From the NCBI GenBank assembly GCA_963758525.1, contig CAVWVQ010000003.1:4896001-4960000 (forward strand): 64,000 nucleotides of DNA, read 5' to 3'. Positions 1-64,000 of this stretch are shown here, piece after piece. Origin of the DNA: an uncultured Phycisphaerales bacterium. GTDB taxonomy: Bacteria > Planctomycetota > Phycisphaerae > Tepidisphaerales > Tepidisphaeraceae. Below the pieces are notes generated by a model. That model did not search any database. It saw only the letters and a program-made list of their open reading frames with translations, and was not told the origin of the DNA. Each line of letters begins with the position of its first letter. Positions within the stretch are counted from its first letter, which is position 1. A program made the position numbers and the translations under genes.

Positions 1-441
1 CGGCGGGGGTGAGGCGCCGGCGACGAGTTTGAACGGACCTTCGACAGTGGGCGCCGCAATGGCGAGGCCTGACCATTTGAGCGACCCCTCCGGCCAATAA
101 GCCAGCGGCCAAGTTTGGGTTGCAATGGCTCGGCCATCCGCAGTTTCCACGTGAAGCTGCTGATCTTTCGGCGTCGCTCCCTCGCGCGGCCACGGGACAC
201 CCCAACTCACGCCCGATGGCGTGAGCGGAGGAGCATCTCCGAGCCATCGCAGATTGATCGCATTGTTCGGACTGGTCGCAGGCGCGCTCGGCGTGGCAGA
301 ACCTGGAGCGACGCCCGGAGGAGGCGCGTCGGCGGCGATCGCGCGCTCGCCCAGTCCGCAGATTGAGAGGCCCACGCCGCTGAGGGTGGCATCGCGCAGG
401 AACTGGCGGCGGGATCTTTCGTTGTTCGAGCCTGAGCTCAT
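1..441 (-). CDS. Tat-exported exo-rhamnogalacturonan lyase-like (YetA/PcRGLX-like) protein, N-terminal part, runs off window
   Basis: Manual translation MSSGSNNERSRRQFLRDATL...GVSWGVPWP...TQTWPLAYWPEGSLKWSG; twin-arginine motif; ATG overlaps the upstream gene's TGA. Confidence 0.65.
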   Translation of the reverse strand, partial: MSSGSNNERSRRQFLRDATLSGVGLSICGLGERAIAADAPPPGVAPGSATPSAPATSPNNAINLRWLGDAPPLTPSGVSWGVPWPREGATPKDQQLHVETADGRAIATQTWPLAYWPEGSLKWSGLAIAAPTVEGPFKLVAGASPPP

Positions 442-3400
442 TGCATCACCGTCACTCCCATGAGTCCAACGACGACTTCTTCCGACAGCGTTTCCAGTGT
501 CACGCTTTTCAGAGGGACGCCAGGACGCAAGTGCCATCCGAGCGCGATAGCGCGGCAATTCTGACCCAGTTGGACAGTGGTGGGGGGTATCTTCGGAAGA
601 GAGAACGCATCGCGGTTGTAATCGTAATCGTTGCCGCTCAGGGGGCAGAGCGTCCAAAAGTTGAAGGGGGGAACGATCTCCATTTTTTCGACCACGCCAT
701 CGGCATAGGTCATGCGCAGCTCGGCGTTGGGGATGCGGACTTCCATCGGATTGGTCGTGCCGCAGAGAAGAAACCACGCCGCGGTACCAGTTTTATTAAC
801 AGGGATCTCCACCTGCTTCGGCCAATTGTCCCAGCGGGAGGTGAAGGCGATGTTTTTGCCGGGATCGGGTGTGCGGAAGGGAACGCCCTTGCCCGCGAGA
901 ATATTTCCATGGCCATCCGAGAGCGACGCGACGAGGTCGAGAGTGACTTTGGGGGTATGCAGCTCTGATCCAAGGGACATTTGCCAGGTGGAATATCCGT
1001 CGGTCGCCAGACGCAGCGAACAAGTATTGGGGCGAGGGGAAACGTATTGTTGTTGGTAGATGGTGCGAATGTCACCGTTCATCTGCGGCTGCATGTCGAC
1101 CTGATCGAATCGTGCGCCCGCGGGTACATCGACTTCGGTTTTCGCGGCCAATTCAGTATCAGCCTTTACGTCGGTGACATGAATCTTGAACATCCGCCAC
1201 TGCTGCGCAGCCCCGACGGTGGCAAGGCCAAATACAACATGATCTCCCGCGTTGGTACTGAGTGTTGCGGTGATCGTTCCCTTTTCAATCTTCGCATTCT
1301 GCAGCACGCCCTGGGGATCGTGGAAATCGGTGAGCGTTGCGTCGTCGGCCGAGAGCGTTACCGGCTCTCCCACCGCTCCCGATAGATGAACCGCTGGGAA
1401 AGTCTTCAGCGTATCGTGCGTGGTGATCGCGATATCGGCGGCGCTCCCCACAGGAACCTCCACCTTCACAATACTTCGGCCAAAGCCTGGAACAAGCTCC
1501 CATTTGACGGGGGCTCCATTGACGGTGACCGCATCGACAGCAGTGCTCGACACCGGCAATTGCACATCCATGGCGCATGGTTTCGCCAGGGTGATTTTGC
1601 AGCTCGAATTCGTTCCCTTGATGCGATAGGCGATCGACATGTCCGGCGTCGTGATCGAGGCATGATCCCAATCGCTCGGGAATTGCGGCGCAACCTTCAC
1701 GATGCCATTGGGATAATCCGGCGTATAACCGAAGAGCCCCTCCACGACGGTCCTTGCAAACATGCTGTTGCAATCGTTGAAATCAGTCCCGCCAGCCGGG
1801 TGTCCCATATCGCCCGGGACGGGGCCAAACAGCTCCTGCTGGGGGAACATTCCGCGGAAGACTTTCCAGCCATCGTCCGGCAGGCCGGTCTGAAAGTAGG
1901 CCAGCGCCAACTGATAATCATCCCCCGACCACATCTCACGCACGGACCAGATCGACGGCACCCAGTTGGAGGGCCAGCACTGTTCGCCGCCATAGGGCAT
2001 GGGCATGCGCTCCAGCGCCCATTCCGTGTATTGCAACGCCTCGGCCGATTGCTCGGTTGTGAGCAGACCCGCGTCAATCGGGCAAAAGATCGCATAGAGC
2101 CATCCGCTCTCGTGAAGACGTTTCAGGCCGTATTGTTCGCGGTAGGCGCCGGGGTGTCCCTTGTCGCGACTCCAGAGCAGATCGAAGAAGCCTTTGCGGA
2201 TGCGCTCGACCGCGGCGGAGTGCAGTTGAATGCCTTGCTGGTCTCCTGCGCCGTGCGAGTTGCAGCGCGGTCAGCTCAGCACGATAGGCATAGGCAGTTT
2301 CCTCGGAAGTGCCGCCGCCATTGTAAAACTGGTCGTCCGTGGGCCAGGTGTTGGCATAGCTTTCATAGATGCCCAATCCAGCGGGATCGAAGCAGTCCTT
2401 GATGTATTCGCAATCCAGATCGAGCGATGGCTTGAGCAGTTTTTCCAGATCCGGATCCCCGGTCCAGCGCCACGCATGCTCGATCTGATCGAAAAACTGG
2501 CTCTGCATGTCGTAGTGGTGCGGATCGTCGAAATCGATCCGTCCTTTTCCAAACATGCGAGATTGGGGCGCCTGGCTGCTGAGCCGGGCTTTCGGATCCG
2601 CCACGGCGGTCGTGTAGTCGGAGTGGGTTATCTGCTTGCTGATGAACAGGGCGGCATCGTCCTTGACCAGGTCATGCCAGCCGAAGACTGTTCCGCCAAA
2701 CACGGTGCGCCACCCCAGCAACGCTGTCGCCCATCGCATGCCGGAGTGGGTGTAGACTCCATCCCGATAACAGGCATCGACGACGATGGAGGACGCGCCA
2801 ACGCCGGCGTTCAGCCAGGGATCTGGCGTATCGACCACGACTCGGTTTTGAATGGACAATTCTCGTTTCATCCCCGCCGCGAACACATCGGAGGGCGATC
2901 CGCCCCCGACAACATCTGGGCCGAGCAGGCTCCAGTAGATGTCCTGATCCGATCCGATGGGAACCCCCCCGCACGCAATCGGCTGCTCCGTTCCATGACT
3001 CGCTAACAGCGCGGCGGGATCTTCCCAGCTTCCGGCATCGCCGATCACGATCTGCGTAGGCGCGCTGCATCGACCTGCTGCCATCGGCGAATGAGCGTGG
3101 TTCGCCGCCTGAACGGTCCACCGATCGCCAGATGTCTTTACCGCATTGTTTTTGCAGTCGTCGGGAACGAATCCGCGTTTTTCGAGTCCGCTTTTGAGGC
3201 TGGTTTGGTCATACACCCAAAGGATGCTGGATTTCTGCTTGGTCGCGGCGCCACTGGCCCATGCCAGCGTATCGCCGGGTTGCGCGTTATCCACGCGCAC
3301 ATGCGCAGCCATGCCGGCGCCCTCGCGCTGGGCACGATCTCCAAATGGACGGTCGTGGCTCCCCACGCCCGATCCCCGACGATCCATTCCATCCTTCCGG

Positions 3401-3743
3401 GGCGATATTTCGAGGTTATATCGGTGGCATTCTGCAGCCAGGTTCCCCGGCCGTTTCTGATCAGAGCAAACATCAGGTTCCCGAAGATGTCCGCCTGCTC
3501 TCCGACCATGGCGCACGGCTTATCGCCGGCGAGCACGATGGCATAAAGATGATTGCAATACAGTGGTCGGTTGGAGTACCGCTCGCCGTTGTGCCGAACA
3601 AAGGCGTCTTGCTCCACAGTGTAGAGCGGCGTGACCATCGTTTTGAGATCGATCCTTCCCTGCTTGCCGGCAAGAGCTGTCGTCGCAATGAGGGTGAGCA
3701 CGGCGAGATTTCCGACGATGGAGACTTTGTACCGTTGGTTCAT
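438..3743 (-). CDS. DUF4450-like large exported glycoside hydrolase-like protein, split by two probable frameshifts
   Basis: Three consecutive ORF segments (3138-3764, 2074-3516, 438-2036) read as one protein: signal peptide, NRPLY motif, YDMQSQFFDQ, C-terminal LETLSEEVVVGLMGVT. Confidence 0.65.
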
Positions 3744-3945
3744 ATTGTTTAGGCTAGAATTCAATCATATCGCCGAACCGACAAAACGTTTTAGACGTCA
3801 AGTGAAAGTTTTGTCACTCAGAAGAAGCGCGGACGCCGTTTCGTTCGCGACGACCAGAAGGCGATCTGTCCTCAATGCCGCAGTCCCGCGAACTGCAGAT
3901 TTTCGGGTGTAACTTTTATTTGTGGCGATTGCAGATTTTGCGATC

Positions 3946-4013
3946 GTAGGGCGGGATTCATCCCGCCGTTTTCTCAGCCGGCCAACAAATCGGCGGGATG
4001 AATCCCGCCCTAC
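3946..4013. repeat. GTAG-type REP doublet (REPIN-like)
   Basis: GTAGGGCGGGATTCATCCCGCC ... GGCGGGATGAATCCCGCCCTAC; same family at 48837-48904. Confidence 0.85.
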
Positions 4014-4134
4014 TCGGAGCCGATTGCCACTTTCGAGCGCCACACCCAGATTTTCAGAACTGCAGATTTTCAGTTTACATCAATGTTTGATTCCCTAATA
4101 TGGCCGTTCCGGCACTGGCGGCCGCGGAAGCGTA

Positions 4135-4968
4135 ATGCAGATCAATGGTCACGACATTGCCGTCTGCAGTTGGTCGCTCCAGCCGCGCAGCATCGAAGAT
4201 TTGCTTGATCGCGTTCGATTGCTGCAATTGAGCCATGTGCAGCTCGCCCTCGCCCCGCTGATTACAATGGACGATGACGCCAGAAAGCGGGCGATCGCGA
4301 CGTTGCGCGATTCGATGCTCCAATTCACCGGTGGCATGATCAGCTTTGACGGGGAGGACTATTCGAGCATCGACTCGATTCGCCGTACCGGTGGTTTCGT
4401 ACCCGACGATTTGTGGCCCGCGCGGCGTCAGCGGGTGGCCGCCGCCGCTCGTGTTGCCCGCGAATTGAAGCTGCCGAGCGTGACGACGCATATTGGTTTC
4501 GTGCCATCGAGCAGTCGAGCAGAGCACCGATTGATGGCCGATCGCGTTCGCGAAGCGGCTGAGATGCTGGCCGCATCCGACGTTCGGCTGCTGCTTGAAA
4601 CTGGCCAGGAGCCGGCCCATGAACTGCGGGAATTTCTTGAAGAACTTCACTCCCCAACCGTCGGCATTAATTTCGACCCGGCAAATATGATCCTTTACGG
4701 CGCCGGTGATCCGATCACGGCGGTCGGCGCGCTTGGTCAACGGATCGGCCATGTTCATATCAAAGACGCCGTCGCCTCTCGCGAGCCCGGCCAGCAGTGG
4801 GGGGATGAAGTGCCGTTCGGAACCGGTCAGGTCGATCCCCGTCGTTTCCTCAACGCGTTGAAAGCGACAGGCTATGACGGCCCTCTGGCGATCGAACGTG
4901 AAGCCGGTACTCAGCGCCTCGCGGATGTACGAACCGCGGTAGCTGCGCTCCGTCAGGCGGCAAGCTGA
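4135..4968 (+). CDS. Sugar phosphate isomerase/epimerase (xylose isomerase-like TIM barrel)
   Basis: LLETGQE, NFDPANM, HVHIKDA, GYDGPLAIERE metal-binding motifs. Confidence 0.85.
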   Translation: MQINGHDIAVCSWSLQPRSIEDLLDRVRLLQLSHVQLALAPLITMDDDARKRAIATLRDSMLQFTGGMISFDGEDYSSIDSIRRTGGFVPDDLWPARRQRVAAAARVARELKLPSVTTHIGFVPSSSRAEHRLMADRVREAAEMLAASDVRLLLETGQEPAHELREFLEELHSPTVGINFDPANMILYGAGDPITAVGALGQRIGHVHIKDAVASREPGQQWGDEVPFGTGQVDPRRFLNALKATGYDGPLAIEREAGTQRLADVRTAVAALRQAAS

Positions 4969-5137
4969 CACGAGCAACCGATGAGTGACCTTCCCGTTGT
5001 CGATTACGTGTCAGAAGGGGCCAGAGGGCGCCAGCACGCCACCACGGCTTTGCTTTGCGGTTTTTGATCGCCGAGATAGAATTCGTTGTTTTACATCTGC
5101 TCGTAAGCGGGCCATGTCGATCGCAGGAGATGCTTCC

Positions 5138-6052
5138 ATGCCAGTTCGCCGAGTTCTCCACCTCTCGGGCATGTTGGGGATTTTTCTCCTGTACGGAATT
5201 GCAATTGCCAGACCCAAAAAAGCGGCGAAGACCCCCGAGCCGGCGCCGGGCAATGCGGCTGCGGTGGTGGAACTGCCCGCGGACATCAACGACGCGAGCC
5301 TCCGCGTCAACGCACTCGACACCATCTACGAGTTTGATCTGTCGATCGAGCAACTGAACGCCCTGCGTTTAGCGGCGTCTGGGACGTCCGCCGAAAAAAC
5401 GCGGTCGCCCGCGAAGACCACCCCGCAGTTCGTTGCCGCACTGAAAAATCTTTACGCCGCACTGCTTGACGGCAAGGACGATCGTCAAATTGCCAGCCTG
5501 CGGAATGATCTGCTGGGGATGATGGACGGCACGGCAGTTCAGTTGGACGACGATCTGACGGTTACGGCGTCCGCCAGGGCAAAATCCCCGGCCCTTTGCC
5601 AGAAGCTCAAAGCGAGTCAATTCGCGGCCTATCTGGCAACTCACGCGGATGAAGTCAGCGATCCGGAAGAACTGATGATGAGCACGGCGGACGAACTGCA
5701 GGAAGCTGCTTCCGACCCCGACGAGAAACCCGACACCGGCGACGTCGCCACCGACGCGACGATTCATGACAGCGCGTTCACCGTCGGCTACCTGGTTGCC
5801 GGGGCGGACGAATCCAAAGCGCAGTCGGTTGCCCAGCAGGTGACGACCTGGCTTGCCAACGTCCGGAAAATGACGAACGCGGATTTTTTGAAGCAGCGGC
5901 AATCACTTGAAGATTCGGCAAAGAAAATTGTCGCAGACGCTGGCCCCGTGGTCGTGTTGAACAATTGGCTGGAGCGGCAGATTGCCTTAATGCTCTCTAA
6001 TCCGCAACTTCCCGAGGCGATCGATGCGATGTTGAACGCACGTACGCACTAG
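5138..6052 (+). CDS. Hypothetical exported helical protein
   Basis: Signal-peptide-like N-terminus from ATG 5138; stop codon TAG formed at the MITE junction. Confidence 0.6.
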   Translation: MPVRRVLHLSGMLGIFLLYGIAIARPKKAAKTPEPAPGNAAAVVELPADINDASLRVNALDTIYEFDLSIEQLNALRLAASGTSAEKTRSPAKTTPQFVAALKNLYAALLDGKDDRQIASLRNDLLGMMDGTAVQLDDDLTVTASARAKSPALCQKLKASQFAAYLATHADEVSDPEELMMSTADELQEAASDPDEKPDTGDVATDATIHDSAFTVGYLVAGADESKAQSVAQQVTTWLANVRKMTNADFLKQRQSLEDSAKKIVADAGPVVVLNNWLERQIALMLSNPQLPEAIDAMLNARTH

Positions 6053-6318
6053 GCTCTGTCTGAAAACCCTAAGCCCTCGCGATGGGCCGGATTCGATTCG
6101 ACTGCGAGGCGTCGCCCCGCAGTCCGGCTCCGTAGAGCCATCAAGGGGCGGCAACGAAGCAGGCGGATCGAATCCGGCCCACCGGAGGCGGCTCAGAATG
6201 GCTTCGTCCGCGTCGTTGCCCCGGCTCAAAGGGTCTACGGACCCTGATGTCGCCAGGGCGCGTAGCGGCCAAAGCCATTCTGAGCCGTCGTGAGGACTTA
6301 GGGTTTTCAGACAGAGCC
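6052..6318. mobile_element. MITE copy 1 (~267 bp), terminal inverted repeats GGCTCTGTCTGAAAACCCTAAG, flanked by TA
   Basis: TIRs at both ends, TA on each side, near-identical copy at 44007-44272. Confidence 0.85.
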
Positions 6319-6345
6319 TAACGCTAAACAAGGCGATCCAGACGG

Positions 6346-6981
6346 ATGAATAACACGGGCAAACAACTTCAACTGATGACCAACCGCTTCCTTCCACTCC
6401 GAAGATTTATCCGTCCGATCGCAAGCGCTGTCGCCCTGATGGCGGTGGCGCAACTCCAGCCGCTGAGTCGAACATTCGCGGCGGCCATTCATGCCCCCGC
6501 TCCCAGTGCGGTAAAGCCCCATCTTGTCCATGCCAACACGCACATCAATCCGCACTTAAAGGGAGTTGACCCTCCCATACACGAATCTCGCGAACATGAG
6601 TGGCGTGGATCCCGCGAGCATGAATGGCGTGAGTCCCGCGAGCATGAATGGCTCGAGCACCATCACGCGTGGCATCACTGGTGGTACTACCATCCGTGGA
6701 TCGCTGTTCATCGCGGGCTGGGAACCATCCGCGGATTTGTACATTCGAGTTCCGGCGCTCCGATGCAGGGCGTGCATGTTGTCCTGCGAAAGCCGGGAGG
6801 TCGAATATTTGTGCGATACGCGATGAAGCATATCACTTCGACAGATGCAGGCGGAAACTTCGTCATGGCCGGGGTTCGCGCCGGCGGCTACCGCGTCCTT
6901 GCCAGCCGCGGCAGGGCGAAAGGCCACGTTCAGGTGGGCGTTCAACCCGGAAGCGTGGCAACGGTGAGCGTCAGGATTTAG
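6346..6981 (+). CDS. Exported protein with His/Trp-rich SREHEW repeats and C-terminal carboxypeptidase-regulatory-like (transthyretin-fold) domain
   Basis: GTIRGFV...TDAGGNFVMAGVRAGGYRVLAS; 21-bp tandem repeats near 6588-6652; start uncertain. Confidence 0.65.
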   Translation: MNNTGKQLQLMTNRFLPLRRFIRPIASAVALMAVAQLQPLSRTFAAAIHAPAPSAVKPHLVHANTHINPHLKGVDPPIHESREHEWRGSREHEWRESREHEWLEHHHAWHHWWYYHPWIAVHRGLGTIRGFVHSSSGAPMQGVHVVLRKPGGRIFVRYAMKHITSTDAGGNFVMAGVRAGGYRVLASRGRAKGHVQVGVQPGSVATVSVRI

Positions 6982-6997
6982 CAGGGCTCTTTTGACA

Positions 6998-8242
6998 TCA
7001 GCCCACCGACAGTGCAGCGGGCGGTGATGATCGACACAGCCCTATGCGCTGAGCCGTGAAATCGGGGAACACTTTAGAAACTTGCGCTCCCGACGTCGTG
7101 TGTGAGAGCACCTCCGCGAGCACCGAGCGGTAATCGAACCGCACTTCCATGCCGCCCGGCCCTGGCAGGCTGGGCTCCTCTTTCAGTCCGGGCCAGTCGC
7201 CGTGGATGGTGCCGCCGTTGATTTGTTCGCCGAGCGCGAAAAAGGCGAAGCCGCGGCCGTGGTCGGTGCCGGCGGAGCCGTTTTCGTACAGACGCCTGCC
7301 GAACTCTGTCATCACGATCGTGGTCACACGGTCGCGATATCCAACCAAGTCTGCGTCGAATGCGGCCAGGCCGCGCGCGAGTGATTCGATTGGGCCGGCT
7401 TGTCCACCGACGGGCGCGCCCTGGAAGAAATGGGTATCCCAGCCACCGAGATCGATGCAGGCCACTTCCAGCCCGAGACCGGCTTTGACGATCCGCGCAA
7501 TCTCGCGCAGAGATGGCCCGAAGCCGTCGTCGGCGTATGCCGCGCCGGCGCGGGGAGCGTAGGGCTTGCCGCGCAATGTCTCGACGCGCGACAGGAGCCG
7601 CAACGTTTGCTCGCCCTGATCGGCGAGCAGTCCGACCTCGGTCGCATAAAGATCGGAGAGCGCTTTGGCGATGACGCTTGCCTGGCCGCTGGAGCGGGGA
7701 AGTTGGATCTCGTCCAACGAGTGAAACGCGCTGGCGGCTGGCGCTCCTCGCAATGACTCTGGAAGGGCGGCTCCGATCGCAACAGCCGAGAGCGCGCCGG
7801 ATGCCACTGCGGGCTGCACGCGGGCGCGGAGATGCCGGCCCAGCCAGCCGCCGCCGAGGCTGCGTCCGTAGGCTTCGCCGTGGTCGACTTGATCCTGCGC
7901 GTCAAAATGCGAGCCGGTGGGGTTGTCGGAGCCAACTGCCTGCACGAAACCGAGCCGGCCTTCCTGGAAGACGGGGAGCAGCGGTTTGAGCTTTGGGTGC
8001 AGTGCATAGAAATCGTTCAATTGAATCGCGGAGTTTTGCGATGCAGACGGGCGCGGAATCGACAGCGTTGGACGGTTGCGGTAATAGTCGTCGTCGCCGT
8101 ATGGCACGAGCATGTTGAGCGTATCGGCGCCGCCGCGGAGAAAGATGCAAACGAGGGTTTTCGCGCCGGAATCGGGAACGGCAGGGGGCTGGGCGAAGAT
8201 GAGATTGCGGAGAAAGCCTCTCCGCGATGTGGCATCAGGCAT
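6998..8242 (-). CDS. DUF1501 domain protein
   Basis: SRRGFL Tat-like start; FLRGGAD, GGWDTH, TEFGRR, GTDHG motifs. Confidence 0.85.
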   Translation of the reverse strand: MPDATSRRGFLRNLIFAQPPAVPDSGAKTLVCIFLRGGADTLNMLVPYGDDDYYRNRPTLSIPRPSASQNSAIQLNDFYALHPKLKPLLPVFQEGRLGFVQAVGSDNPTGSHFDAQDQVDHGEAYGRSLGGGWLGRHLRARVQPAVASGALSAVAIGAALPESLRGAPAASAFHSLDEIQLPRSSGQASVIAKALSDLYATEVGLLADQGEQTLRLLSRVETLRGKPYAPRAGAAYADDGFGPSLREIARIVKAGLGLEVACIDLGGWDTHFFQGAPVGGQAGPIESLARGLAAFDADLVGYRDRVTTIVMTEFGRRLYENGSAGTDHGRGFAFFALGEQINGGTIHGDWPGLKEEPSLPGPGGMEVRFDYRSVLAEVLSHTTSGAQVSKVFPDFTAQRIGLCRSSPPAALSVG

Positions 8243-8245
8243 CGC

Positions 8246-9730
8246 TCAACACCTTTGAAACGCCGGCGAGGACAGGATCAGCGCCGCCACGTCCCTGGAA
8301 TCGTTGACGGCGGCAAGAGCTTCCAACTGCCGATCGTTGGGATCATGGCCGTTCAAATGCCGAAACAACTGCCTGGATGCGGTTGCCTGCGTAGCTCCGA
8401 TCGCCGTCAGCAGTTTGTCCACCGAAGCCGTGACCGACGGAACGCTGTTTGAGGAAAGTGCGAACGCCAGGTTCCATCGCCACAGTAGAGTCGCCAGGAG
8501 CGGCGCGGCTTTGTCGGGGTAGCCGTCGGGCGTTGGATACTGGAAGACGCCCTGCCCCATCCGCACGAGATACTCAATCAGCGGATCGTGCGCGAAAGTG
8601 TCGGCCCCGACGGCGCACAATGTGCTGACGACAAGCCGAAACGGGGATTTGAATTTGCTGCCGCGTGAAGCGGCAAATTCCTCTGAATCCAGAACCGACC
8701 GGACCGTGCAGCGGATGTCGCCATCGGATCGTGTAAACGTTTCCGCGACCCGCGCCACCAGCTTCGGCGGGGGATCATCCGAAACGAACCTCCGGACGAG
8801 TTTTGTTGCGATGTGCCGGGCGGTCGATGGATGATGAGTGACGATGTCAATCAGTTGCTCGATGTCCCGCGCAGGATCTTTGTTGTCGATCAATTGTCCC
8901 AGGACACGTTTTGCGCCGTGATCGTGAATTGCCGGATCGAAAAAGACCGTTCCCTTGCGAAAGCCGGTGCGGACGTGCCAGCCGGTCAGGCAGCGCGCCG
9001 CTTCGAAGACATCCTGCTGCGTGTAGCCGCCGTCGATTCCGAGCGTGTGCAGCTCCATGAGCTCGCGTCCGTAATTTTCATTGGGGATATCCTTCGGCGA
9101 CGCTCGGCGGTTCTGATTGCCGTCCAGGTAAACCAGCATCGCCGGCGACGTTGCGGAGGCGCGGATCAGGTCGCGGAATTTGCCCAGCGCGTGGCGGCGA
9201 ATCACTTCCCGGTCGTCCGCCGGCTTGAGATAGATGCAGTCCCCTTTTTCGATGTTGATGTTCAGGTGATCGGTCCAGAAGCCGACCATCACCTCGAAGA
9301 GCTGCCGCTTGCTGTAGAGCGCGCGCAGCAGCGCGTGCCGGGCCATGTCACGGCGCAGAATGGGTTTGTCATACTCGAAGCATTCGCCGGCGGGCTGCTC
9401 AAGCTCCTCGAATCGGCGGGCGCGAAGGTCACAGAGATGATCCTCGATCGAGTCAGGCTGAAGCTGCTGTTCGATCCAGGCAGCCTGTCCCATTTTCCGG
9501 ACATCATCGACGTCTCCGGGCCATGGGCCAAACGCCGCGCGGTTCAGCAGATGATGAATCGGATCAATCTGCGCGCCCGACGGAGGTGAAATTGAGTCGG
9601 GAAGCTTCTCGCCGAGTTCCGCGGTCGCCCGGCTGATGAGTTTCTCGCAGCCGCCCATTGACGCAGTAAGCGCCGCGCCGCTGGCGGCCAGCAGGGCGTC
9701 GCGTCGCGAGAGTGGAAAATCGAGTTTCAT
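8246..9730 (-). CDS. DUF1800 domain protein
   Basis: SRRDAL Tat-like start; FWTDH, AMLVYLD, PNENYGRELMELHTLG motifs; adjacent to DUF1501. Confidence 0.85.
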   Translation of the reverse strand: MKLDFPLSRRDALLAASGAALTASMGGCEKLISRATAELGEKLPDSISPPSGAQIDPIHHLLNRAAFGPWPGDVDDVRKMGQAAWIEQQLQPDSIEDHLCDLRARRFEELEQPAGECFEYDKPILRRDMARHALLRALYSKRQLFEVMVGFWTDHLNINIEKGDCIYLKPADDREVIRRHALGKFRDLIRASATSPAMLVYLDGNQNRRASPKDIPNENYGRELMELHTLGIDGGYTQQDVFEAARCLTGWHVRTGFRKGTVFFDPAIHDHGAKRVLGQLIDNKDPARDIEQLIDIVTHHPSTARHIATKLVRRFVSDDPPPKLVARVAETFTRSDGDIRCTVRSVLDSEEFAASRGSKFKSPFRLVVSTLCAVGADTFAHDPLIEYLVRMGQGVFQYPTPDGYPDKAAPLLATLLWRWNLAFALSSNSVPSVTASVDKLLTAIGATQATASRQLFRHLNGHDPNDRQLEALAAVNDSRDVAALILSSPAFQRC

Positions 9731-10226
9731 GGATTCACGGGCGTCACTTCGGGAATCGCGAAAAAAGCGAGTGTGTTCGCCCCCGCTCCAAGAATCAACG
9801 AAATCGGCAGCAATCCGAGCCACCCCACAATCGGGACAAGATATGCCAGTTCAAGCGCCACGCCGCCGCGCACGGTGGCGCGCCAGGGCGCTGCGAGTCG
9901 GCCGGTGATGGGAGGCGCTGGCCGATATGGGTCGCGAGCCCCGCGACGCCCACATTCGCATAGACGACGAACGCCGAGCCCAGCGCAAAGGCGAAGAATT
10001 GTCCCGGCGCTCCGCCGCGCTTGGCGGTCACGATCGCGAGGATGATCACCAGGAAAATGATCAGCAGTCCGAGCAAAAAGCTCGCCGTGCTGTTGCGGTG
10101 AACCCGCTGACAGGCGTTCGCCACCCGCGCGGGCCACAGCGCCCGGCTGATCATCCACAGGCCCTGAAGCGATAATAAAAAACCAATGATTGACAACGCA
10201 ATCGAGAAGATATCGGCAAGCAACAT
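9727..10226 (-). CDS. Hypothetical multi-pass membrane protein, probable frameshift near 9880
   Basis: MLLADIFSIALSIIG... hydrophobic helices continue as ...LVPIVGWLGLLP in another frame; stop overlaps the DUF1800 start. Confidence 0.6.
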
Positions 10227-10474
10227 GGATGTGCCCTTGACGGAGGTTGCGGTTCTGACTCGCTTTACGCAACGCGAGAGAGCCGCGCATCCACCGCAGT
10301 GTATGCATCCCCGTGCGTTGACAACAGAACTTTCTTCATTTTTCCGCGAGGCGCACGGCCCGGTTCCCACTAGACTCGACTCGCGGAGTTGAGCCTGTAT
10401 ACTTCTGGCCAACCAACCCAAGAACTCGCTCATCCAACTTATCTCTCGTTTTTCCTCGCTACGAAAGTTTGCGC

Positions 10475-13400
10475 ATGGCTATTCGTGTTGCCCTGAATCA
10501 TAAGACCAGCTACCGCTATCCAAAGGACGTGTGGCTTTCGCCGCAGGTGGTCCGCCTGCGGCCGGCCCCGCATTGCCGCACGCCCATCGTGAGTTATTCG
10601 CTCACGGTCAAGCCGGAAGAATATTTCATCAATTGGCAACAGGATCCGTACAGCAACCGGCTGGCGCGGCTGGTGTTTCCAAAAAAGACGCGGGAGTTTT
10701 CCGTCGAGGTGGATCTCGTCGCGGAGCTGACGGTCATCAATCCGTTCGACTTCTTCGTCGAGAAGTCGGCCGACCAATACCCATTCGCGTATGACGCAAC
10801 GCTGTCGCGGGAGCTGGCGCCGTATCTGGAAACGACGCCCGCCGGACCGAAGCTCGCGGCACTGATTGCCAAATATCGCAAAAGCAACGTCACGACGATC
10901 AACTATCTCGTCGAGCTCAATCAGAGTCTGAGCAATGATGTGAAATACCTGATCCGGCTGGAGCCCGGGATGCAGACTCCGGAGCAGACGCTGACGCTTG
11001 CCAGCGGTTCCTGCCGTGACAGCGCCTGGCTCCTCGTGCAACTGATGCGCCACCTGGGTCTGGCCGCACGATTCGCATCGGGCTATCTGATTCAGCTTGC
11101 GCCGGACGTCAAATCCCTCGAGGGCCCCAGCGGCGCGTCGAAAGACTTCACCGATCTGCACGCCTGGGCTGAAGTCTATCTGCCGGGCGCGGGATGGATC
11201 GGACTGGACGCGACTTCCGGCTTGCTCGCCGGCGAGGGGCACATTCCGCTGGCTTGCACTGCGGACCCATTGACCGCGGCCCCCATCACGGGCGCGTTCT
11301 CCGTCAGCGACGTGACCGTCACGAGCATCGATCCGCAGGACGAACTGTCCGGCGGCGGCGAGGCTGTCTTCGGCTTCGAGATGAGCGTCACGCGGATTCA
11401 CGAAGACCCGCGCGTGACCAAGCCGTATACCGAAGAGCAATGGGCGGAGATTGACGCAGTCGGCCAGCAGTTGGATGCCGACATGGCACGCGGCGACGTG
11501 CGCTTGACGACGGGGGGCGAGCCGACATTTGTGTCGGTCGACAACATGGACCTCCCCGAATGGAACAGCCTGGCGCTGGGGCCGATGAAGTATCGGCGCG
11601 CCGATGAGTTGCTCCGCCGATTGCGCGATCGCTTTGCGCCCGGCGGATTGCTCCATCACGGGCAGGGCAAGTGGTATCCCGGCGAGTCATTGCCGCGATG
11701 GGCGTTTGGGCTGTATTGGCGCAGGGATGGGGAGCCGATCTGGACAAACCCGGCTCTTGTGGCAGACGAGACCAAGCCCGTTCGCTTTGCCGAAGACGCT
11801 CCGCACGGCTTTGTCACGCGCCTCGCAGAGCGGCTTGGCGTCGAGCCTCGCTTCGCCGTGGCCGGATATGAAGATGTCTGGTATTACCTCTGGAAAGAGC
11901 GCCGGTTGCCGGTCAACGTCGATCCGTTTGACAACAAGCTCGATAATCCCGAAGACCGCGCTCGGTTGGCAAAGGTCTTCGAGCAGGGGCTCGACAAGAT
12001 CGTCGGCTACGCGCTGCCGTTGCGGCGCGATCACTTCGTCGATGGCTCCGGTGTCTGGGTGAGCGGCGACTGGTTCTACCGCCCGGAGCGCATGTATCTG
12101 GTGCCTGGCGATTCACCGATGGGGTATCGCCTTCCGCTCGATTCGCTGCCGTGGGTGGTGAAGACGGATTATCCGTTCGTGCATGAGATGGATCCGTTCG
12201 CGCCGCGCGAGGGTCTGCCGCAGCGCGCCGTTTTGCTGGGCCAGCGGTTTGTAGCCGGCGGTCAGTCGCCGCGAAATCCGCAGGGTTTTGTAGAGCAATC
12301 GCCCGGTGCGCCGGGAACACCGACCACAGGCAAGCTCGGGCCGCGCAAACCTCTGGGCCCGCCCGACCCGCGATACTCGGCTGGTCCGCACGAAGGGCCG
12401 CCGGAGCACCTGGAATCGGCGCCATGGATCGTGCGCACCGCGTTGTGTGTGGAAGTACGCAACGGCACGATGCGCGTCTTCATGCCGCCGCAGCGTTTTC
12501 TCGAAGACTATCTCGAACTGATTGCGACCATCGAAGAAACCGCCGCGGATTTGAAGATTCCCGTTCTCATCGAGGGATACACGCCGCCGTATGACCCGCG
12601 TCTGCATACTTTGAAAGTCACGCCCGATCCCGGCGTCATTGAAGTCAACACCGACCCGGTCGGCACCTGGGACGAGCTGGTCGAAAATACCAACGCCATC
12701 TATGAAGAGGCTCGTCTCACTCGTCTGGGCGCCGAGAAGTTCATGGTGGACGGCCGGCATACCGGAACCGGCGGCGGAAATCACATCGTTGTCGGCGCCG
12801 CCACCCCGGCCGACTCACCATTCCTGCGACGGCCTGATCTGCTCAAGAGTCTGCTGGGATACTGGAACAATCACCCGGCACTGTCTTACCTGTTCAGCGG
12901 GCTGTTCATCGGCCCCACCAGCCAGGCTCCGCGCGTCGATGAGGCGCGCGCGGACCAGGTTGCCGAGCTTGAAGTCGCGTTTTCGCAGGTGCCGCAGCAC
13001 GGCGCGACGGCCCCCTGGCTGGTCGACCGCATCTTTCGCAACCTCCTGATCGACACCACCGGCAACACCCATCGCGCCGAATTCTGCATCGATAAGCTCT
13101 ACAACCCCGACTCTGCGACCGGCCGGCTCGGTCTGCTCGAACTGCGCGCTTTTGAGATGATGCCGCATCCGCGCATGAACCTGGTGCAGCATCTGCTGCT
13201 CCGGTCTCTGATCGCGCGCTTCTGGCGCGAGCCGTATGAGCAGCAACTGGTTCGGTGGGGCACGCAGATTCACGACCGCTTCATGCTGCCGCATTTTGTT
13301 CGCCAGGATCTTGAAGACATCATCATCGAGCAAAACGCCGCGGGCATTCCGATGAGCCTCGAATGGTTCGAGCCTCACCTGGAATTCCGCTTCCCGCACT

Positions 13401-13930
13401 GGGGCCAGATCGAACATCGCGGCGTTGTGATGGAGCTGCGCCAGGCGATCGAGCCGTGGCATGTCCTGGGCGAAGAGGGAAGCGCCGGCGGCACGGTTCG
13501 TTTTGTCGATTCCTCGCTCGAGCGCCTGCAGGTGCTGGTCAACGGGATGATCGACTCGCGTCACGTGATTACCTGCAACGGGGTGAAGGTGCCGCTGCAC
13601 CCGACGGGAACGAACGGCCAAGCCGTCGCCGGCGTCAGATTCCGCGCCTGGCAGCCCGCGCACTGCCTGCAGCCGACCATCGGCGTGCATAGCCCGCTGG
13701 TTTTCGATATCGTTGACACCTGGGCGCAGCGCTCCATCGGCGGATGCACGTATCACGTCATGCACCCTGGCGGGCGAAGCTACGAGAACTTCCCGGTCAA
13801 TTCGTATGAAGCCGAGGGAAGGCGCATCGCGCGATTCTTCAAGTTCGGCCACACGCCCGGACCGATGCGCATCGTCGAACTGCCCGTCACGCGCGAGATG
13901 CCGCTTACGCTGGACCTGCGGCGAGAGTGA
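10475..13930 (+). CDS. Transglutaminase-like protein fused to DUF2126 putative amidoligase domain
   Basis: GSCRDSAWL, DLHAWAEVYLPGAGWIGLD, GGEPTF, TPDPGVIEVN, GTGGGNH. Confidence 0.9.
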   Translation: MAIRVALNHKTSYRYPKDVWLSPQVVRLRPAPHCRTPIVSYSLTVKPEEYFINWQQDPYSNRLARLVFPKKTREFSVEVDLVAELTVINPFDFFVEKSADQYPFAYDATLSRELAPYLETTPAGPKLAALIAKYRKSNVTTINYLVELNQSLSNDVKYLIRLEPGMQTPEQTLTLASGSCRDSAWLLVQLMRHLGLAARFASGYLIQLAPDVKSLEGPSGASKDFTDLHAWAEVYLPGAGWIGLDATSGLLAGEGHIPLACTADPLTAAPITGAFSVSDVTVTSIDPQDELSGGGEAVFGFEMSVTRIHEDPRVTKPYTEEQWAEIDAVGQQLDADMARGDVRLTTGGEPTFVSVDNMDLPEWNSLALGPMKYRRADELLRRLRDRFAPGGLLHHGQGKWYPGESLPRWAFGLYWRRDGEPIWTNPALVADETKPVRFAEDAPHGFVTRLAERLGVEPRFAVAGYEDVWYYLWKERRLPVNVDPFDNKLDNPEDRARLAKVFEQGLDKIVGYALPLRRDHFVDGSGVWVSGDWFYRPERMYLVPGDSPMGYRLPLDSLPWVVKTDYPFVHEMDPFAPREGLPQRAVLLGQRFVAGGQSPRNPQGFVEQSPGAPGTPTTGKLGPRKPLGPPDPRYSAGPHEGPPEHLESAPWIVRTALCVEVRNGTMRVFMPPQRFLEDYLELIATIEETAADLKIPVLIEGYTPPYDPRLHTLKVTPDPGVIEVNTDPVGTWDELVENTNAIYEEARLTRLGAEKFMVDGRHTGTGGGNHIVVGAATPADSPFLRRPDLLKSLLGYWNNHPALSYLFSGLFIGPTSQAPRVDEARADQVAELEVAFSQVPQHGATAPWLVDRIFRNLLIDTTGNTHRAEFCIDKLYNPDSATGRLGLLELRAFEMMPHPRMNLVQHLLLRSLIARFWREPYEQQLVRWGTQIHDRFMLPHFVRQDLEDIIIEQNAAGIPMSLEWFEPHLEFRFPHWGQIEHRGVVMELRQAIEPWHVLGEEGSAGGTVRFVDSSLERLQVLVNGMIDSRHVITCNGVKVPLHPTGTNGQAVAGVRFRAWQPAHCLQPTIGVHSPLVFDIVDTWAQRSIGGCTYHVMHPGGRSYENFPVNSYEAEGRRIARFFKFGHTPGPMRIVELPVTREMPLTLDLRRE

Positions 13931-14125
13931 AGAACGCCGCGCGGAGCCGGGTTGCTCGCCTCCGCGGTCACGCGCGAAACTTTTCCCCTCCCCTGGAACT
14001 CCGGTGGAGGGTTAGGGTGCGGGCCGGATCGGGAGTCGCCGCTGCATGCGCTTCGTGGATACTATGATGATGGGCACTCGCGGAAGCCGAACCTGTGAAA
14101 CTCCGCCAGGCATCGATTGCGGCAA

Positions 14126-16656
14126 ATGACCACTTCGTCTGCTTCCAATTCCGTGGCCCATACGCGCGGCTTTGCCGACGAATATGCGTCGTTCTCCCCG
14201 GTCTGCGATGAGATGATCGAGAACGACGGCGCCCTGCGACCGCACTGGGGGATGATGGTCAGCATGCTCGACGACCTGGGCGCGAGGAGTTGATGCGCCG
14301 CTGGGAGCAGGCTCGCCGGCTGATCCGCGAAAACGGAATCACGCATAATGTTTACGGCGATCCGAAAGGCCAGGACCGGCCGTGGAGCCTCGACTTGGTT
14401 CCGCTGCTGCTCGCAGCCGACGAGTGGAGGCGCGTCGGTGACGCGCTCGTCCAGCGCGCCCGCCTTCTGGACCTGTTGCTGGCCGATCTCTATGGCCCGT
14501 TGACCTGCGTCGCCGAGGGGCTTCTTCCCCCCGAACTCATCTACGCCAACCCCGGATTTCTTCGCCCCTGCCACGGCATCACGCCGCCGCGCGGGCAATG
14601 GCTCCACCTTTACGGCGCCGATCTGATCCGCTGCGCCGACGGCCGGTTGCGCGTCTTCACCGATCGCACGCAGGCGCCCTCCGGCGCGGGCTACACGCTG
14701 GAAAACCGCATCGTGCTGTCGCGCGTGCTTCCCAATGTCTTTCGCCAATGCAACGTTCTGCGGCTGGCGCCGTTTTTCATCGCCCTGCGACGCACGCTGG
14801 CATCGCTCGCCCCGGCCAACCGCGAAAATCCGCGCGTGGTGCTCCTGACGCCCGGGCCGTACAACGAAACCTACTTTGAGCACGTCTATCTCGCCCGTTA
14901 CCTCGGCTACGCCCTGGTGCAGGGGAACGATCTGACCGTGCGCGACGGTCTGGTCTATCTCAAAACGCTCGGCGGTCTGCAGCGGATCGACGTGATTCTC
15001 CGCCGGGTCGATGACGATTTCTGCGATCCGCTCGAGCTTTACTCGCGATCGTTCCTTGGGGTTCCCGGTCTCATCGAGGCGGTGCGCGAGGGGCACGTCG
15101 CGATTGCCAACGCGCTGGGGAGCGGCGTTTTGCGCGCTCCGGTCTTCCTCCCGTTTCTTCCCGGCATCTGCAAGCACCTGCTCGGCGAAGAACTGCTGAT
15201 ACCGTCCGTGGAAACCTGGTGGTGCGGCGATCCGAACTCGCTGCAATATGTTCTGGACAATCTCCCGCGGCTGGTCATCAAGCCTGCCTACCCCAGCCAT
15301 AAGATGGACCTGCTCTTTGGCGAGGAGTTGTCCAAAGCCGCGCGCTTGGAGCTGGCTGACAAGATCAAAGCATGTCCGGGCGATTACATCGCGCAGGAAC
15401 ACATCGTTTCGTATACGACGCCGGTCCTGCAAAACCAGCAGATTCAGTCGCGCCGCTACGTGCTCCGCGCCTATCTCACGGCCGACAATGGTTCCTACGC
15501 GGTAATGCCCGGCGGCCTGACCCGCGTCACCGGATCGGACACCAGTCAGGTTGTTTCGCTGCAGCAGGGGGGCGGCACCAAAGACACGTGGATTCTCGCG
15601 GATCGCCCGGTCAGTGAGATCAGCCTTCTCACTCCTGCGTGGCAGCCCCTGGAAATCAGCCGCGATGACGCGGCGCTTCCCAGCCGCGTGGCGGACGATC
15701 TCTTCTGGCTTGGTCGCTACGTCGGGCGCGCCGAGGCGACCGTTCGCGCCGCCCGGTGCGTTTTCGGCCGAATTCTCGAGCAAAGCGATGAAGAAACCTC
15801 GCGCACGATTGCCGTCCTGGCGCGCCTGCTTCTGGGAACCGCCACGCCGCCGCTGGGCCCGGGCATCGAGCAGGCGCTGGCGCACGAGCTGTTTGACCCC
15901 AACGGCCCCGGACGCCTGCGGGTCACCATCAGCGACGTTCACCAGCTTGCCCGCGTTCTGCGCGACCGCATTTCCGCCGACGCGTGGCGCATTTTGCAAA
16001 ACATCGAACGCGACATGTCCGAGTCCGCGCCGGACACCGATCAGATTGCCGGGGCGCTGGAACTGCTCAATAAACTCGCCGCCGGTTTGCTTGCCTTCGG
16101 CGGCGTCGTCGCGGAGTCGATGACGCGCGGGCAGGCGTGGAGCTTCCTCGACATCGGTCAGCGCCTCGAGCGCGGCGTCTCCACCGCGCGTTTGCTCCGC
16201 GGCGTCCTGATTGACGTGTGGCCCGAAGAAAACGCACTGCTCGAAAGCGTTCTCGAGATCGCTGACAGTTCACTGACCTACCGGCGTCGCTATCTCACGC
16301 GAATGGAAGCCGCCGCCGCGGTCGATCTTCTGCTGGCTGACGAGACCAACCCGCGATCGATTGCATTTCAGGTGCAGGTGATCGAGGAACATCTCGGCAA
16401 GCTGCCCCGCGATTCGAACGACCCCAAGCGAAACCGCGATCGGCAGATCGCGCTCAAGCTGCGCACCATGCTGAAGCTGGCCGATATACCGGCCGCCTGT
16501 GAAAACATCAGCGGTCGTCGGCCCGGACTCGATAAAATCCTCGCCGAGACATTTGCCGACATGGCGTCCATCTCGCAGATCGTCAGTCAAACGTATTTCT
16601 CCCATGCCGCGGTGGCGCCGACGCTGTTGAGCGTCGGCCGGGAGCTGGGATCATGA
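14126..16656 (+). CDS. Circularly permuted type 2 ATP-grasp protein fused to alpha-E domain; probable frameshift near 14283
   Basis: N-terminal DEM...LRPHW in another frame; APSGAGYTLENR, RRVDDDFCDPLEL, PGGLTRV, KDTW, LFWLGRY, NPRSIAFQ. Confidence 0.9.
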
Positions 16657-17549
16657 AATATCGCGTCACGCACACCACCGACTATCACTACGGCGAATCC
16701 GTCCCGCTCTCCCACAATCTCGTGCATCTGCGGCCGCGCGACACCAACCGGCAGATCTGTCACGTCAACAACATTGCGATCACGCCCGGCCCGGCGCTCC
16801 GCCGCGATCGCATCGACTTCTTCGGCAATCACATGAGCTGGTTCAGCGTGCAGGAGCCGCACGATGGCTTGCGCGTCGAGTCTCGCAGCGAGGTCGACGT
16901 CAGCGCGTTCGAGCAGCCGCTGCAGCTTCGCGCGATGGAATGGGAGCAGGCCGCCACCCTTCTGACCACGCGCCGCGACCCCGCCACGCTCGATGCCCGG
17001 CAGTTCACCTTTGACTCCGCCTACATCCCGCGCTCCAAGGAGCTCGCCGATTACGCGCGCCCCAGCTTTGGCAGCGGGCGATCGCTGCACGACGCCGTTC
17101 TCGAGCTTACCCAACGCATCTACCAGGAATTCAAGTTCCAGGCCGGCGCCACCACTGTCGGCACGCCGATCCTCGACGTGCTCCGCGATCGGCACGGCGT
17201 CTGCCAGGACTTCGCCCATCTCCAGATCGGCTGCCTTCGCTCGCTCGGGCTGGCCGCGCGTTACGTCAGCGGCTACCTCCTGACGCACCCCCCGGCCGGC
17301 GGCAGGCGCCTCGCCGGCGTCGACGCTTCCCACGCCTGGGTCTCCGTCTACTTCCCCGATTTCGGCTGGCTCGACCTCGATCCCACCAACGGCGTCATTC
17401 CCTCCCTCGAGCACGTCACCGTTGGCTGGGCCCGCGATTACGACGACATCAGCCCCGTGAAGGGCGTGATCGTCGGCGCCCGCACGCACGATCTGGATGT
17501 GTCGGTGACCGTGACTCCGCTCACGCTGCCGGGTGCCGCGGCGAATTGA
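16653..17549 (+). CDS. Transglutaminase family protein
   Basis: GVCQDFAH, ARYVSGY, SHAWVS, DPTN catalytic motifs; ATGA overlap with the upstream gene. Confidence 0.9.
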   Translation: MKYRVTHTTDYHYGESVPLSHNLVHLRPRDTNRQICHVNNIAITPGPALRRDRIDFFGNHMSWFSVQEPHDGLRVESRSEVDVSAFEQPLQLRAMEWEQAATLLTTRRDPATLDARQFTFDSAYIPRSKELADYARPSFGSGRSLHDAVLELTQRIYQEFKFQAGATTVGTPILDVLRDRHGVCQDFAHLQIGCLRSLGLAARYVSGYLLTHPPAGGRRLAGVDASHAWVSVYFPDFGWLDLDPTNGVIPSLEHVTVGWARDYDDISPVKGVIVGARTHDLDVSVTVTPLTLPGAAAN

Positions 17550-17612
17550 ATCTTTGTCGTCGGTGCATGTGCGACGGCGCGCCGCTCAGTGCGCGGCATC
17601 GTTTCTGCATCC

Positions 17613-18076
17613 TCAATCCCGCTGATCCCGCACGTACTTCACCGAAGACTCAAAGTAATCTCGCTTCCACAGATACTTGCAACTGCCGCCCACTGCCCAC
17701 CACGGCCGGCCGCCGTATTTTTCGTTCAGCGCCCTGCTCGCGGCCGCCTTGATCGCCTCCCGAAGTTCTTCCGGATCCTTCGCGGCCGTCACCACAACAT
17801 GGACATGATCGCTTTGCGCAGCGACGGCGTGGATCTTCCATCGGAATTGCATGGCAACGTCGAGATTTGCCCGCTCGGTCAATTTCCGCTGCGCATCGTT
17901 GAGCCGTATTGAAGGAAACGCAGCCTGCTCCCTCATCCATCGCTCCAGGTCGGGATCCGTTGCGCAAGCGGGGCACCGTACTCGTTCCGATTCCGGTCGA
18001 CGTGGGGTCGTCGGGACCCGGGAGGGCGCGCCAGATAAACCCCAAACGTGATGTGAAACCCCTGGGGACAGACCAC
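17613..18076 (-). mobile_element. REP-associated tyrosine transposase (RAYT, Y1 HUH), probable frameshift near 17960
   Basis: N-terminal FHITFGVY..RPPG, HUH motif DHVHVVV, PWW..G, C-terminal KYVRDQ catalytic Tyr; start codon uncertain. Confidence 0.7.
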
Positions 18077-18124
18077 GATTTGAGCGTAACAAAGCTCTTG
18101 GCGCGCGTAAACTTCCCAACGCGG

Positions 18125-18329
18125 CGCAAGGAGTCCGGCGACGAGTCGCTCGGCTCCGCGCTGCCGCGACTCTGACGCCCCGGCGATCAACACAGCGTTT
18201 CCACAAGTTGACAGCTCCCGTGAACTTCGGAACTGCGCTACTCTGAGCGTATATGCAGTGCGATTACTCATCGGGGCGTGCGAGTCGCGCCAGCGCGGAG
18301 CCGAGCGACTTGTCGCCGGACTCCTTGCG
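18125..18329. repeat. ~58-bp imperfect inverted repeat pair upstream of the RAYT
   Basis: CGCAAGGAGTCCGGCGACGAGTCGCTCGGCTCCGCGCTG... at 18125 and its reverse complement ending at 18329. Confidence 0.8.
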
Positions 18330-18406
18330 CTCTCCGCCCCCATTGCTCCAGCAAGGGACGAAAATCCCCCTTCCCCCGCACTTCCCCTTGCGACTACAAG
18401 TATCCC

Positions 18407-19597
18407 ATGGCGCTGAGTGCAATAGTCTTCGACGTCGACGGCACCCTGATCGACACAAACCAGGCCCACGTTGAAGCCTGGATCAAGGCACTGAAGAAAC
18501 ACGGGTACGTGGTTGCCGCCGACCGAATTGCTGTCGAGGTTGGAAAGGGCGGAGACAAGCTCGTGCCGTCGGTCCTTGGCGAGGAAATCGAGCGCCGCGA
18601 CGGCAAGTCGCTTCGTGCGGCGCACACTGCCGAATTCACCAAGATCGCTGAATCAACGACCCTCAAGCCGTTTCCCGGCGTCGAGCCGCTTCTGGCGCAT
18701 CTTCGGCGGCGCGAACTGAAACTCGCCATCGCGACGTCGAGCAGCAAACAAGAACTGCACACGACCTGGCGCAGCGCTTGCGTCGACTGGTCCGACCGTT
18801 TCGACGTGATTGCGACTTCCGAGGACGCTTCGGAAAGCAAGCCCGCACCCGACATCCTCGCTGCCGCGATCCGGAAGTTGAAGCTGTCGCCGGCTCAATG
18901 CGTAATGATCGGCGACACGCCGTATGACGCCGACACCGCGCGGGACGCGGGCGCGGTCTGTCTTGGCGTAACCTGCGGTGGCATGAACGACGCGAAAACG
19001 CTCCGCGCCGGCGGCATGCGCGCGGTCTACCACAATCCGGCCGATATTGCCGTGCATCTCGATGAAGCTCTGCGCACCGCGTCGCCGGGAGCAGCCGTTC
19101 TCACGCAGGATCGGATCGAAGCGCTGATGCGCGAAGCGTTGGCGGTGGCGCGGGAGGGCCTGGAAAAAGGGGAAGTGCCGATCGGCTGTGTCATCGCGCG
19201 CGGCGACGGCAGCATCATCGCGCGAGGGCACAACGAGCTGAACGCGTCGCAGATCAAAACGGCGCATGCGGAGATGGTCGCGTTCAGCCGGACGGCGGGA
19301 AAAATTCCCGCCGACGCAACGGATCTGATTCTGGTATCGACGCTGGAGCCTTGTGTCATGTGCCTCGGCGCCGCAATGGAAGCGGCCGTCGATACGATTC
19401 TCTACGCCGTGGATGCTCCCGCCGACGGGGGGCGCCAGAGGGTTCGGCCGCCGGCGAGTCCTGAAAGTCAGATGCCGCGAATTCTGGGAAATCTGCTCGC
19501 CGCCGAATCGCGGCGCTTGTTCAAGGAATTTTTGGAAGGCAGTTCTTCCAATGCAGCGCAGAAGGCGTTTGTCCGCCAACTGCTGGCCTCGACTTGA
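18407..19597 (+). CDS. HAD-family phosphatase fused to a zinc-dependent nucleoside deaminase (TadA/CDA-like)
   Basis: FDVDGTL, KPAPD, IGDTPYD, then GEVPIG, AHAE, LEPCVMC in one frame. Confidence 0.85.
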   Translation: MALSAIVFDVDGTLIDTNQAHVEAWIKALKKHGYVVAADRIAVEVGKGGDKLVPSVLGEEIERRDGKSLRAAHTAEFTKIAESTTLKPFPGVEPLLAHLRRRELKLAIATSSSKQELHTTWRSACVDWSDRFDVIATSEDASESKPAPDILAAAIRKLKLSPAQCVMIGDTPYDADTARDAGAVCLGVTCGGMNDAKTLRAGGMRAVYHNPADIAVHLDEALRTASPGAAVLTQDRIEALMREALAVAREGLEKGEVPIGCVIARGDGSIIARGHNELNASQIKTAHAEMVAFSRTAGKIPADATDLILVSTLEPCVMCLGAAMEAAVDTILYAVDAPADGGRQRVRPPASPESQMPRILGNLLAAESRRLFKEFLEGSSSNAAQKAFVRQLLAST

Positions 19598-19813
19598 GAC
19601 ATTACACTTGCGGGAAGTGCAAACATGGCAACGGAAAACCATCGAATTTCCAACTGCACTGAGGAACGCCGATGCCAGAAACCCAATCACCCGACGCGAT
19701 CGCATGTGCGGCACCGGATCGCGCCCGCAAACCCGGGGTTTCTGGCCCGCCTGGGTTCGGGCCTCATCATCGAGAGGTAGCGATGTAGACGCTGAAGTAC
19801 ATTCACTGGGAAG

Positions 19814-21094
19814 ATGGAGATATCTTCCTCGGCTATCTTGGATCAATTTGCAGATCTAGCGATCATCGGCGGCGGGGCGGCGGGGCTGGCGTCGGCGATT
19901 TTTGCCGCGCAAACAGCGCTGCCGGGGCATCGCATCGTCGTGTTGGATGGCGCCCGGACGCTGGGCGCGAAGATCCTGGTGTCCGGCGGCGGCCGCTGCA
20001 ACGTGACGCATAAGCAAGTCGCGCCCGCCGATTTCAACGGGTCGCAAAAGATCATCCGCAACATCCTTGCCGCCTTCGATGCCAAAGCGACGGTCGATTG
20101 GTTTGCATCGCTCGGCGTGGAACTGAAGCTGGAATCCACCGGCAAGCTCTTTCCCGCGGCCAATTCCGCGCGGGCCGTGCTGAACGCGCTGCTCCACCGT
20201 TGCCACGAATTGGCAGTCAGCCTGCAGACTGAAAGTCGCGTGACGCAGATTGTCGCGCCGACAGCCGAAAACGACTTCTTCGTCATCACCCACTCCAAAG
20301 GCACGCTTCAGAGCCGTCGCGCGATCTTCTGCGCCGGCGGCCAATCGCTCCCGCTCACTGGGAGCGACGGGTCGGGCTATCAATTGCTCCGGCAACTGGG
20401 CCATCATGTCACTCCGACTTACGCGGCTTTGGTTCCTTTGGTGCTCGCGCCGCAGATGTTTCACGCCTCGCTTGCCGGCATCGCGCTGGAAGTCGAGCTG
20501 TCCACATTCATCGCCGGCAAACGCGTCGATCATCGCACCGGCAGCTTGCTGTGGACTCACTTCGGGATCAGCGGCCCCGTGGTGATGGACGCTAGCCGCC
20601 ATTGGACCATCGCTCACGAAAGCGGCCTTGCGCCGGTGATGAAATGCAATTTGCTGCCGGGCGAGTCGTTCGAAGAGGTCGAACGCTGGCTGATCGAGTC
20701 AGCCAATGCCCGGCCGAAGGCTTCGATTGCGACGCATGTCGCCACACGACTTCCCGAACGCGTCGCCACGGCGTTGCTGCGAGATTGCGCAATTGATGCG
20801 GGAACAGCCGCCGGACATCTGCCCCGCGAGGCACGAAGACTCCTCGTGCACGCGCTCACCGGCCTCACGCTTCCGATCGTGCGCCATCGCGGGTGGAACT
20901 ACGCGGAAGTCACCGCCGGCGGCGTGCCGCTCGACGAGATCGACTTTCGCACGATGCAATCGCGAAAAGTTCCCGGACTATATCTCGCCGGCGAGGTTCT
21001 GGACTGCGACGGTCGAATCGGCGGCTTCAACTTTCAATGGGCATGGGCCACCGGATACCTCGCCGGCAGAGCCGCAGTCGCGAAATTGCAATGA
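19814..21094 (+). CDS. HI0933/YhiN/BaiN-family flavoprotein oxidoreductase
   Basis: IIGGGAAG, KILVSGGGRCNVT, VTAGGV, GGFNFQWAWATG. Confidence 0.9.
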   Translation: MEISSSAILDQFADLAIIGGGAAGLASAIFAAQTALPGHRIVVLDGARTLGAKILVSGGGRCNVTHKQVAPADFNGSQKIIRNILAAFDAKATVDWFASLGVELKLESTGKLFPAANSARAVLNALLHRCHELAVSLQTESRVTQIVAPTAENDFFVITHSKGTLQSRRAIFCAGGQSLPLTGSDGSGYQLLRQLGHHVTPTYAALVPLVLAPQMFHASLAGIALEVELSTFIAGKRVDHRTGSLLWTHFGISGPVVMDASRHWTIAHESGLAPVMKCNLLPGESFEEVERWLIESANARPKASIATHVATRLPERVATALLRDCAIDAGTAAGHLPREARRLLVHALTGLTLPIVRHRGWNYAEVTAGGVPLDEIDFRTMQSRKVPGLYLAGEVLDCDGRIGGFNFQWAWATGYLAGRAAVAKLQ

Positions 21095-21123
21095 ATGCAA
21101 TCATTTTTTCTGCTCAAGTCCGC

Positions 21124-21152
21124 TTGTAGTGAGGGAAAAGTTGGGTTAAGAT
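21124..21152 (+). promoter_or_regulatory. Putative sigma70 promoter of the rpmJ-rplQ operon
   Basis: TTGTAG-17 bp-TAAGAT upstream of rpmJ. Confidence 0.5.
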
Positions 21153-21197
21153 GCCCCATTCCCCGTCGGGTCCCGGCGGAACGAGAGGATTTAGACC

Positions 21198-21311
21198 ATG
21201 AAGGTGCGCAGCAGCGTCAGGCGGATCTGCGAAAATTGCAAGATCGTCCGCCGAAAGGGAATCGTGCGGGTAATCTGCACGAACACGAAACACAAGCAGA
21301 AACAAGGCTAA
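21198..21311 (+). CDS. rpmJ: 50S ribosomal protein L36 (Zn-ribbon form)
   Basis: Manual translation [37 protein letters not shown]. Confidence 0.95.
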
Positions 21312-21326
21312 TCTGGAGCCCATCCT

Positions 21327-21713
21327 ATGCCCCGTATTGCAGGCGTTGACATCCCCGCCGACAAGCCCATCTGGGTGAGCCTCGGCTACATCTACGGCGT
21401 CGGTCCGACCAACAGCCGGATCATCCTGAAGGAAGCCGGCATTGAGTTTCAGCGCCGCGCCAAGGAACTGACGGAAGAGGAACTTGCCAAGATCATCGGG
21501 ATCCTCGACAAGGGGTACCTCGTTGAAGGGGCGCTGCGTCGCAATATCCAGCAGAACATCGCGCGATTGCGCGATATCGGCAGCTATCGCGGAAATCGGC
21601 ATCGCCGATCGCTCCCCGTTCGCGGCCAGCGCACGCGTTCCAATGCCCGCACCCGCAAGGGCCCGCGCAAGACGGTCGCTGGAAAGAAGGGCGTGAAGGA
21701 ACTCGGCAAGTAG
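21327..21713 (+). CDS. rpsM: 30S ribosomal protein S13
   Basis: [27 protein letters not shown]. Confidence 0.97.
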
Positions 21714-21840
21714 CCAAACCGCCGAAGCCGCGAGCATCGTCTCGCGGTCATCATGGATACAGCTGTCCTGCTGTCCCCGGAGCGGCAAATTTTATGACTG
21801 AACGCGTACTCGCGATCAGTCATCAGGATACGGAACCCAA

Positions 21841-22271
21841 ATGGCAGAAAACGCAGCAGCATCAGGTTCGACAGGCAAGGCAGCAGCGGGCGCCAAGGCA
21901 GCCCAGAAGAAGCGCATCCGCAAGGGCGTGACGCGCGGAGTCGCTTATATCAAGGCGACTTTCAACAATACGATGATCACCATCACCGACACCAACGGCG
22001 AAACCCTCTCTTGGGCGTCTGCCGGCACCGTCGGATTCAAGGGCGCCCGCAAGAGCACTCCGTTTGCCGCCGGACGCGCTGCCGAAAATGCCGCGCAGCA
22101 GGCCCGCAAGCACGGGATGCTGGAGATCGAAGTCAAGGTCAAAGGGCCCGGCGCGGGCGCGAGCAGGCGATCATCCAGCTTCAGCACGCGGGGCTGAAGA
22201 TCACCGGCATCGAGGACGTGACCCCGCTGCCGCATAATGGGTGCAGACCGCCCAAGAAACGGCGCGTATAA
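21841..22271 (+). CDS. rpsK: 30S ribosomal protein S11, single-base frameshift near 22158 (probable sequencing error)
   Basis: [26 protein letters not shown]-terminal [18 protein letters not shown] in the next frame. Confidence 0.95.
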
Positions 22272-22453
22272 TACGACGACCGTTTAGCGGCGCGCCCGAA
22301 GAGCCGCGCTGAGCTTTCGGAAGAAGATCGCACACAGGAACACGAGAAAACAACTCAAAATCAGGCGTCTGGCGGCGAGGCGGAAGAAAGATGGCCCCCA
22401 ACGGTGGGGGCGGTAACCTTCTGCAATCCGATCAGACGCAAGGAGATAGACCC

Positions 22454-23563
22454 ATGAGAATCCGTTGGCGCGGCCTGGAACTTCCTTCGCGCGTAACCCG
22501 CGACGATCAAGTTTCCACAGATACCTATGGAAAATTTTTCGCCGAACCGTTTGAACGCGGTTTCGGAACCACCGTCGGCAACAGCCTGCGGCGCATCCTT
22601 CTCAGCTCGCTGGAAGGTGCAGCCGTCACGCACATCCGCCTCCAAGGCGCGGATCACGAATTTTCCAGCATCCCCGGCGTGATGGAAGATGTCACCGACA
22701 TCATCCTCAACATCAAGAGCCTGGTCGTGAAACTCGATGCCGATGAGTCCAAAGAGATGAAGCTCTCGGTCCGCAAGGCCGGCGTGATCACCGCCGGCAT
22801 GATCGAAGCCGACCCGGCCATCACCATCGTCAATAAAGACATGGTGATCGCGACGCTTACCGAAGATATGCCGTTTGAGCTGACCCTGATGGTCGACAAA
22901 GGCCGCGGCTACGTTACCGCCGCGGAGAACATCGCCGATCAGGAAGAGCAGGAAATCGGTCTGATCGCTGTCGACAGCATCTACTCGCCAGTCTCCCGCG
23001 TTCGCTACGCCACCGAGGATGCGCGCGTCGGCCAGAAGACCGACTACGACCGCCTGATCCTGGAAATCTGGACCAACGGCACCATCACGCCGGAAATGGC
23101 GATGGTGGAAGCCAGCAAGATTCTGCGCAAGCACCTCAACCCGTTTGTGCAGTATTTCGAGCTGGGCTCGGACACGGTGAGCGACGAAGCAATGACGGCC
23201 CTGCGCGACGCGAGTCGGGCGACCATCGACCCGGAACTGCAGCAGAAGCTGAACATGACCGTGCAGGAGCTCGACCTTTCCGTCCGCGCCAACAACTGCC
23301 TGGAATCGGCCAAGATCGCGACCGTGCGGGATCTGGTGAAGAAAACCGACACCGACCTGCTCAAGGTTCGCAGCTTCGGAAAGACCAGCCTGCGCGAAGT
23401 GAAGCGCAAGCTGGCGGACATGGGCCTGAGCCTCGGCATGGACCTCGACGCGCGGGCGCCCGAGGAAGAGATGGAAGAGGAAGAGGAAGAAATCGACGAA
23501 CAGCCGTCCGAGGAGGGCGTTACTGCCGGCGCTCCCGAGAGCGGCAGCTCGGAACAGCACTGA
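22454..23563 (+). CDS. rpoA: RNA polymerase subunit alpha
   Basis: EPFERGFGTTVGNSLRRILLSS, LSVRANNCL; AGGAGA RBS. Confidence 0.97.
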   Translation: MRIRWRGLELPSRVTRDDQVSTDTYGKFFAEPFERGFGTTVGNSLRRILLSSLEGAAVTHIRLQGADHEFSSIPGVMEDVTDIILNIKSLVVKLDADESKEMKLSVRKAGVITAGMIEADPAITIVNKDMVIATLTEDMPFELTLMVDKGRGYVTAAENIADQEEQEIGLIAVDSIYSPVSRVRYATEDARVGQKTDYDRLILEIWTNGTITPEMAMVEASKILRKHLNPFVQYFELGSDTVSDEAMTALRDASRATIDPELQQKLNMTVQELDLSVRANNCLESAKIATVRDLVKKTDTDLLKVRSFGKTSLREVKRKLADMGLSLGMDLDARAPEEEMEEEEEEIDEQPSEEGVTAGAPESGSSEQH

Positions 23564-23644
23564 TCGCTGTCCAAAATCTGAAAACGCCCGGCGGGCTTCC
23601 TCGCCGGGGTCTTCAGTTGTTCCAATTGAATCGAGAGGTATCTG

Positions 23645-24196
23645 ATGCGACACATGATCCGCGGCCGCCAGCTCAGCCGAGACACGGAGCACCGCATAGC
23701 GATGCGCCGGAATCTGGTGCAAAGTCTTTTCGAGCACGGCAAGGTGCGCACAACGCTCCCCAAGGCCCAGGAAGTTCGCGCGATGGCCGAGAAGCTCATC
23801 ACGCTGGCCCGCACCAACAACGTGAACAACCGCCGGCGCACCATCGCGATTCTGCAGGACCGGCGCCTGGTCGATAAGGAGCAGGAGTTCACCGGACAAA
23901 CGGTGATCAACAAGCTCTTTGCCGAAATCGCGCCGACCTTTGCCGACCGCAACGGCGGATATACCCGCATCATCAAGCTGTCGGATTTCCGCATCGGCGA
24001 CGGCGGAAATATCGTGATTCTCCAACTGCTGGCCGAGCAATCCGCCCCCACGGGCACGCCGCGCCGCTCGGCCGGGCTGCGTCGCAAGCGAAATGAACGG
24101 CGTCAGCAGTTTGCCACACGCATTCTCAAGCGCCCCGCGAAGGGCGACGCGGCGCCCGAAGCCGCGGCTGAAGCTGAAAAGCCCGCGACGACTTAA
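23645..24196 (+). CDS. rplQ: 50S ribosomal protein L17
   Basis: MRH...LSR, TTLPKA, RNGGYTRIIK. Confidence 0.97.
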   Translation: MRHMIRGRQLSRDTEHRIAMRRNLVQSLFEHGKVRTTLPKAQEVRAMAEKLITLARTNNVNNRRRTIAILQDRRLVDKEQEFTGQTVINKLFAEIAPTFADRNGGYTRIIKLSDFRIGDGGNIVILQLLAEQSAPTGTPRRSAGLRRKRNERRQQFATRILKRPAKGDAAPEAAAEAEKPATT

Positions 24197-24222
24197 ACGG
24201 TCGCGATTCTTGCAATCATCCT

Positions 24223-24261
24223 GCGGGCCGGCATCATCTGGTGCCGGCCTGCGGTCGTTTT
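24223..24261 (+). terminator. Putative intrinsic terminator after rplQ
   Basis: GCGGGCCGGCATCA-TC-TGGTGCCGGCCTGC hairpin followed shortly by a T run. Confidence 0.5.
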
Positions 24262-24317
24262 AGGGACGGGCGCTGATTGCCATTCGGACATCACCAGATT
24301 CGTCTGAACCCGGAGTG

Positions 24318-24857
24318 ATGATGGGAAAAATTGGAACCGCATTTCGCAGCTTTTTTCGAGCGCTCCGCGACGCGGGATTCGCTCAGAGCGTCGCCGATTT
24401 GCTGGACAACAAGGCGACTCCCGTTCCAGCGGGCGCGGTGCCGCCTCTCGCTCCGGTATCGGCACCGGCCCCGCTTCGCAATGATGCCTTGACGCTTCTG
24501 TCCGCGCTGCAACGCGAGGCGCGGCTGATCGACTTCCTGCAGGAATCGATTTCCACCTACGATGATGCGCAGATTGGCGCGGCGGTCCGCGAGGTGCATC
24601 GAAGTTCCGCCGCACTATTGGAGCGAGTCTTTGCGCTGCGGCCGGTCATGACCCAAAGCGAGGGTTCGCCGGTCGAGCTGCCCGCCGGCGCGGAGGGCGG
24701 ACGCGTCCAACTCACCGGCAACGTGACGGGCAAACCCCCGTATCGCGGAACCCTGCGTCACGCCGGCTGGCAGGCAACCGCGCTCAATCTCCCCCAATGG
24801 ACGGGCGGCGAATCCGCCGCAAAGATCGTGGCGCCCGCGGAAGTGGAAGTTTCCTAA
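24318..24857 (+). CDS. DUF2760 domain protein
   Basis: ALTLLSALQREARLIDFLQE, DAQIGAAVR, GTLRHAGW, APAEVE. Confidence 0.85.
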   Translation: MMGKIGTAFRSFFRALRDAGFAQSVADLLDNKATPVPAGAVPPLAPVSAPAPLRNDALTLLSALQREARLIDFLQESISTYDDAQIGAAVREVHRSSAALLERVFALRPVMTQSEGSPVELPAGAEGGRVQLTGNVTGKPPYRGTLRHAGWQATALNLPQWTGGESAAKIVAPAEVEVS

Positions 24858-24992
24858 AATGAGCACAAGGAACGAGAAGACCTTCAAAACTCCGAGACAT
24901 CGTCCAGTGTCTGACATCGTTTAGCGGCCGCCCGAAGGGCCGCGCTCCACCCGAGCGCAATCCCGCAAAGTTCCTCAAAAGACAAGGTTCAT

Positions 24993-26798
24993 ATGGCCGC
25001 TGAATATTCCATCGGGATCGATCTGGGAACGACGAACTGCGTGCTGGCCTACGCCGCGCTCAATGATGAGCATCCCCAGGTTCAGGTGCTGCTGATCCCG
25101 CAGCTTGTGGCCGCATCGACCGTCGAATCGCGCGATTTTCTTCCGTCGTTCCTGTACCTGGCGCCGCCGGAGGAGAAAGCCGGCGGCGCGTACGATCTGC
25201 CCTGGGAACAGGGGCGTTGTGAAGCCGTCGGCGTGCTGGCGCATCGTCAGGCGGCGGACGTGCCGACGCGGACCGTCGTTGCCGCCAAGAGCTGGCTGGC
25301 ATACAGCAAGGTCGACCGCCATCAGCCGATTCTTCCTTGGAACGCGCCGGCTGACGTTGCGAAGGTATCGCCGGTGGATGCGTCGGTCAGCTACCTCCGG
25401 CATCTTGCCGGCGCATGGAACGCCGCATTTCCCAACGCGCCGTTGGCGGATCAGCAGGTCGTGCTGACCGTCCCGGCGTCGTTCGATGCCAGCGCCCGCG
25501 AATTGACCCGTGAAGCGGCGCTCAAAGCGGGCTTGCCCGACGACCTGATTTTGCTCGAAGAGCCGCAGGCCGCGCTGTACGCGTGGCTGGCCGACATGGG
25601 CGACGCCTGGCGGCGCAAAGTGAAGGCCGGCGACACACTGCTCGTCTGCGACGTCGGCGGCGGAACCACCGACTTCACCCTCATCGGAGTGACCGACGAC
25701 GCGGGCGAACTCGGCCTGCGCCGCATTGCCGTCGGCAATCACACGCTCGTCGGCGGCGACAACATGGATCTCACGCTCGCGCATTTCGCCGGAGCGGCAC
25801 TCGCCAAAAAGGGCGTTACTCTCGATCCCTGGCAGTCGGTTTCGTTATGGCATGCCTGCCGATCCGCGAAGGAATCATTGCTGGCTGAGCGCGGGAAGCA
25901 GACATTTCCCGTGTCGGTTCTCGGCCGCGGCAGCAAACTCGTCGGCGGGGCCGTCTCAGTCGATCTGGATCGTGCCGCCGTCAAAGAGCTTCTCGTAGAT
26001 GGCTTCTTCCCCGCGTGCGCGCTCGAAGACAAGCCGGCCCGCCGGCGCGCTTCGGGCTTCCGCGAGATCGGATTGCCGTTTGAAAACGACACCGGAATCA
26101 CCCGGCACCTCGCCGCTTTTCTTGCCGCCAATGCCGATGAATCCGGCAAACCGATCCGCCCGACGCACCTCCTCTTCAACGGCGGCGTCTTCAAAGCCGT
26201 CGCATTTCGCGAGCGATTGACCGAAGTGATCGGGAGTTGGTTCGCCACCGGCAAAGGCGCCGTCGTCCCGAAGGTTCTGGAAGGAAACGAAGATCTTGAC
26301 TACGCCGTGGCCCGCGGCGCCGCCTATTACGGCGTCGCCAAACACGGCCGCGGCGTGCGCATTCGCGGCGGCGCGCCGCGCAGCTATTACGTCGGCATCG
26401 AAACCGCCGGCCTCGCGATCCCCGGCGCACCCCGGCCGCTGCGCGCCCTCTGCGTCGTCCCTTTCGGCATGGAAGAGGGAACCGAGACCGACATCGCCGG
26501 CGACCCGATCGGCCTGGTCGTTGGCGAGCCCGCCGTCTTCCGTTTCTTCTCGTCATCCGTTCGCAAGCTGGACCAGCCCGGCGATCTGATCGCCCAGTGG
26601 ACCGAAGCCGAGCTGGAAGAAACCGATTCGCTGGAAGCCAATCTCACCAAGCCCGAAAAGGTGGAGGAAGATTATGTTCCCGTACATTTCCATTCGCACA
26701 TCAGCGAGTTGGGAGTCTTTGAATTGTGGTGCGTCAGCGCGCTAAATAACGAGCGATGGAAGCTGGAATTCAGCGTGCGCGATGATGCCGATGCGTGA
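24993..26798 (+). CDS. Hsp70-family protein (non-DnaK, DUF2760-associated)
   Basis: GIDLGTTN, TVPASFD, EEPQAA, DVGGGTTD, GGDNMD, VARGAA. Confidence 0.9.
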   Translation: MAAEYSIGIDLGTTNCVLAYAALNDEHPQVQVLLIPQLVAASTVESRDFLPSFLYLAPPEEKAGGAYDLPWEQGRCEAVGVLAHRQAADVPTRTVVAAKSWLAYSKVDRHQPILPWNAPADVAKVSPVDASVSYLRHLAGAWNAAFPNAPLADQQVVLTVPASFDASARELTREAALKAGLPDDLILLEEPQAALYAWLADMGDAWRRKVKAGDTLLVCDVGGGTTDFTLIGVTDDAGELGLRRIAVGNHTLVGGDNMDLTLAHFAGAALAKKGVTLDPWQSVSLWHACRSAKESLLAERGKQTFPVSVLGRGSKLVGGAVSVDLDRAAVKELLVDGFFPACALEDKPARRRASGFREIGLPFENDTGITRHLAAFLAANADESGKPIRPTHLLFNGGVFKAVAFRERLTEVIGSWFATGKGAVVPKVLEGNEDLDYAVARGAAYYGVAKHGRGVRIRGGAPRSYYVGIETAGLAIPGAPRPLRALCVVPFGMEEGTETDIAGDPIGLVVGEPAVFRFFSSSVRKLDQPGDLIAQWTEAELEETDSLEANLTKPEKVEEDYVPVHFHSHISELGVFELWCVSALNNERWKLEFSVRDDADA

Positions 26799-26949
26799 CT
26801 CGCAAAACCGCTAAAAGTGCCACGCGTCAGAGAGCCCGACTCTGCGATAACGTTCTGGCGAGCCGGACGAGAAATTGTGTTACAATTGGTCAGCAGTCCG
26901 AGCATCAGGTGATCGCCCGGGCAATATGGTCGTACAACTGGTGACGGGC

Positions 26950-27231
26950 ATGAATGTAACTTTAAGCCATGCGGCGGAGATCGCCGTACGAACTCTTGTG
27001 GATGAGGATCGGCGGAAAGTGCATGCATGGATCGACTGTCTCAAGAAGTGGGAGCAGGACGCGTTCGTCCAGTCCAAGGCGCAGAAGTTGATCTTGCCGC
27101 AGGTGGACAATGTCTACGTCCTGAGAACCAGCGCCGATTTGCATATTTTTTTCATCTTGGAAGCAAATCGCATCGAGGTGATCGACATCGCCAGGGGCGA
27201 CTCGCTTGAGAGGGTGCGCCACGCGTCGTAA
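26950..27231 (+). CDS. Small RelE/ParE-like fold protein
   Basis: 93 aa with pattern M-V-LS-AEIA-..L, VYVLR...LHIFF...IEVIDI; fold recognised by eye only. Confidence 0.5.
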   Translation: MNVTLSHAAEIAVRTLVDEDRRKVHAWIDCLKKWEQDAFVQSKAQKLILPQVDNVYVLRTSADLHIFFILEANRIEVIDIARGDSLERVRHAS

Positions 27232-27281
27232 CGTCTGTTGGAAACTCACCTCTTGGAACATCAGTGACGGGGGCAGTCGAG

Positions 27282-27915
27282 ATGAAGCGATTTGAAGAGA
27301 TCGAGTTCGTCGCAAGGCAATGCGGGAGAACTCAAAGAGTTTAGTGAAAGGCTGGTCGAGGGTGCTTCATTGCAGGAACGACGAGACCTCAAACCTTTCT
27401 TCGAGCGCGCGAAGCAATTGTGCGCGTTCATAGGTACGTATGTTGCGGACATCGGCCCCGCCAATCTGCTGGCCTATGAGTTCGAGGTGGCCGGAGACTT
27501 CGTGGCGGACATCGTCGTCGGCAACCGGGAGAGCCAGACATTCTGCATGGTTGAGCTTGAGGATGCGTGTCCACCAGGCATATTTGTTTCATCTGGGCGG
27601 AGGACCAAGGAATGGAACCCTCGGTTTGAGCACGGCTTCAGCCAACTTGTGGACTGGTTTTATGCTCTTGATGACCTGAAGGGCACTGAGAGATTCACGC
27701 GAGATTTCGGATATGGGCATGCCAAGTTCCATGGATTACTTGTCATCGGCAGGTCCGGCGATATCGCAGACGAAGATCACAACCGTCTGCGCTGGCGCGG
27801 AGAACGGGTTTTGGTGAATTCTCATCCAATCCACTGCGTCACCTACGACGAACTGCACCTCCACCTCGAGCGCCGATTGAAGCACTATCCGGCTGCGGCA
27901 ATCGACACCGAATAG
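27282..27915 (+). CDS. Shedu-like DUF4263 nuclease domain protein (stand-alone); start uncertain, possible frameshift near 27320
   Basis: E..L..FF, EF...DF.AD, VELE, GFSQLVDW, LVIGR, TYDEL motifs. Confidence 0.75.
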
Positions 27916-28598
27916 GGATAGCGCGCGGGACGGGACCGAAAAGAAATTGAACGGTTTGCATGATATCATTCGCAAACCGAGGTGATGCGATGAGCCAGAC
28001 AATATGGTCTCAGCCAGTCGGAGCCTCTGTCAACTGCCTCTGCGCCGCCGATGGGGCGAACGTCCCCGGAAAGCGAACGGGTCCGCGGAGGGCAGCCCCG
28101 AACGGTTCGGGGGATGGATGCAAACGAATGCACCTACGGGAAAGTATTTTGGGCCCCGCAGCCCGGCGGAGTAGGATGTCCCCGACATTTTGAAGATTCG
28201 CGAGCCAAGCGAATCGTCCCTGAGGCGTCGAATTGCAACCCCCGGCCGAAACGTTGTTTTTTTGACCTGTGGACGATTCTGTTGGGCACGCTCCGTCGCG
28301 GCGTGCGTTGCCCGGCGGATGAACCGGGTCAAACGCCGTTGCAAGCATGGCGCCTTGGGGAGTCCGTTGAACACCGGACCCCGTTTCCGATTTCTGTAGG
28401 CGGGGACGGCTCGAAATCGACGAGGTTCAAAATGCGATTTGAAATTAGCGCGACCGACCGAACAACGGGTGAGGATATGACCTTCATACTCGAAGCGATA
28501 GCGTTCTGGCATGGAGCACAACATACGTGTTACAATTTGCACGCGTCCGAGCATCGGGTTCACCGCCCGGGCAGAAGGCCATACAACCGGTGACGATT

Positions 28599-28832
28599 AT
28601 GAATGTAATTTTGAGCCATACGGCGGAGATCGCCGTGCGAACCGTGGGGGACGAGGATCGGCGGAAGGTGCATCCCTGGATCGACTATCTCAAGAAGTGG
28701 GAGCAGGGCGCGTTCGTGCGGTCGAAGGTGAGAAGTGTTCAGTTCCCTTCTGGTCGAAGCCCGCGATGCGGTCCGCCGCGACCGCCGCAAGTCGGCGTGA
28801 ATCCACCCGTCCGATTTGAGCAATTGGCATGA
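28599..28832 (+). pseudogene. Truncated paralogue of the RelE-like gene
   Basis: MNVILSHTAEIAVRTVGDEDRRKVHPWIDYLKKWEQGAFVRSK matches the first half of 26950-27231, then diverges. Confidence 0.7.
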
Positions 28833-29449
28833 CCCTGCAAACAGAAACAAAAGTACCGGCACGAACGTCCGCGGCTCTCTCGTACGAACAATTCCTCGAA
28901 CTGATGGGCGGGGAGCATGTTGAATGGGTGGATGGGGAGATCATCAAAATGGCGCCCATATCGGACGAGCATCAGTATTTAGGCCTGTTCCTTTTGGCTG
29001 TGTTGCGTCCGTTCGTGGAATTTCATGAGCTGGGCCAATTGCTGTATGAGCCGTTCCAGATGAAAACCGGCCCCGATCTGCCGGGACGATCGCCCGACAT
29101 ATTGTTTGTTGCGGCCGCTAACCTGGGTCGCCTGCAACGGACGTTCCTGGACGGGCCGGCGGACATGGTGGTCGAAATCATCAGCCCGGACAGTCAATCC
29201 CGTGACCGCGGTGAGAAATTTTCCGAATACGAACGCGGCGGCGTCCGCGAGTACTGGCTGCTTGATCCCATTCGCAAGCAGGCCGATTTTTACACGCGCG
29301 GCGACGATGGTATTTTCCGCCTGTTGCCGATGACTGACGGTGTTTTCCGCAGCAGCGTGCTGCCGGGATTCTGGCTCAAGACTGACTGGCTGTGGCAGAT
29401 GCCATTGCCCGGCACAATTAGCGTCATGAAGGAACTAGGTTTGATTTAG
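28829..29449 (+). CDS. Uma2 family (DUF820) endonuclease-fold protein
   Basis: EWVDG, PDILFV, VVEIISP, DRGEKF..Y...GVREYWLLDP. Confidence 0.9.
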   Translation: MTLQTETKVPARTSAALSYEQFLELMGGEHVEWVDGEIIKMAPISDEHQYLGLFLLAVLRPFVEFHELGQLLYEPFQMKTGPDLPGRSPDILFVAAANLGRLQRTFLDGPADMVVEIISPDSQSRDRGEKFSEYERGGVREYWLLDPIRKQADFYTRGDDGIFRLLPMTDGVFRSSVLPGFWLKTDWLWQMPLPGTISVMKELGLI

Positions 29450-29709
29450 GCTCTCGCGGTACTCCGCGTCCAACTGCTCCCGCCCACTTCCGCCCGCAAA
29501 GGAGGATGACAGCGATCAGTCTGGACGTGCGCGAATTTCGGCGGAAGCGCGTAACACCCCGGAAGGCCTCGGCATGAGCTGTCGGACTTGTTTCGCCGCA
29601 CGCAATGACGACACAAATTGGCTGCGCGGGTAGATATGCGTGCCGTTCGTGTCAGAGATCTTGACTCCGCACGACTGAACAAAGCGCTTCCAGTTTCCCG
29701 GCGGTAGAG

Positions 29710-31499
29710 ATGCCCAACTCCCTTCCATCAACCTCGGCTCTCGAAGCCGCCAGGGCAAAGAATAAACGCGGCATTCAACTGGCCCAGACCGGGAGGCTCG
29801 GCGAGTCCGTCGAGGCCTTTCGCAAGGCCATTCGCTACTACCCGGAGTTCTTTGATGCTCATTGCAACCTCGGCAATGTCCTGACCTTTCAAAAGAAGTT
29901 TCCTGACGCGCTGCGATCTTATCAGCGGGCACTGGAGCTGCGCCCGGCGATGCCAGTCTGATCAACAACATCAGCAACCTCCTTCGCGAGCAGGGCGATT
30001 ATGAAGGCGCCGCCGAACGCGCCAGGGAAGCGCTGGCCATACTTCCCGATCATGCCGGCGCATATAACAACCTGGGCGCGGCGCTCCAGCAGTTGGACAG
30101 GCTGCCTGAAGCGATCGTGGCTTTTGAGAGAGCTCGCTCTCTCGCGCCGACGATGCCGGATGTTCTGCTGAATCTGGCTGCCGCGCTTTGGAAAGAGGGC
30201 CGCTTTGATGAATCCGTTTTGCGCGCGCGGGAATTGCTCCGGCTGCAGCCCGATTCTGCGATGGCGAACGTCTATCTCGGGCTTTCGCTGTGCAAGCTCG
30301 CAAAACATGCCGAGTCCGAAGCGGCTTTGCGCGAATCGGTGCGGCTCTCTCCCGCTGAGCCCAAGACGCATCGCAACCTTGCGTTTGTGCTGCTGGAGGC
30401 GCGCCGCTTCAGCGAGGCGGAGACTGCCGCGAGAAAAGCCGTCTCGCTCGATCCGGCCTGCGCCGAGTATCACGCAATGCTTGGCGTGGCGCTCGCCAAG
30501 CAGGGTCGCTATGAAGAAGCGTTGAACACCTACGAGACTGCGCTCAAGCTCCGCCCGGAGGATCCCGAAGCACGCATGCACCGCGGCCTGGTCATGCTGG
30601 TCACGGGCGACTTCGAGCAGGGATGGGAGGAGTACGAATGGCGGCTGCAGGGAGTGACCTGGGTGGCGCCGCCGTCTCCAATGTGGGACGGCGGCCGACT
30701 CGACGGGCGGACCATTCTACTGCACGCCGAGCAGGGGGTCGGCGACACCTTCCAGTTCATCCGCTATGCGCCGCTCGTGAAGGAAAAAGGGGCCACGGTC
30801 GTGCTGAGAGTCGATGCTTCGCTCATTCCGCTCCTCGAGGCGTCGCCGGGCATCGATCGGCTCGTGCCGATGGACGCGGAGGTGGAAGAGGCCGACGTGC
30901 ACATCGCGTTGATGAGCTTGCCACATCGATTGAAGACGCGATTGGAGACAATACCGGCTTCCATACCTTACGTTTTTCCCGACGATCGCGCGATCGAGCG
31001 ATGGCGGCGGGAGCTGAACAGCACCCGCGGCTTCAAGGTCGGCGTGGTTTGGAAAGGGAACCCCGAACACCCTGATGATTGCGATCGTTCGCTCGCGTTA
31101 AGCGATCTGGAGCCGCTGAGTTCGATTCCAAATGTGACGCTCTTCAGCCTTCAACGCAACGCCGCCGACGAGCTGCGATCGGCAACCTTTCAGATCGAGG
31201 ATCTTGCCGCAAGGGAGGATAAGACTCGTGGCTCGTTCATGGACTCGGCCGGCCTGCTCCGCAATCTCGATCTGCTGATCACCTGCGATACGTCGGTGGC
31301 CCATCTGGCCGGAGCCATGGGCGTTCCTGTCTGGATTCTGCTGGCTTATATCCCGGATTTTCGCTGGATGCTGGGAAGGGAAGATTCGCCGTGGTACCCC
31401 TCTGCCAGGCTATTCCGTCAGGCCACTGCGGGTGATTGGAGCAAAGTCATTGAACGGGTCGCAGGCTGTCTGCGGGAAAAGTTCTCCGGCCCGGCATAA
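29710..31499 (+). CDS. TPR-repeat protein with C-terminal glycosyltransferase-like (GT9-like) domain; frameshift near 29955
   Basis: TPR repeats, GWEEYEWR, EQGVGDTFQF, DTSVAHLAGAMG, SPWYPSARLFRQ. Confidence 0.85.
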
Positions 31500-31666
31500 A
31501 GGACGGCGCGCTGGGAACGCCGCTTGCAGCGTCGATTCCGTGTGCGTGACACTTTCGGCGAGGGGTCCCGCTTCGCGTTTCCCGCGCCAGAAGCTAACGC
31601 AAGCCGCTCCAGCCGCGAAGCGAGCCAGCGCGCGTTTCGAAGCGCGTTCCGGCACCCCGAGAACGA

Positions 31667-33386
31667 TCAATCCGGCTTGCCCGCTGAATACATCTCCAAG
31701 ATCTCATCCGCCGAAAGTGGTTTCTTGAAGATTGCGATTTCATCAATCGACCCGGTGAACGTCGTGTCGAGGTGGTCGGTCTTATCCTTCCGCGAACCAA
31801 TGTAGACCGGCCCGGGAACGGAGAGCAGCCGCAGAGTCGCTTTCGTCTGATTGGTCAATTTGCCGTCGACGAAGAGACGCAGCGCTGCGGCTTTGGGATC
31901 ATAGACACAAGTGACCAGATGCCATGCATCCAAAGCCGAGATATCCACCGACACCAAGGGAGCGTTCTTCACAGGTTGGCTCTGATCGCGGATCCAAGCC
32001 CCCAGCTCTCCTCCGTCGGGCGGGAAACTGATCGCGTATTGCTCATGAAAACTGGATCCTCGGCAGATGATGCCGCCGCTGGCAGACCCGGTGGTGGCTG
32101 GTCTGATCCACGCGCAGATTGTGAAGGGCGCGAGTCTCGTCCGCCGCGGGAGAAGTCGAACGCCGGGTTAGCGGGGAGCGAAACATGTTGAGCCGTGCCG
32201 GGCAGAAACGTGAGAGCGCCCTTTCCGGGCCAGCGGCCGGTGGACCACTGCGGGCGGGCATTCGCGTCGCCATCCCCCAGCGCACCGTCCAGTGAGGAAC
32301 CGGCCGATGACCGATTCAGCAGGCGATCGGGAGCATCCGTGGAACGCTCGAATGTGTAATATGCGACCAGATCCGGGTCGTCGCGAAGGTGTTCGCTGTA
32401 GCCTCGCCATCGTACCAGCGCAGCGTCGGGCGGCGCCGCCTGCAGTCGATCGAAGTCCGTCTGCCTGAAATATGCGGCCGGGTTGGAATCGATTGCGGTG
32501 ATCAAATTGTCCGCGGAGATCCGCCGGGCTGAGCCCGCGCCCAGCAGCAGCGGCTTATCGTCGGCCTGGTTAGCGCGGGCCGACAGCGGCGAATTTGCCG
32601 AGAGCGAGACGGTTCCCTTGAACACGTCGACGTCGCTCAGCCCGTTCTCACGGACATTCACGCCGAACTCGGTGCCCAGGTCGACTACCGTTGCGCCAGG
32701 GCAAGTCACGGTGAATCCATGCGCGGCTGGGGGTACCACGGCGGTGAGCTTTCCGGAGAGCAGAGTCAGGGCGTTGCTTCCGTCTGCTTTCAACCGGGCC
32801 GGCGCTTCCACGACGACCTGGGCGCCCGTTTTGAATCGGATGCGCACAGACCCGAGGTGAGTTCGATTACGGTCGGCGGCATTTCGTCGCCGGTTTGCAG
32901 CGAAACTGGAGTCCCGCCCCATGAGGCGTCCACCGTGGCAACGAGGATGGGAGCGGATCGCCGAGTGAGAAGAAACGCAACGCCGATCGAAATCAGCACG
33001 AGTGCGGCAGCCGAAACCCAGGCAGGACGCCCACGCAACCAGCGAAAACGTGCCGTGAACTTTTCGCTGCGTCGGACGGGATGCTCGTCTTCCGCCGCGA
33101 CTTCGTCCGGCACCGCACCCGGCGCATCGACGAGGGCGGGAACAATCATGGCGTCGTTCAGATCGACGGTGTCCGGACCGGGTTCGGCGTCCGACGGCCC
33201 GATCGCGATCTGGTCGTAGAGCAGCGAGCTATGGAGTTCAATGTAAAGAAGGTAGCGGTCCCGGGCCTGCGGCTCAGACTTGAGGAGGAAATTCAGACGC
33301 TCCGTTCCGTCGGAGTCCAGCCGATCCTCCAGCAATTGCTCCAGGAGTGAATCCAATTCGGGATTTGGCGGAGCGAGGAAATTCAT
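31667..33386 (-). CDS. FecR-domain anti-sigma factor with C-terminal LamG (concanavalin-like) domain; two probable frameshifts
   Basis: Anti-sigma-like N-terminus, TM helix, VVDLGTEFGV, WHLVTCVYD...LFVDG...GSIDEIAIF; ATG overlaps the ECF stop. Confidence 0.8.
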
Positions 33387-33946
33387 GCCAGCTCCCCAGT
33401 AAGGGCCATCGACAGCGATCGCCGAATGCACTCGAGGAGCCCCTGACGGATCCGGCCCAGTGACTTGTACACCGAGTTTTGCGGCCGGCCGAGCTCCGCG
33501 GCTACTTTTTTGCCCGATTCCCCCGACATGTACCGCCGCAGGACCAGCTCGCGATCCTCCGCGCGTAACTTCGTGAGGCACGTCTGCAGCGCGTCACGGG
33601 CGTTATCCAGATGCTCCGTGCTTTCAATCGATCGTGCGGCCAATGTTTCCAGAACCTCCTCGTCCAGCGGGAAAGACTGACGCCGTGAGGATTTGCGATA
33701 ACTCAGCACCTGCAGGAACGCCACTCGCGCTGCCCATGCGTAAAAATCCGTGCCAGGCCGGAATTCCGAGAACCTGCGCCAGAGAACCAGATTGGTCTCC
33801 TGCAGCACGTCCTCTGCCGCATGGAGACGCGGGAGCAGGGTCAGGATGTAGCGAAACAGCCGGCGGTGGTGGGCCGCGAACAGCGCCATGAACTCCTCAG
33901 CATGGTCACCGCGGGGGAAAGGTGGATTGTCGCCTGGGAGAGCCAT
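33383..33946 (-). CDS. ECF sigma-70 factor (Planctomycetes/Verrucomicrobia type)
   Basis: AEDVLQETNLVLWRRF..F, F.AWA, region 4 VYKSLGRIR..L..CI. Confidence 0.9.
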   Translation of the reverse strand: MALPGDNPPFPRGDHAEEFMALFAAHHRRLFRYILTLLPRLHAAEDVLQETNLVLWRRFSEFRPGTDFYAWAARVAFLQVLSYRKSSRRQSFPLDEEVLETLAARSIESTEHLDNARDALQTCLTKLRAEDRELVLRRYMSGESGKKVAAELGRPQNSVYKSLGRIRQGLLECIRRSLSMALTGELA

Positions 33947-33961
33947 AGTCAGTTAATCAAG

Positions 33962-33985
33962 AATATCCGTGGCCGCCCGAATGTG
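33962..33985 (-). promoter_or_regulatory. Putative ECF promoter, copy 1 (upstream of the ECF gene)
   Basis: CACATTC-gggcggccac-GGATATT on the minus strand, 15 nt before the ATG. Confidence 0.7.
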
Positions 33986-34021
33986 CGTGCAAAAATATTT
34001 GGACAGAGCTCTTTTCCGACA

Positions 34022-34045
34022 CACATTCCAACTGGATGGGATATT
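34022..34045 (+). promoter_or_regulatory. Putative ECF promoter, copy 2 (upstream of the prepilin gene)
   Basis: CACATTC-caactggatg-GGATATT. Confidence 0.7.
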
Positions 34046-34082
34046 TATGTACGGAGGGGACCGCTTCTGTCCGGAGGTTGAT

Positions 34083-35285
34083 ATGCGGTGCGATGGCAAA
34101 CGATCTGCGGTCAGGAGTGATGTGACTCTCGGCGAGCGCCCTGCGGTGACTGGACGGAAACACGGTTTGACGCTCGTCGAGCTGCCTGTAGTGAGCAGAC
34201 TCAAACACTCTTCCCTTCGTGCCTCCGTGCCGCAGTTCACCCGCCGCGGCGGGTGCCTTCGTGCCTCTCCCCGTCACGGCTTTACGCTCGCGGAGCTGCT
34301 GGTGGTGATCGGGATCATTGCCCTGCTGATCGCCATCCTGCTTCCCGCGTTGTCCGCCGCGCGGCAGTCGGCGCAGACGGTGAAATGCGAGGCGCAGCTG
34401 CGAACCCTGGGGCAGGCGCTGATCATGCATGCCAATGAGCATCGGGGGTATATGCCGCTGGTTGGAAATATCAGCGTCGGTCCCGCGGGAGCGAAGAATG
34501 ACAATCCCAGGGATGTGGGCGACGGGGCGATGCAACGGTACGACTATTACCCCGACAGCCATGGGTTGATGCTGATGCCATTGCCCGACGCGCTGGCGCC
34601 TTACCTTGGCGCTTCGCAGGTCTCCAGCGACTGGCTGTCGATCGAGAATGCGATGATGACCGGCGTCTACCGCAGCGCCTTTCAATGCCCCACGGATGAG
34701 TACAACGAAATGCAGACGGTCATGTGGCCTGCGCCGCTGTGGATCAATAACCAGAACGGCAACACATTCGTGGGATGGTCGAGCTACGGCTACAACTCAG
34801 ACGTGTTTGGGTGGTACCAGGGGTATACCTGGAACCGCCTGCATGGAAACCTCGCGCGCATACCCAATCCTTCCGAGACAATGCTGCTGATGGACATCTC
34901 GCTGAGTAACGCTGTAGCCAACAAACAGCAAAGCCAGGGATCCCTGGAGATATGGACGACCATCGCAGAGTCGTCGCTGGCCGATGTTTACTACGAGGGC
35001 GGGCTCTCTCCGCAGGTTGGCTCCGTCAACAACAACGTGTTCGATCTTGTGCGGCATCGGGGTAAGGCCAACATCCTCTGCGCCGATGGGCATGTCGAGA
35101 GCGATCCGATTCTGGCGAACGGCGGAACAACGACGGGCGGCGCTGCGATCGGCGCCGGCGCGAATGTTCCCAGCGGATACGCTCCGGGGGCAAGCGCCGT
35201 CCCGGGCAAGCCCATTTCCGGCGGAGGCTCGCTTGCCGGGATCTCCTTCAATAAGAGTTTTGGAAAAGGTGGCGCGGGATCTTAG
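34083..35285 (+). CDS. Prepilin-type N-methylation / H-X9-DG (DUF1559-like) protein
   Basis: [36 protein letters not shown]....[17 protein letters not shown]. Confidence 0.9.
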
Positions 35286-35286
35286 C

Positions 35287-35420
35287 AGGGTTCAGGGTGT
35301 CAGGGTTCAGGGTTCAGGAAAATGCAAGGGTGAAGAATAAAGAGTGCGTAGCGAAGTTTGCAATGGCTGCGCTCTTACTCTCCACCCTTCACTCTTTTCC
35401 ACTTCTGAACCCTGAACCCC
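35287..35420. repeat. Heptamer (GGGTTCA) repeats with an inverted partner
   Basis: AGGGTTCAGGGTGTCAGGGTTCAGGGTTCAGG ... CTGAACCCTGAACCC. Confidence 0.6.
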
Positions 35421-35448
35421 CCGACGCACCGATCAGCAGTGACTGGCT

Positions 35449-35967
35449 ATGGGTTTTCGCGAAGCATTAGAAAAGCATCCGCTCCTCGGCAGGGTCGTTG
35501 CCATCCTGTTCATCGGCCTATGTGCAGTGATCATTTTGCGCGAACTGCGGAGCTTTGACCTTTCTGGGCCGGCTCCAGTTGCCGCGGGCAAGGAATTCTA
35601 CAGCGACGATGACGGCAGGACCTGGTTCCTCGGTGACGGGATGGCGGGTTCTCCAATCGATCATAACGGCAAGCCAGCCTACCGTGCACTGGTCTATCGC
35701 TGTCCTGGCGGCAAGCCGTTTGTTGCATATCTCGCAAAGTATTCCGACGAGCAGCAGGCTCAAATCGCCCGCGATACTGCCAAACATCCGGGGCTCTCGC
35801 AGGCGCAGCTCGGGCCGATGGGGTCAATCAGGAAGCCCGGCGGGACAAAGTGGGTCGCAAATTCGTCGCCAGCGGTCACCGGCTATCCGTCCGTCCCATG
35901 TCCTGATGGGTCTGGGACCGCCAGCCCGGTCTCGCTAGCCGATCCCGATTCGGGCGCTGCGAATTGA
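35449..35967 (+). CDS. Hypothetical single-pass membrane protein
   Basis: N-terminal TM helix, FYSDDDGRTWF, YRC.GGKPFVAYL, second Cys near the C-terminus. Confidence 0.7.
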   Translation: MGFREALEKHPLLGRVVAILFIGLCAVIILRELRSFDLSGPAPVAAGKEFYSDDDGRTWFLGDGMAGSPIDHNGKPAYRALVYRCPGGKPFVAYLAKYSDEQQAQIARDTAKHPGLSQAQLGPMGSIRKPGGTKWVANSSPAVTGYPSVPCPDGSGTASPVSLADPDSGAAN

Positions 35968-35988
35968 GAAAAAATCTCTGCTGAAACA

Positions 35989-36012
35989 CACATTCTGACG
36001 GTGACGGATATT
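35989..36012 (+). promoter_or_regulatory. Putative ECF promoter, copy 3 (upstream of the PEP-CTERM gene)
   Basis: CACATTC-tgacggtgac-GGATATT. Confidence 0.7.
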
Positions 36013-36093
36013 TATCTGCAGCGGCGAGCGCATTGCGCAGTCATCGCGAGAGTGCGGCAGGAAAGATTACGCAGCAGAGAGCGGTGGAGAAAC

Positions 36094-39000
36094 ATGCAAA
36101 ATCGTAGCGAAGTCATCGGCAGACGAACTATCTCTCGTACACTCAGGCGCCGGCAGAAGGCAACCCGACGCATGCCGCTGGCAGCTGCCGCGGCGGCAGC
36201 ATTCGCCTCGGTCTTCCACTCCGGGATGGCCAAAGCGAACACTGCCGACAACGTCACCAACGGACAGTCCGACCTGGGTGCGTCGGGAACGTATGGAGGT
36301 GGGTCGCCCACCACTTCCAGCGATGTGACATTCACCAACGTTACCTACAGCCCAACAGCATTTACGCTAAACACCAACGCGGCCAACCTAAACATTGGCA
36401 CACTGGATGACTTGGACGCTACCCAGACGCTCACGATCCAAAACACGACCAGCGGCTCCACCACCACGATTACATTGAACGGCGGCTCCAATTCGACCGC
36501 TTCACCGGCGAACGCCGCTGACCTGCTTTATGTCGCCTCCGGCGGCACGCTCTCGATGGGTACGGCTGGGGCTGGCACCCTGGGTCTGGCGCTGGCATCC
36601 AGCGGGAACTTCGATGTTGCCGGCACCGCCAACGTCACTTCGGCCATCTCCGGCAGCGGCTTTGGCTTCACCAAGACCGGAGCGGGTTCGCTGACGCTCT
36701 CAGGCCCAAACACCTATACTGGCAATACCGGCGTCGCGATGGGGAATACGACCGGATTAAACACCTCCAGCATCCTCAATCTCTCCTATGCAGCGAACCA
36801 GACGAACATCATCAATAACGCCGCGAACAGCTCGGCCCTCATCCTTGGCGGCAGCCTGACTTCGGACGCGACTACTGTTCTCGGTGGAGGTCGATTGACC
36901 CTCACGGGCGTCGCCACCAGCACGAACACTCAGAGCTTCAATGGCATGACGGTCGGAACCGGCGGCAACAACATCGTCTTTGCGAACAATGCAACCGCGA
37001 ACACGATCGCCCTCAATGTGGGCGCCATCAGCCGGACTGTGGGCGGCACGCTGCACATCACGCAACCGACCGGCACGGTTTCGGCCTCGAACGGTGTGGC
37101 GACCACGACCGGCACGGCGAGCACGATCCTGACGGACGCGAACGGGACGGCCTACGCCACCGTCGGAGGAACCGCAGCGGCGGCGGGAGATTGGGCGGCA
37201 AAAGATTCGACCAACGGCTTCATTGTCGGCGGTTCGACGATTAGCGGTTTTTACACCACGGCGACTTCCGCGGCGACCTTCAGCGGAAATGCGGATGTGA
37301 CGACCGGATTCACCGCGACTGCCGGCACGACGGTCAACAGCATCCGGATGAACAACAACACGGCCCAAACGCTGAATATCAACAGTAGCGGCAATACGAC
37401 CGTGAGCACGGGCGGCATTCTCTTCGGATCGACGGGCAGCTCAGTCATCACCGGGACGGGCACTGCCAAGCTGATCGCAGGCGCTGGCAAAGAACTGGTT
37501 TTCATCAACACCAGCAACGGCGCGCCCCAGATTAGCGCAGTCATTGCAGATAGTGGTTCGGGTGCGAGCAGCGTCACCTACCGCGCTCTCCAGCTTACTT
37601 CGGGCAACGGACAGTTCGCTATCGGCAGCGCCGGCAACAGCTACACGGGTAATACCTACATCGAGAGTGGTCGCGTCGCAACGAGCGTCAGCACTGCGTT
37701 CGGCACCGGTGCCGGTGCAAACGTTTACATCGATGGAAACACCAACGGCCAAGCCTATCTTACCGGCGGCACGTTTGCCAACCACTTCTACCTCGTCGGC
37801 AACGGCTGGAATGAGACTAATGGCCCTTACGGAGCGCTTCGCCTTCAGGGCGCCACCGTCTCCGGTCAAGTCACTCTCCTCGGCAATGCCACGATCAGTG
37901 ATCAAGGCGGAACTGGAACCATCAGCGGGGTGATCGACGACGGCGGCAATGCCTACGCACTGACCGTCAATGGCGGCAACACGCTGAATCTCAACAACTC
38001 GAACACCTACACCGGCGGAACGACGATCATCGCGGGCACGCTGTCGTTGGGAAATAGCAGTGCGCTGGGTGCGGGCACGGTGACGTTTAACGGCGGCACA
38101 CTGGCGAACTCGGCGAACGTAACTCTTGCCAACAATCTCTCCACGACATCCAACACTGCCAACATCACTGCATCGGGTGGAACGATGGTTCTCAATGGAA
38201 ACACCACCGGGGCGAATGGCTTTAACTTGACGCCGACAAACAAGATTACCCTCGGCGGCACAAACAATATCACGAACACTGCGAGCGGCGGAGCAGGCCT
38301 GAGTATCACCGGCGGAGCTGGCGGCGTGGACATCACCGGATCGACGACGGTCGCTGGGACTGCGTCAACGAATAACGGATACTTAAGCGTGGCGGGAACC
38401 GTGACGCTGACAGTCCAGTCCGGCGGCTCGTTGACGGTTAATGGCACGACTTCCACAGTCCCCAACTCCATCGTTGGTCAGAATGCATCAGGCACGAGCA
38501 CGCTCGTGGTGAATGGGGGGACTTTGGGAATCGGGGGAAACACGGGCATAGCCTTCGGTAACAACCTCGCCGCCGCCACCGGCGTTCTCACAATCTCCTC
38601 CGGTACTGCGACGATCACAGCGGGCAGCACGACGTTGCAAAACGTCCAGAATTTCGTTGCGCTGGGTCGCGATGCCGCGACCGGCATCATCAATCTCGAT
38701 GGTGGCACTCTGGCAACGGGGCGCCAATTTGTCCGCGATGGCAGCAGCGGCGGCACGGCAGGCACGGGCGCGGCGACATTCAACTTCAACGGTGGCACGC
38801 TTCAAGCGCAGGCCGATCAGACTTCCGGCAATGGCTGGTTTGAAACGGCCACAACCGGCAATTTCCAAGTCGTCACGACCATCGTTAAGGCCGGCGGAGC
38901 GAAGATCGACACGAACAGCTTTACCACGAAGATCAACACGGTGCTCGCGCACGACGCTGGCCTCGGTGCCACCGCAGACGGCGGCCTTATCAAGAGCGGC

Positions 39001-39846
39001 TTGGGGACGTTGAGTCTCGGCGGCTCGAGCAGTTACACCGGCGCGACGACGATTACCGCAGGCACACTTGCCCTCAGCGGAAACTTTTCAAACAATATCG
39101 CCTCCTCTGCGGCGATCACCGTTGGCTCCGGCGCAACGCTCGACGTGACTGGACTGACCAATATCGCCGGCACGATCACCCTCGCAAGCGGGCAGAAGCT
39201 CGGGGGAATTGGCACGGTGAACGGGAAGACGATCGTGGCTTCCGGCAGCACGATCTCCGCCGGCACAAGCACCACTCTGGGCACCGGCGCGTCAAACACT
39301 ACTGGGACGCTCACCACAGGCAATGAGAAATTCGCCGCGGGCGGAACTTACGCCGTCAAGACCAACGACGTCACCGGCACTTCCGGAAACGCCACGGGGT
39401 GGGATGACATCTCGATGGCCACGCTCGACTCTTCAGCCTTGGGCTCCAGCACCACGTTCGCGGTCACTTTTACCAGTTCCGCATCACCGGCGGCGCATTT
39501 TGCCAACGCCAGCAACTACACATGGGTCATTGCCAACATCACCACCGGTTCGTTTCCCGTCAATACCCCGCTGGCTGTGACCAATAGCTCGGGGAACTCA
39601 ATCGGAACCACGGCCTCCAGCCTGTTTACCCTGGATACCAGTGCCTTCGTCGCCAGCAATCCGGTGTCCGGATCAGGCTCGTCGTTCTACCTGGAAGCGC
39701 TTGGCACTCAGGGCGGCAGCGAGACCCTGGAGATCGGCTACAACGCCACGCCCGAGCCGGGAACGGCCATGCTGATTCTCGCTGGCGCAATCCCGATGTT
39801 GACCGCTCGTCGCCGTCGCCGAGAGGCCGACCGACGGACAGCCTGA
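36094..39846 (+). CDS. Large PEP-CTERM surface protein with autotransporter-associated beta-strand repeats
   Basis: TKTGAGSLTLSGPNTYTG-type repeats; C-terminal TPEPGT + hydrophobic stretch + RRRRR. Confidence 0.9.
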   Translation: MQNRSEVIGRRTISRTLRRRQKATRRMPLAAAAAAAFASVFHSGMAKANTADNVTNGQSDLGASGTYGGGSPTTSSDVTFTNVTYSPTAFTLNTNAANLNIGTLDDLDATQTLTIQNTTSGSTTTITLNGGSNSTASPANAADLLYVASGGTLSMGTAGAGTLGLALASSGNFDVAGTANVTSAISGSGFGFTKTGAGSLTLSGPNTYTGNTGVAMGNTTGLNTSSILNLSYAANQTNIINNAANSSALILGGSLTSDATTVLGGGRLTLTGVATSTNTQSFNGMTVGTGGNNIVFANNATANTIALNVGAISRTVGGTLHITQPTGTVSASNGVATTTGTASTILTDANGTAYATVGGTAAAAGDWAAKDSTNGFIVGGSTISGFYTTATSAATFSGNADVTTGFTATAGTTVNSIRMNNNTAQTLNINSSGNTTVSTGGILFGSTGSSVITGTGTAKLIAGAGKELVFINTSNGAPQISAVIADSGSGASSVTYRALQLTSGNGQFAIGSAGNSYTGNTYIESGRVATSVSTAFGTGAGANVYIDGNTNGQAYLTGGTFANHFYLVGNGWNETNGPYGALRLQGATVSGQVTLLGNATISDQGGTGTISGVIDDGGNAYALTVNGGNTLNLNNSNTYTGGTTIIAGTLSLGNSSALGAGTVTFNGGTLANSANVTLANNLSTTSNTANITASGGTMVLNGNTTGANGFNLTPTNKITLGGTNNITNTASGGAGLSITGGAGGVDITGSTTVAGTASTNNGYLSVAGTVTLTVQSGGSLTVNGTTSTVPNSIVGQNASGTSTLVVNGGTLGIGGNTGIAFGNNLAAATGVLTISSGTATITAGSTTLQNVQNFVALGRDAATGIINLDGGTLATGRQFVRDGSSGGTAGTGAATFNFNGGTLQAQADQTSGNGWFETATTGNFQVVTTIVKAGGAKIDTNSFTTKINTVLAHDAGLGATADGGLIKSGLGTLSLGGSSSYTGATTITAGTLALSGNFSNNIASSAAITVGSGATLDVTGLTNIAGTITLASGQKLGGIGTVNGKTIVASGSTISAGTSTTLGTGASNTTGTLTTGNEKFAAGGTYAVKTNDVTGTSGNATGWDDISMATLDSSALGSSTTFAVTFTSSASPAAHFANASNYTWVIANITTGSFPVNTPLAVTNSSGNSIGTTASSLFTLDTSAFVASNPVSGSGSSFYLEALGTQGGSETLEIGYNATPEPGTAMLILAGAIPMLTARRRRREADRRTA

Positions 39847-39940
39847 AACGAACGGCCGGCGAATTGCTCAGATGCCCACCCGCCGAATCCCGCTCCTATC
39901 CGCCCGGATCACGAAAGTCAGGAAGCGCAACAGCTTCCCC

Positions 39941-40055
39941 GTGGCATGGGCGTCCCGCCCATGTAGAGTGCATTAAGAGTTGAACAAATCAGAATTTTGC
40001 TATCTGAATTTATTTTACCACTACGCAGCCAACATGGGCGAGACGCTCATTCCAC
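39941..40055. repeat. REP doublet (GTGGCATGGGCGTCCCGCCCATG type)
   Basis: Left copy at 39941; degenerate inverted copy CATGGGCGAGACGCTCATTCCAC near 40033-40055. Confidence 0.65.
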
Positions 40056-40430
40056 GCATGCCACGCATCTTCTAAAAGAGCGTCCCGCGGCGGGCCAAGG
40101 AGTTGCGTGCCGGATGCGACATGCGACGCTGCAAAATCTGTCGCGCGATGTCGCAGGAGTCAGAAGAAAGAAGCAAGAAGAGCATGGGTCTGCGCCGCCT
40201 TGCGCGGATCAGTTCCGACGGAGAATTCGTCGGCTTTGGGAAACTCACCATCAAGGTGAAATCGCCCCTTCCTGTAAAAAGATGTCAAACAATGTAAAGC
40301 GGAATGAAAATGGGGAACAGAAAACATCTAAAATGGAAGCGGCGCGCGGGGGAACGGGCCCGTGCAATCGCGATGCGGAAAAACTCGTGCAAGCCGTGAA
40401 CGAGCAATGGAGGCTACACTACCTCACGTC

Positions 40431-43282
40431 ATGAATGTCGAGAATTCAGAGCAGCCGCGCAGATACCTCATCGGCATCGATCTCGGAACCACCAACTCCG
40501 CAATGGCATTCGTCGACACTGCTGAGAAGATCTGGGCGGTGAAAGACTTTCCAATTCCTCAGCTTGTCGGCGCTGGGCAGGTCGAGTCGCGCGACGTTTT
40601 GCCGTCGTTTCACTATGAGGCGGCCGAGAATGAATTCGCCGCGGGAGCGCTGCGGTTGCCGTGGGAAACTGCGGAGCACGAACGCGCCTTTGTCGGTGCT
40701 TTTGCCCGCGATCATGGCGCCCAGGTGCCGGGGCGGCTGGTCACCTCCGCCAAGTCGTGGCTCTCTCATTCCGGTGTCGATCGCACGGCGGGGTTGCTCC
40801 CCTGGCACGGCGCGGCTGACGTGCAAAAGTTCTCGCCGGTCGAGGTATCAAGTCGCTATCTCTCGCACATCCGCGCGGCGTGGGACGCAGCCCATCCCGA
40901 ACATCCACTGGGCCAGCAGGACGTCGTGCTCGCGGTGCCGGCGTCGTTCGACGAGGTGGCGCGTGAGCTGACGATCCAGGCGGCACAGGCGCGGGGCTGG
41001 CGCGCGTCGCGCTGGTGGAAGAACCGCAGGCGGCGTTCTATGCGTGGATCGATGCGCAGGGGGGCTCATGGGACCAGCAGGTCAGCGCGGGTCAGACGAT
41101 TCTGGTCTGCGACGTCGGCGGGGGCACCAGCGATTTCACGCTCATACGGGTAAAGCCAGCGGCAAATCGAAGCGTCCTGTTCCATCGGGTTGCGGTGGGA
41201 GAACATCTCATTCTCGGCGGGGACAATCTCGACTTGGCGCTGGCTCATCATATTGAGCAGCGCCTTGGGAGCGGCAAGCTGCATCCGGGCCAGTGGGGCC
41301 CGCTGATTCGGATTTGCCGGCAGGTGAAGGAAACCTTCCTGGGAAAGAATCCGCCGGAGCGGTTGACGGTGAGCGTTGCCGCGCCGGGAGCAAGACTGAT
41401 AGGCGGCGCATTGCAGTTGGAGCTGATGCGCAACGAAGTGGAGAAACTGCTGCTGGATGGATTCCTGCCGACAGTTGAGCTGACAGCATCGCCCGCCGCC
41501 CGACGCTCCGGGTTTCAGGAGTTTGGGCTTCCGTATGCGGCGGATGCAGCCATCACCCGATACCTCGCGGCGTTCCTCCGCGCGCACCGCGAGAAGCGCG
41601 ACGTTGGCAGCGGAGCGCCCTTACCCTCCTCGCTCCGCGGCGGAACCGAGGGCGCAGAAGCATCGCGGCCTGACATGGTTCTTTTCAATGGCGGATTGTT
41701 TGAATCGCCATTGCTCAGGAAGCGACTGATCGATGCGCTGGGGGCCTGGTTCCGCGGGGACGATCACGACTGGTCTCCCAAGATCCTGCGGAATGACCGG
41801 ATGGATCTGGCGGTGGCTCGCGGCGCGGCATACTACGCGATGGTGCGGCGCGGACGGGGCGTGCGCATTTCCGGCGGGCTGGCGCATTCCTATTATCTGG
41901 GCGTCGAAACCGGCTCGGCGCTCATGGCGGTCTGTCTGTTGCCCGCGGGGATCGAGCAGGGGCAGACAGTCGATCTGACCGGCCGGCGCTTTGCGTTGCG
42001 AGTGCGCCAGCCGGCGGAGTTTCCGCTTTACTTTTCCAGCACACGCACGACAGATCGTCCAGGCGAATTGATCGCCATCGAACGCGAGCAACTTACGGCG
42101 CTGCCGCCGATCCGCACCGTGATGCAGTCGAGCGGGGCGAAGGACGCCGATACCGTGACAGTTCAATTGCACGCCCGGCTGACAGAAGTGGGAACGCTCG
42201 ACATCTGGTGCGCGGAAGCCGAGGGAGAGCGGCGGTGGAAGCTGCAGTTTGACGTTCGCGCGGCGTCGCGCAGCGATTCGGCGCGACACACGGGAGAAGG
42301 GGAGGGGCACGGGGTTGTCGAGGATCGATTGCTCGAATCATGCCGCCGGAGCATTCGCGCGGCATTCGACGACAACGCTTCAGGTACGCCTGCGGGGATC
42401 GTTAAAAAATTGGAAGCTGACACAGGGATGTCGCGCAACGAATGGCCTCCGACGCTGCTGCGGAGCTTTTGGGAAACGTTGCTCGAGATGGACGGCACCA
42501 GAAAGCGCAGCGTGGAACACGAGGCGCGATGGCTCAGCCTCACCGGGTTTTCGCTGCGACCTGGTTATGGATTGGCGGTGGACGACTGGCGCGTCGCCAT
42601 GACATGGAGGCTCTACCAGGCCGGGACCACGCAGCCGAAGAACGAGCTGTGTCGCGCCGAATGGTGGATTCTCTGGCGACGCGTCGCCGGAGGACTGCTG
42701 ACGGCGCAGCAGACATTAGTCGGTGAGCCGCTGGTTGCGGACTGGCGCACCTATTTTCGCAAGGGAGGCATCGGCGTTCGCGGGCGGTCGCCTCAGTTTC
42801 AGTTCGGACCCCACGAGTCGGCCGAGGTATGGCGTCTGCTTGGATCGCTTGAATTGCTGCGCCCATCAGTGAAAAGTGAGCTGGGGCACATGATTCTCGA
42901 TCGTTTGCCGCGCGAGAAGATGCCGGCATCGCGTGACGCGATGTTATTCGCGCTGGGCCGGCTCGGTGCGAGGCAGCCGGTCTACGGGCCGCTCAATAGG
43001 TTGGTTCCGATCGAGGAAGCGGAGAGTTGGCTCGATCGATTGCTGCAGATGAATCTTGCCGATGAGCGTTCGGTCTTCGCGATCGTCCAACTTTCCCGAA
43101 GAACGGACGATCGGCACCGCGACCTGGCCGATGCGCCGCGCCGCAAAGTGCTCGACTGGCTCGCAACCCGTGCTGCGCCAGCACATCTGGTCGAACTGGT
43201 CCGCGTCGGCGGCGTTTTGCAGGAGCGGGAGCAGCGAAGTGTTTTCGGGGAAACACTGCCGCGGGGTCTGCGGATTGAATAA
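40431..43282 (+). CDS. Hsp70-family protein with C-terminal DUF3731-like domain; frameshift near 40995
   Basis: GIDLGTTN, VPASFDE, EEPQAA, DVGGGTSD; C-terminal GFSLRPGYG..VDDWR, EWWILWRRVAGGL, FGETLPRGL. Confidence 0.85.
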
Positions 43283-43380
43283 CTGTTTGCCAGCCTCCTT
43301 GAATCCGCTGAACCATTTCTTGCTCCCCTGAAGATGAAGTAATAGGATCGTAATATGGATTTAAGGCAAAAGAGACTTCT

Positions 43381-43608
43381 ATGGTGTGCAAACTGACAAA
43401 GCAGGGCGATGCCTGGGCGTTTATCGTTGATCAATCGATCCGGGATCTCATGGATATCGACGCAGATACGCTGTTGCACGTCTCGCTTGAGGGCCGTCGC
43501 CTGATCATCGAACCCATCTCCGACGAACAACGATCGAAGAAGCTGCAAAAAGCTCTGGAGGAAACGAACTTGGAATATGGTTCAGACCTGCGAAATTTGG
43601 CTAAGTGA
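43381..43608 (+). CDS. AbrB/MazE-family antitoxin
   Basis: KLTKQGDAWAFIVD, LIIEP, ends LRNLAK; directly upstream of a Doc-like gene. Confidence 0.8.
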   Translation: MVCKLTKQGDAWAFIVDQSIRDLMDIDADTLLHVSLEGRRLIIEPISDEQRSKKLQKALEETNLEYGSDLRNLAK

Positions 43609-43611
43609 GCG

Positions 43612-44007
43612 GTGATGAACGGCATCGCCTTCCTCGCCATTCAGGACATTTTCCACATCCACGCTGATCAAACCGAAAGATACGGTGGGTCTCAGGCCGT
43701 GTTAAACGAAGCCTTGATCGAGTCAGCAATCATGCAGCCGCAGATGACATTCGACGGTATGTATCTGCAAGAAGACATAGCAGCCATGGCGGCAGCATAC
43801 CTTTTTCATCTTTCCAGGAATCAAGGGTTTGTGGATGAGAACAAACGAACTGGCGCGGCTGCCGCGATCGTTTTCCTAAAGTTGAACGATGTCCAACTCA
43901 AACCTCCCATTGCCGGAACGCTTGAAAAGCTGGTCCTTGATGTCGTGAGCGGCGTCTGTAGCAAAGCAGAGGCTGCAAAGTTCTTCCGTGAACTCATCAT
44001 CACCTAG
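43612..44007 (+). CDS. Death-on-curing (Doc/Fic) family toxin with variant active-site motif
   Basis: IH..Q..RYGG, IESA..QP, MAAAYLFHL, NQGFVDENKRTG, FLKLN. Confidence 0.8.
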   Translation: MMNGIAFLAIQDIFHIHADQTERYGGSQAVLNEALIESAIMQPQMTFDGMYLQEDIAAMAAAYLFHLSRNQGFVDENKRTGAAAAIVFLKLNDVQLKPPIAGTLEKLVLDVVSGVCSKAEAAKFFRELIIT

Positions 44008-44272
44008 GCTCTGTCTGAAAACCCTAAGCCCTCACGATGGGCCGGATTCGATTCGACTGCGAGGCGTCGCCCCGCAGTCCGGCTCCGTAGAGCCATCAAG
44101 GGGCGACAACGAAGCAGGCGGATCGAATCCGGCCCACCGGAGGCGGCTCAGAATGGCTTCGTCCGCGTCGTTGCCCCGGCTCAAAGGGTCTACGGACCCT
44201 GATGTCGCCAGGGCGCCTAGCGGCCAAAGCCATTCTGAGCCGTCGTGAGGACTTAGGTTTTCAGGCAGAGCC
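44007..44272. mobile_element. MITE copy 2 (~266 bp), flanked by TA
   Basis: Near-identical to 6052-6318; right TIR has a 1-nt deletion and one substitution. Confidence 0.85.
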
Positions 44273-44330
44273 TAGCGAGAAGTCCTCAACGATTGTGGCA
44301 GCTATCGAACCGGTCGGTGATAGGAGACCC

Positions 44331-46259
44331 ATGTTCGGCCTGCGGCAGAAAGTGCTCATCGGCTTCGGCGGACTGCTGCTGATTCTGCTGATCGTCAGCG
44401 GCGTCGGGATCGGAGTGCTCCGGCAGTATCGCAACGCCCTCGACCGATTCCTGTACGACAACTGGCGCAGCGTCGAGTACGCGCGGGGAATGATCGATGC
44501 CGTCGAGCGCATCGACGAGTCGACACGAACAGTCGATGCGCGCGAGCTCAGGGGGGCGGTGGCCGCGCCGGTGGCGGATTTCGAGCGGAATCTCGACGCG
44601 GAGAACCGCAACATCACCCAGCCGGGGGAAGACGCGCTGGCGGCGGAGCTGACCGCGCTGTGGCGCGGTCCGCAACGCGGCTGCCGCACCACGCTCGATC
44701 GTCTTCTCGACTCATCACTGAACGCCGACGAGCGCGCCGTCGCACTCGCACAACTGCATGCGCTGCTTCCCAAGGTGAAGTCCGCCGTCCGAGCCATCTC
44801 GAAACTGAACTTCGACAACATGCAGCCAATCACCGGCAGCATCCGCTCGATGTCGGACAAGACCAGCCGGCTGATGGTGCTCCTCGCGCTGGCGGGGGCG
44901 GGGCTGGCGGTGTTGTTCATTCTGCTCGTCAGCCGATTGATTCTCGACCCGGTGAGGACGCTCACACGTTCGGCCCGGGAGATCGAGCGAGGTAATCTCG
45001 ATCTGGTGGTGCAGGTGAACTCGCGCGATGAGCTGCATCAGCTTGCCGAGGCGTTTAATTCGATGGCGGCGAAGTTGCGGGAGTATCGCCGGACCAACCG
45101 CGCCAAGCTGCTGCGGACGCAGCAGACCACGCAACTGGCCATCAACAGCTTCCCCGACGCCGTGGCGGTGCTCAGCCCCGACGGGCATCTGGAGATGACC
45201 AATGAAGTGTCCCGAAAATTGTTCGGCCTGCGCACCGGAGCCCGCGTATGGGACCTGCAGGCGCCGTGGCTCGCTGAGTTGTACGAGAAGACGCTGCAGA
45301 CATTGAAGCCAGTCGAGCCCAACGGCTACGAGTCCGCCCTCAAGGTGCTGGACGAGAAGGGAGGGGAGCGTGTCTTTCTTCCGCATGCGGTGCCAATCCT
45401 TGATGCCGACGGCGAGCAGCAGTTGCTGGGAGTGACGATTGTCCTGGCGGATGTGACCAATCTGCGACGGCTAGACGAGATGAAGAGCGGAATGCTGTCT
45501 GTCGTTTCGCACGAGCTGAAAACGCCGCTGACCTCGATCCGCATGGGTGTTCACCTGCTGCTGGAAGAGCGGGTCGGAAGCCTGACGGCGCTTCAAAGTG
45601 AGTTATTGACCGCACTGCGCGAGGACAGCGATCGACTGCACCGGATCATCGAGAACCTGCTGGACATGGGTCGCATCGAATCCGGTGGCGGGTTGATGCA
45701 GCTTCGGCCGGAGAGTGTTGAAGCGATTATCGCTGACGCGGCCGGGCCGATGTTGTCGGCTTTTGCGGATCGAGGGGTGAGGTTGTCGGTGGAACCGCCA
45801 GATGCGGCGCTTTGCGTTCTCGCGGATATCACCCGGATTGGACACGTACTTTCGAACCTGCTCGCCAACGCCTTGAAATACACGCCTGCCGGCGGAATGG
45901 TGCGCGTCATTGCCGTCGCGGAGCCCGCGACCGTGCGGATTTCTGTTACGGATATGGGCCCGGGCATTCCGCCCCAGTACCACGATCGCATCTTCGAGCG
46001 ATTTTTTCGCGTGCCGGGTCAATCCGGCAGAGGCGGCGCAGGATTGGGGCTGGCCATCGCGCGGGAAATCGTCGAGGCGCACGGAGGAGCAATCGAAGTC
46101 GAATCGCGGGAGGGAGCGGGGAGCACATTCAGCTTTACCCTCCGTCGCGCGGATGGGCCAGCAGAGGCAACGGCGTCGAGTTTGTTGGCCCGGAATGTCT
46201 TCGGACAGAGCCGCCAAGGGGTGGCGCTGGGGGATGTGACCGATATTCACGGCCGGTAA
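44331..46259 (+). CDS. Membrane sensor histidine kinase (HAMP, PAS-like, HisKA, HATPase)
   Basis: Two TM helices, HAMP, SHELKTPL, NLLANALKY, D.GPGI, GAGLGL. Confidence 0.9.
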   Translation: MFGLRQKVLIGFGGLLLILLIVSGVGIGVLRQYRNALDRFLYDNWRSVEYARGMIDAVERIDESTRTVDARELRGAVAAPVADFERNLDAENRNITQPGEDALAAELTALWRGPQRGCRTTLDRLLDSSLNADERAVALAQLHALLPKVKSAVRAISKLNFDNMQPITGSIRSMSDKTSRLMVLLALAGAGLAVLFILLVSRLILDPVRTLTRSAREIERGNLDLVVQVNSRDELHQLAEAFNSMAAKLREYRRTNRAKLLRTQQTTQLAINSFPDAVAVLSPDGHLEMTNEVSRKLFGLRTGARVWDLQAPWLAELYEKTLQTLKPVEPNGYESALKVLDEKGGERVFLPHAVPILDADGEQQLLGVTIVLADVTNLRRLDEMKSGMLSVVSHELKTPLTSIRMGVHLLLEERVGSLTALQSELLTALREDSDRLHRIIENLLDMGRIESGGGLMQLRPESVEAIIADAAGPMLSAFADRGVRLSVEPPDAALCVLADITRIGHVLSNLLANALKYTPAGGMVRVIAVAEPATVRISVTDMGPGIPPQYHDRIFERFFRVPGQSGRGGAGLGLAIAREIVEAHGGAIEVESREGAGSTFSFTLRRADGPAEATASSLLARNVFGQSRQGVALGDVTDIHGR

Positions 46260-46403
46260 TGTGGTGGCAGGCGACGCGGGCCGGCACCGGGCAAATGTGC
46301 CCCAATGAGCATAATGATGACAAGGGCCACTGCTTTTTTCCGATACGGAGTGTAGAAGAGAGCGCCTTGATGGCGAATCCCGGGGGATTTGGAGCGCGAT
46401 TCG

Positions 46404-48272
46404 ATGTTGCGATCGCTATTACTTGGCGCCTCCGCGGTTCCACAAATTGCTGCCATCGTGTTCACGATGCGCATGGTGCTCAGCAGCGCCCGCAAGACCG
46501 CCTGGGTGCTTCTGACGATCGCACTGTCGATCATGCTGTTATCGCGTGTTTCGCTCCTGACGCTGATCCATGCGGACAAATCCGCAGACCTGGCTCCGCT
46601 CCTGCGGGGGGCGCAGTCGCTGGTCGTCTCCACCCTTTTCTTTGTCGCGATGTATTACATCCGCAGCGCCTTCGTGGAACGCGAGCGCGCGGAGTCGAGC
46701 CTGGCGGTGCAACGCCAGCGAATGGACCTGGCGATGAGCGCGGCGCCGATCGGGCTGTGGTACGGCGATCTGCCGCTGGATCGCTTCGTGTGGGACAAAC
46801 GCGTCTACGAGCACTTCTGGATGACTCCGGGAACAGAGGCAAGTGTTGACGTGTTTTATGCCCGCCTGCATCCGGACGATCGCGAGGCGGTCCGCAGCGT
46901 GGTCAATGAAGCGATCAGCCAGGGGAAGCCCTGCGATGTTGAGTATCGCACCGTCTCGCCCGACGATTCGAGCAAGCTCAAGTGGATCCGCGCGATCGGT
47001 CGTGTCGCGTATGAGGACGGCAAACCGGTGCGGTTTAATGGGATTACGCTGGATGTCACCGACCGCAAGACCGCCGAGCAGGAACGAGAGCAACTCCTGG
47101 ACAATGAGCGGCTTGCCCGCCGCGACGCGGAGGAGGCAAATCGTCTCAAAGACGAGTTCCTCAGCACGGTGAGCCACGAGCTTCGCACGCCGCTCAACGC
47201 GATCTTCGGCTGGGCGCAACTGCTCAAGGGCGGCAAGCTCGGTGCGGATGACGTCAGCGAGGGAATCGCAGTCATCGAGCGCAATGCCCGGGTGCAGACT
47301 CAGATCATCGAGGATCTGCTCGACATGAGTCGGATCATCTCCGGAAAATTGAGGCTGAACGTGCAGCGCGTGGACCTGGCGGCGGTGCTGCAGGCCGCCG
47401 TCGACTCCGTGCGGCCCGCCGCGGACGCGAAGGATATCCATCTCGAAAAAACGCTCGATCCGATGGCTTCGATCACCAACGGCGACCCGAATCGTCTGCA
47501 GCAGGTGATCTGGAATCTGCTGGCCAACGCGATCAAGTTCACGCCCCGCGGGGGCCGGGTCGCAGTCGCGCTGCAGCGCGTCGAGTCCACCCTGGAAATT
47601 ACGGTCAGCGACAACGGCGAAGGGATCTCCCCGGAATTTCTCCCGCATCTGTTCGAGCGATTCCGCCAGGCCGACTCCCGCGCATCGCGCGTGCATGGCG
47701 GACTTGGCCTTGGCCTTTCCATTGTGCGCCATCTCGTTGAGATGCACGGTGGAACCGTACGTGCCCAGAGCGACGGCGTCGGTCGCGGCGCGCGATTCGT
47801 CGTCACCCTGCCGATTTCCGCGGTAAAATCGGAGGCCGCCGAAGATCCCCAGGACAGCAAGCCGCGTCGCGAAGCCGGGGCGTCGTTGAGCCTGAAAGGG
47901 ATTCGCGTTCTGGTGGTGGACGATGAGCGGGATGCTCGCGATCTGGTGCGGGTGGTTCTGGAGAGATGCGATGCAAAGGTCGTCACCGCCGCTTCGGGAG
48001 CCGAGGCACTCGAGGAGTTGGAGCAACGCTCGTCGGACGTGGTGCTCAGCGATATCGGCATGCCCGGCCTGGACGGATATCAATTCATCCGCGCCGTGCG
48101 CGAGCGGGGAAACACGGTTCCCGCAGCGGCGCTGACCGCCTTTGCCCGATCCGAAGATCGCCGCCGTGCGATGATGGCCGGCTATCAATTGCACGTCGCC
48201 AAGCCGGTCGATCCCTCCGAGCTCGTCGCCATCGTCGCGAGTCTGGCTTCCAGGACGAAGGTGGAGAGCTGA
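46404..48272 (+). CDS. Hybrid histidine kinase (TM, PAS, HisKA, HATPase, receiver)
   Basis: LHPDD, SHELRTPL, GGLGLGL, VLVVDD, SDIGMP, KPVD. Confidence 0.9.
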   Translation: MLRSLLLGASAVPQIAAIVFTMRMVLSSARKTAWVLLTIALSIMLLSRVSLLTLIHADKSADLAPLLRGAQSLVVSTLFFVAMYYIRSAFVERERAESSLAVQRQRMDLAMSAAPIGLWYGDLPLDRFVWDKRVYEHFWMTPGTEASVDVFYARLHPDDREAVRSVVNEAISQGKPCDVEYRTVSPDDSSKLKWIRAIGRVAYEDGKPVRFNGITLDVTDRKTAEQEREQLLDNERLARRDAEEANRLKDEFLSTVSHELRTPLNAIFGWAQLLKGGKLGADDVSEGIAVIERNARVQTQIIEDLLDMSRIISGKLRLNVQRVDLAAVLQAAVDSVRPAADAKDIHLEKTLDPMASITNGDPNRLQQVIWNLLANAIKFTPRGGRVAVALQRVESTLEITVSDNGEGISPEFLPHLFERFRQADSRASRVHGGLGLGLSIVRHLVEMHGGTVRAQSDGVGRGARFVVTLPISAVKSEAAEDPQDSKPRREAGASLSLKGIRVLVVDDERDARDLVRVVLERCDAKVVTAASGAEALEELEQRSSDVVLSDIGMPGLDGYQFIRAVRERGNTVPAAALTAFARSEDRRRAMMAGYQLHVAKPVDPSELVAIVASLASRTKVES

Positions 48273-48289
48273 CCCTGCATGGGAAGGGG

Positions 48290-48530
48290 AAATCCGAATG
48301 ACGAAAGCAGAAACGCCTGGGAACCCGAATCCTGGGAAACCCGAATGACGAAACCCGAAACCAGAATCAAATAATCAAATCCGAATGACGAATGACCAAA
48401 TGGGGCCGTCCGACATGAAGCGAGTGACGCGACTTGATGTGGGGGGAGTGGGTCACAAGCACCCCATTCAGTCATTCGTCATTCGGGTTTGATTCTTTGA
48501 TTCGGGGATTCTGGTTTCGTCATTCTGGTT
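48290..48530. repeat. CGAATGA-type heptamer repeat cluster with inverted counterpart
   Basis: Multiple CCGAATGACGAA on the left; TTCGTCATTCGG and TTCGTCATTC on the right. Confidence 0.65.
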
Positions 48531-48621
48531 TTGTAACTGGGTTTTGTGACCGGGCGTCGAACTCGCCAACCGCAAACCCGGCCCCTGACACCCCGCGTTC
48601 CATCCAGTATGATCCTCCGAC

Positions 48622-48706
48622 CCGGGCGTGGCGGAATGGCAGACGCTACGGACTTAAAATCCGTTGGCCCGAAATGGCCGTGCGGGTTCGAGTCCCGCCG
48701 CCCGGA
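48622..48706 (+). tRNA. tRNA-Leu (UAA), long variable arm, CCA not encoded
   Basis: Acceptor stem CCGGGCG/CGCCCGG, anticodon arm ACGGA-CTTAAAA-TCCGT, T arm GCGGG-TTCGAGT-CCCGC; TATGAT -10 upstream. Confidence 0.95.
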
Positions 48707-48836
48707 GTTGGTGATTGTTGAGGCGTCGCGCCGTTGGGCTTCGAAATCACCCTCACCCCAACGCTCTCCCGGATTACCGGGACAGGGGGTAATCAGACAG
48801 CTAAGTACACATCCCCATAAGTAAGGGACCATCAAT

Positions 48837-48904
48837 GTAGGGCGGGATTTATCCCGCCGGATGCCTCCGCCGGAAGCGAATCGGCGGGATAAATCCCGCC
48901 CTAC
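48837..48904. repeat. GTAG-type REP doublet
   Basis: GTAGGGCGGGATTTATCCCGCC ... GGCGGGATAAATCCCGCCCTAC. Confidence 0.85.
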
Positions 48905-48991
48905 ATGTGGCCCTCTTTCAATGGGGAGATGTACTAAGTGCTCGCGCACGAATAACCTGAGCAATTACGAAGCTACAAGCGACGCAATTGC

Positions 48992-49046
48992 GTAGCACGG
49001 CCGTCTCGGCTGTGGCCCGAAATCAGAGCCGAGACGGCCGTGCTAC
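48992..49046. repeat. Second GTAG-type REP doublet family
   Basis: GTAGCACGGCCGTCTCGGCT ... AGCCGAGACGGCCGTGCTAC. Confidence 0.8.
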
Positions 49047-49161
49047 AGGGGAATCGCTGCGCTGACTTCGAAATTATCTGAGCAAGGTATTCGTGCGCGG
49101 GCCCTAAGGCCGCGCGCGGAATCAATTGATCAAAGACAAGCACGCGGGCGATGCTGGATAC

Positions 49162-50050
49162 TCACTTCTCCGACGATTGCACGCCGGCTCCGCAACTGAC
49201 TTTGTTGGAGCGATCGATCTTCAGTTCCAGCCCGATTGCCGAGTTGTCCGGGCCCACGACTTGGCCGACGATGTGAAGCGTCACCTTCTGCCCCTCGGCG
49301 AGCGGTTGCGTGCTGTCATCGGCGGCGAACACGCCCTCCATGTCCATCTTCAGATCGCCGCTCTGAATCTGAACACCGCCCGGGCCTGGCCCTTTCAGAT
49401 CTTTGGCGGCCAGATTGCTCGTGATTTTCAAAACCTCTTTGCCGTCCACCTTGTCGGCGCCCACCAGCGTTGTGGTGCCGCTGATGTTTTCTTTTTCAAC
49501 GGGCACCCCAGCCTGTGCTGCCGCCTTGGCGGCCTGCTCGGCGCTGATCGGCCAGCTCGCGCCGGCCTTCTGCGGCTGCGATGTGCCGAAGGAACTGTCG
49601 TCGTCCGGCATTCCCGGATCGGTCATCTCGAGCACCAGCTCCATCACTTTCCCAGTCGCTTCGTCCGCCGGCGCGTTGTTGATCATATACGTCGCCGGCG
49701 CGGCGCCAGTGCGTTCAGCAACGATCACCGCGCCCGCATCCAGCACGGGATTTCCGTTCGAGGTACACTTGGAAACGGTCACCGAGATCTTCGTCGCATC
49801 CCCTTTGTCATTCACGGCGAGCACGCTGCGCGTGCCGGTGAGTTGGGCGGTGGTGGTTTCATGGGTCTCGCGGGCAGGCTGCCCCGGAATCGTCGCGGTC
49901 ACCACCTGCGACGATTTGCACTCCGACGCAAACGGCATCGTGTCGCCGACCTTTTCGGCGTGATGCAGCTTAATCGTGTATTCCTGCGCCCGCGCCAACC
50001 GCAAGGAGCAGCGAGAACCACACCGCGGCGGAAAAGCTCGTCTTCAGCAT
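49162..50050 (-). CDS. Hypothetical exported beta-rich protein; frameshift near 49990
   Basis: Signal peptide MLKTSFSAAVWFSLLLAVGA joins AQEYTIKL in another frame. Confidence 0.6.
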
Positions 50051-50120
50051 GAAACCTCCGAAATTTGAACGTGAAAAGTTGTGAGCAGCGCGACGAGTAC
50101 AAGTGTCCAAACAGTCACCC

Positions 50121-51605
50121 CTACCAATTCCAATCCAGTCCCCCGCGAAGCTCCGGACGCTTTTTCTTCTTCACGGGCTTTGCCGCCGGGTCGGGCGCGG
50201 GAGGGGCCGGGGCTTCCGCCGCCTTGCGGATCGACAGTGAAATCTTGCGATGCTCTTTGTCGATTTCCAGCACGCGCACGCGCACCTCCTGGTCCGGCTT
50301 CACCACATCCGCCGGGGTGCGGACACGATGGTCGGCCAGCTCCGATATGTGAGCGAGGCCCTCCAAGCCTGCTTCAAGCTCCACGAAAGCGCCAAAGTCG
50401 ACCACGCGCGTCACCCGGCCGGGAACGATCATGTCCACCGCGTATCGCTCGGCCACGGTTGACCACGGATCAGGCCCCGCCTGCTTCAGGCTCAGCGACA
50501 TACGCCGCTGCGTCGGGTCGATCGAGATCACCACGAGCTTGATCGTGTCTCCCTCCTTGACCACGTCCGACGGAGTACGGATGCGCTGATAGCTGATCTC
50601 GCTGGCAGGCAGAAGCCCTTCCAGACCTTCCTCCAATTCGATGAACGCGCCGAACGGCTCGACCCGCGCGACCCGGCCGGTGATTGCGGTGCCGACGGCG
50701 TATTTTGTCTCCACGCCGGCCCACGGATCGGCCATCGCCTGTTTCAGACTCAGGCTGAGCTTTCCGGACTCTTTGTCGAGCTTGATGATTTTGACTTCGA
50801 CGAGGTCGCCAAGCTTCACAAAATCGGCCGGCTTCTTGCCCCGGCGATAGCTCATCTCGCTCACGTGCAGCAGGCCGTCGACTCCGCCGAGATCGACAAA
50901 CGCGCCGAATTCCGTGATGTTTCGCACCGTCCCGCGGCGAGTCTGTCCTTCCTCCAACTCGGCCATCAGCTTCTGACGGGCCTCTTCCTTCTCTCGTTCG
51001 AGAATATTGCGCCGGCTGACAATGAGATTGTGCGCCTGCCGGTCGAATTGCGTCACCTCGACCTTAAGCCGCTGCCCGATGAACGTCGAAATGTCCTTCT
51101 GAAAGTAAAGATCGACCTGCCCGGCCGGCATGAAGGCGCGCATGCTCTTGATTTCAAGTTCAAGGCCGCCCTTGTTCATTCCCGTGACGTTCCCTTCGAC
51201 GATCTGTCCGATCTCCAGGTTGTCCCACGTCACGTTCGTGGCAGTTGCCCCCTTACGATTGAGGATCAGCACGCCTTCGCGCTCGTCGTAGCGCTCGACG
51301 TGAAAATCCATCTCGTCGCCGACCTTCGGCTCCTCCTCAAATTGCACCAGCGACGCGATTCCCTGGCTCTTGCCGCCGAAATCGACAAATACATCGTCCT
51401 TATCGACGGATATCACTTTCCCGCGCCGCAGCCCCTTGCGCGCCAGTTCCGCCGCCGACGCGCCGGCCGGCTGTGGCGCATCGGTTCCCATCAGCTCATC
51501 GATCGACATCCCGCCGAGCGCGGCGTCCACCTCCCGATCGATGGCCGCATCGGTATCGGGGCGGAACTTTTTCTTATACTCGTCACCCTGCTGGGAACTC
51601 GACAT
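50121..51605 (-). CDS. Ribosomal protein S1-like multi-S1-domain RNA-binding protein
   Basis: Repeated FGAFVDL/FGAFIEL/FGAFVEL...GL.H.SE motifs; ends ELRGGLDWNW. Confidence 0.85.
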   Translation of the reverse strand: MSSSQQGDEYKKKFRPDTDAAIDREVDAALGGMSIDELMGTDAPQPAGASAAELARKGLRRGKVISVDKDDVFVDFGGKSQGIASLVQFEEEPKVGDEMDFHVERYDEREGVLILNRKGATATNVTWDNLEIGQIVEGNVTGMNKGGLELEIKSMRAFMPAGQVDLYFQKDISTFIGQRLKVEVTQFDRQAHNLIVSRRNILEREKEEARQKLMAELEEGQTRRGTVRNITEFGAFVDLGGVDGLLHVSEMSYRRGKKPADFVKLGDLVEVKIIKLDKESGKLSLSLKQAMADPWAGVETKYAVGTAITGRVARVEPFGAFIELEEGLEGLLPASEISYQRIRTPSDVVKEGDTIKLVVISIDPTQRRMSLSLKQAGPDPWSTVAERYAVDMIVPGRVTRVVDFGAFVELEAGLEGLAHISELADHRVRTPADVVKPDQEVRVRVLEIDKEHRKISLSIRKAAEAPAPPAPDPAAKPVKKKKRPELRGGLDWNW

Positions 51606-52028
51606 CGCGTTCGTCCTCTCCAAAACACCCCGTGGAAGATTCAAGTTTATCGCCGGCACGCGGAAAGGAAAGGTGGGGGGGCAGGGAGCGCGGAGGCGCG
51701 GGATATGGGGAGACGCAGGGACTAAGGGACAAAGGGGGGAGGGATAAGGCACGGAGGCACGAAGGCACGGAGGGGAGGACGCTGCGCGGCGGAGTAGGGG
51801 AAGAAAACACCGCGAGTGCGCGATTTGGTTACGCGGGTTTTTATCTGCCGCTATTAGCCAACGGCGCCGGCGGTGGCTTGCCCTTCGCGGGCGCACACAA
51901 TCAAGAGCGAACGGCGTAGAGCAAAAGCGAGCCTCCCGGGCTCGCCATCCTTTCCTTCACCCATCTGGTTGGTTTCTTTCTCCAATCCGCCTCTTCCATT
52001 CCGGTCTGCGCACTGCTTCAATCGGATT

Positions 52029-53546
52029 ATGAACGACGCACGGACTGCCTACGAATCGCTCATCAGCGAATTGAAGGAAATTGGGCTGCTTTCCAGCGTG
52101 GCCTCGGTGCTGGGATGGGACGAGAGGACGCAGCTCCCGCCCAAGGGGACCGATCACCGCGCCAGACAGTCGTCGCTTCTGGCGAAGATGATCCACCAGC
52201 GATTCACCGCAACGCGCGTGGGAGACTTGCTGTCGGCCGTCGAGCAGTCTTCGCTGGTGAGCGATCCTCTCAGCGACGAAGCGGTCAACGCCCGCGAGAC
52301 GCGCCGCAGCTACGACCGCGCCCGCAAGCTTCCCACCGCCCTCGTCGAGGAACTGACAAGCACTGCCGTCCTGGCCCAGCAGGTGTGGGGCGAAGCGCGC
52401 AAGGCGTCGGACTATGCGATGTTCGAGCCATGGCTCGGCAAGACGTTGGTGTTAAAGCAGCAGGAGGCGGAGTGCATCGGCCATGGGGGAGATCCGTACG
52501 ACGCGTTGCTCGACGAGTTCGAGCCGGGAGAAACTTCTGAAGGAATCCGCGCGACGTTCGAGGCATTGCGCGGGCCATTGGTTGAGCTGATCGGCAGAGT
52601 CGCCGGGGCCGGCCGCAAGGCTCCGGTGGAGATTCTGGACCGGCCGTTTCCCCCCGGCTCTCAGGAAAAGCTGGCGCGGGAAGCTGCCGCCGCGATCGGA
52701 TTTGATTTTGATGCCGGGCGGCTGGATGTGAGCCTGCATCCATTCTGCACCGACCTTGGTCCTGGCGATACGCGCATGACTACACGCTATCACCCGGCGC
52801 ATTTCGGCGACTCCCTCTTTGGCGTGTTGCACGAAACCGGCCACGCCCTTTATACGCAGGGATTGGAAAAATCCCACTTCGGAACGCCGCGCGGCAGCTA
52901 CGTCTCTCTTGGAATTCACGAATCACAATCCCGGTTGTGGGAGAACTTTGTAGGCCGAACTCGCTCATTCTGGAAATGGCTGCTTCCGCGCACGCGCGAG
53001 ATCTTCCGGGAGTCTTTGCGGGGAGTCAGCGAGGATGAATGGAGCTTTGCCATCAATGAGATTTGTCCCTCTGTCATTCGTGTCGAAGCCGACGAGGCGA
53101 CGTACAACCTGCACATCATGCTTCGTTTTGAGCTGGAACGGGCACTGCTTCGGGGCGAGCTTTCCCCAAAGGATCTTCCCGGCGCATGGAAAGTGAAGAT
53201 GCGCGAGTATCTGGGTGTCACTCCCGCAAACGACGCTGCCGGCTGCTTGCAGGACATTCACTGGAGCGGCGGGGCGATCGGATATTTTCCCACCTACACG
53301 CTGGGCAATCTCTACGCGGCCCAGTTTTTTGAGAAAGCCCAGAAGGACCTCGGCGATGTGTACTCGATGTTTGCTGCCGGAGAATTCGCGCCGCTGCTCG
53401 GGTGGCTGCGCGAAAACATTCACCGCCATGGCAAACGCTTCACCGGGCCGCAACTGGTTCACCACGTCACGGGAAAAGCACTCTCCGCTGAGCCATTGAT
53501 GCGGCACTTGCGGGCCAAGGCGCGGACGTACTATGGCGTGCAGTGA
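52029..53546 (+). CDS. M32 carboxypeptidase (Taq-like)
   Basis: HPF, HETGH, HESQSR, IRVEADE, GCLQDIHW, GYFPTY. Confidence 0.92.
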   Translation: MNDARTAYESLISELKEIGLLSSVASVLGWDERTQLPPKGTDHRARQSSLLAKMIHQRFTATRVGDLLSAVEQSSLVSDPLSDEAVNARETRRSYDRARKLPTALVEELTSTAVLAQQVWGEARKASDYAMFEPWLGKTLVLKQQEAECIGHGGDPYDALLDEFEPGETSEGIRATFEALRGPLVELIGRVAGAGRKAPVEILDRPFPPGSQEKLAREAAAAIGFDFDAGRLDVSLHPFCTDLGPGDTRMTTRYHPAHFGDSLFGVLHETGHALYTQGLEKSHFGTPRGSYVSLGIHESQSRLWENFVGRTRSFWKWLLPRTREIFRESLRGVSEDEWSFAINEICPSVIRVEADEATYNLHIMLRFELERALLRGELSPKDLPGAWKVKMREYLGVTPANDAAGCLQDIHWSGGAIGYFPTYTLGNLYAAQFFEKAQKDLGDVYSMFAAGEFAPLLGWLRENIHRHGKRFTGPQLVHHVTGKALSAEPLMRHLRAKARTYYGVQ

Positions 53547-53553
53547 GGCTGAT

Positions 53554-54204
53554 TCAACTCGCCGCCCCTTTGATGACCCCGAAGATTCCCTCGACGACCA
53601 TCTGTGTCCCGATCACGGCGAGAATTAATCCCATGAGCCGGCTGACGACCATTACCAGGCTCTTTCCGAGGAAGCGGGTCATTCGATGGCCGCCGACGAA
53701 GCAGAGGTAGGTCAGCACGCAGATGAGGAAGAAGGCGGCCAGAACAATGCCGAGGCGCTGTGGGGAACCTCCCGCGGCGAAGTTCATGCCGGTCACGATC
53801 GTCCCCGGCCCCGCGAGCAACGGCATTCCCAACGGTGAAACGGCGATGCTCGTCGCGGCGTCCTCGCTCTTGTCCAGATCACTTTGCGCCAATTTGTGAA
53901 CAGGGGAGTGACCTCCCTGCAGCAGATGATAGCCGACCAGTACCACGAGCAGCCCGCCGGCGATTCGGAAGCTGGAGAGCGTGATTCCAAAAAGGTGGAG
54001 CAGGAAACTGCCGCCGACGCAAAACGCCGCCACAATGAGAAACGCCAGGGCAAGCGACTGCAGCGCCACGCCGCGGGTCGTCTTTTCATCCATTTCCTCG
54101 GTGAGCCCAAGGAAAATGGGCGTGTTGGCGATGGGGTTCATGATCGCAAAGAACCCGGCGAACGCCGAACCAAACAGAGTGATTTGGTTGATAGGATGGT
54201 CCAT
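53554..54204 (-). CDS. MarC family membrane protein
   Basis: MNPIAN.PIF, FRIAGG, PL.MPLLAGPG, RLMGLIL. Confidence 0.9.
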   Translation of the reverse strand: MDHPINQITLFGSAFAGFFAIMNPIANTPIFLGLTEEMDEKTTRGVALQSLALAFLIVAAFCVGGSFLLHLFGITLSSFRIAGGLLVVLVGYHLLQGGHSPVHKLAQSDLDKSEDAATSIAVSPLGMPLLAGPGTIVTGMNFAAGGSPQRLGIVLAAFFLICVLTYLCFVGGHRMTRFLGKSLVMVVSRLMGLILAVIGTQMVVEGIFGVIKGAAS

Positions 54205-54283
54205 GTTGTGAACGGCGAACAACAGCCGCGGAGCGATAAATGCCGCGAAGTCGCTTAGCGTGTTCCCGGTTCGGGATCGCTTT

Positions 54284-54366
54284 CCACGCCGAGTCTGAGG
54301 TACTCCGAAGGCTCGGATTCTTCGGTGCTCGATCCGAGCCTTCGGAGTACCTCAGACTCGGCGTGG
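54284..54366. repeat. Perfect 35-bp inverted repeat with 13-nt spacer
   Basis: CCACGCCGAGTCTGAGGTACTCCGAAGGCTCGGAT and its exact reverse complement. Confidence 0.9.
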
Positions 54367-54445
54367 CGCGGATTTAAAGGCATCCCGATTGTCCCGACGC
54401 GCGCGGCGTAAGTTTTGTCGAATGAACCTCGGGCCGCACCGTTCA

Positions 54446-54829
54446 CTACGGCCGCGGAAACCCCCACGCGGCGGCGAGGGCGTCGGCGGCAAATTCCGGA
54501 TCGTCTCCCGGCCAGCGGCCACCGTTTCTGAGGTGCGCATGCGCCAACTCGTGGGCGATCACATATTTCACAAATGCTTCGGGGCGACGGCGGAGCGTGC
54601 GCTTCAGCACCACCGATCGCGAGGCGCGAAGGCGGGTGGGCATGCCAACGGGAATGTGGGCGACATAGCCGGGAGCGGGCTCGTAGTCGGCAAGAATGAA
54701 ATTCGGATCGGAAACCAGATCGTGGCGCACCTCGCCAGGCAGCAGCGACAGCACGCCGGCAACGTGCGTGCAGAGAAAGGCATCCAGCCCGAAGCCGGAG
54801 ACCCAGAGATTCAACTCGTCGGACGGCAT
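54446..54829 (-). CDS. Small HExxH zincin-like hypothetical protein
   Basis: VIAHELAHAHL followed by E..AD.LA..WGF. Confidence 0.65.
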   Translation of the reverse strand: MPSDELNLWVSGFGLDAFLCTHVAGVLSLLPGEVRHDLVSDPNFILADYEPAPGYVAHIPVGMPTRLRASRSVVLKRTLRRRPEAFVKYVIAHELAHAHLRNGGRWPGDDPEFAADALAAAWGFPRP

Positions 54830-54888
54830 GGTTCAACTGTAGCCGGTGTGAGGGGCGCAATTCAAACGGATACTTGCGGCACCCAAAG

Positions 54889-55935
54889 TTACGCGGTCTG
54901 GGAAAATTGGGTGCGTGCAAGCTGCCCGCACGCGGCATTGATCGGGTCGCCGCGGGTTTCCCGCACGTGAACGACCACGTTTGCGTCGCGCAGGCGCTGA
55001 ATAAACGCGCGGATCGTCGCTGGTGTTGGGGAGCGGTAGGGGGCGCCTTCAATCATGTTGAACGGAATTAAATTGACGTGCGCGCGGAAGCCGGCCATCA
55101 GGTCTGCAAGACGATCGGCGTGTCCGCTCGAGTCGTTCACATCCGCTAGAAGGCAGTATTCGATGGTCGGGATGCGACGGGTGCGGTCGGCAAAGCGACG
55201 AGCCGCCGCCATGATATCGGCAACCGGGTAGCGGTGATTGGCCGGGACGATCCGGCTGCGCGTCTCATCGTCGGCGGCATGGAGCGAAAGCGCAAGATGG
55301 ACGTTGAGATCCGCGTTTGCCAGAGCGTCCATGCCGGGAACGATTCCAACGGTCGATACGGTGATCTGCCGCCATCCAAGGCCCCCCATGTCGGGGTCGG
55401 CAATTCTGCGAATCGCGGCGATGACGTTGTCGAGATTGTGCATCGGCTCCCCCATGCCCATGAAGACCAGCGACGTGATTCGGCGATCGATTGCCGCGGC
55501 TTCGCGCCGGAGGTGGAGGAACTGCTCGACGATCTCTCCAAAGTGCAGGTTGCGATCGAGCCCGCCGCGGGTGCTGGCGCAGAAGGTGCAGCCCATGGCG
55601 CAGCCGACTTGCGATGACACGCACCCGGCGGCGCGACCCGCGCGGTGCGCGGGCATCAGCACTGTCTCAATCGACTTGCCCCCCGACAGCGCAAGCAATA
55701 GTTTCACGGTGCCATCAGCGCTCTGGTGACGCTTGAGCAAATGCGTAACGGGGGCCGGCTGCTTCTGGCGCAACCAATCGGCGACGCGCCGCCCGATTTG
55801 TTCGGGAAATGGGTCGAGAGTTCCGCCGGTTGCATAAAAGGCGCGGAGGATCGGCCGGGCGTGAGATTCCGAAAAACCGCTTTCGCGGAGAGATTGACGG
55901 AGCGATACAAGATCGTGATCGACCAGAGAGATCAC
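54889..55935 (-). CDS. rlmN: RlmN-family radical SAM RNA methyltransferase
   Basis: CVSSQVGCAMGCTFCAS, MGMGEP, SLHA, NLIP.N, AACGQL. Confidence 0.85.
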   Translation of the reverse strand: MISLVDHDLVSLRQSLRESGFSESHARPILRAFYATGGTLDPFPEQIGRRVADWLRQKQPAPVTHLLKRHQSADGTVKLLLALSGGKSIETVLMPAHRAGRAAGCVSSQVGCAMGCTFCASTRGGLDRNLHFGEIVEQFLHLRREAAAIDRRITSLVFMGMGEPMHNLDNVIAAIRRIADPDMGGLGWRQITVSTVGIVPGMDALANADLNVHLALSLHAADDETRSRIVPANHRYPVADIMAAARRFADRTRRIPTIEYCLLADVNDSSGHADRLADLMAGFRAHVNLIPFNMIEGAPYRSPTPATIRAFIQRLRDANVVVHVRETRGDPINAACGQLARTQFSQTA

Positions 55936-57425
55936 ACCCGGAACCCTGCCGAGGCGGCGGCAGCGGCTTTGGCGGCAAAGAGCTTTTTGGCGGTGCCGAC
56001 CAGATAGAAGCTGCCGGTAATGCAGATCAGATCTTCCTTGGTCACGGCGCGGTACGCGATGGCCAAGGCTTCTTCAAGCGTGGACGCGACTTGAGCCATC
56101 TTCCCGTACAGCTCCACATAGCGGGCGGCAAGCTCATTTGGGTCAGACGAGCGGATGCTGTCGACAGGAGTGAAGATGACCTTGTCGGCTCCGCTGGTGA
56201 TTCGCTCGAGCATGCCTGGGACGTCTTTGTCGGCGCAACACCCGAAGATCACGACCATCGAGTCGTACGGAATGTATTGTCCGATGGCCCGCATCATCGC
56301 ATCGAGGCTGGCGGCATTGTGCGCGCCGTCGACGATGATTCGCGGCGTCGTTGAGACCATTTCCATTCGGCCCGGCAGCGTGGTGCGGGCGAGACCTTCC
56401 ATCGCCTTGGCATCATTGATGGCGATCCCGCGCATCTTGAGGCGGTCGATCACACTCAATGCCAGCCCGCAATTGATCGCCTGGTGCTCCCCCATCAGAG
56501 GAACGGCCAGGTGCTCGAACTTGCTGTTCGGGGTTGTCAGGCAAACGCGGTTGTGCGGCCCGAGCATTCGGCTGGATTCAAACCGATAGCTGAACTCGAT
56601 GTTCTTGCCGGCGATCTCGAGCGGCGCGCCGACCTTCTCAGCCACGCGCCTGAAGGTGGCCTCCACTTCGGGCGGCTGCAGCACGGTCAGGGCGGGGATG
56701 CCGGGCTTGAAAATCCCCGCCTTTTCCTCGGCGATGCGATCGAGCGTCGTGCCGAGTTGGGCCATGTGGTCTTTGCTGATGCTGGTGATGGCCGTCACTT
56801 CGGGCTTGATGACGTTGGTGCTGTCGAGACGGCCTCCCAGGCCGGTCTCGATGACGGCAATCTCAACTCCCTGCTCGGCGAAATATCGGAACGCGATCGC
56901 GGTCAACACATCGAAGTAGGTCGGGATCGGCTTCATGCGCTCCACGATCGGCGCGATCTGGCGAACCAGGCGGGTGAAATCCGCGTGGGAAATCATGTGC
57001 CCGTTGACGCAAATGCGCTCGCGGATGTCGACCAGATGCGGGCTGGTATACAACCCGGTCTTGTGGTCGCAGGCCTGCAGCATCGACGCGATCATGGTGC
57101 AAGTGCTTCCCTTGCCCTTGGTGCCGGCGACGTGAACCGTGCGGAACTTGTCCTGCGGATTGCCCAGCTTCTTCAGCAGGGTGCGCATCCGCTCCAGATC
57201 AAAGTTCTGAGTGGTGTAACGCACAATCCGCAACCGCTCGAAGTCGTTGAGCGAGGAAAGGAAGCGTAAAGCCTTATGGAAGTTGTTGATACCACTTGAC
57301 GTGGGCTTAGCCGTTTCGGGGGATTTCGCTCGCGGAGCGGTTTTGGCGCGATGACTTTCCCGATGAGGATGTTGGGAATTACTGCTCCGGGCCGGTCCTT
57401 GCCGCGTTTTCTCTCGAATCGCCAT
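55932..57425 (-). CDS. folC: Folylpolyglutamate synthase/dihydrofolate synthase
   Basis: HVAGTKGKGST, YTSPHL, ETGLGGRLDSTN, DGAHN, TGSFYL. Confidence 0.92.
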   Translation of the reverse strand: MAIREKTRQGPARSSNSQHPHRESHRAKTAPRAKSPETAKPTSSGINNFHKALRFLSSLNDFERLRIVRYTTQNFDLERMRTLLKKLGNPQDKFRTVHVAGTKGKGSTCTMIASMLQACDHKTGLYTSPHLVDIRERICVNGHMISHADFTRLVRQIAPIVERMKPIPTYFDVLTAIAFRYFAEQGVEIAVIETGLGGRLDSTNVIKPEVTAITSISKDHMAQLGTTLDRIAEEKAGIFKPGIPALTVLQPPEVEATFRRVAEKVGAPLEIAGKNIEFSYRFESSRMLGPHNRVCLTTPNSKFEHLAVPLMGEHQAINCGLALSVIDRLKMRGIAINDAKAMEGLARTTLPGRMEMVSTTPRIIVDGAHNAASLDAMMRAIGQYIPYDSMVVIFGCCADKDVPGMLERITSGADKVIFTPVDSIRSSDPNELAARYVELYGKMAQVASTLEEALAIAYRAVTKEDLICITGSFYLVGTAKKLFAAKAAAAASAGFRV

Positions 57426-57899
57426 GATGGGCACCATTATATCGTTTTACGGTAAAGCTGCAAATTTATGCCGGAAAGTCAGTTACAGCCGACACTTAGC
57501 CATATGCGCAGCCTGACTGTTTGTTGCGTTGGCCCTGCCCAATTAATTTGGGCAGACCGCATTTGGCAGTCTGCCGGTGCCGAAGGGAATCTCCGCCGAT
57601 TCTCAATCAGACGCAAAAGTCGCCGAGAAGCGAAAAAGAGGTGCACAAAAAAACGCCAGCGTATCGCTGAGCCGGTGGATCGCGTGCCGCGTTCCTGTTA
57701 GACCTGCTCACGGATCTGGCGTGTGTCCCCGTCTTGGATGACGATGACGCGATCATTGTGCCCTTGACAACTGACGGATCACAAGAGAAATCCGCGAAGA
57801 TTTCATTTTTTTTTACCCGTCGTGACATTGCATCCGCGCGACGGCCGTTGACAAGTTTCCTCATGCTTGCTCAATGACCAACGAGTTTATATTGTCTGC

Positions 57900-58889
57900 A
57901 TGCGATTGACGGCCTCATCGACGCGATCCATCGGGGCATCCTTCGTCCGGCCAGCCAATCCGGCGGCGGAAGAGCGTCTCGGCATCGCGCTGGCGCCTGT
58001 CGAAGGCGGGTTCGAGGTCGAGCAGGCGGAGCAATACACTCGCCAGCTCACACATTCGCATTACGAAAACTTTTCTGTCATCTCCCTTCTGCTGCCCCGC
58101 AGTCTGCGTCAGGATTTTTGCAATGTCTACGCATTTTGCCGCATCGCCGACGACATGGCCGATGAATTGGGGAACGTGGTGCGGGCGAGCGAGTCGCTGG
58201 CGCAGCTGCGGCATCAGACAAACGCGTGCTATGCCGGCCGCGTTTCAACCCGGCTGTTTGTCGCGCTGTCGACGACGATCGAGCGGCATGCCATCCCCGT
58301 CTCTCCGTTCCTCGATTTGATTGATGCCTTTGAGCAGGATCAGCGGGTGGATCGGTATGAGACGTTCGCTGAAGTGGTGGACTACTGCCGACGAAGTGCC
58401 GATCCCGTTGGACGCCTGGTGCTCTACATGTGCGGTTATCGTGACGCTGAACGACAACGGCTTTCTGATCTCACCTGCACCGCGCTGCAGCTCACCAACT
58501 TCTGGCAGGACGTGCGGCGAGACATGCTCGAACGAGATCGCATCTACATTCCGCGCGAGTCGATGGAACGATTCGGAGTTACTGAAGAACAGATCAGGAA
58601 CGGGCGCTGTGATGACCGCTACGCTGAGCTGATGCGGGCGGAAGTGGATCGGACTCAGCAGATGTTTGACCAGGGCCGTGAACTTCTCTCCATGCTCGAC
58701 TGGCAGGTGCGACAACACATCTCGCTGTTCGGCAAGGGAGGCGAAGCCATTCTCAGGGCCATTCGCAGCCAGCACTATGACACGCTCAGCAGTCGGCCGG
58801 TGCTGTCTCGGGGGCAGAAAATAAAGCTGATGATGACCGCAGTCGGCGCCGGCCTGGCGGCAACGCTCTACAAAAGGGCGTCGGCATGA
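57900..58889 (+). CDS. hpnC: Hydroxysqualene synthase HpnC
   Basis: HYENFSV, YAFCRIADDMADE, YCRRSADPVGRL, ALQLTNFWQD; start uncertain. Confidence 0.88.
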   Translation: MRLTASSTRSIGASFVRPANPAAEERLGIALAPVEGGFEVEQAEQYTRQLTHSHYENFSVISLLLPRSLRQDFCNVYAFCRIADDMADELGNVVRASESLAQLRHQTNACYAGRVSTRLFVALSTTIERHAIPVSPFLDLIDAFEQDQRVDRYETFAEVVDYCRRSADPVGRLVLYMCGYRDAERQRLSDLTCTALQLTNFWQDVRRDMLERDRIYIPRESMERFGVTEEQIRNGRCDDRYAELMRAEVDRTQQMFDQGRELLSMLDWQVRQHISLFGKGGEAILRAIRSQHYDTLSSRPVLSRGQKIKLMMTAVGAGLAATLYKRASA

Positions 58890-59860
58890 CGACTGACACA
58901 CGTTCAGCCGTTGAGCGGTCCGCCGCTGGCGAGATTCCCGCTGCGCCGGACGGCAATGGTGACACGGCGCTGGCGCGCTCGCGTGAGTTCTGCGAACGGC
59001 TGACCCGCCGGCAAGCTCGGAACTTCTACTACGGCTTGCGCCTTCTGCCGCCGTTGCAGCGGCGTTCGATGTTTGCGCTGTACGCGTACATGCGGCTGGT
59101 GGACGACATTGCTGACGAAGAAGACGGCCGCACTCCCGCGCAGCGCGAGGAAGACCTTCAACTCTGGCGCAGCGAGACGCATGCCATCCTCTCCGGGCAG
59201 ATTCCCGCGGTTGAAGCGAACGGACAGGCGGCGACCGCCAGGCATCGCGGCCGGGAAGTCTGGCCGGCATTTTATGAGATGGCGGCGATCCATCGCCTGC
59301 CCCCGCGCATCTTCGATGACGTGATCGAGGGCCAGCGGCAGGATTTGCATCCCGTCAGTTTCGCCACCTTTGACCAACTCTACGAGTATTGCTATCAGGT
59401 CGCGGGAACTGTCGGTCTGGCGAGCATCTACATCTGGGGCTTCGAAGGGGGCGAGGAGACGGAGCTGCTTGCCGTGGAGCGCGGCCTGGCATTTCAGCTC
59501 ACCAACATTTTGCGCGATCTTCGCGAAGACGCGGCCCGCGGACGCTCCTATCTCCCGGCCGACGAACTTGCAGCGGCGGGGGTGACGACCGAGAGGTTGG
59601 CCAGCGGCCAGGTCGATGAGCGTTTTGCCCAGGTCATGCTCGAGCAAATCCGTCGGGCCGAAAGCTACTATGAAAAATCAAGCGCGTTGGAAGACCGCAT
59701 CGATCGCGAGAGCCGGCCGACGCTGATTGCAATGACGGAAATTTATCGCGGTCTGTTGCGCAAGATCAAAGCCGATCCGATGCGGGTGTTGCGCGAGCGT
59801 GTATCGCTGTCGCTGTTTTCGAAACTGAGCATCGGGTGGCGCGCGACGCGATCGAAATAG
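58886..59860 (+). CDS. hpnD: Presqualene diphosphate synthase HpnD
   Basis: NFYYG, LYAYMRLVDDIAD, YCYQVA, FQLTNILRD. Confidence 0.88.
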   Translation: MTTDTRSAVERSAAGEIPAAPDGNGDTALARSREFCERLTRRQARNFYYGLRLLPPLQRRSMFALYAYMRLVDDIADEEDGRTPAQREEDLQLWRSETHAILSGQIPAVEANGQAATARHRGREVWPAFYEMAAIHRLPPRIFDDVIEGQRQDLHPVSFATFDQLYEYCYQVAGTVGLASIYIWGFEGGEETELLAVERGLAFQLTNILRDLREDAARGRSYLPADELAAAGVTTERLASGQVDERFAQVMLEQIRRAESYYEKSSALEDRIDRESRPTLIAMTEIYRGLLRKIKADPMRVLRERVSLSLFSKLSIGWRATRSK

Positions 59861-59865
59861 CGGCA

Positions 59866-61302
59866 ATGCATATCAGCGGTTCACCTGAGCATCACAGGAT
59901 CGACACCAGCGGGACGCCCGGCTCACGGGTCGTGGTCGTCGGCGGGGGACTCGCGGGGATGGCGGCGGCCGCTGCGCTGCACGGAGCGGGCGTGCACGTC
60001 ACGCTCATCGAAGCACGCAAGACACTGGGCGGCAGGGCAGGATCCTTCCGCGACCCCATCACCGACGAAGTGCTCGACAACTGTCAGCACGTTCTCCTGG
60101 GCTGCTGCACCAATCTGCTCGATTTTTATCAGCGGCTCGGCGTCGCCCATCTCATCACTTTCGAGAAAGCGATTCATTTTCTCGACGGCACCGGCAAGGA
60201 ATTCAGTCTGTTCGGCGTCGGCGGCCTGCCGGCGCCGCTGCATCTCGGCCTGGCATTTCTCCGCTTCGGTGCGCTGACCTGGGCCGAGCGAATCGCGCTC
60301 ACGCGCGCGATGCTGGCGATGATGCGGCTCGGGCGCGCGGGTCGGACGGAGCTCGACAGTCTCCCCTTTGGCGATTGGCTGGCACACTATCGTCAGCCGG
60401 CGTCTCTGATTCACAAGCTGTATGACCCGGTGCTCATCAGCGCGCTCAACGAGGAAACGCGAAACGTCAGCAGTTCCTACGCAATCCAGGTTTTTGTCGA
60501 CTCTCTGCTGGCCAGCTCCGGCGGATATCCTGTCGGGTTGCCGCGCTGCCCCTTGAGCGAACTGTATGCCCGGCTCCCCTGCACAGATGTGCGCAACGGC
60601 ACGCGCGTGAGCGGACTAGATTTTTCGCCCGATGGGAGTTGCAGGTGCGTGCGGCTGGCCGATGGCGGGCTTCTCGAAGCGGATGCGATCGTGCTCGCGA
60701 TCAATCATCACACGTTGCCAAAATGGATTCCCGAAGAAGTGGCGCGTCGAGATCATCGCTTTGCGCACCTCGACCGTTTGGAAAGCGTGCCGATTCTCGG
60801 AGCGCATCTCTGGTTTGACCGACCGGTCTTGAAGACTTCACACGCAGCCCTGATCGAAGGCCCGCTCCAGTGGCTCTTCCGCAAGGATCCACGGGGGACT
60901 GCCGTGCATGGCGTCATCAGCGCGGCGCGCGACTGGGTCGATCGATCGAAAGAGGAGTGTCTGGCATTGTTCGAAAAACAGGTGCGAACCACGCTCCGCG
61001 GCGCGCGCGACGCCCGCCTCACGCGAGGCGTGGTCGTAGTAGAGAAACGTGCGACGTTTTCCGTTCGCCCCGGCCTGGAGCAATATCGCCCGGAACAGGC
61101 GCCCCCCGTCGGCGGACTTTCCAATGTCTATCTGGCAGGCGATTACACGCAAACGGGTTGGCCGGCGACGATGGAAGGCGCGGTGCGAAGCGGTTACCTC
61201 GCCGCCGCCGCGGCAATCCGTAACGCGCAGCCGCAATGGCGCGGCGAATTCCTCGTCCCCGATCTCCCGCTGCAATGGCCGGCACGGTGGATCGAGAAGT
61301 AG
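59866..61302 (+). CDS. hpnE: Hydroxysqualene dehydroxylase HpnE
   Basis: VVGGGLAG, LGGRAGSF, DNCQHVLLGC, AGDYT..WPATMEGAVRSG. Confidence 0.9.
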   Translation: MHISGSPEHHRIDTSGTPGSRVVVVGGGLAGMAAAAALHGAGVHVTLIEARKTLGGRAGSFRDPITDEVLDNCQHVLLGCCTNLLDFYQRLGVAHLITFEKAIHFLDGTGKEFSLFGVGGLPAPLHLGLAFLRFGALTWAERIALTRAMLAMMRLGRAGRTELDSLPFGDWLAHYRQPASLIHKLYDPVLISALNEETRNVSSSYAIQVFVDSLLASSGGYPVGLPRCPLSELYARLPCTDVRNGTRVSGLDFSPDGSCRCVRLADGGLLEADAIVLAINHHTLPKWIPEEVARRDHRFAHLDRLESVPILGAHLWFDRPVLKTSHAALIEGPLQWLFRKDPRGTAVHGVISAARDWVDRSKEECLALFEKQVRTTLRGARDARLTRGVVVVEKRATFSVRPGLEQYRPEQAPPVGGLSNVYLAGDYTQTGWPATMEGAVRSGYLAAAAAIRNAQPQWRGEFLVPDLPLQWPARWIEK

Positions 61303-61617
61303 GATATTCGCATCAATCCCGCTTCAGTTTTTTGCGGGTTGCTGTCATAACGGTCACGTCATAACGGTATCTGAACAATCGCCGGTAATTTCGATCCCGC
61401 CCGGGAAATAGCTCGCGACGCGGCTCGCGATGTTGTACTGTTGCCGCACAGCACATGGGCGCGCAAGGGTGGCGTATTCAACTCTTCAGAGCGCGGCAAA
61501 CGGCGCGGCGGTGCCGCGCACGCAAAATCGCTGCAGGCGGTGGTGATCGCTTTTACGGGAGACGATCGGCCAACCGCCGTGCTGATTCGCACATCCCCGA
61601 GGAAGGCTGCGTGGAGC

Positions 61618-64000
61618 ATGTGGTTGAAGAAACGTCGCGGAAGTTGGAAGCGCGCGAGCATCGGACCCAAGAGCCGCGCCCGATTCGAGGCGCAGGTTCT
61701 GGAGCCCCGGCGGCTGCTCGCTTCCGTGGTGGTAACCACTGTCAGCGACGCCGCTTCCCACCCGGGTTTTGTGTCGCTGCGCGATGCGGTCATCACGGCG
61801 GACTTCGACGCCGCCTTCGGAAGCTCCGATACGATCACGTTCAGTCCGAACCTCAACGGGCAGCAGATCACACTCACGCAAGGCGTGCTGGAATTGGACT
61901 CGGGGGGTTCGAGCTCCGCCGTTATTACCGTCGACGGGGGGAGTCAGATCACGGTCAATGGCAACCAGGCCAGCAGCGTCTTTCTGATTGATGCGGGGAC
62001 TCAAGCCGTTATCGCCGGCCTGACCATCCTTCATGGCAAAGCGACCGACGGCGGCGGCATCGATGACAACGGCACCCTCACCGTCAGCAACTGCACGCTC
62101 AACAATAATGCCGCGAGTGATGAGGGCGCAGGCATCTTTGCCGGCGGCGCTCTCACCGTCAGCAACTCCACGATATCCAATAACTTCTCGCTGGGTGATG
62201 CCGGCGGCATCTACAACGACGGCACGCTCACCGTCAGCACCACGACGTTTTACGATAATGGCGGCGACCTCGGAGGCGGCATCGATAACGACAGCTTCTC
62301 GTCGGCCACGGTCAACAGCTCCACCTTCGTCCAGAATTCCGGGCAAGAGGGCGGTGGCATCCATAACCGGGGAACGCTGACGGTCGGCAACTCCACATTT
62401 TCCGGCAACGTCGTCAGCTTCGGCGGCGGGGGAATTCTCGACGATGGATCGCTCACGGTCAGTGCCTCCACCTTCTCCGGAAACTCCGCGGAATTTGGCG
62501 GCGGGATCTATAACTACAGCGGGAACGCGTCGGCGGTGCTGGTCGACTCGATCGTTGCGGGAAATACCGCTGCCGCGGAGGCGGATGGTCCTGACATCAG
62601 CGGGCCGCTGGCAGGCGGCAGCACGTTCAACCTGATCGGCGACGGCACCGCCATGACTGGGATCGTCAACAACAACGGCGGCAACAAGGTCGGCACCAGC
62701 ACTGCTCCCATCGGACCGGGGCTTTTGCCGCTCGGCTCCAACGGCGGACCGACCCAGACCATGGCCCTGACCGCCAGCAGCGTGGCCCGAAACGCCGGCG
62801 GAAGCCTGACGACGCTGGCCGCATCAACCGATGCCAGTGTTTCTTCGACGAGCATCCCGGTGGGGCTCGCCTCGGCCATCGCCAGCACTCCCGGCAGCTA
62901 CGTCATCCAGGTTGACAGCGAGCAAATGCTGGTCACCAACGTCAGTGGAGGAACGCTGACGGTTTCTCGCGGCTACAACTCCACGACCGTGTCAGCTCAC
63001 AATGCGGGAGCCAAAGTGTACTGGGCAACCGATCAGACTGGCGCGCTGCGCGTCGGCGTGCCGGACATCGGCGCGTTCGAGTATCAGCCGATCACCAGCG
63101 CCGTCAACGCGCTGCCGTCCATCGAATCCGCCGCCAGCTTCATCGTCTCCTGGTCCGGGACGCCGGGGTCCGACGGATACCCGATCGCCTCGTATGCCAT
63201 CTACGTTTCGGACAACAGCGGTCCCTTCACGCTCTGGGATCCCACCGGCAGCACCTCGGCAGCCTTCACCGGAACCAGCGGGCACACCTACGGCTTCTAC
63301 AGCATCGCCACCGACACTGCAGGCGATGTTCAGCCCACGCCGGCCGGCCCGCAGGCGACGACGACCGTGCAGGTTCCGGTCGGGCCCTCCTTCACCAGCG
63401 CAACCAGCGCCGACTTTACCGTCGGCGCGGCCAGTTCGTTCACGGTTGCCGCCGCGGGCAACCCCGCGCCCACATACGGTGAAACCGGGACACTCCCAGA
63501 CGGAGTCACTTTGGATCCCACCACCGGGGTCCTGGGCGGCATGCCGGCCTCCGGCTCCGTCGGCGCGTATCCCCTCACGCTGACTGCGTCCAATGGCGTT
63601 GGTTCTCCGGCGACTCAGTCGTTCACCTTGGACATCACCAAGGACTCGACAAAGACGACGCTGACCAAGAGCACCACGTCCGCCATCAAGTACGGGCAGA
63701 GTGTGACCTTCACGGTGACCGTGACTCCCGCGGGCGTCAATGCCCTCAGCCCTGGCGGCAGCGGCGCCGTCGTCCTCGAAACCAATGGCACTCCGGCCGC
63801 GCAGGCTACGCCCGTCAATGACGTTGCCACCTTCACTTTCAGCGATCTGCCGTCGGGCTCCATTTCGATGAGCGCGTATTACGACGGCGATGCAAACTTC
63901 AGCGGCAGCGGCTCCGGCTCGCTCACCCAGACCGTGACCCAGGCGGCGACGACCACCAAGCTGACGAAGAACACCACCGGCGCCATCACCTTCGGCCAGA
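61618..64000 (+). CDS. Large surface protein (LEPR-XLL motif, choice-of-anchor Q-like beta-helix, Ig-like repeats), runs off window
   Basis: Manual translation MWLKKRRG...LEPRRLLAS...SLRDAV, GGGI.N.G.LTV repeats, NGGPTQTMAL, DIGAFE, YDGDANF. Confidence 0.85.
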   Translation, partial: MWLKKRRGSWKRASIGPKSRARFEAQVLEPRRLLASVVVTTVSDAASHPGFVSLRDAVITADFDAAFGSSDTITFSPNLNGQQITLTQGVLELDSGGSSSAVITVDGGSQITVNGNQASSVFLIDAGTQAVIAGLTILHGKATDGGGIDDNGTLTVSNCTLNNNAASDEGAGIFAGGALTVSNSTISNNFSLGDAGGIYNDGTLTVSTTTFYDNGGDLGGGIDNDSFSSATVNSSTFVQNSGQEGGGIHNRGTLTVGNSTFSGNVVSFGGGGILDDGSLTVSASTFSGNSAEFGGGIYNYSGNASAVLVDSIVAGNTAAAEADGPDISGPLAGGSTFNLIGDGTAMTGIVNNNGGNKVGTSTAPIGPGLLPLGSNGGPTQTMALTASSVARNAGGSLTTLAASTDASVSSTSIPVGLASAIASTPGSYVIQVDSEQMLVTNVSGGTLTVSRGYNSTTVSAHNAGAKVYWATDQTGALRVGVPDIGAFEYQPITSAVNALPSIESAASFIVSWSGTPGSDGYPIASYAIYVSDNSGPFTLWDPTGSTSAAFTGTSGHTYGFYSIATDTAGDVQPTPAGPQATTTVQVPVGPSFTSATSADFTVGAASSFTVAAAGNPAPTYGETGTLPDGVTLDPTTGVLGGMPASGSVGAYPLTLTASNGVGSPATQSFTLDITKDSTKTTLTKSTTSAIKYGQSVTFTVTVTPAGVNALSPGGSGAVVLETNGTPAAQATPVNDVATFTFSDLPSGSISMSAYYDGDANFSGSGSGSLTQTVTQAATTTKLTKNTTGAITFGQ

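Follow-up and report, generated by a model that had tools for sequence, protein, structure and literature searches.

A two-box motif in a surface-protein gene cassette of a Phycisphaerales bacterium as candidate promoter of the neighbouring ECF46-like sigma factor

Gene content of the cassette

The window analysed here is a stretch of 64,000 nucleotides from the genome of an uncultured Phycisphaerales bacterium (assembly GCA_963758525.1, contig CAVWVQ010000003.1, positions 4,896,001 to 4,960,000). It contains a cassette with a gene for an ECF sigma factor (33383..33946, minus strand), the product of which (187 aa) matches the whole TIGR02989 (Sig-70_gvs1) profile with 168 bits at a cut-off of 124.55; orthologues score 167.1 and 159.9. 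Sigma70_r2 was located at residues 22-89 and r4_2 at residues 118-168, with no region 3, which is the composition of an ECF sigma factor, and the protein aligns to the structures of SigL, SigE and SigH. The start agrees within a few residues with those of orthologues P0002-P0005 and P0007, and the stop codon shares the sequence ATGA with the start codon of the gene that follows.

This next gene (31667..33386, minus strand) codes for a putative anti-sigma factor and sensor with a cytoplasmic N-terminus, one membrane helix, and FecR and Laminin_G_3 domains. The hydropathy peak at residue 123 is the single peak in the N-terminal piece, and likewise a single peak is present in the intact orthologue. 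In the present assembly the reading frame is interrupted near 32850 and 32130, so that the gene occupies three frames and the FecR and Laminin_G_3 matches are spread over the pieces; the orthologue in locus L032 is one intact protein of 568 aa containing both domains. None of the listed contigs of runs X1 and X2 bridges either break. Other long genes of the assembly were also observed to read frameshifted. Frameshifts in long genes suggest indels in the assembly; a check of the frameshift rate yielded 1 clear case in 13 genes, a small sample.

Three genes are encoded on the plus strand. The first (34083..35285) specifies a prepilin-type N-terminal cleavage/methylation protein of 400 aa, recognized by N_methyl and TIGR02532, the translation of which displays a doubled pilin-like N-terminus. 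The second (35449..35967) encodes an uncharacterised single-helix membrane protein of 172 aa, a recurring cassette member belonging to a family with the motif FYSDDDG; 20 ORFs with this motif were detected in the genome. Neither Pfam nor NCBIfam contained a match, and homologues number at least 100 among the matches listed, in hypothetical clusters of Planctomycetota. The fold of the 172-aa protein was predicted with a pLDDT of 90; in the libraries searched, the model had no Foldseek match at E 0.001 and a best VIA Z of 2.5, and the absence of a structural match for a predicted model does not show a new fold. The third gene (36094..39846) codes for a PEP-CTERM surface protein of 1250 aa with passenger-associated (PATR) repeats, which was identified by profile search and exceeds the cut-off of TIGR02595. 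The identities originally assigned to the ECF, prepilin-like and PEP-CTERM proteins thus all hold.

Copies, rarity and conservation of the motif

The boxes reported in the original prediction were taken as a pattern, CACATTC-N10-GGATATT, here termed motif W. The three claimed copies were recovered at 33962-33985 (minus strand, before the ECF/anti-sigma operon), 34022-34045 (plus strand, before the prepilin-like and membrane-protein genes) and 35989-36012 (plus strand, before the PEP-CTERM gene); 0 of 100 shuffles of the sequence produced any. As had been stated, each copy is oriented with its downstream gene: all three are intergenic and face it, the second box lying 15 nt (ECF), 37 nt (prepilin-like) and 81 nt (PEP-CTERM) before the respective ATG. 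Equally, the 10-nt spacers between the fixed boxes proved to be unrelated, as are the flanks of copies 1-3. Reading the motif in the opposite direction was dismissed, as copies 3 and 4 (see below) would then face away from their genes.

The 6.47-Mb genome (6 contigs) contains no further exact copy, and the three are all in one cassette and within 2.1 kb, at a genome-wide expectation of 0.03 dyads calculated from 7-mer counts of 675 and 571. Pairs of the boxes with spacers of 6-9 or 11-15 nt had no exact match in the whole genome. The genome scan proposed with the original prediction, for which a motif frequent regardless of gene starts was to count against a promoter, therefore found a rare and gene-oriented one. 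The accompanying statement that the window holds no other copy stands for exact copies, even genome-wide, but a fourth copy with one mismatch, located outside the window, had been missed. This copy (C3:2688402) lies 2.2 Mb away before an alginate-lyase-like gene, which also reads in two frames. A matrix derived from three window and four orthologue sites gave the fourth site, which was not among these seven training sites, a score of 31.0 bits, compared with 33-36 bits for the window training sites and 20.2 bits for the next-best place in the genome. It resembles copy 3 in spacer and flanks too and, judged by this likeness, is a copied site and not independent evidence. The genome holds 23 sites with two mismatches, which were not taken as targets; C3:2123122 was likewise dismissed, since no ORF of more than 100 aa starts within 260 nt. 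Exact matches (12 in total) also occur in 10 of 400 further class genomes; they were regarded as background because many are inside long ORFs and no ECF homologue was found in the flanks retrieved, which extended up to 1.5 kb on each side.

The examination of orthologous ECF loci, likewise proposed at the outset, was performed by scanning 190 loci of ECF homologues with the same pattern. Sites with at most one mismatch were found only at the window locus, L031 (ECF identity 82%) and L032 (74%), so both of the two orthologous loci above 70% identity keep the motif; the other matches among the 190 loci have two mismatches. L031 and L032 each carry a divergent pair of motifs with changed spacers, one copy being situated 11-12 nt before the ECF start. 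The pair in L032 is 290 nt apart and its divergent gene encodes a different secreted protein; the contig of L031 ends before the divergent gene. In all sites where a gene is visible (7 of 7), the motif faces the downstream gene. For a further orthologue, P0006 (79%), represented by protein sequence only, the over-long annotated N-terminus reads H-I-x4-D-I at the position of the motif, as does the corresponding frame of L032. A 151-nt contig of run X1 with a depth of 2 covers copy 1 and differs from it in 3 of 10 spacer places and in 0 of 14 box places among the listed differences (10 differences in all, of which 3 near the ends are unlisted). The independent orthologous DNA loci thereby amount to two, plus this one depth-2 contig. 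In 140 other genomes of the order, no ECF with more than 51% identity to P0002 was found at the threshold used, and a single match to motif W was present, in a coding region.

More distant relatives display other candidate motifs. The ECF of genome G001 (50% identity) has the same SVYKSLGRIR helix and a divergent GRCACA pair; these two sites give the two best scores of the W matrix in the region, though low ones (4.5 and 4.3), and the pair occurs within G001 only at the ECF gene, by a pattern written from those two sites. In a sister clade, the motif TGTCCA-N17-CGT was noticed at the ECFs of G459 and G034. Over 141 genomes it had 20 matches at up to one mismatch versus 15 for a reversed control, and most of the 20 are chance. 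Five of 14 genomes outside the pattern building were examined further, chosen for intergenic sites before an ORF; in this chosen set, three hold an ECF orthologue (68-78%) with the motif before the ECF in each and divergent pairs in two. A conserved GGGC or GC directly precedes the CGT -10 element in this clade. A search for pairs over 160 distinct, mostly distant ECF loci revealed no excess (2 versus 1 in a coding control at a score of at least 32), hence the conclusions do not extend to the entire TIGR02989 family; the same search was too blunt to flag even L031 and L032. Upstream of the starts of seven phylum-level ECFs (42-47% identity), no W-type site was present; the highest scores, 11.8 and 14.4, fall in the upstream coding region.

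Paralogous cassettes and promoter register

Eleven related ECF cassettes were identified in the genome, labelled W (the window cassette), A, B, C, D, E, F, G, H, I and J. Each is located near PEP-CTERM and prepilin-like genes, most are near a FYSDDDG gene, and each of the 11 ECFs is accompanied by an anti-sigma homologue. Counting of dyads genome-wide for each cassette was too noisy and was replaced by a pairwise search of the upstream region of each ECF against its surroundings for a two-box partner. Partners scoring at least 34, a cut picked after seeing the data, were obtained for 6 of 11 cassette ECFs (W, A, B, C, F and H) versus 25 of 541 control genes (Fisher 7e-6); of the 25 control positives, four coincide with the partners found in the cassettes, and many of the rest stem from low-complexity repeats. 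The motifs of E and G were read by eye. No repeated motif was found for D, I and J, and a regular expression for a repeat of cassette I matched nothing.

The seven paralogous cassettes with a motif each carry a different one of their own. Genome-wide, the eight motifs have 21 exact copies, 19 of which are in their own cassette, 2 in another cassette (W once in A, E once in G) and 0 elsewhere. The predominance of the own cassette is partly built in, because the patterns of the paralogues were written from their own sites; the empty category elsewhere and the two cross-placed sites are not by construction. Motif E tolerates a one-base change of its spacer, and sigma factors A, B, C and F combine a VAL(H/N)R recognition helix with a common TGTAA box. 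The first 1965 bp of the PEP-CTERM gene in the window are 95.7% identical to those of its counterpart in cassette A, preceded by motif W here and by motif A there (C3:2684577); therefore, the motif tracks the sigma factor and not the target.

Of the original promoter reading, the bipartite ECF promoter is supported, but a grid shared with the paralogues indicates that the -35 and -10 hexamers probably do not coincide with the two 7-mers. This grid comprises 28 sites of 10 ECFs, in which a hexamer is followed by a T-rich tetramer, the spacer is G-rich at its end and the -10 element is specific to the group; one position of the tetramer is T in 28 of 28 sites, and TT is present in 26 of 28, the register of W having been chosen partly on that TT. 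Aligned in this manner, the boxes are probably mis-registered, and the promoter would consist of a -35 element ACACAC, an ATT tract, a 16-nt spacer ending in GG and a -10 element ATATTY with T at -11. For copy 1, this predicts ACGCAC at 33988-33983 and ATATTC at 33966-33961 with transcription starting at about 33954; for copy 2, ACACAC at 34019-34024, ATATTT at 34041-34046 and a start at about 34053; and for copy 3, ACACAC at 35986-35991, ATATTT at 36008-36013 and a start at about 36020. It was also observed that the predicted -35 element ACACAC is unlike the TGT-type boxes of the paralogues.

According to PMC7776599, spacers of 16-18 nt are the modelled norm for ECF promoters, and transcription typically starts at a pyrimidine-purine step. 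The spacing of the ACACAC/ATATTY register is within this range and that of a GGATAT register is not. Such a step occupies the corresponding position in 5 of the 8 sites, a weak signal (p 0.027 before correcting for 11 offsets). The predicted leader of the ECF mRNA measures 4-8 nt in three genomes and about 8 nt here, where no Shine-Dalgarno-like sequence was seen in it; the ECF mRNA is probably near-leaderless.

Interpretation and comparison with known systems

Taken together, motif W is likely the cognate promoter of the neighbouring ECF46-like sigma factor, read by the RNA polymerase that contains it. This reading, put forward in the original prediction, is supported as a candidate by the motif travelling with the ECF subtype (2 of 2 close orthologues), while the paralogous cassettes use other motifs. 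Within it, a more compact register would have CACATT as -35 element and, like paralogues C and H, (C)GGATAT as -10 element, with a spacer of 11-14 nt. The invariant bases of all eight sites are precisely CACATT and GGATAT, 11 nt apart, and GGAT is shared by paralogues C (CGGATAC) and H (YGGATTA); if the sites are anchored there, the distance to the TGT box of H is 2 nt, and that to the box of W 3 nt, shorter than the corresponding distance in the TGTAA group. Against this variant, which is rather unlikely, stand the TT and the G-rich spacer end of the alternative grid, the GGGC or GC kept just before the CGT -10 element of the sister clade, the modelled spacer norm in the text of PMC7776599 cited above, and an alignment in which no shortened linker between sigma2 and sigma4 is apparent.

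That the motif is read by another sigma factor, housekeeping or an ECF encoded elsewhere, which would simply count the neighbouring ECF gene among its targets, is very improbable. Location alone does not name the reader, as two motifs reside in foreign cassettes, and GATATT agrees with the -10 hexamer TATAAT of sigma-70 in 4 of 6 places. Yet a scan for the sigma-70 consensus (TTGACA-N16-18-TATAAT-like), from which planctomycete housekeeping promoters may differ, detected no site at any copy, with 2 sites in 9.5 kb versus 2.4 expected; a housekeeping promoter is not expected at just four places, and the motif is kept with the 74-82% orthologues, whereas the 140 genomes of the order without such a close ECF furnished only their single coding-region match. 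Still less probable is an operator of which the two boxes would be the half-sites, bound by a separate regulator of the cassette. The fixed spacing of 10 nt would suit a dimer on one helix face, but motif W is neither a palindrome nor a direct repeat and consistently faces the downstream gene, the proteins scanned included no identified regulator encoded beside the cassette, each paralogous ECF would require an unseen regulator of its own, and the spacer change tolerated by motif E is the behaviour of sigma promoters. The faintest chance is given to functionless leftovers of a local duplication in a cassette decaying after its anti-sigma gene broke. The two frameshifts in that gene and the common flanks of site 4 and copy 3 would agree with such decay; however, boxes remain fixed between unrelated spacers and flanks in copies 1-3, orthologues with intact anti-sigma show the same pattern, and the frameshifts in other long genes rather suggest assembly indels.

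If motif W is the cognate promoter, the sigma factor would activate its own operon, the pair of prepilin-like and membrane-protein genes, the PEP-CTERM gene and probably the alginate-lyase-like gene. The original proposal of one regulon for the divergent genes is thereby sustained as a candidate and extended, as the anti-sigma gene, the gene of the 172-aa membrane protein and the distant alginate-lyase-like gene likely belong to it as well; no separate motif copy belongs to the gene of the 172-aa protein, which is likely transcribed together with the prepilin-like gene from copy 2. Region 4 of the sigma factor would read ACACAC (about -34 to -29), aided by the adjoining ATT tract, and region 2 would open ATATTY (-12 to -7) after the conserved GG. 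The FecR/LamG membrane protein may hold the sigma factor in an inactive state as long as its lectin-like periplasmic domain has not encountered a glycan, and the positive feedback may be damped by the shortness of the ECF mRNA leader. Each cassette would then represent an insulated sense-and-respond unit, and copying of a promoter or gene between cassettes would rewire which sigma factor is paired with which surface protein. A broader picture is offered tentatively, at less than even confidence: the ECF46-like arrays of Tepidisphaerales might form a modular glycan-sensing switchboard, in which lectin-bearing sensors free sigma factors with orthogonal promoters; PEP-CTERM, prepilin-like and unnamed membrane proteins might constitute an undescribed envelope device; and promoters and gene halves might be shuffled between cassettes, rewiring their outputs, the present member being distinguished by an atypical ACACAC/ATATTY promoter and a near-leaderless autoregulatory transcript.

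An ECF sigma factor that reads its own bipartite promoter is a textbook mechanism. The original paper on planctomycete ECFs is reportedly that of Jogler et al. 2012. None of the papers retrieved by literature searches deals with motif W or the cassette; related motifs could be contained in the paper of Jogler et al., in Wiegand et al. 2020 or in the datasets of PMC7776599. From its sequence features, the sigma factor fits the description of group ECF46 (Casas-Pastor et al. 2021, PMC7826278) and is called ECF46-like by this description rather than by the group HMM. Planctomycetes, Proteobacteria or Verrucomicrobia are the phyla of the group, and the present host is a planctomycete; moreover, as described there, a one-helix FecR-like anti-sigma factor with Laminin_G_3, for which carbohydrate sensing was proposed, is encoded at position +1. 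According to the same description, a conserved promoter was not found for the group, and autoregulation may be lacking, in contrast to the present cassettes, where each subtype has its own candidate autoregulatory motif; subtype-specific motifs would explain the missing group-wide consensus. Neighbours of subgroups s3 and s4 are given in PMC7826278 as alpha-L-rhamnosidase or sulfatase-DUF4976, whereas PEP-CTERM, prepilin-like and FYSDDDG genes were found here; neither of the former was present among the cassette proteins scanned, which excludes subgroups s3 and s4 only.

With the promoters of sigmaV, sigmaX, sigmaM and sigmaW of Bacillus subtilis, as presented in PMC5758882, the candidate promoters have in common the bipartite structure, a presumed autoregulation and a T-rich stretch directly behind the -35 element. 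Paralogues A and B (TGTAAG/TGTAAC ... CGAC; e.g., TGTAAC-N17-CGAC) even possess the AAC -35 element, the proximal T-tract and the CGAC -10 element described for ECF promoters in that source, CGAC being the -10 element of sigmaX. Unlike this set, the predicted W promoter has ACACAC in place of an AAC-type -35 element, a short ATT tract, and an invariant GG preceding an AT-rich -10 element ATATTY. The candidate W regulon would resemble those which Todor et al. 2020 (PMC7776599) predicted for local ECFs, small and sparsely distributed, with an autoregulated ECF, few nearby targets and a 16-18-nt spacer; planctomycetes are mentioned 0 times in the main text of that study. The eight candidate pairs of sigma factor and promoter on one grid, together with two more from relatives, represent a natural set for an ECF recognition code and for orthogonal switches. 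In addition, abundant prepilin-like and PEP-CTERM proteins and an unnamed membrane family are tied to specific candidate sensors, which renders the inducing sugars testable.

FecI/FecR cell-surface signalling and the ECF-controlled polysaccharide utilisation loci of Bacteroidetes comprise many paralogous pairs of sigma factors and FecR-type proteins, each beside presumed surface targets. The present genome is alike in harbouring many such pairs next to surface genes. It differs from the Bacteroidetes systems in that no TonB-dependent receptor was identified in the cassette, that the presumed output comprises a prepilin-like protein and an unnamed membrane protein besides an exosortase substrate, and that the sensor carries a lectin-like domain of its own.

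Two-box motifs of the paralogous cassettes

Besides the motif of the window's own cassette, CACATTC-N10-GGATATT (W), seven further two-box motifs were detected in the source genome, each specific to one cassette of ECF sigma factor, anti-sigma factor and associated genes. Six of them locate on contig C3 (A, 2684552/2684577; B, 2704146/2704199; C, 644018/644031; E, 3077858/3078243; F, 1833361–1841816; G, 3055292/3055513) and one on contig C2 (H, 168300/170788). They usually occur as a divergent pair, with the ECF gene on one side and the PEP-CTERM gene on the other.

A repeated element, GCAAG..TTTGTCA..TTATG, was observed in the vicinity of cassette I and of two genes at a distance of 10 kb (C4:60238, 61438 and 71654); it does not fit the common alignment of promoter-like sites across the ECF paralogues and differs from the two-box motifs of the cassettes. 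The cassette-I ECF gene (C4:71930–72547) ends prematurely inside the recognition helix, apparently owing to a frameshift.

Possible exchange between cassettes

Two PEP-CTERM genes, one in the window and one on C3, share 95.7 % identity over their 5' 1965 bp (window positions 36079–38043 and C3:2684660–2686624), whereas their promoters and 3' halves are unlike, which suggests recent gene conversion between cassettes. An E-type motif, accompanied by ~40 nt of matching flank, is located at C3:3055600, behind the G-type motif and ahead of the cassette G PEP-CTERM gene; preceded by both motifs, this gene may answer to two sigma factors.

Other genes and repeats in the window

On the anti-sigma side, the W cassette is flanked by genes for a TPR-repeat protein (30093–31499) and a Uma2-family protein (28829–29449), and scanning revealed no copy of the W motif at either. 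Two ORFs (24993–26798 and 40362–43282) have presumably Hsp70-like N-termini, judged by the GIDLGTTN motif; the latter appears divided over two frames. Within the prepilin-like gene, the pilin-like N-terminal motif is present twice (34161–34290), parted by a short in-frame repeat element that recurs at many places in the genome. Dispersed intergenic repeats at 35276–35420, composed of heptamer-like units, and at 40077–40265 likewise have many copies throughout the genome.

Relatives of the cassette proteins and motifs

The membrane protein encoded at 35449–35967 belongs to an unnamed family (FYSDDDG) with 20 motif-bearing ORFs in the genome and at least 100 homologues among the matches listed; its structure was predicted with confidence, and structural comparison yielded a best Z of 2.5. 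In five Tepidisphaerales-level genomes, a sister-clade motif, TGTCCA-N17-CGT, is present at ECF genes, and in two of the five it also precedes distant genes for secreted proteins, ~0.5 Mb away; together these sites fall in loci L209, L210, L260, L269, L270 and L276–L279.
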